Source: Macrostomum lignano
Lineage: Eukaryota
Direction of reading: 5' to 3'
DNA length: 62,220 nucleotides
NCBI GenBank assembly: GCA_002269645.1
Contig: NIVC01002612.1
Span: 1 to 62,220 of the forward strand
Below the pieces are notes generated by a model. That model did no database searches, was not told where the DNA came from, and was given only the letters and a program-made list of their open reading frames with translations. Every line of letters starts with the position of its first letter. Within the stretch, counting starts at the first letter, position 1. Positions 1 to 62,220 of the stretch are shown here, one piece after another. The translations under genes and the position numbers were made by a program.

Positions 1-64
1 AAGTAGAAAGCTGTTTTACTAAGTAAATGTGCTGAGTGGCCCAACCTTTTTTTCTGTATCTGTG
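1..64. mobile_element. Right end of MITE family M1 (truncated by window edge)
   Basis: AAGTAGAAAGCTGTTTTACT...GAGTGGCCCA...GTATCTGTG matches the right terminus of the complete copies at 14164-14613 and 46195-46612. Confidence 0.75.
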
Positions 65-73
65 GTGCAAAAC

Positions 74-3000
74 CGAAGCCAATTCCTTAAGAAATTTCAA
101 ACCTTCTTCGCTGGAAAAGTTGGCGGGCGCTCTCAGGCTGGCAACGGTGACCTTGTCGGAGGCTACCTGCGATTTTTCTCCCTTGCCCAACGAGGTGGCC
201 GAGCAGGTCTTCAGCGAACTCATCGATTTCGTAGAAATTTGAGCTTTCTGCAGGCGATGGAAAGCAATTAGAAAAATTCCTGTGTTATCAAATAACAGGT
301 TGCGTTTATTGATACTTAAAACGTCACTTACCGCTTTTTTCCTCTGCTCCTGCTGGCCCAGCAGAGCCTGGTACTTCTCGCTGCACAGCTCGTTTCGCAT
401 ATCGGGCATCATGTACTTTAACAGATTCTGCAGCTGGGTGCAGTTCTTTATGCAGCTAAATCTGCAAGGGATTGAATTTTGTTGTTTTAATCCATGATTA
501 AATTCATATTTTTCTGTTGCTAAATTATGATGAATTATAAGCATCGTCAATTAAAAGATAAAAAATTCTAAAATTTGTAGTGCTATTTTTGCTCATGAAG
601 ATCAGCCTCCAAGGACAAACGATGGGAAAAGTCTGGCCCGCTGTACACCCTGTGTGAGCGTGTGCCTGCTCAGTGGTCAGTACTAACCGAGGCCAATTCA
701 GCTTAACTTGCAGTGCTATAGCAAGGGGGGCATCACAAGTTTGAAATATCACAAAATCGAAACATCTCAAAACCGAATCATCACAAACCCGAAACATCAC
801 AAAACCGAAACATCACAAAACCGAAACATCTCAAACCCGAAATAACACAAACCGAAACATCAAACCGAAACATCTCAAAAACATCACAAAACCGAAACAT
901 CACACAAACCGAAACATCACAAAACCGAAACATCACAAACCCGAAATATCACAAAACCGAAACATCACAAAACCGAAACATCACAAAACCGAAACATCAC
1001 AAACCCGAAATATCACAAAACCGAAACATCACAAAACCGAAACATCACAAACCCGAAATATCACAAAACCGAAACATCACAAAACCGAAACATCACAAAA
1101 CCGAAACATCACAAAACCGAGACATCACAAACCCGAAATAATCAAAAACCGAGACATCACAAACCCGAAATATCACAAAGCTAACGCCGAAAACGAAAAT
1201 AGCGTTGGTCTTATGATAGTCTCGGTTTTATGGTCGATATTTCGGGTTTGTGATAATTCGGGTTAATGATGGCGACCCCTGGCAAGGTAGCGAATGCGCT
1301 GACTCATTCGGCTATCGACTCCACCTAGATTTCAAGAGCAACAGCTACTGATGAAGCCAGCTACTGACACATTGTCCGGCAGCGAGTCGCCGTCAGGCAG
1401 CGGGCACTTGGTGCTCTTCGGCCTCTCGGGCTCCTCCTTGTGCTGGCTGGGGTCCAGCGGGGCCGCGCGGACCGCCCGCCGACGCCTGGCGATGGACATG
1501 ACAGGCGCTGAGCCCGGGTCGCACCAGTCCAGACTGGTCTCCGGCGACCAGCCAACAATGTTCACCATGTTGTTCACGCAGGCCTGGATGTCCTCTTCAG
1601 CCGGGGTCAGGGTGGGCTGGATGTTGCCCACTGTGCCGAGGGTGCCTGCGACGTGGTGGATGAATAATAAACTGAGAATTTCTGCCTGCATTTGCAAAGA
1701 AAATTAAAAATGCTAATCAGTAACACAGATAATACGCTCGTAGAATACTTAGATAAGCCACTCAGCACATTTGCGTGCAAGCTACTTTCAGTTCAGTAGT
1801 AAGTTAAACTGAAGCATTTTAATGTATTTTTAAAGCCAAGGCTCATTTATTGGCTCTTACCCCCCAAGCCTAAACCGTCCAACCGCGCCTTTCCTTAGTA
1901 CCCTCCCTGCGCACCCCAATTTTATTGCCTTTATCAGAATTCCAGTCAGAAGCTGCCATGTGCATTTCAGTGGACTGGCTAATGTACATTACTGCTGAAC
2001 CAATTAGCAAGTTGTTTACGCCTGGAAGCTTGGGCTTCTAAACTTATCAAAGATTCAAAGTAATTTCAGCTGCCTTTATAAAATAGCTTTTGTATTCTTC
2101 TTTGCTACTGAACTGAAAGTAGAAAGCTGTTTTACTAATTAAATGTGCCTGAGTGGCCCCATCTAGTTATTTGTAAGCGCGTAGTTTGTAAGCGCGTCTG
2201 TTTATCTGGTTTGCTGGTTTCGTTCTAATAGAAACAATAAATCTAAACTCTGAATTTAAAAAAAGCACAAGTAATAGTGGATATGCCTACCTCCGGTGGC
2301 TGTCTCGACCTGCTCCGGAGATGCGGAGTGGAAGGAAGCCATGCTCTTGGCCGTGTTGTCCAGCGCAGATGCTGAGCTGATCTGCACACATGGGAATGAC
2401 CGTTTTTACAGGCTGTGTATAACTTTTCCGTAAATATTCGACATTTCAAACTTGAAAATAGGAATAATAGAGTGCAAAACGTACTTGCTGGGAGGGTTAT
2501 CAAGAAATCACGGAATAAGTTTTTCTCTAGAATTCTCGGAATCTATCCGGTCTGAAGCGAGATTTTTACCTGCTACTACTTTGTACTTTTCGGCAAATAA
2601 TTAGAGTACAGTAGCTCGTCAAAAACACAGATATGGGCACATGTTCAACCGACAGCTCAGCCGCAGCTATTGCGCGGCGCATCTGAAGGCTGCGTACGGC
2701 TGTTCAGTCCAAGGACTGGGGGGTCGCCACACCCACCCTCAATTACCCCAGCTAATGCTGGCACCCATTTTATAGCTGGGTGAACTGAAGCGATGCAGGG
2801 TTAAGTGTATTGCTTAAACGACACAAATTGTTACAAGTGGGTCGGGATTCGAATCCCCGACCTAAAACATATTAAATAAGTGGATGGGCCACTCAGGCAG
2901 ACATGCATTTGCTTGCATGAAACAGTCGTACGTAGCAAGGTAGATTTGTAAGCTAGTTTTTAGCTCATAAAAAGAAAGGCAGTTGGAGTGACTTGCAGAC

Positions 3001-6000
3001 GTAAACAGCCTCTTGCTATTGGTGAAGCCCTAATTTACATTGGCCCAGCGCCAATGAGAATGTACATGGCACGCAGCTTCAGGCTGGAACACCGGGCGAG
3101 GAAGGGCAATAAAAGTTGGATGTTGGGGCGAGGGTAGAAGTTTTGAGTGGAAAGGCACATTGGGAAAGGTTCAGCTGGGGGCAACTAAAACACATTTAAA
3201 TGCTTCTATTTAACTTACTACTGAACTGAAAGTAGCTTAAACGTAAATTTATTGAGTGGCCCATCCGGTTATTATTGTATTTGTGGCCAATAAACAGAAA
3301 ATCATAACTGAATTTGAATAGACGCTGCAGAAGTTTTACTGCTCGACTATTTTTGAGGGCTCTACTTTGGAAGTCCTTGGATGGAGGGGTGAAATAGTGC
3401 TTTGACAGTTAAAGAGTTCAACACGAACCTGAGCATTGACGTTGCTCCCGTCCGTGGTAATGGTCACCAGGGTTTTACTCAGCGTGATGGCCTGATTTGG
3501 GTCGGTTAGAAACTGCGACACCTGATCAACCTTGGCGCAGGCGCTCTCCTTCACCGCCAGGACCATGTCTGTGTCGTTGGAATCTTTCTGAAATTGGCAT
3601 CGAGGTGCGCTTGCTTGCAGTGACCGCAGTGTGGTCAGGGGGCGAGAGTTGCTCTCTACTTACAAACGTACTGCTGACCATGGAGATCACGGAGAGCGCT
3701 TTGGTCGGGTTGGTGGGGTCCAAGTTAGTGAGGATGTTGTTGGCGTCCGAGATGCTGTTGATGTTCAGCACCTGCAGGCGCGCCTGGTCGGAGGCTTGCC
3801 GAGACTTCTTGTCAAATCCGCAGATGCACATCTTCATCATGTCGTTATTATTCAGCGCCTCCGTCTCGGCTAGCACGACCTTCTCCGACTCCTTGTAGGT
3901 GAGCAGGTTCGGGTTGGGGAAGCAGCTGCCCTTGCCTTTTTTGTCGTACATTTTGAAGTCGGCGGCGTTGGGACTCGGCGTTGTGCCGTTCGGGTAGAGG
4001 CCGATCTGGGTCCAGTGGTTCTCGTTGCCGAAGTCCTGGCTGCAGCAGTCGAGGTTGTTGTAGACCACGGGGCTGCTATCGCCAACGCAGGCGACCACCA
4101 CCCGCACGGAGTTGTTGCCAAGGAAGTCGTCGGGTCGCGGCACAGCGAGTAGTCAATGTAGAGCATGTCACCCAGGCTGATGGCGATGTCCGATTCGCCT
4201 TTGAACCTGCAGACTAAACTGGACGGGATAATCTTGATGGTGCCCAGCTGCCTCGGCAGGAGGTTCGCCGGATAGCTGGTGGGGCTGTGGAACACCGATA
4301 GACGGTAGAGGCCATAGGTGAGGGCGTACTTGTCCAGCACGAAGCTGGCGCTCTGCGGCGCGCTGCACTGGTAGCTGAGCGGCTGCAAATTCAACAGGTC
4401 GTTTAGCGAAGCACCGCTGTCCAGGACCTTCAAAATTTGCCAGCTGAAATAGTAGGTAGACGGGCTGCAGGTGCTGCTGTAGCTGGCCGTGATAGTCAGA
4501 GCGGTGCTCATCTCCACCTGGATGACGGAGTCCCAGGCTAGAAGGCTGCCGTCGCGGCGGAACTCCACCTCCTGGGCGCAGGAGTCCGTGTTCAGCGTGT
4601 AGATGATGCTGCCGCACATGTTGAGCTCAGCGCCTCCGTCGGTGCTGAACACATTTGACAGCCGCAGAGTGACGGAATTCCTTCCCAGCTGGAAGTTGTA
4701 GCCCAGCAGAGCGAACATGAACAGCCGGCCGCCTCGCGACACCGTCATTGTCCCCACCGGGTCGGCGGCGCCCAGACTTTTTGGTGGACTGTTTGCCGTT
4801 GTGAGGCTGTAGGTGATGGCACCGGATGGACTCAGAGGAATCGTGGTGTTTTCCCATGCCAGCTTGGGCCTCCACAGGTAGATGGTGGTGTTGTCAGCGT
4901 AATCGTTCGGGTTGAAGCTGTTGATGGTTTGGGTAACAGCGGCGCCGGCTTCTGTGGTACCACCGAGCTGGAAGCTGATCGGGAAGCCCTTGGAGATGGT
5001 GACAGCGAACTGCACGGAGCGGCTCGGGCCACCGACCGGCTGAATGAGCTGCACAGCCGGGTTGCTGATCTCGGCGCCCACGCTGGTCTGGTTGGTGACG
5101 GTCAGGCTGCCGATGAGGTTCTTCATGACGGCGGTGATGGTGAACTTGCCAAAGTGTGAGACCTTGTACTTGAGCACGAACGGGCCGAAGGTGGCGAAGT
5201 TGCCGTCAAGCGAGTAGGTCTTGGCCTCCATTCCGGTGAGCTGCACCTCGACAGAGTTGGACTCGCCGCCGATGGCCAGGCCGAACTTCGTGTTGATATA
5301 AAGATACAGCTCCAAGTCCTCGGACAGCGACTTCAGCGGCTGGGCCACGATGTAGGCGTCTTTGAACGGCACTTGCGTGCCGAGCATCACGGCAGAGTCG
5401 CGGGCGCAGCCGTCGTTGGCAGCACGTAGGGTGACGTTGAATACCCCAGTGGCGCCGTAGACGTAGTTCCGATCCAACTCCAGTTGGCCGTTAAGTCCGT
5501 CAACCACAAGGAACTCGCAAGCTTTCAGCCCGTCGCAGAGCTGCAACTCGTAGCGACCGACTCCAACGACGCGAAACTTCACAGGGAAGGTGTCGTCCTT
5601 GAGGCCGCTCAGCTTGGTGGCCACGATAGCCACAGTAGGGCAGGTGTTCATGTGCACACGCAGAGGCAGCACCACCATGTTCGAGTCGTACTTCACAATC
5701 AGTTGGAGATCTCTAGGGCCGAGCGCGGCCAGGCTGGCGCACCGGACGCTCAGAGAGTTTGGCCCCGTTGTGTGAGGAACCACGGCTCCATCAGGCTGGC
5801 TAACAACTTTCAGCTTGCTCAAGATCGAGTCCACCATGGGAAATTCAATCTTAACCACGTCAGTGTCGGCCGTGCCGATACACATGGCCCTGCGATTCAC
5901 CCTGTCGCCAATGAGCACCACGGCGCTTGAGCACTTCAATGTCCGGCTGTTGTTCACGCACATGCTAATGTTGTAGAAACCGAACGCATCCACCGCAACG

Positions 6001-7394
6001 GTGCCGGTCTTCACCGTGGAATAGTCCGCTACCTGGAACTTCTCCTTCTGCACGCCATTCACGTAGATAGTGGCCGTCTTAGATAGCCGACCGGCGATCA
6101 CGGCGGTGTAGGCGACGCTCTTGTCCGTGCCGCTCTGCGCCGGAAATATCTTGACCACGTCGATGTCCACAGCCTCCTCAGTCTCTTTGTCTGCGGTTGA
6201 TGGGGAAACGTGTTTGATTTGCTGGTGGAATCTGAACAACAGGCGACAGCCGACCCTCAGATAGGCAGGCAGCCATTCCCCACAAGCAGCGAGATTCAGA
6301 TGCTCGAACCACTGAGCTACTGCTTCAAGCTACTACTACTTTAAGTACTGTCATGGGGTTTTCGCTGTTTTTGGAAGGCGAGAAATGAGATCTGATCTGA
6401 AGTCTTCAACACCAAGTCTTCTTCTTGACAACCGGAGGTCAACCTAGTTGTCCACTTTTATTCCGAAAGCCTCAAGCAAAGCTGCTTACTGCTTGGTGTG
6501 GATGAGTGAGATTTGGTGTTCCATTGCCTGTACTCCTACTGTACACTGAATGTACAATGTACACCCTCCACTCACACTGTTGAATAGCTAGTTTTTTCGT
6601 GCAGTTCAGCATGTCACTTAATAGGTTTGAACCCATTGGAAATTCCTGGAGTTTAAAAGACGTTCGACAGTACTCAGACCAACTCACTCTTGATCGTCAG
6701 CGTTATCTCCGTAGAGTTTTGCCCATAGATGCTGGCCACCTTGATGACCACCGTCTTCTGGCCGTCGCTGCTGTACGCATGCGAGAAGACGCTCTGCTTC
6801 AGCACCGAACTGGTGCCGTCGCCGAAGTCAACGGTGACGGTGTACTCAGCAGGGCTCATCTTGGCCGGCTCGCTGCCGATGCTGTACCGATGGATGCTCA
6901 GTTCAAAAGCGATGGAGTCACCCGTGAACATGTCGGCAGCGTACGGATTGTACACCTTGGTGCTGAAGATGGTGTAGACATTGGGCGGCAGGTAGAGCTG
7001 GGACGTGAGGAACAGGTGGAATGCCAAGTCGGGAGCTGAGCTGCAGCTGATGGTGGTGATGTCGCTCAGGTAGCTCAGCTGCCCGATGCACATGCACAGG
7101 CCGTAGTTGGGGCTTTTCTTCTGGATGCCGTAGATCTGCTTCATGTCCACCACGCTTGACGGGTTCGGCCTGCGGTGACGGGACGTGAGGGGGCGTTAAA
7201 GTACAAGCTGTACTTGTATAGGGCTCCAGGTGCTTGTCTAATCTTTATCTAATCTACTCTTTTCTAAATTTTCCCTTATCTCTCCTTTCCCAACTCATTT
7301 CTAAAGTTTCCCCTTTTTCAGATAACGAACCTATAGTCTAGTCAGGTCTAGAAAGTCTCTCTCAACTCACCTCTAGTCTCTCTCCCTCTCTCAA

Positions 7395-7449
<55 letters not shown>

Positions 7450-10400
7450 GTCTCTCATCTGTACCTGAAGTAGCCGCAGTTTTCAAAGCAGTCCATCTGG
7501 TACCGGTCCTGAGTGCTGGTGATCAGATTGGAGCTGACAGTGTACTTTGGCGACACAGTGGAAGACTCGGTGCAGCCAAGATCGGCGTAGGACAGCGGCA
7601 TGTCTGCAATGTTCGAGAGCAATACTGAGAATTCTGAGAGTCCTGAAGGTATTGACTGCCCGAGGTTCCTGAGGGTCCTGAAGGTATTGACCGCCCTGAG
7701 GTTCCTGAGGGTCCTGAAGGTATTGACCGCCCCGAGGTTCCTGAGGGCTTTGATGTCCCGAGGGTCTTAAAGATCTTTGAGGTACTTAAGGTTGTGTTAG
7801 CCCTGAAGCTCTGGAAGTTTAAACTAAAAATTCTGCAGAATATCTCGTCGTTGAATATCTCGAGCGTTGCAAAAAACGCTTTAGTCTAAATCGAGTTATC
7901 AGTTTGCATTCCTGAGCTGAAACCGGAACACTTCAACTGGGAAAGTGCTCACTAGTGATCGTGTCCGAGTCCCACACGGCCTCCTGGACGCAGACATTCG
8001 AGATGCCCGAATCGTCTGGCGAAATGCCCGACTTGCCGCGGCAGAACACCATGGTCTCTTGGAATGGGATGATCGCGTTCAGGAAGTACCGGTCCATGTA
8101 CTTCTGCACCCCGTTCTGCTTGATGATGGCTCGCATTCCGTCGACGTAGAGTATCAGGCCGGACCTGTCCTCCCAGGTGCCGCACAGCTGCGGGGCCGGG
8201 GTTCGATTTCGAATCGGATTGGAATTCGGGTTCGGATTGGAATTCGAGTTCGGGTTGGAATTCGGGTTCGGATTGGAATTCCAGTTCGGGTTGGAATTCG
8301 GGTTCGGATTGGAATTCGGGTTCGGATTGGTATTCCGGTTCGGATTGGAATTCGAGTTCGGGTTGGAATTCGGGTTCGGGTTGGAATTCGGGTTCGGGTT
8401 GGAATTCGGGTTCAGATTGGAATTCGGGTTCGGATTGGAATTCGGGTTCGGGTTGGAATTTGGGTTCGGATTGGAATAAACTGAAGCTTACCGTGACTGG
8501 CAGGCTGCTCTTCGAGATCTCAAACGCGGCCTCCCAGCGCACGCTGGCCCCGGTGAAGTCTGTGCCATAGACACCGAACACGAACTTCCGCTGGCCCAGG
8601 AATTCCAGGTAGGAACCGAACGCATAGGGCGTGTCGCCTGCGGATTCGGGTGAAGTTAATCCATCGTTTCACTTTCCCTAAGAGGTCAAGTGTCCACCCA
8701 GTCCCACTGGGAGTCCACCCAGTCTCTTTAAGAGTCCACCCGGTCCAACTGAGAGTCCACCCAGTCCCACTGGGAGTCCACCCAGTCTCTTTAAGAGTCC
8801 ACCCAGTCTCTTTAAGAGTCCACCCGGTCCAACTGAGAGTCCACCCAGTCTCTTTAAGAGTACACCCGGTCCAACTGAGAGTCCACCCAGTCCCACTGGG
8901 AGTCCAACCAGTCTCTTTAAGAGTCCTCTTTAAGTTCTCTTTAAGAACTGAGAGTCCACCCAGTCCCACTGAGAGTCCACCCAGTCTCTTTAAGAGTCCA
9001 CCCAGTCTAACTGAGAGTCCACCCAGTCTCTTTAAGAGTCCACCCAGTCCAACTGAGAGTCCACCCGGTCCAACTAAGAGTCCACCCAGTCCCACTGAGA
9101 GTCCACCCAGTCTCTTTAAGAGTCCACCCGGTCCAACTGAGAGTCAACCCAGTCCCACTGAGAGTCCACCCAGTCTCTTTAAGAGTCCACCCAGTCCAGC
9201 TGAGAGTCCACCCAGTCCAACTGAGAGTCCACCCAGTCTCTTTAAGAGCCCACCCAGTCCAACTGAGAGTCCACCCAGTCTCTTTAAGAGTCCACCCAGT
9301 CCGACTGAGAGTCCACCCGGTCCAACTGAGAGTCCACCCAGTCCCACTGAGAGTCCACCCAGTCTCTTTAAGAGTCCACCCAGTCCGACTGAGAGTCCAC
9401 CCAGTCCAACTGAGAGTCCACCCAGTCCCAATGAGAGTCCACTCAGTCCAACTGAGAGTCCACCCAGTCCCAATGAGAGTCCACTCAGTCCAACTGAGAG
9501 TCCACCCAGTCCCACTAAGAGTTCACCCAGTCCGACTGAGAGTCCACCCAGTCCCACTGAGAGTCCACCCGGTCCAACTGAGAGTCCACCCAGTCCCACT
9601 GGGAGTCCACCCAGTCTCTTTAAGAGTCCACCCGGTCCAACTGAGAGTCCACCCAATCCCACTGAGAGTCCACCCAGTCTCTTTAAGAGTCCACCCAGTC
9701 CAGCTGATCGAGTCCACCCTGTCCCACTGAGAGTCCACCCAGTCTCTTTAAGAGTCCACTCAGTCTCTTTAAGAGTCCACCCGGTCCAACTGAGAGTCCA
9801 CCCAATCCCACTGAGAGTCCACCCAGTCCCAATAAGAGTTCACCCAGTTCCACTGAGAGTCCACCCAGTCCGACTGAGAGTCCACCCATTCCGACTGAGA
9901 GTCCACCCAGTCCAACTGAGAGTCCACCCAGTCCCAATGAGAGTCCACTCAGTCCAACTGAGAGTCCACCCAGTCCCACTGGGAGTCCACCCAGTCTCTT
10001 TAAGAGTCCACCCGGTCCAACTGAGAGTCCACCCAATCCCACTGAGAGTCCACCCAGTCTCTTTAAGAGTCCACCCAGTCCAGCTGAGAGTCCACCCTGT
10101 CCCACTGAGAGTCCACCCAGTCCCAATAAGAGTTCACCCAGTTCCACTGAGAGTCCACCCAGTCCCAATGAGAGTCCACTCAGTCCAACTGAGAGTCCAC
10201 CCAGTCCCACTGAGAGTCCACCCAGTCCCACTAAGAGTTCACCCAGTCCGACTGAGAGTCCACCCAGTCCCACTGAGAGTCCACCCAGTCCGACTGAGAG
10301 TCCACCCAGTCCCACTGAGAGTCCACCCAGTCTCTTTAAGAGTCCACCCGGTCCAACTGAGAGTCCACCCAGTCCCAGTGAGAGTCCACCCAGTCCCACT

Positions 10401-11759
10401 GAGAGTCCACCCAGTCTCTTTAAGAGTCCACCCGGTCCAACTGAGAGTCCACCCAGTCCCACTGGGAGTCCACCCAGTCTCTTTAAGAGTCCACCCGGTC
10501 CAACTGAGAGTCCACCCAATCCCACTGAGAGTCCACCCAGTCTCTTTAAGAGTCCACCCAGTCCAGCTGAGAGTCCACCCTGTCCCACTGAGAGTCCACC
10601 CAGTCTCTTTAAGAGTCCACTCAGTCTCTTTAAGAGTCCACCCGGTCCAACTGAGAGTCCACCCAATCCCACTGAGAGTCCACCCAGTCCCAATAAGAGT
10701 TCACCCAGTTCCACTGAGAGTCCACCCAGTTCCACTGAGAGTCCACCCAGTCCAACTGAGAGTCCACCCAGTCCCAATGAGAGTCCACTCAGTCCAACTG
10801 AGAGTCCACCCAGTCCCACTGGGAGTCCACCCAGTCTCTTTAAGAGTCCACCCGGTCCAACTGAGAGTCCTCCCAATCCCACTGAGAGTCCACCCAGTCT
10901 CTTTAAGAGTCCACCCAGTCCAGCTGAGAGTCCACCCTGTCCCACTGAGAGTCCACCCAGTCTCTTTAAGAGTCCACTCAGTCTCTTTAAGAGTCCACCC
11001 GGTCCAACTGAGAGTCCACCCAATCCCACTGAGAGTCCACCCAGTCCCAATAAGAGTTCACCCAGTTCCACTGAGAGTCCACCCAGTCCGACTGAGAGTC
11101 CACCCATTCCGACTGAGAGTCCACCCAGTCCAACTGAGAGTCCACCCAGTCCCAATGAGAGTCCACTCAGTCCAACTGAGAGTCCACCCAGTCCCACTGA
11201 GAGTCCACTCAGTCCCACTGAGAGTCCACCCAGTCCCACTGAGAGTCCACTCAGTCCAACTGAGAGTCCACTCAGTCCCACTGAGAGTCCACTCAGTCCC
11301 ACTGAGAGTCCACCCAGTCCCACTGAGAGTCTCCAGTCCCCCCAGCATCAGCGGTGCAGCAGGCCTCACCCCCGGTGGTGAACACTTTGCCGCATCTATT
11401 TGCTTCAATCTTGTCCAGCCGCAGCTGCAGGCAGACGCTGAACTTGGTAGAGGCGCACTTGCGAATGTCCTGGAAGCAGGACTGCAGCGAGGAGGTCAGG
11501 CTGTCCACGGGGAACACCAGAGCGCCGCCGACGCTGCCCGGCTTGTTGATGCACACTTTGCCATCGGCGCTGGTGGCGGTTGAGGTCACCGCGCCTACGA
11601 ATTAGGGATAATAAAGACAGTTGATGAAGCATAATTTAGTCTCAATGGATGCTTCCATCGAGAAAGGCTGTTTGTCTTCAGTGAGAAAAAAGCAGAAATG
11701 ATAGCGGACTCACAGTGTACAGCCAGGAGCAGCACAAGCAGACGGCAGCTTGCACGCAT
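74..11759 (-). CDS. Gene A: polycystin-1-like (PKD1/REJ family) large receptor, 5' part; 3' end lies outside the window
   Basis: Phase-consistent GT-AG exons (minus): 11759-11714 (signal peptide MRASCRLLVLLLAVHC), 11594-11370, 8637-8492, 8187-7953, 7603-7465, 7169-6688, 6190-3664, 3587-3429, 2381-2291, 1681-1369, 461-332, 247-~74 (last donor uncertain: 103 or 74). Motifs: LamG/pentraxin-like LCGTWEDRSGLILYVDG; WSC-like LGC..C..C..YGIQ..C.C; PKD repeat VDFGDGTS..FSHAYSSDGQKTVVIKV; REJ-like YYFSWQI and IDYSLCRDPDD. About 1550 aa in the window after correcting one frameshift at ~4133. Confidence 0.85.
727..1279. mobile_element. Non-autonomous TIR element (Merlin-like, GG termini) with an internal ~16-bp tandem array (AAAACCGAAACATCAC)n
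   Basis: The right end ...TTTGTGATAATTCGGGTTAATGATGGCGACCCC is an inverted copy of the array motif. Flanks TAGCAAGG (719-726) and TGGCAAGG (1280-1287) form a 7/8 TSD. The left TIR is degenerate. Confidence 0.6.
1724..2170. mobile_element. MITE family M1 copy
   Basis: CACAGAT..TAGATAAGCCACTC..CTACTTTCAGTTCAGTAG at the left and CTACTGAACTGAAAGTAG..GAGTGGCCCCATCTAG at the right; the internal sequence is shared with the 14164 and 46195 copies. Confidence 0.8.
2634..2863 (-). mobile_element. tRNA-derived SINE (family S1), 5' head truncated
   Basis: Near-identical to 17658-17901 and 43139-43412. B-box-like GGATTCGAATCCC is present and the A-box is missing where a MITE begins. Confidence 0.85.
2866..3285. 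mobile_element. Diverged MITE family M1 copy
   Basis: GGATGGGCCACTCAGGC ... CTACTGAACTGAAAGTAGC..GAGTGGCCCATCC..GTATTTGTG termini; the interior is diverged. Confidence 0.65.
3664..6190 (-). CDS. Largest exon of gene A (Ig/PKD-like beta repeats plus REJ region), containing a 1-bp frameshift at 4132-4134
   Basis: ORFs 3870-6239 and 3526-4143 join at CGC GAC CC[C] GAC GAC. The exon is 2527 nt with phase 1 in and phase 0 out, which is exactly 1 nt short of frame. Acceptor tttccccatcaaccgcag, donor GTAAGT. Confidence 0.85.
7365..7455. repeat. (CT)n microsatellite at the start of a gene A intron
   Basis: Direct reading. Confidence 0.95.
7625..7750. repeat. 36-bp minisatellite (GAGGTTCCTGAGGGTCCTGAAGGTATTGACCGCCCY), ~3.5 units
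   Basis: Units start at 7662, 7698 and 7734. Confidence 0.9.
8205..8480. repeat. 18-bp minisatellite (GGAATTCGGGTTCGGATT)n filling almost all of a 304-bp intron
   Basis: Direct reading; it explains the QSEPEF/GIRVRI repeat ORFs. Confidence 0.95.
8690..11335. repeat. 21-bp minisatellite (GAGAGTCCACCCAGTCCCACT)n, ~2.6 kb, intronic in gene A
   Basis: Direct reading; variant units (..CTCTTTAA.., ..CGGTCCAACT..) recur in higher-order blocks. Confidence 0.97.
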
Positions 11760-12351
11760 CTGAGCTGATTTTTGAGCTGTCATGGCTCGAGTCTGCCGCC
11801 TTTTTTCGCAGAGTCTGTTGTTAAGGCTTTGAGAATTTTCGGGAGGCAAGTGATGAACTTCGGAGGTGAAGTCAACTCGGGGTTTAAGACGTGAGCGCTG
11901 ATCCTTCGAGCGGGGGGGATTTTATGGGCTGAGAACAGGGGAGAGTTTATTGCTCACCTGGAAGTTGCGGTCCCAATTAAATTATTAATGCTCTCCATTG
12001 GGCGACTCTAAAGCGATTAAATATTTAGCAGATCTTGTCCGCCTGACTCTGACTTGGTCCGGTTGCCATGGTCCGCTGCCAGGACAAAGGATAACAGAGA
12101 GCGCATCCAACAACTCAAATCCCAACTGGACTGCAGTTTGATTGCATTCAGCGGCCAGTTGACTCTCCATGCCCACCGTAGCTGATTACGTTCATTGCTA
12201 TGGAGACGGGAGTACACAGTGCGGAGGGTGCATAGAATTCTGAGTAGTCCCAAGCACTTTACAATCCCAGTGAGTGCGTGAGTCTGCGATGCAGAGAATT
12301 GAAAGGCCACAGGGGATGCATTTTCAATGCTTTTGGTTTTTTCGAGACTGA

Positions 12352-12722
12352 CAAGTCAGTGACCCACTCCTGCAGACTGTAGAGTGATAAGTCAGTGACC
12401 CACTCCTGCAGACTGTAGTGTGATAAGTCAGTGACCCACTCCTGCAGACTGTAGAGTGATAAGTCAGTGACCCACTCCTGCAGACTGTAGAGTGATAAGT
12501 CAGTGACCCACTCCTGCAGACTGACTGTAGACTGGCAAGTCAGTGACCCACTCCTGCAGACTGACTGTATACTGGCAAGTCAGTGACCCACTCCTGCAGA
12601 CTGACTGTAGACTGGCAAGTCAGTGACCCACTCCTGCAGACTGACTGTAGACTGGCAAGTCAGTGACCCACTCCTGCAGACTGACTGTAGACTGGCAAGT
12701 CAGTGACCCACTCCTGCAGACT
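12352..12722. repeat. 36/40-bp minisatellite (GTCAGTGACCCACTCCTGCAGACTGTAGAGTGATAA)n
   Basis: About 5 units of 36 bp followed by about 5 units of a 40-bp variant. Confidence 0.95.
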
Positions 12723-13101
12723 GTTAGAGCTACAAGGAGGTAATATGAACCTTTAGTGGGTTTAAGCCATAGACGTTTGTATTAAAAACAGATGCGCATC
12801 AAAACCTTCTATAAATAGCAACTGTCTAAAAACACTCAAACATGACAGCTCGCGTACTTGTATAAATACACTTGAATAAAAAAGCCATAGACAATTTTCA
12901 TGAATTCTGAATCATAGGAGAAACGTTTACCATAGACAACTGAATAGTGGCTGTGGTCTATTTTATTTTGCTGATTCCTCAAACGGTAATTTGATAGCCT
13001 ATGAGTAGATTCTCTCAGTCAATTCTACCGTATAACTAAAGAATAACTACTACTCGTAAAGTAACTAAAAAAAGAATTTCAGTGGCCAACTAGCTAGGCC
13101 A

Positions 13102-13626
13102 ATGCTTGACTGGATGATAGTTGCTGTCGGCGGCGGCCTGCTTGCTGCCGGCTGCGCGGCCGGTTCCGTGGCAACCAAACTGCTTCAACGGCTGCTGTTC
13201 TCTCGCCGAGCAAAGAAAGAGTCGTCCAAGTCCCGAGCGGCCGCGGCGGCGGCGGATGACGCCGAGTCCGCTGGGGACGGCCGCGGCTGCGGCGGAGCAG
13301 GCAACGGCGACGGTATGGAGGATCTGCTGTTCGACGAGAAGCTCAAGCTGCTGGTGCTGAAGGAGAACTTGAAGAAGAAGCTGCGCCAGCAGAAACAGCT
13401 GATCAGGCAGCTGATGCTGGGTGCCAGCGATGGAGGCCAGGCCAGCGCCAGCTCGACGCCAACTGTCGGCTGCTCCGGGGACGTCGAGGCCGGCCGCGGC
13501 GAAGGCGGCGGCGAAGCGACGAGCAGCGGCGAGGCGGCGAGGCGCACCAGTGAACGACAGTCGAAACAGGAGGCTGAGGCGGAGTTCTTTGCCGCAGAGT
13601 TGCAGCTGTCCAACTGGCAGAACTGA
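13102..13626 (+). CDS. Gene B: intronless 174-aa hypothetical protein with N-terminal hydrophobic anchor and short coiled coil
   Basis: ATG to TGA, GC3-rich island in AT-rich DNA. Hydrophobic MIVAVGGGLLAAGCAAGSVATKLL is followed by basic RRAKK; coiled coil EKLKLLVLKENLKKKLRQQKQLIRQL. Confidence 0.65.
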   Translation: MLDWMIVAVGGGLLAAGCAAGSVATKLLQRLLFSRRAKKESSKSRAAAAAADDAESAGDGRGCGGAGNGDGMEDLLFDEKLKLLVLKENLKKKLRQQKQLIRQLMLGASDGGQASASSTPTVGCSGDVEAGRGEGGGEATSSGEAARRTSERQSKQEAEAEFFAAELQLSNWQN

Positions 13627-14163
13627 GGCCGGCATTAGCATTCTAGCGCATGACTTGTACTCATATTACCGAATTAGTAACTTGCTTGTTTGCTTTTAAA
13701 AGCGTAAGTTTGGCCTATCATTAATAATATTATCCAAGAACACGTTAGTGGAAGGAAGCATTTTTAGAGGAAGGAACAAGTTTACCTGCTTTCCGCAACC
13801 TGCTGACAAATATTTGAGCAGATTGGCATTGCGAAATCTATAACTGGTAATTTGATTCAAGTTTCAACTGGTCTTTTGAGAGTGTGCCAAAGTCAGATGT
13901 AGTACGCACTCATACACACGCTCACACAGGGTGTACAGCGGCCCTTTGACTTTCCAATCGTCAGGCATGTACACTCTGTGCCATGGGGGATGTCCTCATG
14001 GGTGTGAAACCAATTTTCGTGCACAAGCCCCCAGATAAATGTGGCCAAACACGGAATCGAAGCAGGGGTCGTGGCCCCAGCCAGCTGCTCTGCCCATTGA
14101 TAACCTTGCATACCAGCCTACTATTATAAGTAACTAGATTTGCGATAAAACGTATTTAGTAAC

Positions 14164-14613
14164 CACAGATACTAGAATTACTAGAGATAGGCCACTTAGT
14201 ACATTTGCGTGCAAGCTACTTTCAGTTCAGTAAGTTAAACAAAAGCATTTTACTGTATTTTTAAAGCCAACACTCATTTATTGGCTCTTTTATTACCCAT
14301 TCATTGATTACCCTCCAACCGCGCCTTTCCTTAATACCCCCCCGCGCACCCCAATTTTTATTGCCTTTCTCGGAATTCCAGCCTAAAGCTGCCATGTACA
14401 TTTCAGTGGACTGGCTAATGTACATTATTGCTGAGCCAATTAGCAAGTTGTTTACGCCTGCAAGCTTGGGGCTTCTAAACTTATCAAAGTCATTTCAGCT
14501 GCCTATTTTATAAAATAGCTTATGCATTCTTCTTTGCTACTGAACTGAAAGTAGAAGGCTGTTTTGCTAAGTATAAATGCCTGAGTGACCCATCCAGCTA
14601 TTTTAGTATTGTG
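14164..14613. mobile_element. MITE family M1 copy with 8-bp TSD
   Basis: Termini CACAGATACT / AGTATTGTG; flanks TTAGTAAC (14156-14163) and TCAGTAAC (14614-14621). Confidence 0.85.
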
Positions 14614-15040
14614 TCAGTAACAGGAGACAGATGCCAGTTAATTATTAACTGTAAAAATTACATTAACAACCCTGGAGCACAAAGTAAAAATTTCACCATT
14701 CCAGATGGCAAATTAAAAAATCTAATAAGCATACTTTGTCTGTACTTATAGTAGCCACTACAGTATCGCTTTAAAAACAAACGCACATAAAATTATTGGA
14801 AGATCTATATACTGGAAAGAAATATGATTTTTTAGTTTTCGAATATTTTGTAGAAAAGTAATAGTAGAAATTATTTAAGGTCGTGATTTGCAAAGCTGTC
14901 TTGATAAAAATATCAGCTACACAAGCACCTAGTCTAGAACAGTTGATTAATTAATAAAATGTGAGACGATGTGAGTTATTTCTGCGTACTGCATACGTAG
15001 CGTCCTTTTTTAATTCTAATACCTGCAGTTTCTAGTCAGG

Positions 15041-15796
15041 TTAATATTCATCTCTGGTGTCAGAGTTCCAACTGCCGGCTTCTTGCTGCTCCAGCAGGCC
15101 CGTGTTGCTTCTGGCTGCCGACTTTATGCTCGTGGCGATCTTCTCCACCTCTGACCAGCGGGACGCCTGCGGGTGTCGCATTGATTGGCCTCTCAGACTC
15201 TCGGTGGGACTGGGTGGGCTCTCAGACTCTCGGTGGGACTGGGTGGGCTCTCAGACTCTCGGTGGGACTGGGTGGGCTCTCAGACTCTCGGTGGGACTGG
15301 GTGGGCTCTCAGACTCTCGGTGGGACTGGGTGGTTTTTCAGACTCTCGGTGGGACTGGGTGGGCTCTCAGACTCTCAGTGGGACTGGGTGGGCTCTCAGA
15401 CTCTCGGTGGGACTGGGTGGGCTCTCAGACTCTCGGTGGGACTGGGTGGGCTCTCAGACTCTCGGTGGGACTGGGTGGTTTCTCAGACTCTCGGTGGGAC
15501 TGGGTGGGCTCTCAGACTCTCAGTGGGACTGGGTGGGCTCTCAGACTCTCAGTGGGACTGGGTGGACTCTCAGACTCTCGGTGGGACTGGGTGGGCTCTC
15601 AGACTCTCGTTGGGACTGGGTGGGATCTCAGACTCTCGGTGGGACTGGGTGGACTCTCAGACTCTCGGTGGGACTGGGTGGACTCTCAGACTCTCGGTGG
15701 GACTGGGTGGACTCTCAGACTCTCGGTGGGACTGGGTGGACTCTCAGACTCTCAGACTCTCAGTGGGACTGGGTGGACAGACAGACAGACATACAT

Positions 15797-15883
<87 letters not shown>

Positions 15884-15884
15884 T

Positions 15885-15918
<34 letters not shown>

Positions 15919-18494
15919 CTGCAGCTCCTGCAGCTTGCTGAGCTCAGCCTGCAGCTGACTGAGCCGAACCTCCGAGCTCTCCACGGCCGCACTGACGGTT
16001 GCCTTCTCCGCCCTCTTCCTCTCCAGCTCGGCCTCCAGCCCGCGCACCTGCCTGGCCAGCTGAGCATTGTCCCGCTGCAGCTGGCGGCAGTGGCGGGTCA
16101 GCTCCGTCACTCCGCCGGCCGCCCCATCGGCCTCGAGCTGGGCCAGCCGGCGGGTCAGCTCGGAGGCCTCGCGAGCCGTGAGGGCGGCCTGAACAGTTGA
16201 AGGTCACATCGCTTTGTAGAAAATAGCAACAAATTCGACTTTAAAGTCTTTCCTACTAGCCATACTGCTAATACAAGCTGATTTAAGCATAACAAATTTA
16301 TTAAAGATTTATTAAATGTACAGGTATGTAAGCGTCTGCCTGACGTCACTTCTAAAAATAGAATATTACTACTTATTTTAGTCGAATTATTTGAGTGACG
16401 TCATTTTTACAATAGAGTACTAATGGTATCAATCAAGTCATGTGTATGACGTCATTTCTAAAAATAGATTACTAATGAAATCACGTCTATGACGTCTTTT
16501 CTAAAAATAGCTTTTGCGCAAACAAAACCTCTTACAGTAATGCAATCTGGCCCCTAACAAACCATCGCACCTGCTGCTCCAGCTGCCGTTCCCGCTCCCT
16601 CAGTCGGGCCACCTCTTCGGCGCCTGCAGTCGTCGACGAGCGCGGCGCCAGCTCCGCTTCAAGCCGGCGCACGGCAGCCTCCAGGGCAGCGTTGCGGTTG
16701 GCCAGGGCGGCCAGGTCCTCAGCTCGGACGTAGGCGGTGCCTGATGCAGATTTTGCTCGCCGCCTCAGACGGCGATTCTCTTCGCGCAGCAGGCGGGCCG
16801 TGGCAGACAACGTTGCTGAATCGTCGCCAAGGCCGGCGAGACTTGCCATCTGGCGCTCCAGCCGGCGAACCTCGGCTTCCAGGCGGGCGACGGCGGCTCG
16901 TTCGGAGCTGACGGCTGCGCCGGTGGCGGCCAGTTTTGAGAGCGCAGAATTCAGCTGGGCTGCCAGACAGGAGGGGTAGAAGGTGGTGTGTTGGCGGCTT
17001 TGGTGGGGGGCTAGGGTTAGGGTTATGTCAGTCAGTCAGTCAGTCAGTCAGTCAGTCAGTCAGTCAGTCAGTCAGTCAGTCAGTCAGTCAGTCAGTCAGT
17101 CAGTCAGTCAGTCAGTCAGTCAGTCAGTCAGTCAGTCAGTCAGTCAGTCAGTCAGTCAGTCAGTCAGTCAGTCAGTCAGTCAGTCAGCCGGACAATCAGC
17201 CGAAAGCACTCACTCCGCAGGGTTCGCGCCCGGTCATCATACAGTCGGGCCTCCCCATCGAGACCCTCCAGCTGGGCTACCCGACGCCGCAGTGCGGCCA
17301 CGCGCAGCCGGAGTTCGTCCCGCTCCTGCTGACGCGTCAGAAGCTCCTCCTCCTCGGCGCGAACAGCTGCGGCAGCGGCGGTGGCATCTTCGCGAGCACC
17401 GGCCTCCTCTTCCTCGCGATCGGCCAGCCTGGAGGCCAGGTAGATGACTCGCCGCTGCAGCTCGTCGGCGGCGGCGTCCTTGCGCGCGCTGTCAGCCTGC
17501 AGATCGTCCATCTTCTTCTCCAGAGCCTTCAGCTCCTGCAGCAGGCGGTCGTTGGCAGGCTCCGGCGCCTCGCGCTGCTGCTGGCTGGCGGAGGAGTCCA
17601 GCACTCTTGAGCGCGTTGATTGTGCGAGTAGCTGAGTTAAGGAATGCATTGATTGATGGGCAGATGTGCGACCGACAGCTCAGCCGCAGCATCTGAAGGC
17701 TGAGTACGGCTGTTCAGTCCAAGGACTGGGGGGTCGCCACACAAACCCTGAGTTACCCCAGCTAATGCTGGCACCCATTTTACAGCTGGGTGAACTGAAG
17801 CAATGCAAAGTTAAGTGTCTTGATCAAGGCCACACATTTTTCCAGTAGGATCGGGAATCGAACCCCCGACCTTTAAGTCGTGAAGCACTAGGCTACAACC
17901 CTCTCTTAATACCCATCTTTCTTTTTAGTGAAAGAAATCATTAAATATACGAGCGTAATTACTATACAATCTGAAATCCTAACGACTAAAGACCCCCTGT
18001 TCTTTCTTGATTTTGTTTTAAACGAACTGAAAAAAGGATATAAGTCGCCGTTTTCAATTTCAAGCAGGCGAATCTGCTGCTGCAAAGCCAGGGTGTACTC
18101 CCTCTCCAGAGCTGCCGTGACTGACAGGTCGCCAGGTTTCTTTCTATAGTAAATTGAAGGATGGCATTGTTTGTTGCTTAAAATATGAATGCATTCTAGA
18201 ATATTGAAAATTTGAATAAACAGAATCGCCTCAATGATCACCTTTGGGTGAAATCGCGCGGTTTAAACAAATCGCCAGAGTAGCTCAGCTTTTTGTTGGC
18301 GTCTAAAAACCGATACAGTTGAGTTTTATAGTCCGGAAATATACTTATATTTATACATAGGGACTAATTAGTCAAAGCGGAAAACCTGGGTCCAGGGCTC
18401 GCAGCGACCGGCGCCATTGGCCAACGTCGGGCGAGGGATCGGCGACACCGTCCAACGTGCGGTAGGCGCTGACGGACCTGCGCATGCTGGACAT
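15041..18494 (-). CDS. Gene C: 7-exon, 485-aa long coiled-coil protein (family not recognised)
   Basis: Exons 18494-18386, 18302-18242, 18143-18042, 17614-17214, 16959-16571, 16188-15919 and 15166-15041 sum to 1458 nt (in frame, ending TAA). Heptad-rich E/R/L/A sequence. Intron 3 is AT-AC type; its 3' boundary is the least certain. Confidence 0.8.
15190..15775. repeat. 29-bp minisatellite (GGGACTGGGTGGGCTCTCAGACTCTCGGT)n in gene C intron 6
   Basis: Direct reading; its reverse complement contains the 21-bp core of the 8690-11335 array. Confidence 0.95.
15776..15918. repeat. (GACA)n microsatellite beginning exactly at the GT donor of gene C intron 6
   Basis: Minus strand reads CAG|GTCTGTCTGTCT... 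Confidence 0.95.
16341..16510. repeat. ~50-bp degenerate repeat carrying TGACGTCA palindromes
   Basis: TGACGTCA at 16341, 16396 and 16447; TGACGTCT at 16490; each is followed by ..TCTAAAAATAG-like sequence. Confidence 0.75.
17027..17188. repeat. (CAGT)n microsatellite in gene C intron 4
   Basis: Direct reading. Confidence 0.97.
17615..18041 (-). other. Putative U12-type (minor spliceosome) AT-AC intron in gene C
   Basis: 5' end ATATCCTTT (18041-18033), branch site TTCCTTAAC (17644-17636), AC acceptor at 17616-17615 that restores the frame (..EIENGDL/RSRVLDSS..). No usable GT donor lies near the exon end. Confidence 0.75.
17658..17901 (-). mobile_element. tRNA-derived SINE (family S1), full length, inside the AT-AC intron
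   Basis: Minus strand begins GGGTTGTAGCCTAGTG (A-box) ... GGTTCGATTCCC (B-box); same body as 43139-43412. Confidence 0.88.
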
Positions 18495-21134
18495 GGCGCT
18501 GAAACATTGGAAGAAACTCTTACATTTCTCCTGCTCAGTCTGCTGATATTTTAAGCTTTTATTATTCTAAAAATTCTGTATAAAAAATTGAGGTCTAATC
18601 AGTTATTGCATGCAGATTTCACTAGTAATATAATTTTTTTAAATCAGTAAACATAAGTCTTAAAAGATATTTTTTGATTGAATTTTTAATTTCATGTTTA
18701 GATTATATTACAATAAAAAGCTTAATTAATTATTCTGAGCCAAAATTAGTTATGACATACATAAATGTAGGGTTGTATTGATATGATTAGCCATGAAATC
18801 ATCATCATCAATCGTTCAATATCTGGGTTTATCTATATTGTTTTCGTCAATTAATAACCAAAATGTGTATGTATTTATTTGTTTTGTAGCTAAAAATGCA
18901 AATTGCAAAATGTGGAAAAATAACATAGAAAAACATATGACCCGATATATGTAATTTTGAGCCATTACTTTTATCTTCAGTTTTTGCTTGTACTGATTAG
19001 CGGTAATAAAATTGAAATAGCTAATTTAAAAGCAATATTTGAATGAAGATATTATATACAAGGACCACTAGGAACACTTCGTTATAAAGTCTAGTCTAGT
19101 AGTTCTTTATTATAGAATAGTTGTATTAAGACGTTATTGGGATAAAAATACTATATATACAACATTTTAGAAGGTTTTTTAGCTTAATTATACAAATAAA
19201 AACTTTATCTTAGTTACAAAAACATTATTTTCAGTTGTGACTGCGACAGTGCGACACCAGAGCAGAGAAATAGGTTAAATAAAGCATAAGTAACTTGAAC
19301 CGACATACTATAGAAAATAAAGGAATCAGTTTATCTTTAAGTTAATCACTTTGAAATTTTACTTTGGTGTTTTACATGTTTCTTAGCTAATAATTTAAAA
19401 AATCACTGCATCTAGGATGAGTCCTACAGTGCACAATTTAATTACACATAAATGAAACCGATTTGTAAAATGGAGACCAAACATGTGGTATAGCAATAAG
19501 TTTTTGCGTAAAATAAGTTTAAGTTAATTTTTTTTATTATTATTTTTATAAATCTGCAAGTTACCAACTTTTTGGTTATTTTTAGAGTACTATTACTTTT
19601 GTACAAAAAAGATTTGTTTTTATGAACAATTTTCCGGAAGCATTCAATCTCTAGACTTTTGTAATCATTTTACTGCTCTACAGGGATGTTACTTAGCAGT
19701 AGCTACGTAGCCTTCCGTTTTCAACTACAATCAACAAGAAATTGCAGCAAATTTGAAAGCACCAAGGCGGAATTATGAAATATGCCGAAACACTACTGAC
19801 AACCGTGTGCGAAGTAACTAATACTTTGCACCTATTTTCTAATGATAATTTTGCTGCCCTAAAATTTAAAAATATTTTAATCTCTTGAATGTCACTTTTT
19901 CTGATTCGCAATAGAGTAGTGTAGAACGAATGATATCTCACTTTTAGACAATTATTTGCATTTATAGACAATGATTTGTCCTTATTGTCATCTTTGTTAT
20001 CGGACACCATGTGCATCCAATAACTTAAATTTCTGAAAGAAAACAAGCCCATAAAGATTATCAAAATCTTACAGCAGCCGTTGCTACCGCCAGCCAAACA
20101 CACTTAATATTAATTTTAGCTGAAGTGACAGATAGCTAAATTTATTGCTGTACATAATATTAATGAACTTCAATGATACATTCAATGAACTATTACTAAT
20201 ATATATAAGTCAATGAATAGTTAAAACTGTGTTTTTAACCCCAAACGTTAATTTACAAGACATGATTAATAAACAAATGTAGGCACACAAGCCAACAACT
20301 TACTCAGACAATCATTAAGGCAATTACATCAATGGATATCAGTGCTTACAATAAATGTTTATATAGTAAACTAAACAACGGAGTTCACTGCACACGAGCC
20401 GACTTAGAGAAGCGACAAAATTCACAGTTTATCAACTTTTTTAAATCAGGCTTTAAAAAACAAAAAGTCAGAAAAAACATTAAAACGGTAATCCCCTAAA
20501 CTTTGCTGCTTTTAGAACTGACAGATTGAAGAAGAAAAACGCACAACAACGATTGAAAAAAGACCACAGTCAACATATAAAAGGGTGTGAAAAAGCTTCA
20601 ATTCTACATAGCATATCTCATGGGGAGGTTAGCGGGTGCAAGCGGGTCTCTATGAGTGTATCCTCTGCAGCACAGAGCCTAAACAGTAACATATAGATAT
20701 AGATATGACAGATATTGTATATAATTCTATTGAAATCACAATAGCCATAAAACACAATAGTGTAAGTAAAATGTTATTAGTGGCTTTAATACCAGACACT
20801 GCTATTGATGCATCAATACTCTTTATCCAATTTATTATGTTCCCATATAAACAATAGCTCATAATAAAGAGAAAGAACTCACAACATAGCCGGAGATGTA
20901 TCTATGGGTGACAAATTTACAGTGCTTGCCTTATTCACTGGCAATTATAACCAACAGTGCCGTAATGCTGCAGATGAGGCTAAATGTTCACGAGGGACAG
21001 ACAGAAACTGAGAAACCTCAGTATAATGTAAAAACGCAAGTATTCACTTTTACTGTATAATTTTAACTGCTTTCATGGGTTGAACATTTTAACATTTTCT
21101 TGGGTTTTAGTCCAAAAAAAATCCGGTGATTCAG

Positions 21135-21560
21135 TCCTCAAACCCTGTGATTCAGATCCCAAACCCTGTAATTCAGACCCCAAATCTTGTGATTCAGATC
21201 CCAAACCCTGTGATTCAGATCCCAAATCTTGTGATTCAGATCCCAAACCTTGTAATTCAGATCCCAAATCTTGTGATTCAGATCCCAAACCCTGTGATTC
21301 AGACCCCAAATCTTGTGATTCAGATCCCAAACCCTGTGATTCAGATCCCAAACCCTGTGACTCAGATCCCAAACCCTGTGATTCAGATCCCAAACCCTGT
21401 GATTCAGATCCCAAACCCTGTGATTCAGATCCCAAACCCTGTGATTCAGATCCCAAACCCTGTGATTCAGATCCCAAACCCTGTGACTCAGATCCCAAAC
21501 CCTGTGATTCAGATCCCAAATCCTGTGATTCAGATCCCAAACCCTGTGATTCAGATCCCA
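21135..21560. repeat. 21-bp minisatellite (GTGATTCAGATCCCAAACCCT)n, ~20 units
   Basis: Direct reading; it explains four overlapping repeat ORFs. Confidence 0.97.
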
Positions 21561-22071
21561 AATCCTGTAACTTAGATCTAAAATCTTGAAGTTGAAATCT
21601 AAAATCAAGTGCAGAAAAAATCTAGAAAACTCTAATCTTGATGTTAGTAGGAATTAGTAAGCTATATGTATAGTATACTCATACAATAAATAGCTGCTAA
21701 TTCTGATCAAGAACATTAATCAGATTAAACAGGGACATCAAGAGCAACAAAACTGCAGAAGAACTGGTTCCAAATGACCTACAAGCAACATGCCGTTAAG
21801 ACGCAAAAAGACCAGATTTAGTAACAGCACTAAGGTTATATTATATTTCTCTAACACTAATAATCTAAAAACATGAAGTCACAGATGATGGGCTATGATT
21901 TGAATTCACGCAATAAAATTTGCAGTAAAGGTATTTGCAAAACCTACTTCATATAGCAGCAACTCAGAAGGCAGTTAGTTAATCAGTTGGCTTCAATTTC
22001 CATGTAAAGAAACTGTATGCACCGTAGTGCCAGGATTCTCACAGTGCATTTTACCAAAATAAAAAACTGAA

Positions 22072-22510
22072 GGTTATGACCAACACACTAAGGTCTATGA
22101 CCAGCTAACACTAAGGTCTATGACCAGCTAACACACATTATACATGCGCAACCTTGGGAATCACTCGGCCGTTTCTATTGGCAACACACACACATGTAAG
22201 TCGCTATTGGCTGAGAGCAGTCACGTGACTACTATTCCGTCCAATAGCGACTTACATGTGTGTGTTGCCAATAGAAACGGCCGGGTGAATCCCAAGGTTG
22301 CGCTCAAGCATGAACACACTGAGGGCTATGACCAGCTAACACACTGAGGGCTTTGACCAGCTAACACACTGAGAGGGCTATGACCAGCTAACACACTGAG
22401 AGAGGGCCATGACCAGCTAACACACTGAGAGAGGGCCATGACCAGCTAACACACTGAGAGAGGGCCAAGACCAGCTAACACACTGAGAGGGCTATGACCA
22501 GCTAACACTG
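22072..22510. repeat. 23-29-bp minisatellite (ATGACCAGCTAACACACTGAGAGAGGGCC)n interrupted by a foldback element
   Basis: Units lie on both sides of 22141-22312. Confidence 0.9.
22141..22312. mobile_element. Foldback/hairpin MITE with ~65-bp near-perfect inverted arms
   Basis: Arm 22146-22210 (GCGCAACCTTGGGAATCACTCGGCCGTTTCTATTGGCAAC..GTAAGTCGCTATTGG) pairs with 22241-22303. A partial copy is at 24516-24590. Confidence 0.85.
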
Positions 22511-22604
22511 GGAGGCCCATGACCAGCAAACAAAAAGCCAATCTGGTTTCTGAACTGAGATTCCAGCCAAACCCCACGGTGCGGACCCAGACCGCCAAGG
22601 GTAT

Positions 22605-24203
22605 TCACGCATCGCTGGAAGCTCCCAGTGATTCACTCGGTTCATCCGTTCGCTCCTCCTGACGCTGTAACGTGAAACTGCCAGTCCTGATTGCGGTGAG
22701 CAGCTGCGGCAGGTCCTCTTCAAGCTCCATGGCCTCTTGCCAGCTCTGCACAGAGCCAATGTGAGAGCGTTGCACGTGTTTCTGCAGATTGCCAGGCAGA
22801 GTGAAAGCGGAGCGGCACAGGCGGCAGATGTAGGGTCGCCGGCCAGTGTGAATGATCTGATGCTGGTACAGATTGTTAGACTGGGAGAAGGCCTTGGCGC
22901 AGACTACGCACTGGAACGGCCTGGCGCCCGAGTGCACCCGCTTGTGCCGCATCAGATTGGAGTGATTGCTGAAGCACTTGCAGCACACTGGACAGCTGTA
23001 CAGTCGACCGCCTGCTGGCGCTGGTGCGGCTTTCGACGAACTGGTCGACTGGGCAGCTTTGGCCAGCTCGCTGTCCGGCGAAACGTACCGGATTGTGAAG
23101 CCTACGATAGGGCTGGAGGTCACTGCCGGCTTCTCCTCCACAATCGCTGCATCGTCAGTGTCGTCATAATCGGCATCCTCGGCATTGTCGTCGACAATAT
23201 CGGCGCAGTCCTGCTCGACAATTCCAGACTGTTGAACCCGAGCGTCAGCATTGCCATCGGTACATACAGCTCTAGGTACAACGTCAGCGATCACTTCATC
23301 CATATCGTCGGTGCCAGCTGGCTGCCTAGCCGGACTAGGGAATGACGACGCCGGGCTGGGCGTGAAGTCTTCGCCGCCGGCGTTTCCGCTGCCTCCTCCA
23401 TTGTTGCCGCCGCCGCTGTTGCCAAGGACGAACAGCGTGACGCCGCCGGATCCGGCCGAGCAGCTGTCGATAGGAACTTCGCCATTAGCAATAGCGCTAG
23501 CGTGCAGCTTGTTCAGCAGTTCCACAGCCCGGCTGGCGAAATTCGAATGCGCCAACGAGGCCGGCAGGCAGAGACAGGGCGGCCCGACTACAACGTCGGT
23601 CTGGCGGAACAGCGGCGGCAACGGGCGGGCGGTCAGGCCGGTGGCGCTGGACACCAAGCCCGGCTCGATTTTACTAACTGAAGCGCCCAGCTGCTGGTCG
23701 GCACTGCCTGGCGCGGCCGCACTGCTAGAAGAAGCTATTGAAGTTACTGACGACTGCGACATGAACAGCGTCACTGTTGACACATGCGGAGGCGGCGGTG
23801 GCTGCTGCGAATGCGATGACACGGCCGACGTCAGCGTCAGCGTAGGTAGCGAACTGGATGCGCCAGCCAACGAGAAAGTCGGCACCGGAGGAGGCAGGGA
23901 GGTGAGCGAAATTAACGAAGGAGCTGCAGTAGCAGGATGTGAACTGTTGGCACTTGACGCTGCTGTGCCAACTCCAGACAATGACCTGTCCTCATCGCCA
24001 TCTTCGTCCTCAGGAACAATGGGCACACAGAGGGACACCGGCTGGCTAGCAAAGCTGTCAGGCCCAGCAGATGCGGCCATTGCAGATGCTGGTTCAGACG
24101 GCTCTGGCGCAGTTGCATTGAAGGCGCTGCAGGTGACAGCAATGGTGGCAGCATTGCCACCTGCATCAGCCACCTGCAGCAGCACGGGAACAGCCTTCAC
24201 ACG
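22605..24203 (-). CDS. Gene D: C2H2 zinc-finger protein (3 fingers), large last coding exon
   Basis: CPVCCKCFSNHSNLMRHKRVH-SGARPFQ-CVVCAKAFSQSNNLYQHQIIH-TGRRPYI-CRLCRSAFTLPGNLQKHVQRSH with canonical linkers; acceptor tttttaaatcccacag at 24204; stop TGA at 22605. Tentative upstream exons are 26274-26222 and 25971-25944 (phase-compatible, low confidence). Confidence 0.9.
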   Translation of the reverse strand, partial: RVKAVPVLLQVADAGGNAATIAVTCSAFNATAPEPSEPASAMAASAGPDSFASQPVSLCVPIVPEDEDGDEDRSLSGVGTAASSANSSHPATAAPSLISLTSLPPPVPTFSLAGASSSLPTLTLTSAVSSHSQQPPPPPHVSTVTLFMSQSSVTSIASSSSAAAPGSADQQLGASVSKIEPGLVSSATGLTARPLPPLFRQTDVVVGPPCLCLPASLAHSNFASRAVELLNKLHASAIANGEVPIDSCSAGSGGVTLFVLGNSGGGNNGGGSGNAGGEDFTPSPASSFPSPARQPAGTDDMDEVIADVVPRAVCTDGNADARVQQSGIVEQDCADIVDDNAEDADYDDTDDAAIVEEKPAVTSSPIVGFTIRYVSPDSELAKAAQSTSSSKAAPAPAGGRLYSCPVCCKCFSNHSNLMRHKRVHSGARPFQCVVCAKAFSQSNNLYQHQIIHTGRRPYICRLCRSAFTLPGNLQKHVQRSHIGSVQSWQEAMELEEDLPQLLTAIRTGSFTLQRQEERTDEPSESLGASSDA

Positions 24204-24515
24204 CTGTGGGATTTAAAAAGTGAGTATAAAAGGAGTTCAATGCTCTAAATCAGACACAAGAAGGCCAGTGACCAGCAAACATATTGATAGAACTCAAAGG
24301 CTAGACTACTATGCAATGGAGGTGCAGTTCAAAATTGATAGATGAAAACAAAGTTTATAATTTTAATTCTAATTAGCAACTCTTAACTAGTAAATTAACA
24401 TTAGGTCCTAGCAATTTAGCTACATGTATGAAGTAAATAAATAAGTTCTTTTCATTTAGGTATATAAGAAACTACATTTAAGTTTTCACCTTTATTTTAT
24501 CTAAGACTAAGCATA

Positions 24516-24590
24516 AGTGCGCAACCTTGGGATTCACTCGGCCGTTTCTATTGGCAATACACACATGTAAGTTGCTATTGGCTGAGGGCA
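24516..24590. mobile_element. Single-arm fragment of the foldback MITE at 22141
   Basis: GCGCAACCTTGGGATTCACTCGGCCGTTTCTATTGGCAATACACACATGTAAGTTGCTATTGGCTGAG. Confidence 0.8.
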
Positions 24591-26799
24591 TATTCTATTT
24601 TTAGAACACTCGATGTACACTTCGTCATTTTATATTTTTAGAACAAAGGGTGCGCATGCTCTCAGCCAATTATTTGTTAGGCAATAAGCAGTAGCACCAA
24701 TGGATAGTAAAAACTTGAGTCTAGTTAGACTACTTATACTGAAGATTGGGGCATGTGTTAAGGTGCATTGCAAACTAAAGTGGAGAGTTCTAGGTGCATG
24801 GTTAGTAATTGGAACAACCTTTTTAAAAGTGCAGGATGCAGGTTGAAAATGATTTTAAGGTATCAAACAAGTAATTGACAGTATACATTTTTAATAAAAG
24901 ACTTGAATTCCACTATATTTTTCTTTACAATCAAAACTGTAAAAACTTTGAAAGAGAAATTGAATAAGTAATTCACATTAAAAAAAGACATGATTTTAGA
25001 ATATCAGTAAATTCAGTTTTTTGTATAAAATTTAGGAATAAATGATAGTAATTCAGGTTTTATAAAGATCAACAAATTTCAGAATACTAGAAAATGATGG
25101 TCATTAGGTAACTTTGCAGGGTTTTTTTTAGCATGATACACTTATCATAAACTAACAAAAATGACTATAAACTTAAATATAGGCTCAGAAAATATTTTAG
25201 CAAAAAATTATCAACTTATAAACCTCTTGAAAATTAGTACAACTACTTTTTGTAAAAAAAAAATGATGGTTGTTTTTAACACTTAAAAAAGGGAAGTCAA
25301 ACTTTTTAAAATAAAAAATTATGATAGATAGAACTATATTAGATCATAAAACTTTATAATTTCAGTCTTTAGATATAAGAAAGAAAGATTTTTATTATTT
25401 ATGCACTTGATGCATTATGTTTATTAACTTTTTTTCTTATTGAAAACTAGATTAAACTTTTTATAATGTCCCGCGGGACATTTAAAATCTTGCAAGGGTA
25501 CCATGATCAAAACAAAATATATATACCTAGAGGTAGATAAATGTGTATGAAACTACATAAAAATGAAACTATACATAATTATATGCAAAATGAAATATTC
25601 ACATTTGCAAATAATTTTAAAATAAATTTCTATACCTTTGATGACCCTATCATGGAATAACCCAGTTAGCCTAGGCCCTAACTAAGGTCTTAATCTAAGA
25701 TTTTTTTGTTTCAACATTAACACTTCCCATTGATTGAAGATTTTTAATAATGGTGCCTAACAATGAATGGCATATGTATTTCTTTATTAAACTTAATACA
25801 TACAAGGAAAGATTGTCTACAAAGTTATAAAAGTTGACAAAAATATGATGGTCTAGGCCTGTGTATTTCAAAATGTGTAGACTAAGAAGACTAGGCCTAG
25901 CCCCTAGGCCCATGCCTATATAATTCAATAAATGAATATACACCAAGAAATAACTATATGGATAGGGGTCCCTGCGTGTGGCAAGTAAAGCAGCTAGTAA
26001 GGCGAGCTAGGTTTTACAGGGCCCAGTTAATAATATCATACTAGTAACTAGAATCTAGAGTCTACGTCTACAGTCTTAGTCTACTCTCTAGACTAGTCAC
26101 TAGTGGTAGTGTCGAAACTAACTGTAAACTCAGGTCCTCAGATGATGGTCTACTAGTAAATACAGCCTTCCTGACGTCTACCACGTGCATGTTCCTGTGC
26201 GCCGAACGACACAAAAAATACCTTTCGTGATTAGCCTTTAGTTTTACTATTACCAGTAAAAGTTGGTAATCCATTACAATTGTTTTCTGTGAAAGTTACT
26301 ACGTACGGCACGAAATCAAAAAGCGCCACAAAAACAAACTTTTGTATACGGTTAAGAGTAAAACATAATGTTTAGTCATTAACAGTTTTCATACTTAATT
26401 TTTATTAAAGAATTTTTTCAAAAAAACGAAAAACGGGCAATACTGTCAATGACAAAAGACTGACTCATACAGCATTTTAGGCGGGAAACTTATATCGGCG
26501 CAAAAAAACTTGAATTGAACTAAATAAAGCTCTATGGCATCCGAGCAGTGCTGGGCAAGTTAATCAATTTTTTTAACTCGTTAAAAGTTAAAAAGTTAAT
26601 TTAATTGCTCCAAAAAAATTAACTGTAACTAGTTAATTATTTAACTTTTGCCCAAAATTTAACTTCTGAAAAGTTAAAAGTTAAAGTTAATAATTCCCTA
26701 ACGGAAAAAGTGACATTTTCCCGGACATGTGTTCGGCGTGTTTTTTAAATTTCAGGTCGGCGCGGCGCGGCTGTGGCCAGGTCGCGGCGCCCTGGGGAG

Positions 26800-27767
26800 C
26801 TTGTCGGGGAATACTCCCCTGGGAATTAGACCGGGGACCCCGGGGAGAAAAAAAGCATTTTTAACTACATTTTTGCCATTTAAATAAGAAAATCATTGAC
26901 AGAAAGCTGATTGAAACTCTGTCTATGCTTTTTTACTGCAAAACTGCTTATTTCAATGTATTACTTCAAACACAACACACGTTTGAATGGGGGGTTCATA
27001 AGACCGAAATTTCACAACGCCGAAACACCATACTTCACAAGACCGAAACTTCATAAGACCAAAATTTCACATCGTAGAAAACTTTACAATAAGGATTGTA
27101 TTGCATGCAGAATTTTCGGCGTTGTGAAATTTCGGTCTTATGAAATTAGCGACCCGTTTGAATGTTTTTTTTCACTATGAGTCTTTCAATCAAGCAAATT
27201 GAACGTACAAGCGTAGAAACCCATCAGGAAAAAGAAGCCTTACTGACTATTGTGTTGGTCTGCGTTGACGGCTTGACGCATTTGACGCAGGCACAGCGCC
27301 ATATCCTGCGTCAGTCACTGACGCATAGGGGGGTGTCATACAATAACAAAATACTCCATATTAGACAGGACAAAATGGTGATTTACATGCATCTGCAAGA
27401 AATTAAAATTCCGATTACAAAAACAGTCTCATTCATTAATTATCCTCCCACGAGTGCAGCTGCTGAGTATGCATTTTCCGCCTCCGGAGTCTGGACCCTT
27501 TCTGATAAAGGTGCGCGCACGATTTGGTGATGCCATATTGTCAAATACAGTTTTAAACAAACATTGCTTAAAGTTTTTACCCTTGCGCCTTGAACATGTA
27601 GTCCATCCAAAGCTTTAATCAAAGTTTAAAAAATGCCACTTAGTGACTTATAAAGATCTAAGTTATCCGCCGTTTTTTACTTATTTTTTTCCCCGGGGTC
27701 CCCGGGAAATGACAGTAAATTCCCTGGGTCCCCGATAAGAAAATTCCCCAGGGAATCGACATCCCTA
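26800..27767. mobile_element. Degenerate nested hAT-like element carrying a transposase C-terminal remnant
   Basis: Inverted blocks TCCCCTGGGAATT..CCGGGGACCCCGGGG (~26815-26850) and 27690-27767 ending GACATCCCTA (TAGGGATG-type hAT terminus). YPPTSAAAEYAFSASG..LSDK (27440-27520, +) resembles the hAT dimerisation motif PxTSxxxERxFS. Confidence 0.6.
26989..27155. mobile_element. 167-bp MITE (GG termini, Merlin-like) nested in the hAT element
   Basis: Inverted arms TTCATAAGACCGAAATTTCACAACGCCGAAA; right end TAGCGACCC; perfect TSD GTTTGAAT (26981-26988, 27156-27163). Confidence 0.85.
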
Positions 27768-28964
27768 TGTACAACGATAACTTATAGTAGTGCTTGGGTA
27801 GAATATCAATAGATAATAGTTGAAGATTCCAGAATCTTCCGAATATTCTATACATTATAACTTGTAACTGAAATATATACATGTAATAGTAGTTTGTGAC
27901 GCGTTAAAAAATGCTTAGAAAGGCGAAGTTATTTTATGTATGTATTAATTTTACTTTTTAATGGCATACAAGCTGTTGAAACCCGCGGATTTTGAACCCG
28001 GGGAACTCCATTTCCCGGAATTATTAACTTTTGTCATTTAACTTTAACTTCAGAAATAAATTAACGATTTTTGTTAACTAGTTAATACATAAAAAATTTA
28101 ACGAAAATTTAACGATTTTTAAAAAAATTTAACTAGTTAATTAACTAGTTAAACAATTAACTAGTTAACGCCCAGCACTGCATCCGAGCACACATTGACA
28201 TTAGACATGTTAGAATAAAGTTACTCTACACCCTACATATTGTATCACTGTATGTACAACAACCAGGTTATTTTATGCCTATGCCAAATGGTGAGAATTA
28301 GGAGATTGTAGGCCCTTGAGTTGAGCCCTAGGGGCCTACTATCGATTAGACAATTATTTAAGAATTATTAGGGGATCCAAATTTTAATTTTTAAAGATTA
28401 ACTCTTCTTTAAAGAAAAATGAAGGCTTTTCATTTTACCAATTTCAGAGCCAGAATTTGGCGCATTTCATATTGCCTGTTACGTTTTCAGAATCGATTCT
28501 AGGACCGTGTTCTGGTTCTGGAATTTATATAAAAAATTTCTTGATTCGTCATGTTTAACACTTTAACAGAAAAATAATTTTGGCATTTAAAGGCATTTAA
28601 AATTGTAATTTTTTTATTATTGATAAGACTGACAAACATAAAATTGGTTTGAAGCTTTTCTTTCATTTTCCTACTGTACCAATTTTGGTTCTAGAATTAG
28701 AATTATTCGCACTGTTACTGTCACATTGGTTCTGGAACCAATCTTTGTAAAAAGCCTATTAGACCCTTCCTAGGCATAGGTTTTTAGAATTCAGATTAGG
28801 ATCTTCATACATGCGCAACTGCTGGCCGACCTGGCCGATCCGGCCACCGTAAATCGTGGCTGACCAGGGGTAAGTCGCAAAATTGAGTCAACCAAAAACA
28901 GAAAAACACAAGAACCAAGAAAGGCAAGAGGAAAGCGAAAGAAAGAGCAGTTCAGGGAAAATGG

Positions 28965-30060
28965 TGAAGCAAAAGAAAAACAATTCGCAAAAGAAGCAAA
29001 CTAAGTTGTAAAAATAATCAGGTAAGTCGCAAAAAGGATCAGGTAAGTCGCAAAAGAAGCAAACTAAGTCGCAAAAAGGATCAGGTAAGTCGCAACAGGA
29101 ATCAGGTAAGTCGCAAAAGAAGCAAACTAAGTCGCAAAAGAAGCAAACTAAGTCGCAAAAGAAGCAAACTAAGTCGCAAAAAGGATCAGGTAAGTCGCAA
29201 AAGGGTTAGGTAAGTCGCAAAAGGATTAGGTAAGTCGCAAAAGGGTTAGGTAAGTCGCAAAAGGGTTAGGTAAGTCGCAAAAAGGATCAGGTAAGTCGCA
29301 AAAAGGATCAGGTAAGTCGCAAAAAGAATCAGGTAAGTCGCAAAAGAAGCAAACTAAGTCGCAAAAGGATCAGCTAAGTCGCAAAAGGATTAGGTAAGTC
29401 GCAAAAGGATTAGGTAAGTCGCAAAAAGGATTAGGTAAGTCGCAAAAGGGTTAGGTAAGTCGCAAAAAGGATCAGGTAAGTTGTAAAAATAATCAGGTAA
29501 GTCGCAAAAAGGATCAGGTAAGTCGCAAAAGAAGCAAACTAAGTCGCAAAAGGATCAGCTAAGTCGCAAAAGGATTAGGTAAGTCGCAAAAGGGTTAGGT
29601 AAGTCGCAAAAGGGTTAGGTAAGTCGCAAAAAGGATCAGGTAAGTCGCAAAAAGGATCAGGTAAGTCACAAAAAGAATCAGGTAAGTCGCAAAAGAAGCA
29701 AACTAAGTCGCAAAAGGATCAGCTAAGTCGCAAAAGGGTTAGGTAAGTCGCAAAAGGATTAGGTAAGTCGCAAAAGGATTAGGTAAGTCGCAAAAGGGTT
29801 AGGTAAGTCGCAAAAGGATTAGGTAAGTCGCAAAAGGGTTAGGTAAGTCGCAAAAGGATTAGGTAAGTCGCAAAAAGGATTAGGTAAGTCGCAAAAAGAA
29901 TCAGGTAAGTCGCAAAAGGATCAGCTAAGTCGCAAAAGGATTAGGTAAGTCGCAAAAGGATTAGGTAAGTCGCAAAAGGGTTAGGTAAGTCGCAAAAAGG
30001 ATTAGGTAAGTCGCAAAAAGAAGCAACTAAGTCGCAATAAGAGGGAAGTAAGTCACAATC
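28965..30060. repeat. 20-21-bp minisatellite with core TAAGTCGCAAAA
   Basis: Direct reading; the same core occurs singly in the subterminal regions (28872, 31460, 31487). Confidence 0.95.
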
Positions 30061-30195
30061 AGAGGCAATCAGGGGGTAGTAGGTGCAAGTGTGGCAAGAG
30101 AGCAAAAACAGAATAGAAGTCTTCAACCACAGACAAGATCTTTGAAATCAGAAGCCCGCGTCAACAGTTTCCCATTGATTTCTTAAACTCTGGAG

Positions 30196-30260
30196 CAGGG
30201 GTTGGCAAACTCCGGCTCGCGAAGCCCCTCTATCTGGCCCTCGCCCCTCGGGTTCTTTGA
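30196..30260 (+). mobile_element. Isolated left end of a Charlie-like hAT element
   Basis: CAGGGGTTGGCAAACTCCGGCTCGCG resembles hAT-Charlie termini; no right end was found. Confidence 0.5.
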
Positions 30261-30289
30261 AACTTCCTAACCAGCAAGGTTGGTGTATC

Positions 30290-30960
30290 TTCAACTCTCA
30301 TCTCTCTCTTCTTCTCTACCTTGCCTCCCCTCTTCTCTCTCTCCCCTTTTCCCTCTTCTCTCTCGTCTCATTTTTACTCTCCTCTCTTCTCCCCCTTTCT
30401 CTCTACCCTTTCTCCTCAATGCCCTCTTCTCTTCTCTTATCTTCAGCAAAAATATGTGCATATTTTCTTACTTCAAAGTAGAGGGAATAGAAGATTAGAG
30501 ATAAGCAAACAGAGGAGAGGCGAGCGATGCGATGGGAGAAAAGATAGAAGAGGAGAGAAAAGCTGAGGGAGGAAAAAGAGATGAGAGAGAAGAGGAGATG
30601 AGAGGAAAGAGGAAAGAAAAGATGATGGATGAGATCAGAAGAGAGGAAAGAGGAAAGAGGAGAGAGTAGATGAGAGAAGAGAGGATAAAGAGGAGATGAG
30701 AGGAGAGTGAAGAGAGGAGAGATGAGATAGTAGAAAAGAGAGGAGAGATAAGATGAGAGAGTAGAGTGGAGAGAGACGAGAGGGAAGATAAGATGAGAGA
30801 GTAGAGTGGAATGGAGAGAGACGAGAGGAGAGATAAGAATGTAGAGAGGAGACAGAAGAGATAGGAGAGGAGAGGAAAGAGAGAAGGGATAAGGGATGAG
30901 AGAGAAAAGAAAAAGAGGATGAGAAGATTGAGGAATGGAGAGAATTTGCAAAGGCCTCAA
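30290..30960. repeat. Low-complexity polypyrimidine block followed by a polypurine block
   Basis: CT-rich at 30290-30440 and GA-rich at 30480-30950. Confidence 0.9.
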
Positions 30961-32321
30961 ATCTTAGTTTAACATGCATTACTCCCATCTTTGCCTTTTT
31001 CCTAACTGTTAACAAGTTTTTGTTTGAGCATGACTTCAAATTTAGAATCTATGCAAAAATAGTTCCGGGAATTAGAATTCAGTGGTTTAAAAATCTGTGG
31101 GTTTTCACAGCTTGTATCTCTACTGGATTCGTATTCTGCATCTGATGAGCCATCTGAATCAGGGCTCTCATCTTCCATGCCAAATCGTCTAGCAAATCGT
31201 TCTTGAGCTATAGGTCACACTGTATTCTCTTCACTTACTTCTGGACATTCATGAATCATGACTTTTGTAGTATGCTCACTACACTGTACTGACAATTTAC
31301 TAATTGCTTCATGCCGCCACTAGATGACATACTGATTAGCTGTTATAAAAACGCGAAATCTGCACGCAGCACTAATTAGCTGGCGAGGCAATTAGCTTTA
31401 AATTATGGTCATAGTTACTCCTGCCGTTTACCTAAAGTTTTTGCTTGGCTCTTTCATAGGTAAGTCGCATTTTTTATCGAAAACTAAGTCGCACGGCCAG
31501 CGTAATTTCAGAAGTTGCGCATGTATGAGGATCTTATCCTACAATCTTATTCTTATTAAAAATATACATGCATTTATATATAACCTAGTTGACATTTATC
31601 TATGACTACTATAGTATGAGTATCTTCTATTTATCTATTAGATAATCTAACTTAGTCTTTAGGCCTAGTTTAGTATCTATTTTAGTTTTGCAAAAATAAA
31701 TCTGTTACACTATAAAAATAGTCCTTATAATTGTTTTTTATCATACAATGATTGAGTATAAATTAGTATATTTTTAAATGATAATAATTTAATAATCATT
31801 TCTAGTCTATAAATTTTAAAATATTTTTTTTAAATAGCTAGGTTTCTTAGCTAAGTCTAATATTAAATAAATTGAAATTTAATCTAATAAACTAGTTTAT
31901 TAAATATAGTTTAATATAAGGTTGTAGCATTTGATTTTTCTAAAATTTATCATATATAGTAATAGTAGACAAAGCTATAAGGCATAGAGCCAAACAATTT
32001 TTACTTAAAATTTGATTGCAAAAAATTGTTCTTGGGGTATTTATATTGCTATTTGCTATTAAATGAGGCTAAATTATAGTTTTTATAAAGCTAAAAAGAA
32101 TCCATTGCCTAGTATTAGATATATATATACTATGTGTTTGACACATAGACAAAAAGTAGAGAAACGCGAATGTAGCTCTATATCTTTAGGGATGAATATG
32201 AAATTCTTTTATAGTAACAACATTCCATAAATAGTAACATGCATGACTATTTACAGTAACCACCTTCTATAAATAGTCATACCAACAATATTTATAGTAA
32301 TCTTATATGATGGCAGGCAAA

Positions 32322-32617
32322 CATACATGCGCAACAGTCGGCCGAGTTGGCCGATCTGACTGACCAATTTGGCGGCCAACCAATATAAGTTGCAAAAATG
32401 CCCATCTGAATAAATGCTTTCAGTAGTACTAAGTAGATGATGAGGCATTTTGCCTTAATAAGACAGTCATAGTTACTCCTGCCGTTTACCTAAAGTTGCA
32501 TTAATTTTGCTTTAGGGTTTCTTTTATATGTAAGTTGCATTTTTGGCCAAAAAAATGTCTCATTTTTGTTTAAACTAAGTCGCATGGCCGACTGAATTTT
32601 GGAGGTTGCACATGTAT
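32322..32617. mobile_element. 296-bp short relative of the 28806-31527 element
   Basis: TIR CATACATGCGCAAC / GTTGCACATGTATG; shares GTCATAGTTACTCCTGCCGTTTACCTAAAGT with 31409-31439; degenerate TSD CAGGCAAA/CGGGCGAA. Confidence 0.85.
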
Positions 32618-32897
32618 GCGGGCGAAGATGGTGATGGTGATGATGATGACATCATTTAGAACAACAAGCCAACCAGCATAGATACATACATACATACATA
32701 CATAATAAAATATACAATGTCTACTACTGATAGAAGTATTTTTGTGCAAATATATAGGCAAAATTATATAATTCTGTTAAGTTTATATTAAACCATATTA
32801 AACATTAATCCCTACCTGAACTACAATAATTCATTCATTCTCTACCCTCTCCCCCCACCCATCCCACTCTAACCCTGATACAAAACAAACAAATTTT

Positions 32898-33589
32898 ATT
32901 CTGGGGGACGCGTTGTGCTCTTGTCACTATTAGGGTTAGGTCTAGCATCAATTAGGGTTAGGGTTAAGTTAGGGTTAGGTCTGGTGTCAATTAGGGTTAA
33001 GTTAAGGTTAGGGCTAGCATCAATTAGGGTTAGGTTTGGATTAGGGCTGGCAACAATTAGGGTTAGGGTTAGGTTAGGGCTGGCGTCAATTAGGGTTAGG
33101 GCTGGTGTCAATTAGGGTTAGGGTTAATTTTGGGTTAGGGCTGGCATCAATTAGGGTTAAGCTAGGGTTAGGTCTAGCATCAATTAGGGTTAGGGTTAAG
33201 TTAGGTTAAGGTTGGTGTCAATTAGGGTTAGGGTTAAGTTAGGGTTAGGTCTAGCATCAATTAGGGTTAGGGTTAAGTTAGGATTAGGGCTGTTGTCAAT
33301 TAGGGTTAGGGTTAAGTTAGGGTTAGGGCTGGCATCAATTAGGGTTAGGGTTAGGGCTGGCATCAATTAGGGTTAGGGTTAGTGTTATGGCTGGCTACTC
33401 TCAGATAAGCTACTCTCAGACAGCAACAGGTGTTTCCCCAGATAAGTTATCCAAAACAGCAGCATATGGTTCATTAGACAAAATGGAAAATAATTTTTTT
33501 TTGGGGTGCAAAAAATTTTCTAAGTCAACTTTATTTTGACGCTTAGAGAAATTTCACATTTCTCGGTCAATGCAGCGGTCCCCCAGAAT
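32898..33589. mobile_element. TIR element (ATTCTGGGGGAC.C / GCGGTCCCCCAGAAT) enclosing an interstitial telomere-like array
   Basis: Inverted termini at 32898 and 33575-33589; TA or TTAA target is possible; the same terminus occurs at 34433. Confidence 0.65.
32927..33385 (+). repeat. Interstitial TTAGGG-derived higher-order repeat
   Basis: TTAGGGTTAGGGTTAAGTTAGGGTTAGG + (T/G)CTRGCATCAA units of ~33-45 bp. Confidence 0.9.
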
Positions 33590-34432
33590 TAAAAAGGCTG
33601 GGTACGGCTATGTGGTACGGATAGTGGGATAATATAGTTCAAGATGTAAATGTTGTTGGTATTAAGGTTGTTGGCATAATCGTAACTGTACAGAAGCGAT
33701 CTATAAATTACAAGGTTAAGTCAGGTCATGTCAGGTCAAATCTGGTCAGGTTGTACGTATGCACGCACGCAAACTAACTGAATTGAGTTGGCTATACTTG
33801 TATGGCTGGCTGGCTGGCTGGCTAAAAAGTTTGAGTGGGCTACACTGTGCCAGCCTCCGCCAATTCTCTATCTATCTATCTATCCATATGCCTAGTATAT
33901 GGGGGTAGGGGTAAGAAATCAACGCCACAACATCAGTCAGTTGAGTGGTTATAACCATAGACTATCTTAAACACAGTTCATATAGTGTTGCCGCGCATTT
34001 AATATAATGTTACTATTTATGGCAAATGTACTAAAAATAGATGCATATTTGTCCCTAGAGATATAGATGACTCATTGACTGATTGGTTGATACATTTATA
34101 CAAGTTAGAATCGTCAATGTCTTATATCTTTAGGGACAAATATGCATCTATTTTTAGTAAATTTTCCATAAATAGTAACAATCATTATTTAAAGCCTTAC
34201 GCACACATGCACACACTCATGTACACACACACTCAGTTGAGTTGGATGGATGGATAGATGGATGGATGAAATGGATAATCAATACAGTACTCAATTGTAA
34301 AAAACAAAGTAGGACATTGTGCATGTTATATAAACTCCAATACGTAACCAATGTTTGATCCATAACCCACTCAACCCACTCCCTTCACTCCCTCTCCTCA
34401 CCACTATCCTCTCTAACCCTACACTATCTTTA

Positions 34433-35650
34433 ATTCTGGGGGACCGCTGTGCTTAATTCAGTCATCATGGTCACATCACCAGTCCACAGGGTCACATCAA
34501 CAGTCAACGTGGTCATATTACCAGTCAACAAGGTTGCATCAACAGTCAACAAGGTCACATCACCAGTCAACATGGTCACATCACTAGCCCATAAGGTCAC
34601 ATCACAAGTCAACATGGTCACATCAACAGTCAACGTGGTCACATCACAAGTCAACATGGTCACATCACTAGTCCATAAGGTCACATCACCAGCCCATAAG
34701 GTCACATCACCGGTCAACATGGTCACATCACCAGTCAACATGGTCACATCACCAGTCAACATGGTCACATCACCAGTCAACATGGTCACATCACCAGTCA
34801 ACATGGTCACATCACCAGTCAACATGGTCACATCACCAGTCAACATGGTCACATCACCAGTCAACATGGTCACATCACGAGTCAACATGGTCACATCACA
34901 AGTCAACATGGTCACATCACCAGTCAACATGGTCACATCACCAGTCAACATGGTCACATCACCAGTCAACATGGTCACATCACCAGTCAACATGGTCACA
35001 TCACCAGTCAACATGGTCACATCACCAGTCAACATGGTCACATCACGAGTCAACATGGTCACATCAACAGTCAACATGGTCACATCACCAGTCAACATGG
35101 TCACATCACGAGTCAACATGGTCACATCAACAGTCAACATGGTCACATCACAAATCAACATGGTCACATCACGAGTCAACATGGTCACATCATGAGTCAA
35201 CATGGTCACATCAACAGTCAACATGGTCACATCACAAGTCAACATGGTCACATCACCAGTCAATATGGTCACATCACCAGTCAACATGGTCACATCACCA
35301 GTCAACATGGTCACTTCACTAGTCAACAAGGTCACATCACCAGTCAACAAGGTCACATCACCAGTCACTATGGGCACATCACCAGCCCATAAGGTCACAT
35401 CACCAGTCACTATGGGCACATCAGCCCATAAGGTCACATCAGTCAACAAGGTCACATCACCAGTCACTATGGGCACATCACCAGCCCATAAGGTCACATC
35501 ACCAGCCCATAAAGTCACATCACCAGTCACTATGGGCACATCACCAGCCCATAAGGTCACATCACCAGTCAACAGAGTCACATCACCAGTCAACATGGTC
35601 ACTTCACCAGCACATAATGTCACATCACTAGTCACCACTGTCACAGTGGT
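34433..35650. repeat. 21-bp minisatellite (GTCAACATGGTCACATCACCA)n, ~1.2 kb, preceded by the ATTCTGGGGGACCGC terminus
   Basis: Direct reading; the right TIR is not clearly preserved. Confidence 0.93.
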
Positions 35651-38169
35651 TTCGATCGATCAATGAAAGTACAGTGTTGGGCAGTGGGGCCAGGCGGGCG
35701 AGAGGATGGGGGTGGGGGGGTTGGGGCTTTTGGGGGCAGAGTGGTGAGCGGTGGAGGGGGGGGGTAAGCAACCGCGGAGTTGAGGTTTGGTGGGTGGTTT
35801 GAAAGTACAGGGGAAAGAAAAAGACTGAGGAATTTAATTAGGCGTTGGATTTGAAAGTTGAAATGGACATAGAATGAAAAAGAAAATGTGAACGCGCCAA
35901 TTTTAAATATTTCAATAAACAGATGAATGAATCCAATATGCGTCAATCAATCAATCAATCAATCAAGTATAAATCAACACGTCGCACTATATTCCAGTTC
36001 AATCACAAGATCAATCACAGTTTATCATAATCCAGGATTCCAGATTTTAAACGGATGAATCACCAATACTCATAACTAATTCGAACTATAATATTAAACG
36101 TAGAAACAATCAAACAAAGTGGAGACTAGGTGAAATGCACGAAATGATCAAAACTCGCAAGCAGGAGAATAGCTAACTTAGCTAAGCTAACCATAAATTG
36201 AAGAGTTAGCATTCTACCTTTGATTGTTGCTCGCGTGCGCCATTTTTAGCATTCTACCTTTGATTGTTGCTCATGCGCGCCGTTTTTATCATCAGTTAGA
36301 CAGTTAGTAGGCTACCCCCCCACGCTTTCTATTTCAATACCAGTGAGTTAAATATAAACAGGGGACGACCCTAGACAGAGTATGAATGACCTAACAGTCA
36401 GCCAATACAGAATAGCAAAAACCAACCCCAAATCACAAGCCAATCAATGATTATAATTGATGCTAAAATTGGCAAAAATTGACGACTATGGTAGATTCCA
36501 GGGTCTTAGCTTTTTTTAATTTCAAATTTCAAATTCAAATTTAAATTGAATGCAGATAGGTAAATCTCAAACACAGAAGTAAAAAATTTGACAAAAAATA
36601 AAAGTTCAGAGGCATGGAAAATAATACTTTACCTCTAAAGATTAAACATTAATATAATAATTTTTTCTACTTAAAACCACAAGTAACACTGAATTTCAAG
36701 AAAGAATGCTGTTTGTTTTTTCAAAGGGTATTGATAAATACCGAAGATAAACAGTTTGTTTATTTAACTTAGAAAATTATACATTTGTTTTAAACATAAA
36801 TTTTTGTTATAAATTGAAGCTGTTTATAGTTACTAAATTTAACATGCTATGAATCTGCCTGATTTAATATAAACAGAAGACACGGTACTTAAACCATTTT
36901 TAATATATAGCTCGTGTGTATCGAAAACATATACCATTGACAGACTGATAATGGACGGAGTTTATTATTGATGGTAAAGAAATGATGCCAATTGGGTTAT
37001 TGATCTTTACTGAAATTTAATATGGCGATCGAAACCTACAAATTCTGTAATATTCAGACTAATATCAATGTAGATCTAGTATTCATCTTGAACATATTTT
37101 AAAAAAGTAAAAGTATAGAGTTTTTTAAATTACATGTTTGCCTTTTTACTTTAACTGAATCAACTTTTGCAACTATCAAATTCCAAGCCATACCACAAAA
37201 TTAACCAATACTTTCCCTTAATTTCTTGCCAAAGAACTTGAAGCTGCCATTCTCTCCTTCTATTTATGGTTCTAAAATGTTGGAAGTGAAAAAATATACT
37301 AATAAATTTTACTTTTAAACTTTTGACTAAGGTTCCCATCACAGATCAATTATATTGTATGTAGAAATGTATATGTTAGTTTATAAATTAAAGCAAAACA
37401 AAATTGCATATTCCCCATTTGTACTTTTAAATGTGCAAGCAAAAATAGACCAAAACATACTTGAACTACACTGGACTTAAATAAAGAAGTGCGAACCATA
37501 AAAATGCAATAAAAAGCGTACAGCTACTAGCACTGGGAAAATGTAAAACAGTAAATAACAAGCCAAAAAATACTGGCAAAAACAAGAAAAAACAGAAAAA
37601 CCTATAGGCTGAAAAATACTAGGCAAAGCAGATATGGCACTGAAAACAATGAAAAAATGTAAATGACAATTGGCAAATGTTTAACTGGGAACTATACATA
37701 CCAAGAGAAAGACAAAACCATGCATAACAAGTAGAAACAGTTACTAGAATACAGTACGCTAAGAGAAAGAGGAGATGTACAGGCCAGGATAAGATACAAC
37801 TGACAGTAAAGATACTGTATGTAGGATATGTAGGATTTCTATGTCTTACATAGATGCGATGTAGTTTTCTTTGGTGTCATCCTTGCCCACTGCGTGCCTA
37901 AAGATCAGAATGTCAATCAGCAGTACTTAAGACACTTCATAATTCACCACCTTCACCCAGCTCTCCACAAAAAGCATCCGAGGACTTGAATCTCTGTGAA
38001 CAATCAACTGTTTGTTGTGATGTCAGTCCAAACTACATGTAAAACATGATTGCACAAACTTTCTAGAAAATAGAAAAAAAACTTACACCACACGACGAAA
38101 AGCATGATTTATATAGCACTTTTATACTGCAGTAAAGATTTGATAAATGGAGCTTGTTTCTTCACAAAA

Positions 38170-40181
38170 CAAAGAAACGTTGCAGAAAAATTTTCTGGAA
38201 TGTCACCGCGCGCTCTGATGCCAGCACATTGCCAGTGCTGCCATTTATGGCAGCCATCACATTGGATCCACTGAAGCTTGACGGATTGCGGCCGTAGGCA
38301 TTCATCAGAAGAACACTGTTCAGACTTGCTGTCACCTGCATGTTGATGTCAATATCCATGGCGACACACACGATTGCAATTTGAACTGTCAACTGACTGT
38401 AGATTTGCCGGTGTATTGTTCTGACTCACACATGTAGCTGCAGTGCCTGAGACTCAAAACAGGTTCCAGATTTTGGCATCATGGCAACGGCACTCTGGTG
38501 TTGAATGAGGACGCATATAGGTAAGCCGGCGATACACTATTCCTCTTTGTGTTCAGCAGACGTCATGGCAGTTTGCAATTCCTCGCATTTCATTTAGGTT
38601 GATCATTCAAAGTACGCCTTTCTGCAGGTCGATATCTTGTGCTGTAACAATAAATAAAATAACCTTTAAATCTGGTTCACAATGAGCAGCCGCCATGACC
38701 TCATCTGGGGTTCACACAGCGCCTCCCATCAATACAATGCTGTTGCATCGCCTCTTGATAACTGCTCCTACTCCGTCAGCTGCGCCTTTGCCATGGCCCG
38801 CTTCTGTAAAAAGCCACTGCCAGTCATGCACTCCCATTTTTCGCAGCAGACAATAAAAAACATACAGATTAAATCGATTTCTACACTGGCTGCTAGGAAA
38901 GTCTGATATTACGGTAATCTTGGTAATTTTTGGAAATTTGGCTCGAAAATACCTTAGGACAGGCAAAAGGTGAGCTCCTACTGCGTTTCCAGTTGAAAAG
39001 CAAATAGGACTTTGACTAGGGTAATAGCGCAGTCCTTAACAAATAGTCACTTCATGCTTGGCACCAAAATGACTTGACTGCACTTCATGTCCACACTTCC
39101 TGGAGTAGTTCTCGGGAAAATCGATTAGCAAAATGAGATGACTTGGTTTTTGATTGAATTTTAGCTCCCGGATGGCTCAGTACTGATGTCTAAGCTGAAA
39201 AAAGTTGCAGGAATACTTCGCCATTTGCTTTTTCAGCTTACTCAGGGCAAGGTTGCATGGAATACTTTTTTGCACCAACTGAGTGCTGAAACTGCCAGAA
39301 TCTCCTACGGGAACTGACTTCCACTTGCAATAGCGAATCTCTCGGTTGGATTCCTTAAATTTTGAAGGCAGCTTGTCGTGGCATTGTGTACAGTTTCGCT
39401 GAAGGCATGCTTCATTCTCCATTGAGCATACCATTTCACTAAGATTCTGGTTCACATCAGTGGAGGCAATCAGCTTTGATGCATAAAAACCTTTCAGTAA
39501 CAGAGTAGTATTCGTGCATCGCTGACACAAGCACATATCTCTGTCAGTAAGCTTCGGATGAAGCACATGCCATGGCTTCCATCTATAAAATGTTGCCCTG
39601 CTCACTTGAGCTGTTGGATGCTCTGAAACAAACTTTAGTTGGAGAACCTCAATTGTAGAAAGAAGGTACCTTTTCTGGCGGGTCTCCTTTTTGCGTGTGA
39701 TGGACTTGTTGGGTCGTTTGCTTTCTTTTCGAGGTGAGAAGGTATTGAACAATTGCATTAGCGGACTCTGAGCATTTCTCCTTCGACCCCTTCTGACCCT
39801 GCTTCTTCAAAAATTGAATCTCTTTCTTTAAATTATCTACTTGACTTGCCAGAGACTGATTGGCATTTATTACTTTCTGTCGCTCTCTTTGCCTTGCTGC
39901 TTTAGATTTGGATAGGCCTGTTCTTTTTCCATCTTTCTCACAATCACTAGACGCCTTAATTGATATTAAATTGCTATGCTTCATTTTTGCCCTGTAATGT
40001 CAGGCAGACGCCAGGCTTTCTGCCTCTCTTTCACTCTGCTTTTGCTTGGCACTCAAAGAGCGTCGTCTCTTGGCACTCCAATTCTGCTGCAACTCTCTCT
40101 GCTTCTCTGGGTCAGTCTTGTACTTCTTTGCAAGTGCACGACGGTTTGCTTCTAGCTGACGCTGCCATTTTGGGTTTGCCA
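38170..40181 (-). pseudogene. Decayed Sola-like DDD transposase with C-terminal PHD finger
   Basis: Across ORFs 40000-40233, 39649-39984, 39177-39758 and 38712-38966: TRKKETRQKRYL, CLCQRCTN, LIDFPENY, AHLLPVL, ISDFPSSQCRN, WLFTEAGHGKGAADGVGAVIKR; PHD-like CSSDEC..WIQCDGCHKWQHWQCAGI at 38318-38215. In-frame stops and frameshifts are present; TIRs were not found. Confidence 0.75.
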
Positions 40182-42281
40182 TGGGCAGAAGACTGAAAAG
40201 TTGCCAAAATTGGTTGTGTATATTGAATGACATTTACAGCACAGCTCAAAGAGCAGGCTTCTTCATCTTCATGGTATCTGGTATCAATTTAATGAAAATA
40301 ACTGTAGTAATTTTAAGAATATCTGTATTTAAAATTGCCAAAATTTACAAATAGGCAGATGAGACTCTCACTTTTCTATTTTTGTATGTAAATAACAAGA
40401 TTGACAATTGAAAATAACTAAATAGAATAATAGATATGGTATTCAGATTGCAAGGTAAACATATACTGCTACACACATATAAATACAAATAGAAGTAGAT
40501 AGATTGTGCTAGTGTTAGATACACTTCCTAATTAAAAAAACTTTCTTAGGGGTCATTAAATACAATAAAAATATGTAATACCAGGATTCTTTTTGCTTTA
40601 ACCTAACCATGGGATCTGTTTCTAAGGGTTCCTGCCATACCTATTATCCTTATTAACCTACTATCAAAACAGGCATTTAAATATGATAATATTAGAGGAA
40701 CATATTAAATAGATTAGAAATAAATAGATATTAAATATTAAATAAATAGATTGACAGGAATAAATTAGAATTATTCTGTGGATTACTGAACATTAGAGCT
40801 CAAGATATACACATAAGATCAAAAATGAATATCATTACAAGTGAATTCATCACATATTTTCGCACAAAAAGAAACAAAAACTGCTTACTTAAGTATAATA
40901 CTTGGCTATGAATGTTTAAAAACCCATATAATGAACTTAATAAGGTCCATACTTCTTTAGTAAAATCACAAGAACATGCAATGAAAAACTACTCTTTGTT
41001 TAGTATTTTTCTACATAATAAAATGTTTTGGGAACATTTACAAGCTTATGAGCTAAGTAAACTTACACCTTACAGGAAATTTTGTGCTTATGTAAAAAGT
41101 CAAAATGTAACATCAATAGGCATAACTAAGTAACAATGCATTGACAGTCGCAGATAAAATGGAAGAACAATATTCAAAATGTCTCTGAAAGAATGAATCA
41201 CTGAAGATCAAAAATGTTTGGTGTTGTTTATCAGAAAACATACACCTTACAGGAACTTTTCAACAGTAGACAAATATCATGCAATTGAGACAGGGCCAAA
41301 TAAGTTCATAAATTTTAAAAACACAGCGGTACAATATCCACAAGCTCCTAGATAAAGGTTTTCCCCAATATTTTCAGTCCTTGTCACATAGAAAAAGATA
41401 GTACACATGCAAAAAAAGCGTTATGAAACAAAAATGTACTTAAGGTAACAAGTCAGAAAGCTACGTTTTTGGTCTCTATCGCCACAAAAAAACAGAAGCT
41501 CTGGCTAAATGTTTAAATAAGCATTAAGGTTTTTTATTAAATAACAGTTACGAGCGTAAAGTTATGTACAAATACTTCTGATTTAACAATAAATTCATGC
41601 TCAAAGAAAAATTTGTTTATTATTTACATATATTTAAATCTGAGATTTACCCAGATTGCTGAAATTGAATGCAGATTGCTGAAATGGAATGCAAGCATGC
41701 TTAAACTGAATAAAGATTTGGTTGGCTAAATTTAGATTGCCAATTTTGAATGCCAGCTTGCTGAAATTGAATGCAATTTTGGTTGAAATTGAATGCAAAA
41801 AGGTGTAGATAGACCTCAATAATTTGAGGATAATATAAATAAGCCTTGGGATATGCCATATGGCTTGGTCTAGAATAGAAAGTCTTAGTTGATTATATAG
41901 TAAACTATTAAAAATATCTTTTTTATTAGTCAAAGGCTATATGCATCCTATTATACTTTAAATAACATTGTCCAATAATTAGCATGAAGTATTGCCATTT
42001 TTTGAGCAGATATCTATGTATATAGTCATACACAGGCATATAGCTACTAAGAACTATATAGTATACCTAATTTTATTCCTTGTTAGGCATACACTTCACT
42101 ATGCCTTGGGGGGTTGGCCCTTCAAGGGTACTAATTATAAATAAACCTAAGCTAAGTTTTTAATCTTGTCCCAAATGGCTATTTTAATAATTTTTCTTAA
42201 ACAAAGCCTTCAGACGCAAACTGCAAGAGCAGAAAGCAACAGTAAGTTACTCATTGGCAACAGAGACAATCTGCAGCAACA

Positions 42282-44451
42282 ATGTCAGTGGAGCCTGTTG
42301 AGCAGCCAGGCGCGAGCACCACCAAAGTAGCATTTGGCTTCAAGAGAACCAAAACTGGCCGACTGGCTGGTGCAGCCGCTGCCGAGGTTCTTGTCACTGA
42401 GGAGCAAAACCGGCGCCAGCAGCCCAATCAGCCAGTGGCCGAGCTCATCACCGCCATCGAGGGTGACCAAGTTGAACGGCTGGATGGTCAGGCGGCGTCG
42501 GGCTCGGCCGCAGACCTGGACTCCGAGCCTGTGGTGCCCCTGCTGGCTGACAAGCGGGACTGGGCCGCGGCGGCAAAGAGGCGCCGGATTGAAGCTGCAG
42601 CGGCAGCGGAGGCGTCGGAGGCGGACCAGCTGACCAAGGCAAGCCCGGCTGTGCTGGCCATCTTGGCCGAGTGCCAGAATGGAAGCGGCACCATCGGCGC
42701 TTCGTCAACTAATTCAACAGTCGATGAGGTGCCGCTGCAAACCAATCAGCAGCAGGATTCGAACAATGACCACCAGGCCAGAGGGGAAGAAGATGCTGAA
42801 GCAGAGCCGGAGGACGCCGACTACAACGCCGTGGCTGTGGAATCGTTCGGCTTGGCGGCCCTGCGCGGCATGGGGTTCAAAGGCACCGCCGAGGATCTGG
42901 CCAAGGAGGCCAGCCAGCGCGAGGTGCGGCTGCGGCCGCGCGGCCTGGGACTGGGAGCCGACTCGGCGGATGCTAGCGGGTAGGTTGAGCTCTCGAAGTT
43001 TTGCTTGAATTTGTATAGAAGGCCGCCCAAATTTCGGCTGGGTGCAGAGCAGCTCGGTGGTTAACGCGTCTCCCGAGTTCGATTCCCGGCCGCGCTTGTG
43101 TGCACGAAAATTGCTCTGATACTAGTAGTGTCAGCCTAGGGTTGTAGCCTAGTGGTAAGAGCGTCGAACTCATGACTTAAGGTCGGGGGTTCGATTCCCG
43201 ATCCCACTGGAAAAAATGTTGTATCCTTGAGCACTTGATACTTAACTCTGCATTGCTTCAGTTCACCCAGCTGTAAATGGGTGCCAACATTAGCTGGGGT
43301 AATTAAGGGTGTGTGTGGCGACCCCCCAGTCCTTGGACTGAACAGCCGTACGCAGCCTTCAGATGCGCCGCGCAATAGCTGCCGCTGAGCTGTCGGTTGC
43401 ACATCTGGCCCAATTAGGGCAGGTGAAATCAATTATTAATAGTGTCAAATTCCTTCAAAATTATCTCACTTGCGGCGCTAAATATGGCGCTAGAATCTCA
43501 CCTGCGGCGCTAAATATGGCGCTAGAATCTCACCTGCGGCGCTAAATATGGCGCTAGAATTTCACCTCTGGCGCTAAATATGGCGCTAGAATTTCACCTC
43601 TGGCGCTAAATATGGCGCTAGAATCTCACCTGCGGCGCTAAATATGGCGCTAGAATCTCACCTGTGGCGCTAAATATGGCGCTAGAATCTCACCTGTGGC
43701 GCTAAATAGGCGCTAGATTGTCACCCCTGGCGCACAGCTAACATCCGGCTCTCTCATTCACTCTCACAGGCGCCAGGCGGCCGCCCTGGCGTCATCAGCC
43801 GGCGCCGACGATGCCGCCGCCGCCGATCTGCAGTGGAAGCCGGGCACTCGGTGCCGAGTCACGGCTGGCAGAGACGCCGGCCACTGCGGCACGCTGGTCT
43901 CGGCCGACTCGGACGCGAGCCGCTGGCTGGTGGCCGTGGCGCAGCTGTCCGGCCGGGTCAAGTCCTACCCGCTGGCCGCGCTGGAACTCATCGGCCAGAG
44001 ACAGTTCGACAAGGACAGCCGGGTGATGAACGCGGCCAGGGTCAACCAGTACAGAGCCGAGCAGTCGCGGCGTGGCTGGCTGCGGGCCGGCTGCCTGGTG
44101 AAAGTCTGCGCCACCGGCCACCGGCTCTACGGCCGTCGGCTGCGCGTGCTCGACGAACTGCGCGACGGCGCCGCTGGTCGATGCGTCGACGGTGGCGACA
44201 ACGACGCCGGGCCAGCTGTTGAAATGTCAGTCGGCGAACTGGAGACTGCGGTGCCCCGTCGGCGAGATGTGCGCGTTGTGGTGGTGCGCGGCACCTTGGC
44301 CGGCAAGCTTGGCCGCACCGCCGACGATGCGGACCGCGACGACGGCCTTCGCCGCCGGGGCCTCGTCCGGGTGCGGCTGCGCGACTCCGGCGACATCGTC
44401 AAGCTGGCCATGGATGACGTGTGCGAGTATCGGCCTCCGGTGTCCGGCTGA
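42282..44451 (+). CDS. GPKOW: Gene E: G-patch domain and KOW motifs-containing protein (Spp2/MOS2 family splicing factor), 2 coding exons, 459 aa
   Basis: Exons 42282-42979 and 43770-44451 (1380 nt, in frame). DYNAVAVESFGLAALRGMGF..RPRGLGLGAD G-patch; KOW motifs KPGTRCRVTAGRDAGHCG and LETAVPRRRDVRVVVVRGTLAGKLG; C-terminal DDVCEY. Confidence 0.92.
43139..43412 (+). mobile_element. tRNA-derived SINE (family S1), full length, in the GPKOW intron
   Basis: A-box TAGCCTAGTGG, B-box GGTTCGATTCC, central CTTCAGTTCACCCAGCTGTAAATGGGTGCC; two further copies are in the window. Confidence 0.9.
43483..43730. repeat. 32-bp minisatellite (GGCGCTAAATATGGCGCTAGAATCTCACCTGC)n, ~8 units
   Basis: Direct reading. 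Confidence 0.95.
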
Positions 44452-44464
44452 CTGGCTGCGGGAC

Positions 44465-44648
44465 TGCTAATCTGTGTGCAACTGTGGATTGCTAATCTGT
44501 GTGCAACTGTGGATTGCTAATCTGTGTGCGACTGTGGATTGCTAATCTGTGTGCAACTGTGGATTGCTAATCTGTGTGCGACTGTGGATTGCTAATCTGT
44601 GTGCAACTGTGGATTGCTAATCTGTGTGCAACTGTGGATTGCTAATCT
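44465..44648. repeat. 25-bp minisatellite (GCTAATCTGTGTGCAACTGTGGATT)n in the GPKOW 3' UTR region
   Basis: About 7 units starting 14 nt after the stop codon. Confidence 0.95.
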
Positions 44649-45055
44649 ATCTGCCAGTGGACGAAGTTTTGAGAATGCTTAAAATACTCCAAGTATAGCA
44701 TTTAGTTTTCTGTATTTTATAATGCTCTTTCTATTCTATTTGCATCAACTTGCTGTTTGCAGTTATCTGCAGAATGTTTGTACAAAAACTGAATCAAATA
44801 GAAAGCATGAAAGCTCTGCTTACCTGATGCGACTTCTGTGAAATTCTAATTAAAAAGCAGATTTGTAATTCGTTTAAACATTTAATTTCTAGTTTAATTA
44901 AATTTCAATAAGTGATGAAGTACCGGTTAACCGAAGATCTTCTAGTCAACTTTCTAAGAAAAAAAGTTCTCTAACTGGAGACTGGAAATCGAGTGAATCT
45001 CAATTGTCCGCACTAACTATACGCTCGGACAATTGAGTGTCTTAAAGTATTCCGT

Positions 45056-45492
45056 AGCAAACTACATGTAATGGAGCGATAGTGCACGGCTTGCAACTAC
45101 AATACTGCCCGAGTACGCGCACGAGTGTCTATGGCATTGTAATATGGTCTAGCCAACAAGTGAGACAAGATAATGAGAATCTTTGCCTTAGACAACTTGC
45201 AATCAGCGTGCAAAATGATTAAATGAAGCAAAGCCAGCTTCATGCAACTCAAAAATGATAGTAGGTCGAACGTTGTGCCCGGTATAACGTTTATACCGGC
45301 CTCCTCTCCTTGAAGCCTCGGCAACGACCAGTTTGCTCAAACTTAACGATCACGTTCCTGGCAGACTGGTGAGGTATGCTCAGCTGTTTCGCCAGCTTCA
45401 GCCAGGTGCTCTGGAACTCTAAACAAAAATCGAGCAAACTACATGTAATGGAGAGATAGTGCACGGCTTGCAACTACAATACAATACTGCCC
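45056..45492 (-). mobile_element. Tc1/mariner-like HTH fragment between two ~55-bp direct repeats
   Basis: KLAKQLSIPHQSARNVIVKFEQTG (45400-45330, minus) resembles the Tc1 N-terminal HTH; direct repeats AGCAAACTACATGTAATGGAG.GATAGTGCACGGCTTGCAACTACAATAC at 45056 and 45433. Confidence 0.5.
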
Positions 45493-45621
45493 AGACTTGC
45501 ATAAAATTTGGGGTCGGACATTCTTTACTGCCTACTTGTGCATCAGTACTACATAAATAATAGAATCAGGTTACGTTTATTAAGTTTTAGCCATAAACAT
45601 CATCAATCAGTTTTACAAATA

Positions 45622-48258
45622 ATGAACTCTTCACTTTTGAGAACATTTAAATCCAAGGCACGTAGCTTCCGCAGCAAGACTGCGGGATGCGTCGGTAGCG
45701 CCTTCTCGCTCGTAGACCAGAGAAGTCGATCGGACGGGCTGCCAATGCCTCGACTGCTGCCACATCGGCAGGCAGCGTCGGTAAAGCTACAGAACAGCGG
45801 CGATGCCGATAGTGCAGCAGATGGTCAAGCAGCTGCCGCTGCCGCTGCGGATTCCGCCTCGCCAGTTGATGCCGCAGCTGCTGCCGCTGCAGCTAACGCC
45901 GAAGCGGCCGATGTACAACTGGGCAATCTGGACTTGGACTCGGCCGACCTACTGGCTGGTGCCCGCACCGGACTGCGAGTGCCGCCGCACCTTGGCTGGG
46001 CCCAGCTGCTGCTGGCTCTGCTGGGACTCGCGCTGGCTGTTGCGACCGCCTGCTTGACTGGCGGCGGCGGAGGCCGCGAATTCAGTCTGCTCTCTGGCCC
46101 GCTCGGCATTGCGCTCTGGTGCTCCCTGTCTGTGAGCGATCGGGATGGGATGGCATTGTTTGTACTTTACTGTCGTAGCGTTCTGCCTCTGGATCACAGA
46201 TACTAAAAACTAGATGGGCCACTCAGGCTATATACATGTACTTTAGTGGAACAGCTTTCTACTTTCAGTTCAGTAGCAAAGAAGAATACATAAGCTATTT
46301 TATAAAGACAGCTGAAATGACTTTGATAAGTTTAGAAGCCCAAGCTTGCAGGCGTAAACAACTTGCTAATTGGTTCAGCAATAATGTACATTAGCCAGTC
46401 CACTGAAATGTACATGGCAGCTTTAGGCTGGAATTCCGAGAAAGGCAATAAAAATTGGGGCGGACGGGGGTTTAAGCTGCGGGGCGGGTAAGAGCCAATA
46501 ATTGAGCTTTGACTTTGAAAACACATTAAAATTCTTCTGTTTAACTACTGAACTGAAAGTAGCTTACACGCAAATTTGAAGAGTGGCCCATCTAGTTATT
46601 TTAGTATCTGTGCTCTGGATTAAGTCAATTGCTCCTATACTCAAACAGACTGCAAAAAGCTATATTATTACTGACCTCCCGCAGCTCTTCATGTGTGGCC
46701 TTCTGGCATTGTGTTACGCTAGGCAGCCTCTGCGCAAGCTGGTATAACCGAAATGCATTGTCTTGGGAATGGACAGTGGGCATGGATTACCATGGGTTAT
46801 CATGGACAGCTAGTGGGGATGAATTATCATGGATTATCATGGACAGTAGGCATGGATTATCATGAATTATCATGGACGGTGGGCATGGATTATTATGGAT
46901 TATCATGAATTCGAATCAGGAGACCAGCTCCACTTTCCTTCATCAGCTGACTGCGTACCGGGCGGCCACAGGGCTGAGCCTGCTGCTGCACTCGGTGGGC
47001 CTCCTGCCGCTGCCCGCCGACCCGGCGACCCAGCAGCTGCCGGTACAGCTGCGCACGGCGCAATCACTGGTGCTGGCCGCCAGTTGGTGCCTCCTGCTGG
47101 CCTGCGGCCTCTCCGACCTGTGCGTTGGCCGCAGCCTCTGCCAGGTCGCCGACCTCTTCGGCCGAGCCGTCTGCCGGCACCGACGGCCCACTGGGCGGCT
47201 GGCCGCCTCCTTCGGCGAAGTGAATCGATCTGCTTCGTCTGACCGGGTGAGTAAGTTCATGAGTGAGTTCATGAGTGAGTTCATGAGTGAGTTCATGAGT
47301 GAGTTCATGAGTGAGTTCATGAGTGAGTTCATGAGTGAGTTCATGATTGAAGTCATGAGTGAGTTCATGAGTGAGTTCATGAGTGAGTTAGTTCATGAGT
47401 GAGTTCATGAGTGAGTTCATGAGTGAGTTCATGAGTGAGTTCATGAGTGAGTTTATTATTGAAATCATGAGTGGGTTCATGAGTGAGTTCATGAGTGAGT
47501 TTATGATTGAAGTCATGAGTGGGTTCATGAGTGAGTGAGTTCATGAGTGAGTTCATGAGTGAGTTACTTCATGAGTGAGTTAGTTTATGAGTGAGTTCAT
47601 GAGTGAGTTCATGAGTGAGTTCATGAGTGGGTGAGTGAGTGAGTGAGTTCATGAGTGAGTTCATGAGTGAGTTCATGAGTGAGTTCATGAGTGAGTGAGT
47701 TCATGATTGAGTTCATGAGTGAGTTCATAAGTAATTTCATGAATTAGTTCACGAGTGAGTTCATGAGTGAGTTAGTTCGTGAGTGAGTGAGTGAGTGAGT
47801 GAGTTAATCAGTTACTTCATGAGTGAGTTCATGAGTGAGTTAGTTCGTGAGTGAGTGAGTGAGTGAGTGAGTGAGTTAATCAGTTACTTCATGAGTGAGT
47901 TCATGAGTGAGTTAGTTCGTGAGTGAGTTAGTTCGTGAGTGAGTTAGTTCGTGAGTGAGTTAGTTCGTGAGTGAGTGAGTGAGTGAGTGAGTGAGTTAAT
48001 CAGTTACTTCATGAGTGAGTTCATGAGTGAGTTAGTTCGTGAGTGAGTTAGTTCGTGAGTGAGTTAGTTCGTGAGTGAGTTAATCAGTTACTTCATGAGT
48101 GAGTTCATGAGTTTATGAGTGCTCTGAGTTCTAGTTCACAATTTTACTCCCGTCTCTGCCTTCATCAGCTCAGCGTCCCAGAGCTCAACGGCGGTTCGCA
48201 CTGCAACGTCAGCTTTCCTGTGGCATCCCAGAACAAGTTGGCGCAGGCTGCAAACTGA
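45622..48258 (+). CDS. Gene F: 3-exon, 299-aa multi-pass membrane protein (family not recognised)
   Basis: Exons 45622-46131, 46947-47246 and 48169-48258, all phase 0, donors GTGAGC/GTGAGT, acceptors ..ttcatcag, ending TGA. Hydrophobic segments GWAQLLLALLGLALAVATACL, LLSGPLGIALWCSLSL, ATGLSLLLHSVGLL, SLVLAASWCLLLACGL. The start codon is not certain. Confidence 0.7.
46195..46612. mobile_element. MITE family M1, intact copy with perfect 8-bp TSD (hAT-like)
   Basis: TIR CACAGATACTAAAA(AT)AACTAGATGGGCCACTC; TSD CTCTGGAT at 46187-46194 and 46613-46620; opposite orientation to the 1724 and 14164 copies. Confidence 0.93.
46780..46905. repeat. Degenerate (CATGGATTAT)n repeat
   Basis: Direct reading. 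Confidence 0.8.
47247..48120. repeat. 12-bp minisatellite (GAGTGAGTTCAT)n filling gene F intron 2
   Basis: Starts at the GTGAGT donor; interspersed (GAGT)n runs. Confidence 0.95.
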
Positions 48259-48904
48259 ACTGTTTAATACCATATTCATCTAAATATACGAGACGCGAAA
48301 AGATTAGCTGCTTTTATTTTCCAACTAACTCACATGCTCTTTTACGTCGAATTATCAAGTTTTAACCGCAAAGAGTTATGTACCTGTGCACGTGTGCTAT
48401 TATAAATTCCTTTTCAGGGTACTAAGTACAGATGGGTAATCTTTACTTCAAGTTTCTTCTTTTTTTTGGTCTTTAAAATCAAATATGAGTTTGCCCGCCC
48501 TACTGGATGATCGCGGATGTTCCGCTGCGAACAAAAGCTGGAGCAATATGAATCAAACATTCCTAATTTAAATTATTCCAGCAATATGCACATCAGCTAC
48601 TAGCTCGTAGATTACGAGTAGGCAAGGTGGCTTATAAATAAGACGATAATTACACCGAGACAACAGGTCTCCTCAGCTGATTAAAACGGGGAGCACCCCA
48701 TCTGCTTTCTGCTGTATTAAAGAAAGCAAAAAACACATAAAAAGATGATCAAGTCTTTAGCGGCTCAATACAGCACCAGCTTATTCCAAATCTCATTAGC
48801 GATAATGCAGGGACTTTTAAACCCATTGCCCCACCACTGCCTGCTTGCTGCGCGGTTTCACAAATTAAACAGGACATTTTCTCTCAGTTTAGAGAGTCAA
48901 AACG

Positions 48905-49445
48905 AACAAAACAAAACCGACATGACAGCACTGACCTAACAACACCGACATAACAAAAACGACATCACAACTCCGACACAACAACACCGACACAACACTG
49001 ACAAGACAACACCGACATGACAACACCGACCTAACAACAGTGACACAACGACACCGACATGACAAGGCCGACCTAACAACAGCGACACAACAAAACCGAC
49101 ACAACAACACCAACATGACAACACCTACCTAACAACAGCGACACAACAAAACCGACACAACAACACCAACATGACAACAGCGACACAACAAAACCGACAC
49201 AACAACACCAACATGACAACACCGACCTAACAACAGCGACACAACGACACCGACATGACAACACCAACACAACAACACCGACATGACAACACCGATACAA
49301 CAACACCGACATGACAACACCGATACAACAACATCGACATGACAACACCGACACAACAACACCAACATGACAACACCGACATGACAAAATAACATCACAA
49401 CAACGACACAACAACACCGACATGACAACACCGACACAACAACAA
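48905..49445. repeat. CAA-rich degenerate minisatellite (ACAACACCGACATG/ACAACACCGACAC)n
   Basis: Direct reading. Confidence 0.9.
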
Positions 49446-49454
49446 AATACGTTG

Positions 49455-49810
49455 TGAGCCAGCCATGCGAGTCAGAAGAGGCAAGTACAACGTCACAGGG
49501 CGCGTTTCAAGGCACCAGCACCCGTTGCGGCAGGGGGACTCAGCTCGGATGATCAGGCCTGCCAGCTGGAGTCCCCGACGGCGCAACAGTTCGCTGGGAT
49601 GGGACAGGCCGGTGCGGCGATAGAGTGCCGCATTGGTGACTCGCTCGTAGCCGATCTTGAAGGCGGCGCACTGCAGGCCAAAGTGCGCCGCATCGACCTG
49701 CTGTTTGAGCGAGTCCGTCAGTGTCCAGGTCTCAGGGGTCTCGATCACCGCCTGGAATAACGCCACCCTGGAACAACGCGGACCGGAAGGCCGTCCAGGC
49801 AAGTCCGCGG
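49455..49810 (-). mobile_element. Non-LTR retrotransposon (RTE-like) fragment, region C-terminal to RT
   Basis: LFQAVIE..ETWTLTDSLKQQVD..VTNAALY..SELLRRRGLQLAGLIIR matches the post-RT motif ETWTLT...TNxxLY...RRLxLAGHxxR of RTE-clade ORF2. Confidence 0.7.
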
Positions 49811-50384
49811 CGACGAAGTACTGACATTGCGGACCGATACAAGGCCGGCATAACGGCAAAACCTGAAACTCCTTCCGCTGCTCACAAGGTCACAAAATGA
49901 AGTTCAATACTGATATTTTGCTGAAAATAACTCACGGCAGTGCGTTGGCACAGAAAAATTTGAGCCAAATTATCTCGGGGGAGGCAATATTCGAATACTG
50001 AGAGGTATCGAAGCACAAAATCCTCATTGATGAAGCAAAACAGGCATTAAAAAGCATTGTAAAAGCCAGCTAAAATATTGAACATTCCTGGAAACCGGAG
50101 CCGAGCTGCATTTTAGTATCGATGCGAATTTGGCGTCCCCGGGACACCTGATCCCGAGGAGGTGGGGTTGGTGGGTTCGAGTCCCGGGCGAAAATAAGAT
50201 CTCTGTAACAAATTTACTCAAATGGGAGGCTTTTCCAAACATTTCCTAGAAATTCAATGGTCCCCAGCTCTAGTGTTACTGTAGCAGGGGTCTATCGGAT
50301 GGCTATAGATGGGAATTGAATCCCTCTCTCTTGGGGATATTTATCAAATAAGCCCCGCCCAAATGTCTAAAATCTCCAATATTC

Positions 50385-50600
50385 TTCTCGATGACGTCAT
50401 ACTTTTGTTATGTTATTATTTCTTTTTTTAAATGCATCAATTTAAAAAATCTCCAAATTTACAATGTCCAAATATTTTTCTTGATGACATCATACTTTTG
50501 TTATGTTATTCTTTATTTTGTTTAAATGCATTCGTTAGTTAAAAAACTATTGAAAAAACGGTTTTCTTTCTGGATGACGTCATACTTTTGTTATACTATT
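50385..50600. repeat. ~91-bp repeat x3 with ATGACGTCATACTTTTGTTAT core
   Basis: Cores at 50391, ~50484 and 50574. Confidence 0.8.
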
Positions 50601-51424
50601 TTTTGTTTTTTTTGAATGCCTTAACCAATTTTTTATATTTTTTAATATACTTTTTGTTGACGGATAACTTTTATTGTAATTTTTTGCAATACTAGTTCTA
50701 CTCTACAAACTTTGTTAAAATGCGAGAATTCAAAAACGTATTAAAAAAGAAAACTTGCTTAAATTGAATCGTTTGCCAAATTGCAGTCTCTTGCAGCCCG
50801 TGTTGCTACTAGAAATTCGGGTTATTTATTTATTTCATCAGCTTTCACGGGACTGGGCCGACAGAAAAAGTTTGAGAGCGGTTCGTTCTTCCTTCGCTGA
50901 CATGCAGAGAAAGTCTAAAGAAACAAAGAATTGCTTGGTGAGACAGGGCGGTGAACTGATAATATCGATATCGGACCTCTCCGTCTCTCAGTAGCTCACG
51001 GCACCCGATTCAGTCTCCGATGATGTCGCCCAGAGGCTGGATGCCCGCTCTGGAAAACAATAAAAAAGCGTACAGGGAGGTGTTGCTTTGGGGTGTTGAA
51101 AGTCAATTTTCTGCTATTTGCTTAAACGTTTCTCAAAGAATTAGCTTGAGTCACGAATGATTCCCAGATGGAACGCGCGGCCAGCCGCTTGTGTTTTTCA
51201 TCGGGTTCAAATTTTTCACACCGCAAATTTTCGTGATGCTAGTATAGCCAACCAGCTAATCAAATCAGATGACGATTTTAACGTATCTGTGCGTCTCGAT
51301 TCTGAATGAAATATTGTGCCCTGAAGTGCAAGTCCAGCATGGCTGTCCAATAGGTAAATAAACTGCTAGCTGTCAGCTCTGGGAATCCCGCAAACTAACA
51401 GTAGACTGCTGGACTGCTGGACTG

Positions 51425-51442
51425 CTGGACAGACAGACAGGC

Positions 51443-51487
<45 letters not shown>

Positions 51488-51800
51488 GGCAGACACTGAG
51501 ACAGGCAGACACTGAGACCGGCAGGCCCGGCAGTCAGCAGACACTGAGACAGTCAGGCCCGGCAGTCAGCAGACACTGAGACAGTCAGGCCCGGCAGTCA
51601 GCAGACACTGAGACAGTCAGGCCCGGCAGTCAGCAGACACTGAGACAGTCAGGCCCGGCAGTCAGCAGACACTGAGACAGTCAGGCCAGGCAGTCAGCAG
51701 ACACTGAGACAGTCAGGCCTGGCAGTCAGCAGACACTGAGACAGTCAGGCCCGGCAGTCAGCAGACACTGAGACAGTCAGGCTCGGCAGTCAGCAGACAC
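51425..51800. repeat. (GACA)n plus 32-bp minisatellite (CAGCAGACACTGAGACAGTCAGGCCCGGCAGT)n abutting the gene G exon 2 donor
   Basis: Period 32 (51541, 51573, ...). Confidence 0.93.
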
Positions 51801-51804
51801 TCAC

Positions 51805-53242
<1,438 letters not shown>

Positions 53243-54002
53243 TGCCGAGTCGCCTTTTGTGTGTGAGGAACTCCCGCCGCTGCAAGCGTCTGTAGTCTGC
53301 GAGAGTCGGAGCGGAACTGGTGCCGAATTGCGGCTGAGATTCGATTCAATTTGCGAAGCGAAGTTCGAATCGCCAGTCGAGCTGCGCCTTTTTGTCCGCT
53401 CCGGATTTGCTTGACAACCATTGGATTGGGGGGTGGGGGTGGGGCTTGCTCTTAGAATGGGAACAGACCAACCCTTCCAATGAGCTGGCAGAGTGCCTCA
53501 TTTGGGAATTGGTTGAGCCGTCAGTTGAGCCGAAAAAATTGGAAATACTTTAAAAGATTTGGATCATCAGTCTCCCGAAAATGTTCATAAAAATCAGGCA
53601 TAAAGAAGCCATTATGAACCAAAAATGATTTTCTAAGAAATCTTAACATCTGTTCTAAGGAAAGCAACCAATTATCGTGTGGATCGGAGCAATTTTTCCA
53701 GAAACAGAGCGGTTTTTTAGCAAATAAATCAAATTTATAATGAAATGAAACAATCTGCAATACACCTCGGGCCGTAGACATTAAATAGATATAATTAACA
53801 CAGATATAGATAAATTATGTCAGAATACAGGAAAGCGCTATACATAAGATTCTCAGATAAAGACAAGTCCTAATGTCGCGGGTATCGAATGCATTATGGG
53901 ACGTATGAATAGAGTAAGCAGTTGCTCAAACTCATCGAAAATCTCGAGTCAATATGAATTAAAGCAGTATCAACTCTTGAGAAAAAACTCTAAGAAAGTT
54001 AG

Positions 54003-54220
54003 CTATCCAGGGATGCTTGCTATCTGGGGTTGTTTGCTATCGGGTATCGGGGGATGCTTGCTATCTGGGGGATGCTTGCTATCTGGGGGATGCTTGCTGT
54101 CTGGGGGATGCTTGCTATCTGGGGGATGCTTGCTGTCTGGGGGATGCTTGCTATCTGGGGGATGCTTGCTATCTGGGGGATGCTTGCTTTCTGGGGGATG
54201 CTTGCTATCTGGGGGATGCT
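54003..54220. repeat. 18-bp minisatellite (GGGGGATGCTTGCTATCT)n, locus 1
   Basis: Direct reading; second locus at 59445-59935. Confidence 0.95.
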
Positions 54221-54499
54221 TTCGACTTGGGTGGAATGCCTATTATCTTTATGAAGGCTTTATTTTGTTGTGTACTTTTGTTGCTTTTAGAAAAAAGATA
54301 TTCATAGCAAACATCTTTGTCCATGACAATTTTACTCGAATAAGGTGATCTATAAAACCGAAGAAGTAATCAGTTCTCAAGAAAATGTGCTTTTAATGGA
54401 ATTGCATGGATAATTTTTGCTTCTTGCATTAGTTTGATAGTTCTCTAACTAAAAACTCAGAAAATAAGCGAAACTCGGGTCAATATCGGGTCCGGCCTC

Positions 54500-54690
54500 A
54501 CCTGAAGAGATTTATTTCCACGGGGCAGGGCAGTGGTTGAGAATGCCTTTGGGCAACTGAAATGTCGCTTCCCAATAATCAAGTACACGATTAAAGTCAG
54601 TCTGGATGGAGTTCCGACATTCTGCGATTCTCTATCGTCAACGCGAAGGGAATAACCTGTGTGCACTATCTGCAAAATGTGTTGCTCCCT
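54500..54690 (+). mobile_element. PIF/Harbinger transposase fragment
   Basis: RGRAVVENAFGQLKCRFPII matches the Harbinger DDE_Tnp_4 motif RxxVExAFGxLKxRFxxL; disrupted on both sides. Confidence 0.65.
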
Positions 54691-57064
54691 CATCCATCCA
54701 TTCGACGTTTCGGTTGCAGCTTCTTTACAGTCGATGGTGTGAGCTGCCAGCATTGACTTCCGCTTGAACGTGGAGAATCGGCGTTTCCGGAACCGTACGG
54801 TGGAGAGTCGGGGTCCAGATTGATCCCATCACGCCTGGCAGCCAGCAATCTTGTTGAATATAAAATTGTCTTCGCTCCCAAGATATCGCAGCATCTCTTC
54901 TTCCCATTTTTTAGTACGATCTTCTTGTTTCCGGTTTTTCTTCAGATTTTTTTTTCATAGAATTTCATGTCATTTTTAGACTTTCCTAGGGAAATCATTT
55001 TGGTACGCTAAAGACTGCTTGTTGCAACAATGAACAATTTTATACAAAAAGTGAAAAAAATATTTTTTTTGAAAACTCATGGACACCAATTTTTCACGAC
55101 AACAATGCCTGTTTTGAAATAATGATCATTGAACAGAACTGTAAAAACAGGACCCTAAATTCTTTGAAAACAGGCTGAATCAAACCACGACCCTAGCTGT
55201 ACGAGCCTTAACGTCATCATTGATAAAAAATTGCAAATATGTTTTGCACGAAGATGGCTCTAAATTTAGACTGCAGAATATCGATATAGGCCCCCAAAGT
55301 CTACACTTTTTTGGTGTTTTTACTCTGCGCTCTGAAAGGCAAATCTCGCATTCTGGCACGCGCAGAAGGACTCCGGAAATTTCTAGGAACTTGACTGACA
55401 GAGCAGCTTAGTCTGCTGGATAAAAGAATTCTTATCAATAGACATTTTCTTGTTGGCAAAAGATTGCATTTGTTTAATTCAAACAAATCGACATCATTCA
55501 AGGGCCGCAAGGTTGCCCTGGCGCGATTCTATTGACCAGATCCGATTCTCAAGGTAGTTAAGGTTTTAGGGTAGTTAATAGGCTGTTTAAAGATTGTTTA
55601 ACAGTTGCGTCCCTTTTGACGCCAATTTAGATTGGATGCAGTTTAACAAACGGAATTAAACTTCCTCTGAGCGCATTGAGGTGGCAGCAGTTTTGTTTTT
55701 ATAACTCTGACCTACAAAAACGATGCCAATTTAGGGCTCTACAATGGAACCCCGCACCAAACCTATACTGGAGTCAGAAACTGTGAGTCAGTAAATGCCG
55801 AGAGATTCCATCCCGATCTCCTCTTCGTTCGGGATCAGCAAGTCGGCTGAAAAAAGTGTATGTTAACTTTATACCTCTTTGTATGTCAAGAGGTAGGTGA
55901 CTCCTTGAGTAGGACTGCAGACTGTGCTAAAACTCTTGGGTTGCTATGCAGGACACAGTTTCAGTCAGGGGTAGAGAGGTGCACACCGCAATAATGACCA
56001 ACTTGATGACGTCCGAGCCAACAGTCAGAGCCAAGACGGCAACACTTCATGGACGAGCTGCAGCTGCAGCGGCATTTTCTAAGCAAGTTCACACTAACTT
56101 AGCTGCCTGACTAATCCGGAGGAGCCACCCGCAGGAGTCCTGGATAATCGTGTTCTCAGCATTTCGTTGCAGCAGTTATCGCCCGCACCGTTAAATCTTG
56201 ATAGCTGTATACTGTACGGCACCACAGCACGTCTGATGCACCAACATCAACTGTGTGGCTGATGATGTGCAGGAGGTTCAGGTCTCTAACAGCAGAGCAT
56301 GGGATAATCTCAACCAGCTCTCGGTTCCTTGCTTTAGGTTCCATTCCAGCGATCAAATTGGCATCCCCATTTGTTCTGCTAGCGAATTCAGGACCAGTTC
56401 CGGATACATTTTGCCTAATCTGCTCTAGATACCTCAGTAATATTATATTTCATCCAATGCCCTGACAAAAGGTCACATCCTATATACTAAAAATGAAATG
56501 TCTGTAACTAACTAGCTATGCGATAGATTTCAGAAAAAATGGCTCAACCGATTTTCTTCAAACTTGCACCATTCGATCAGAAATGTTCCTGGGACGGTAC
56601 ATGTATCTTGGCTAAGAAATTGCTCAATGTTAAAGGGATTAAATATTCGAAAAACATGCTTTTTTGCAAAGGTCAAGCCAAATTTTTGACTTGAAATGCA
56701 TTGTAAGAATGCTAGAGAAAAAACTGACTGGCTGAATTACGATTGTGATAAAGATTGCATCACAACAAGGTGAAAACAGTGCCACAGAAACGCACACAAG
56801 ACTTCATTGAAATTGCGTAACCATATTGCTAACTTGAATTGAGACTGATACTGGCTGACTGAGAAATTGATTATGTCATAACTTTTTACTCTAACCGACT
56901 TGCTATAAGTATTGAATTATAAGGGCCACAAGTCATGTTCTCGATTTGAAAAGAGATAGCCGGATGCAAACAGACTGGAATGCTAATGTAGCGACCTTGG
57001 TTCGAATCTTAGTGGTGAAAAATGTTTTTTTTATTAAAACACGTTAAAAAACACAAAATTCTCA

Positions 57065-59360
57065 ACATTAAAGAGCCACCATATCGAAACATTAAAGAGC
57101 CACCATTTCAAACATTAAAGAGCCACAATGTCAAACATTAAAGAGCCACCATGTCGAACATAAAAGAGCCACCATATCAAACATACAAGAGTTACCATGT
57201 CAAACATTAAAGAGCCACCATGTCGAACATTAAAGAGCCACAATGTCAAACATTAAAGAGCCACCATTTCAAACCTAAAAGAGCCACCATGTCGAACATT
57301 AAAAAGCCACCATGTCAAACATTAAAGAGCCACAATGGCAAACATTAAAGAGACACCATTTCAAACCTAAAAGAGTTACCATGTCAAACATTAAAGAGCC
57401 GCCAGGTCAAACATAAAACAGACACCATTAAGAACATTAAAGAGCCACCATGTCGAACATTAAAGAGCCACCATGTCAAACATAAAACAGCCACCATTTC
57501 GAAAATTAAAGAGCCACCATTTTAAACATTAAAGAGCCACCTTGTCAAATATTAAAGAGCCACAATGTCAAACATTAAAGAGCCACCTTATCAAACATTA
57601 AAGAGCCACCATGTCAAACATTAAAGAGCCACCATGTAAAACATTAAAGAGCCACCATGTCGAACATAAAAGAGGTACCATGTCAAACATTAAAGACCCA
57701 CCAGGTCAAACATGAAAGTGCCACCATGTCAAATATTAAAAAGCCACCATGTCAAACATTTAAGAGCCACCAGGTCAAACATGAAAGTGCCACCAGGTCA
57801 AACATATACATGACTCCATGTCAAACATTAAAGAGCCACCATGTCGAACATAAAAGGGCCACCATGTCAAATATTAAAGAGCCACCATGTCAAACATTAA
57901 AGAGCCACCAGGTCAAACATGAAAGTGCCACCATGTAAAACATTAAAGAGCCACCATGTCAAACATTAAAGAGCCACCAGGTCAAACATATACATGACTC
58001 CATGTCAAACATTAAAGAGCCACCATGTCGAACATAAAAGGGCCACCATGTCAAATATTAAAGAGCCACCATGTCAAACATTAAAGAGCCACCAGGTCAA
58101 ACATGAAAGTGCCACCATGTAAAACATTAAAGAGCCACCATGTCAAACATAAAATAGCCACCATATGAAACATATAGGTGACTCCATGTAAAACATTAAA
58201 GAGCTACCATACCAGACATATACATGAATCCATGTCAAACATATACGTGACTCCATGTTAGACATTTAAGAGCCACCATGTCGAACATTAAAGAGCCAAC
58301 GTGTTAAAAATACAAGAGCCACCAGGTCAAACATATATATGACTCCATGTCAAACATTAAAGAGCCACCATGTCGAACATAAAAGGGCCACCATGTCAAA
58401 TATTAAAGAGCCACCATGTCAAACATTTAAGAGCCACCATGTCAAACATATACATGACTCTATGTCAAACGTTAAAGAGACACCATGTCAAACATTACAG
58501 AGCCACCATGTCAAACATTTAAGAGCCACCAGGTCAAACATGAAAGTGCCACCATGTAAAACATTAAAGAGCCACCATGTCAAACATATACGTAACTCCA
58601 TGTCAAACATTGAAGAGACCCCATGTCAAACATTAAAGGAGCCACCACGTCGAACATAAAAGAGCCACCATGTAAAACATATACGTAACTCCATGTCAAA
58701 CATTGAAGCGACACCATGTCGAACATAAAAGAGCCACCATGTCGAACATAAAAGAGCCACCATGTCGAACATTAAAGAGCCACCATGTCGAACATAAAAG
58801 AGCTACCATGTCAAACATTAAAGAGCCACCATGTTAAACATAAAAGAGCCATCATGTCAAACATATAAGTGACTTTATGTCAAACATTAAAGAGCCACCA
58901 TGTCTAACATTAAAGAGCCACCATGTCCAACATTAAAGAGCCACCATGTCAAAAATTAAAGAGCCACCATGTCTATCATTAAAGAGCCATCATGTCAAAC
59001 ATTAAAGAGCTACTTTGTCTAACATTAAAGAGCCACCATGTCAAACATTAAAGAGCTACTTTGTCTAACATTAAAGAGCCACCATGTCAAACATTAAAGA
59101 GCCACCATGTCAAACATTAAAGAGCCACCATGTCAAACATAAAAGAGCCACCTTTTTGAACATTAAAAAGCCACTTTGTCAAACATAGAAGAGCCCCATG
59201 TCAAACATAGAAGAGCCCCCATGTCAAACATAGAAGAGCCCCCATGTCAAACATAGAAGAGCCACTATGTCAGACATTGAAAAGCCACCGTATCAAACAT
59301 AAAAGAGTTACCATGTACGAGCGTAGAACATAAAAGAGCCACCCTGTTAAACATAAAAAG
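57065..59360. repeat. 23-bp minisatellite (TAAAGAGCCACCATGTCAAACAT)n, ~2.3 kb
   Basis: Direct reading; a 23-aa cycle is visible in the ORF track. Confidence 0.96.
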
Positions 59361-59444
59361 ATACACAATTTCAAACGTAAAAGTAAGCGAATTTTAAAGG
59401 AGCCGCTATAATGCTAAGGAAATTGTCGCACTAGCTACTTATTG

Positions 59445-59935
59445 TCTGGTGGATGCTTGCTATTTGGGGATGCTATCTATCTTGGGGATGCTTGCTATCT
59501 GGGGATGCTTGCTATCTGGGGGATGCTTGCTATCTGGGGGATGCTTGCTATCTGGGGGATGCTTGCTATCTGGGGGATGCTTGCTATCTGGGGGATGCTT
59601 GCTATCTGGGGATGCTTGCTATCTGGGGGATGCTTGCTATCTGGGGGATGCTTGCTATCTGGGGGATGCTTGCTATCTGAGGGATGCTTGCTATCTGGGG
59701 GATGCTTGCTATCTGGGGGATGCTTGCTATCTGGGGGATGCTTGCTGTCTGGGGGATGCTTGCTATCTGGGGGATGCTTGCTATCTGAGGATGCTTGCTA
59801 TCTTGGGGATGCTTGCTATCTGGGGATGCTTGCAATCTGGGGGATGCTTGCTATCTGGGGGATGCTTGCCATCTTGGGGATGCTTGCTATCTAGGGGATG
59901 CTTGCTATCTGGGGGATGCTTGCAGTCTTGGGATG
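59445..59935. repeat. 18-bp minisatellite (GGGGGATGCTTGCTATCT)n, locus 2
   Basis: Direct reading. Confidence 0.95.
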
Positions 59936-60399
59936 ATTTCTTTTTGCAATGCACTTCATTTGAGCAGTTTGTCTGTTGTCTTTTTGAAGGATTTTTGGCT
60001 GTCTTTTTGTTACTTTAGAAAACAGAGATTCTATCCAGATGTCCCCCATCGGGGGGCGAAGATTGCTAGTGAAACACTAAAAGCAATAACCGCTGACTTT
60101 CTGCTGCACGCAATATCTGTCTGAGTTCCTCGCTGAGTCTCTCTTGTTAGCATTCGACTCTTTTGTGCTATTACTGCTATTACTGTGATCATGATTTACT
60201 CGTAAGCCATGTGCAATGGGCAAACAGAGCTCTCTTCACTGTTACCATGCCATGCCATCTAAGGTAAACAGTTGCCATCTCTGCCATTTCATACCCATGA
60301 CCTGGGTTGTTGCTGGGTCATCGGCATTTTAATCTGGCTGCTGGAGGCATAGTCACGCTGGAGATGGTAAAAAAGGATTAGATTCACTCCGAAAATGGC

Positions 60400-60960
60400 A
60401 TCTAAGGAGATTTACTCTGGAAATGCTAGCTGGGAAGATTCACTCCGAAAATGCTAGCTGGGAAGATTCACTCCGAAAATGCTAGCTGGGAAGATTCACT
60501 CCGGAAATGCTAGCTGGGAAGATTCACTCCGGAAATGCTAGCTGGGAAGATTCACTCCGGAAATGCTAGCTGGGAAGATTCACTCCGGAATTGCTAGCTG
60601 GGAAGATTCACTCCGAAAATGGCATCTAAAGAGATTCACTCCGAAATTGGTAGCTGGGAAGATTCACTCCAGACCAGCTGGGAAGCTTCTCTCCTGAATT
60701 GATAGCTAAGAAGATTCACTCCAGAAATGGTAGCTGGGAAATGATTCACTCCGGAAATGTTAGCTGGGAATTGATTCACTCCGGAAATGGTAGCTGGGAA
60801 TTGATTCACTCCGGAAATGTTAGCTGGGAATTGATTCACTCCGGAAATGGTAGCTGGGAATTGATTCACTCCGGAAATGTTAGCTGGGAATTGATTCACT
60901 CCGGAAATGTTAGCTGGGAATTGATTCACTCCGGAAATGGTAGCTGGGAATTGATTCACC
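60400..60960. repeat. 28/30-bp minisatellite (GATTCACTCCGGAAATGYTAGCTGGGAA[TT])n
   Basis: 28-bp units at 60400-60680 and 30-bp units at 60710-60960. Confidence 0.95.
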
Positions 60961-62220
60961 CTGCTCTCCACCTGTCAAGTCATGAGCATCCAACTAATAT
61001 TTATCAAATAATCAATTAATAATTTATGAAAATTCGCATTCACATTAAGGGTAAGTTCAGATTAAGATCAAGAGTCTTTTGCTTGTCTTTATATTGCTTA
61101 GCACATTACGAGTATCAGACAGTTTTTATCATTCGTGCTTTATCGCTCTGACTAATTATGCTGGTGTATTTGCTTCAGGCGCTTATTTAGGCAATCTCGT
61201 ATCAGCTGTACCTTTTATGCCCACGCATCCTCTCTCGCAGCTGCTCGAGTGTAGTGCGGCAGTGCGCCTCATCACTGCCTGCTAAATCTTCTACTCCAGT
61301 ATAACCGGTATTCAAGCTGCTTGCATTGTTGATCCGCCCCAGCGAGTGTACTGGCGAAATTGGATGTTACTAACCCGGCTGACGGCCGAGTAATTAGCGT
61401 CGACCCGGACGTCAGATAATGCGTGCGAGTATACGAGTAGGCGGTAGGATTAGTTCTCCAGTAAATTGAGAATTAATTAAAAGCAACTTGTGCACGAATT
61501 TTACACAAATGGTTGACACTGCTACTTGTACTGCATGGAGACAATGCATACTTTTATGAAGCTATAGAATATGTGTTTTATTCAGTATGTTCACCGGTAG
61601 CTGTCCCCAATTGTGTATATTCACAAACAAATTGTTGCATTTACAATTTGTACATAATAAGCATAATATTAAATCTTTACCGGAACTCTATAATAATTAT
61701 TATTTATAAACAAACTTAAATTGAATACGAATACATTTTTCATTTTCGTTGCCCTCGTGTCATGATTTGCATCCTACATGTTATGTAATCGAATACTACA
61801 TGTTTAAGATGTATGAACAGTGTATGACGAAATCGATGGAGCTGTTGCCCTCAGGACCCCGGGTCCTGCACGTAATGGCGTGGTGAACTATCTGTGCAGT
61901 ATGAGACTGGTATGGCCTTTATCCAGCCAGCGATGCTCACACCTGCCCCCTCCCCTGGTGGGCTGATATCTCAAGAGACTCTGTCTCCTGCTTTTCACCT
62001 TGCAAGGTGCACTTCGAAGGGTACTCGTCCCGTGGGTGTTCAGGTAGGCCTCCTTGGGCCTTGCCGAGCTGATTCGTTGGCGCCTGGTCCTGGTCCTTAA
62101 ACGCACCCTCTAAGGTCCAGTGTAACTCCGTGCTGATGGACGCTTGGCCAGGGAGTAGTCTGGTCGCTAACGGTTCCCCTGGGCTTTTGGGTCCCCCGCA
62201 GGGTGGTAGCTCGTTTTTTG

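What the first reader, a model, noticed from the sequence alone, without database searches (positions are those of the whole stretch)
17615..18041. A U12-type AT-AC intron in the coiled-coil gene C, with a SINE inside it
Seen: exon 18143-18042 has no usable GT donor but is followed by ATATCCTTT. 400 bp away, TTCCTTAAC (17644-17636) precedes the next exon. An AC at 17616-17615 gives an uninterrupted 485-aa frame with a clean coiled-coil junction (LEIENGDL/RSRVL). Established: [A/G]TATCCTTT plus TTCCTTAAC plus an AC/AG end define minor-spliceosome introns, which are rare and were lost in some animal lineages such as C. elegans. Inference: this organism has a functional minor spliceosome, and the intron tolerated a SINE insertion 14 nt upstream of its branch site. 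Caveat: two closer ACs (TAC 17628, CAC 17622) fit the usual branch-to-3'ss distance better but lead to a stop at 17492. This implies either distal-AC usage, NMD-coupled alternative 3' ends, or a local assembly error.
Basis: partly seen in the sequence, partly recalled or inferred. Interest (0 to 1): 0.8.

Follow-up and report, generated by a model that had tools for sequence, protein, structure and literature searches.

The report
Ancient U12-type AT-AC intron, flatworm gene
The finding is real. It is a textbook minor-spliceosome (U12-type, AT-AC) intron in an uncharacterised coiled-coil gene of the flatworm Macrostomum lignano, it sits at the same codon in tortoise, amphioxus, starfish and sea hare, and it is an ordinary member of a known intron class with one odd detail at its 3' end.

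Summary
The window is the whole contig NIVC01002612.1 of the Macrostomum lignano assembly GCA_002269645.1.

On the minus strand, a 7-exon model with intron 3 at 18041..17615 reproduces the GenBank product PAA56508.1 exactly. That annotation was built from RNA-seq and transcriptome data.

- **Intron 3.** It is the only non-GT-AG intron of six. It has ATATCCTTT at its 5' end (9/9 to RTATCCTTT), TTCCTTAAC at 17644-17636 (9/9 to TTCCTTRAY), a terminal AC, no pyrimidine tract, and phase 2.
- **Supporting copies and cDNA.** Four genomic copies in the assembly have identical splice signals, which excludes an assembly error. A spliced cDNA contig from a related species joins the same bases.
- **Orthologues.** An intron splits the same invariant Leu codon in the same phase in amphioxus, starfish and tortoise (AT-AC) and in Aplysia (GT-AG variant). 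A sponge lacks it.
- **SINE.** A ~244-nt tRNA-derived SINE (17901..~17658) lies about 13 nt upstream of the branch site in all four copies.
- **The one oddity.** The branch A lies 22 nt from the 3' splice site, against 11-14 nt in the orthologues, and two nearer out-of-frame ACs are bypassed.

The minor snRNAs and proteins of M. lignano could not be searched. A minor spliceosome is already known in Schistosoma, so overall interest is low.

The parts
15041..18494 (-). Coding region of gene C, annotated as BOX15_Mlig007651g3 with product PAA56508.1. It has 7 exons and encodes 485 aa from the ATG at 18494. Exons: 18494-18386, 18302-18242, 18143-18042, 17614-17214, 16959-16571, 16188-15919, 15166-15041.
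   Evidence: The model translates to P0004/PAA56508.1 exactly. Introns 1, 2, 4, 5 and 6 are GT-AG.
18042..18143 (-). Exon 3. It ends with the first two bases (TT) of a Leu codon.
   Evidence: The upstream acceptor is ctatAG, and the phase is continuous with exon 2.
17615..18041 (-). Intron 3: 427 nt, phase 2, AT-AC termini, U12-type.
   Evidence: The same intron is present in L002, L003 and L004. Orthologous introns are present in L006, L007, L008 and L010.
18033..18041 (-). U12-type 5' splice site ATATCCTTT, followed by three more T.
   Evidence: It is the only RTATCCTTT in the window. The consensus RTATCCTTT is taken from PMC1635337.
17658..17901 (-). tRNA-derived SINE in the sense orientation. 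This copy has a 13-nt deletion in the tRNA-like head.
   Evidence: The intact head in L002 10599-10668 matches Rfam tRNA at 29.2 bits, E 4.7e-4. The deletion is seen. Boundaries come from alignment with the copies at 43138-43410 and 2633-2863.
17636..17644 (-). U12-type branch-point sequence TTCCTTAAC. The presumed branch A is at 17637 or 17638.
   Evidence: It is the only TTCCTTAAC in the window. The consensus TTCCTTRAY is from PMC1635337. That either A can be used is from PMC3584512.
17622..17630 (-). Two bypassed AC dinucleotides: TAC 17630-17628 (9 nt from A17637) and CAC 17624-17622 (15 nt). Either would shift the frame onto the stop at 17494-17492.
   Evidence: Neither junction appears in the annotated products.
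17615..17616 (-). Terminal AC of the intron, the 3' splice site that is used. It lies 22 nt downstream of A17637.
17214..17614 (-). Exon 4. It begins with G, which completes the TTG Leu codon, followed by CGC (Arg). This Leu-Arg pair is invariant in the family.

Best explanation
Window 18041..17615 (minus strand) is a U12-type AT-AC intron of an uncharacterised but widely conserved metazoan coiled-coil gene in Macrostomum lignano.

**Proposed mechanism (inferred from what is established for this intron class).** The U11/U12 di-snRNP binds ATATCCTTT and TTCCTTAAC cooperatively. A17637 or A17638 attacks the 5' splice site. The second step then joins ...GACTT to GCGCTC... at the AC 22 nt downstream of the branch point. 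This recreates the Leu-Arg pair that is invariant in the family.

**History.** The intron is ancient, because vertebrate, cephalochordate, echinoderm and mollusc orthologues carry an intron in the same codon and phase.

**Lineage-specific changes in the flatworm.**
- A tRNA-derived SINE inserted in the unconstrained interior, about 13 nt upstream of the branch site. It was there before the four gene copies in the assembly diverged.
- The branch-to-3'ss spacer is about 8 nt longer than in the orthologues and contains two unused, out-of-frame ACs.
For: **Shown directly.**
- The 5'ss is 9/9 and the BPS is 9/9 to the published consensus, and each is unique in the window (consensus).
- The 21 nt between BPS and 3'ss (TCAGCTACTCGCACAATCAAC) are not a pyrimidine tract.
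- The five other introns of the gene are GT-AG.
- The 7-exon model with this junction equals GenBank PAA56508.1. The paralogous or allelic products PAA59471.1, PAA57962.1 and PAA84356.1 have the same ...NGDL|RSRVL... junction.
- The GenBank annotation of Mlig_3_7 was derived from STAR/StringTie/TACO assemblies of RNA-seq, BLAT-mapped de novo transcripts and TransDecoder ORFs, not from ab initio prediction (PMC5730564).
- L001 (Logan SRR28338163) is a 1460-nt contig that lacks all six introns. It reads ...GGGCATCT|GCGTTCAAAACC against the window's ...GGCGACTT|GCGCTCAAGAG.
- Four genomic copies are identical across both splice sites and the last 30 nt of the intron.
- Orthologous introns split the same Leu codon after its second base (for Gopherus the branch site and the 14-nt distance are my reading of the intron printed, because the automated pick, TTCCATTAT 4 nt from the 3' end, is spurious):
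  - Branchiostoma belcheri: ATATCCTCT...TTCCTTGAC, 13 nt, AC.
  - Acanthaster planci: ATATCCTTT...TCCCTTGAC, 14 nt, AC.
  - Gopherus evgoodei: ATATCCTTC...GATCTTAAC, 14 nt, AC.
  - Aplysia californica: GTATCTTTT...TTCTTTGAC, 11 nt, AG.
- Leu28 and Arg29 flanking the junction are invariant in an 8-species alignment.
- The intron is phase 2, which fits the known bias of U12 introns away from phase 0 (the bias is described in the excerpt from PMC10639083 shown).

**Background.** A minor spliceosome and U12 introns are documented in the flatworm genus Schistosoma.
Against: - The branch-to-3'ss distance is 22 nt (23 if A17638 is used). This is outside the 11-13 nt optimum (PMC3584512) and the classical 10-20 nt range. 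It is inside the 8-30 nt accepted by SpliceRack and the -55..-5 search region of intronIC.
- A CAC at 15 nt looks like a better U12 3' splice site than the AAC that is used.
- I saw no junction reads directly. The transcript evidence is second-hand: an annotated product, and a cDNA from another species.
- No U11, U12, U4atac or U6atac gene and no U11/U12-specific protein of M. lignano could be searched. The window itself holds no Rfam match at gathering score, as expected for 62 kb.
Confidence: 0.9

Rival explanations
1. It is a U12-type intron, but in vivo a substantial share of transcripts uses one of the nearer ACs (CAC at 17622 or TAC at 17628). This would give a frameshift and a premature stop at 17494-17492. 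The locus would then be down-regulated by unproductive splicing, and the annotated junction would be only one of several.
For: - CAC lies 15 nt from the branch A and TAC 9 nt. These are closer to the 11-13 nt optimum than the 22 nt of the annotated site.
- U12 3' splice-site choice is reported to be error-prone (PMC3584512).
- The stop lies 278 nt upstream of the exon 4/5 junction. Under the mammalian 50-55-nt rule, which is my own knowledge and not taken from a tool result, this would trigger NMD.
Against: - All four annotated products use the distal AC.
- The first protein search found only full-length in-frame relatives, with no truncated or frameshifted product.
- The related species' cDNA uses the homologous distal junction.
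- None of this excludes a minor unstable isoform.
Confidence: 0.15
2. It is a U2-type (major-spliceosome) intron. Either it uses a cryptic GT-AG pair nearby, or it is one of the rare U2-dependent AT-AC introns.
For: In-frame GT-AG combinations exist on paper, for example donor after 18028 or 18024 with acceptor before 17603 or 17605. U2-dependent AT-AC introns are a known rarity (PMC1557818).
Against: - Those combinations would add YPFF.. residues or delete RSR. Neither change is seen in the transcript-derived products or in the related cDNA.
- The donors are weak (CA|GTTCGT, TC|GTTTAA) and there is no pyrimidine tract.
- U2-type AT-AC introns resemble the U2 5'ss consensus apart from the A at +1. 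This site is a perfect U12 consensus paired with a perfect U12 branch site.
- The orthologues carry the same U12 signals.
Confidence: 0.02
3. A local assembly error (an indel near the 3' end) makes the true, nearer AC look out of frame.
For: The assembly is PacBio-based and shows homopolymer length differences elsewhere in this intron, such as the T-run after ATATCC and a C-run in the SINE.
Against: - Four separate contigs (NIVC01002612.1, NIVC01002259.1, NIVC01000377.1, NIVC01002429.1) are identical from the branch site through the first 18 exon bases.
- That stretch contains no homopolymer.
- The exon start G|CGN matches the orthologues base for base.
Confidence: 0.01

Closest known systems
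U12-type (minor-spliceosome) introns of the AT-AC subtype, as catalogued in U12DB, SpliceRack and IAOD/intronIC
   Same: - Perfect ATATCCTTT 5' splice site and perfect TTCCTTAAC branch site.
- AC terminus and no pyrimidine tract.
- Non-zero phase.
- A single such intron among GT-AG introns of the same gene.
- Deep conservation of position across phyla.
   Different: - The branch A lies 22 nt from the 3' splice site, against the 11-13 nt optimum and the 11-14 nt found in the four orthologues.
- Two upstream ACs are skipped.
- The host gene family is uncharacterised. I found no mammalian member among the hits, so this intron is unlikely to be in the human-centred lists. That last point is inference.
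Minor spliceosome and U12 introns of Schistosoma (Copeland et al. 2009, PMC2770079; Larue and Roy 2023, PMC10639083)
   Same: Same phylum, Platyhelminthes. U11, U12, U4atac and U6atac were found in schistosomes, and minor introns were confirmed there. That makes a working minor spliceosome in another flatworm expected.
   Different: Macrostomum is an early-branching free-living flatworm (called 'basal' in PMC5730564). I found no paper in the searchable library that reports U12 introns or minor snRNAs for it.
tRNA-derived SINEs, for example the tRNA-Gln-derived SINE family of S. mansoni mentioned in PMC2770079
   Same: - tRNA-like head with A-box-like TAGCCTAGTGG and B-box GGTTCGATTCC. The box consensus is my own knowledge.
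- About 250 nt long.
- Several dispersed copies at 82-86% identity.
   Different: No target-site duplication or A-rich/simple-repeat tail could be recognised. The family was not named or matched to a repeat library, because none was available here.

Membership tests
U12-type intron (AT-AC subtype) | 5' splice site matching RTATCCTTT from intron position +1 | tested here: met
   ATATCCTTT at 18041-18033 is 9/9 and is the only occurrence in the window. The consensus is from PMC1635337.
U12-type intron (AT-AC subtype) | Branch-point sequence matching TTCCTTRAY close to the 3' end | tested here: met
   TTCCTTAAC at 17644-17636 is 9/9 and is the only occurrence in the window.
U12-type intron (AT-AC subtype) | Short branch-to-3'ss distance (optimum 11-13 nt, classically 10-20 nt) | tested here: inconclusive
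   The distance is 22 nt from A17637. That is outside the optimum and the 10-20 nt range. It is inside SpliceRack's 8-30 nt window and intronIC's -55..-5 region. The orthologues have 11-14 nt (with Gopherus read).
U12-type intron (AT-AC subtype) | AT-AC terminal dinucleotides at the boundaries actually used in mRNA | tested here: met
   The junction is fixed uniquely by the transcript-derived product PAA56508.1 and by the related cDNA L001. I did not see junction reads myself.
U12-type intron (AT-AC subtype) | No polypyrimidine tract upstream of the 3' splice site | tested here: met
   The 21 nt between BPS and 3'ss are TCAGCTACTCGCACAATCAAC, about 52% pyrimidine with no run.
U12-type intron (AT-AC subtype) | Position and type conserved in orthologous genes | tested here: met
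   The same Leu codon and phase 2 are used, with U12-like signals, in Branchiostoma, Acanthaster, Gopherus (AT-AC) and Aplysia (GT-AG variant). The intron is absent in the sponge Corticium.
U12-type intron (AT-AC subtype) | Removal depends on the U11, U12, U4atac and U6atac snRNPs, and these are present in the genome | not testable with these tools
   Only about 100 kb of M. lignano sequence was available. Rfam found nothing in the window. Presence in Schistosoma is documented.
tRNA-derived SINE | tRNA-related head carrying internal Pol III promoter boxes | tested here: met
   The intact copy at L002 10599-10668 matches Rfam RF00005 at 29.2 bits (gathering score 29.0), E 4.7e-4. ARAGORN does not call it as a tRNA gene. 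The window copy lacks 13 nt of the head.
tRNA-derived SINE | Short, non-coding, and present in multiple dispersed copies | tested here: met
   The element is about 244-257 nt. Further copies lie at 43138-43410 (+, 86% identity) and 2633-2863 (-, 83% identity).
tRNA-derived SINE | Target-site duplications and a characteristic 3' tail | tested here: inconclusive
   Neither is recognisable in the three-copy alignment. The 3' ends diverge after ...CACATCTGCCC.

The most novel reading that the evidence does not exclude
The macrostomid minor spliceosome, or this particular intron, may select its 3' splice site by a relaxed or different rule. It would skip a CAC at the near-canonical 15 nt and use an AAC at 22 nt. 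Alternatively, the skipped ACs may be used conditionally, which would make this ancient U12 intron a frameshift/NMD switch that sets the level of the coiled-coil protein.
Probability: 0.15. Interest if true: 0.45.

Novelty: new member of a known kind. Interest (0 to 1): 0.25.

Why it matters
The main value is as a clean example for annotation and comparison.

- It shows, within the limits of second-hand transcript evidence, that a basal free-living flatworm (PMC5730564's word for M. lignano) still splices a canonical AT-AC intron. That extends the Schistosoma record for the phylum.
- It identifies a previously undescribed, deeply conserved U12 intron in an uncharacterised metazoan coiled-coil family. 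The intron is present from vertebrates to flatworms and absent in a sponge.
- The family also shows an AT-AC versus GT-AG subtype difference (Aplysia), which is useful for studying subtype switching.
- The only mechanistic point of interest is the 22-nt branch-to-3'ss spacing with two bypassed ACs. That is directly testable with existing RNA-seq.

None of this changes what is known about minor splicing.

Tried and rejected
- **Rfam on the whole window at gathering score:** no snRNA or other RNA family.
- **ARAGORN on the window and on the intact SINE copy:** no tRNA gene called. Rfam at the E-value threshold was needed to see the tRNA-like head.
- **Pfam on the protein and on five relatives:** only sub-threshold coiled-coil noise. 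**PDB sequence search with the sea-urchin member:** nothing.
- **Second protein search with the N-terminal 158 aa,** to collect more Macrostomum cDNAs: no hit at all, even though identical sequences are in the database. I treat this as a limit of the word index, not as a biological result.
- **Enumeration of all in-frame GT/GC/AT...AG/AC combinations around the junction**. Many exist on paper. Only 18042|17614 reproduces the transcript-derived protein and the orthologue boundary.
- **A hairpin between 17634-17626 and 17606-17599** that might hide the TAC and present the distal AC: MFE -10.3 kcal/mol, z = -0.24 against shuffles, so there is no support.
- **Genomic look-ups that returned 'not on record':** Lingula, Priapulus and Acropora orthologues. 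A cnidarian, a brachiopod and a priapulid could therefore not be scored.
- **Literature searches** for Macrostomum, Platyhelminthes or Schmidtea together with U12 or minor-spliceosome terms: nothing relevant.
- **The only other RTATCCTT in the window** (GTATCCTT at 43221-43228, +) lies inside a SINE copy, and I did not relate it to any exon boundary.
Full report
**What the window is.** The 62,220-base window is the complete contig NIVC01002612.1 of the Macrostomum lignano assembly GCA_002269645.1 (Mlig_3_7). A protein search with my spliced model returned M. lignano proteins at 99% identity. One cluster member, PAA56508.1 (BOX15_Mlig007651g3), sits on a contig of exactly 62,220 bases, at 15041-18491 on the reverse strand.

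**Checking the observation.**
- On the minus strand, exon 3 (18143-18042) follows ...ctatAG and ends ...GGCGACTT.
- The next nine bases, 18041-18033, are ATATCCTTT. TTCCTTAAC is at 17644-17636.
- An AC at 17616-17615 is followed by GCGCTC.
- RTATCCTTT and TTCCTTAAC each occur exactly once in the window on either strand, with 1.33 and 0.60 hits expected by chance. One hit per window is unremarkable by itself.
- What matters is the placement. One motif starts at the exact base where the reading frame requires exon 3 to end. The other lies 21 nt upstream of the exact base where the frame requires exon 4 to start, on the same strand. From the per-position rates I estimate the joint chance at roughly 1e-8 to 1e-7 (inference).

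**Gene model.** Seven exons (18494-18386, 18302-18242, 18143-18042, 17614-17214, 16959-16571, 16188-15919, 15166-15041) give 485 aa with a single terminal stop. From residue 2 onward the product is identical to PAA56508.1. Introns 1, 2, 4, 5 and 6 are GT-AG. Intron 3 (427 nt, phase 2) is the only exception.

**Transcript evidence.**
- According to Wudarski et al. 2017, the GenBank annotation of Mlig_3_7 comes from STAR-mapped RNA-seq assembled with StringTie and TACO, BLAT-mapped de novo transcripts and TransDecoder ORFs (PMC5730564). An ab initio predictor would not propose an AT-AC intron, so the annotated junction ...NGDL|RSRVL... reflects transcripts.
- The three other annotated copies (PAA59471.1, PAA57962.1/PAA84356.1) have the same junction.
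- The junction cannot be slid. The base before GCGCTC is C and the base after GACTT is A, so the mRNA sequence fixes the boundaries uniquely.
- L001 is a 1460-nt contig assembled from run SRR28338163. It encodes a 72%-identical protein and lacks all six introns. It is therefore a spliced cDNA of a related species, probably another Macrostomum (inference; the species is not given). At the homologous place it reads ...GGGCATCT|GCGTTCAAAACC, against ...GGCGACTT|GCGCTCAAGAG in the window. This supports G17614 as the first exon base.
- I did not see junction reads myself.

**Assembly error excluded.** The locus is present four times in the assembly: the window, L002 on NIVC01002259.1, L003 on NIVC01000377.1 and L004 on NIVC01002429.1. 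This fits the known redundancy of the assembly. All four copies are identical at the 5' splice site, the branch site, the last 30 intron bases and the first 18 exon bases. They differ only in homopolymer lengths and in a 13-nt deletion in the window's SINE.

**Orthologues, the strongest test.**
- A profile search and a follow-up search show that the gene belongs to an uncharacterised coiled-coil family. The family is found in molluscs, annelids, brachiopods, nemerteans, echinoderms, hemichordates, cephalochordates, tunicates, cnidarians, sponges, amphibians and reptiles.
- It has no Pfam domain above threshold and no relative in the PDB by sequence.
- Its hallmark motif is ...EAEYIKNLQQQIYFLELEANYL|REQARKA.... 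The Leu and Arg flanking the M. lignano junction are invariant in an 8-species alignment.
- In four orthologous genes, an intron splits that same Leu codon after its second base:

| Species (locus) | 5' splice site | Branch site | Branch A to 3' end | Terminus | Intron length |
|---|---|---|---|---|---|
| Branchiostoma belcheri (L008) | ATATCCTCT | TTCCTTGAC | 13 nt | AC | 322 nt |
| Acanthaster planci (L007) | ATATCCTTT | TCCCTTGAC | 14 nt | AC | 523 nt |
| Gopherus evgoodei (L010) | ATATCCTTC | GATCTTAAC | 14 nt | AC | 200 nt |
| Aplysia californica (L006) | GTATCTTTT | TTCTTTGAC | 11 nt | AG | 851 nt |

- For Gopherus the automated best match is spurious. The branch site listed is my reading of the intron sequence printed.
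- In the sponge Corticium candelabrum, one exon spans the site, so there is no intron there.
- The intron is therefore an ancient U12-type intron, dating at least to the bilaterian ancestor. The M. lignano exon start G|CGC aligns base for base with G|CGG in amphioxus and G|CGT in tortoise.

**The SINE.**
- Intron positions 17901 to about 17658 are a tRNA-derived SINE in the sense orientation.
- The intact head in L002 (10599-10668) matches Rfam tRNA at 29.2 bits, E 4.7e-4.
- Two more copies lie in the window at 43138-43410 (+) and 2633-2863 (-).
- Similarity among the copies ends at ...CACATCTGCCC, about 13 nt upstream of the branch site.
- All four gene copies carry the element, so the insertion predates their divergence. 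The window copy alone has lost 13 nt of the head.
- An insertion in the interior of an intron is not mechanistically surprising.

**What is unusual.**
- The branch A (17637) is 22 nt from the 3' splice site. The distance is 23 nt if A17638 is used; either A can serve (PMC3584512).
- The optimum is 11-13 nt, and earlier schemes required 10-20 nt. SpliceRack accepts 8-30 nt and intronIC searches -55 to -5. The four orthologues have 11-14 nt (with Gopherus read).
- The flatworm spacer is thus about 8 nt longer. It contains a TAC at 9 nt and a CAC at 15 nt that are not used in the annotated mRNAs.
- A candidate hairpin that could mask the TAC folds no better than shuffled sequence (z = -0.24).
- Whether the nearer ACs are used at a low level, which would give a frameshift and a premature stop 278 nt upstream of the next junction, cannot be decided here.

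**Comparison with what is known.** This is a regular member of the U12-type AT-AC intron class. Minor snRNAs and minor introns are already documented in the flatworm genus Schistosoma (PMC2770079, PMC10639083). I found no paper on minor splicing in Macrostomum. The M. lignano snRNAs and U11/U12-specific proteins could not be searched with the tools and quotas available, so the 'functional minor spliceosome' remains a well-founded inference rather than a demonstration.

**Verdict.** The assembly-error caveat is refuted. Novelty is low: a new member of a known kind, already implicit in the GenBank CDS. The only point worth a follow-up is the long branch-to-3'ss spacing with two bypassed ACs.

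Noticed in passing
window 15041-18494 (-); L006, L007, L008, L009, L010: Gene C belongs to an uncharacterised coiled-coil family of about 450-560 aa that is conserved from sponges and cnidarians to amphibians and reptiles. It has an N-terminal motif EAEYIKNLQQQIYFLELEANYLREQARKA and a C-terminal motif W.EFEK.A.SMK.LS. There is no Pfam domain and no PDB relative by sequence. Database names are automatic guesses such as 'paramyosin-like' or 'ELKS/Rab6-interacting-like'. No mammalian or bird member appeared among the 120 hits.
   Followed up: partly
L007 1-50 and L008 1-230: In both the starfish and the amphioxus, the gene's head-to-head upstream neighbour is VPS11, which is conserved microsynteny across deuterostomes. 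In the M. lignano window, the upstream neighbour is instead a C2H2 zinc-finger ORF at 22605-24200 (-).
   Followed up: no
L008 3187-3212: In amphioxus, the U12 intron is followed by a 26-nt micro-exon (GCGGGACCAGGCCAAAAAAGCCACAG) and then a GT-AG intron. In the other species examined, this sequence is part of a longer exon.
   Followed up: partly
L006 3890-4740: The Aplysia orthologous intron is of the GT-AG subtype. It has one C-to-T change in the 5'ss core (GTATCTTTT) and one in the branch site (TTCTTTGAC). This could be a subtype switch, or an intron drifting towards U2-type.
   Followed up: no
window 17886-17887 (site of the deletion); L002 10619-10631: The window's SINE copy lacks 13 nt (AGAGCGTCGGACT) of the tRNA-like head. 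These bases are present in the three other genomic copies of the same intron.
   Followed up: yes
window 15776-15918 and 17027-17187: Intron 6 begins inside a (CTGT)n microsatellite of about 36 units, so its GT donor is part of the repeat. Intron 4 carries a perfect (CTGA)n array of 40 units starting about 26 nt after its donor.
   Followed up: no
window 15186-15753, 21119-21568, 22313-22532: There are three long minisatellite arrays: 29 nt x 19.6 copies (in intron 6), 21 nt x 21.4 copies, and 29 nt x 8.1 copies. Their copy numbers differ between the window and the sister contig L002.
   Followed up: no
window whole; L002, L003, L004: The locus exists in four 95-99% identical copies on different contigs of the same assembly. 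This fits the duplicated large chromosome and assembly redundancy reported for the DV1 line (PMC5730564).
   Followed up: partly
window 13102-13626 (+) and below about 12700 (-): A 174-aa ORF on the opposite strand is annotated as a gene downstream of gene C in all four copies. Beyond it, the sister contig L002 carries a 2842-aa polycystin-like gene (PLAT, Polycystin_dom, PKD_channel). Its counterpart occupies the window below about 12.7 kb and has internal repeats of about 750-800 nt.
   Followed up: no
window 43221-43228 (+): The only other RTATCCTT in the window (GTATCCTT) lies inside a SINE copy. I did not check it against any exon boundary.
   Followed up: no
A search with the N-terminal 158 aa of the protein returned no hit, although proteins containing this exact sequence are in the same database. 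Negative results from that word-indexed search should be read with care.
   Followed up: no
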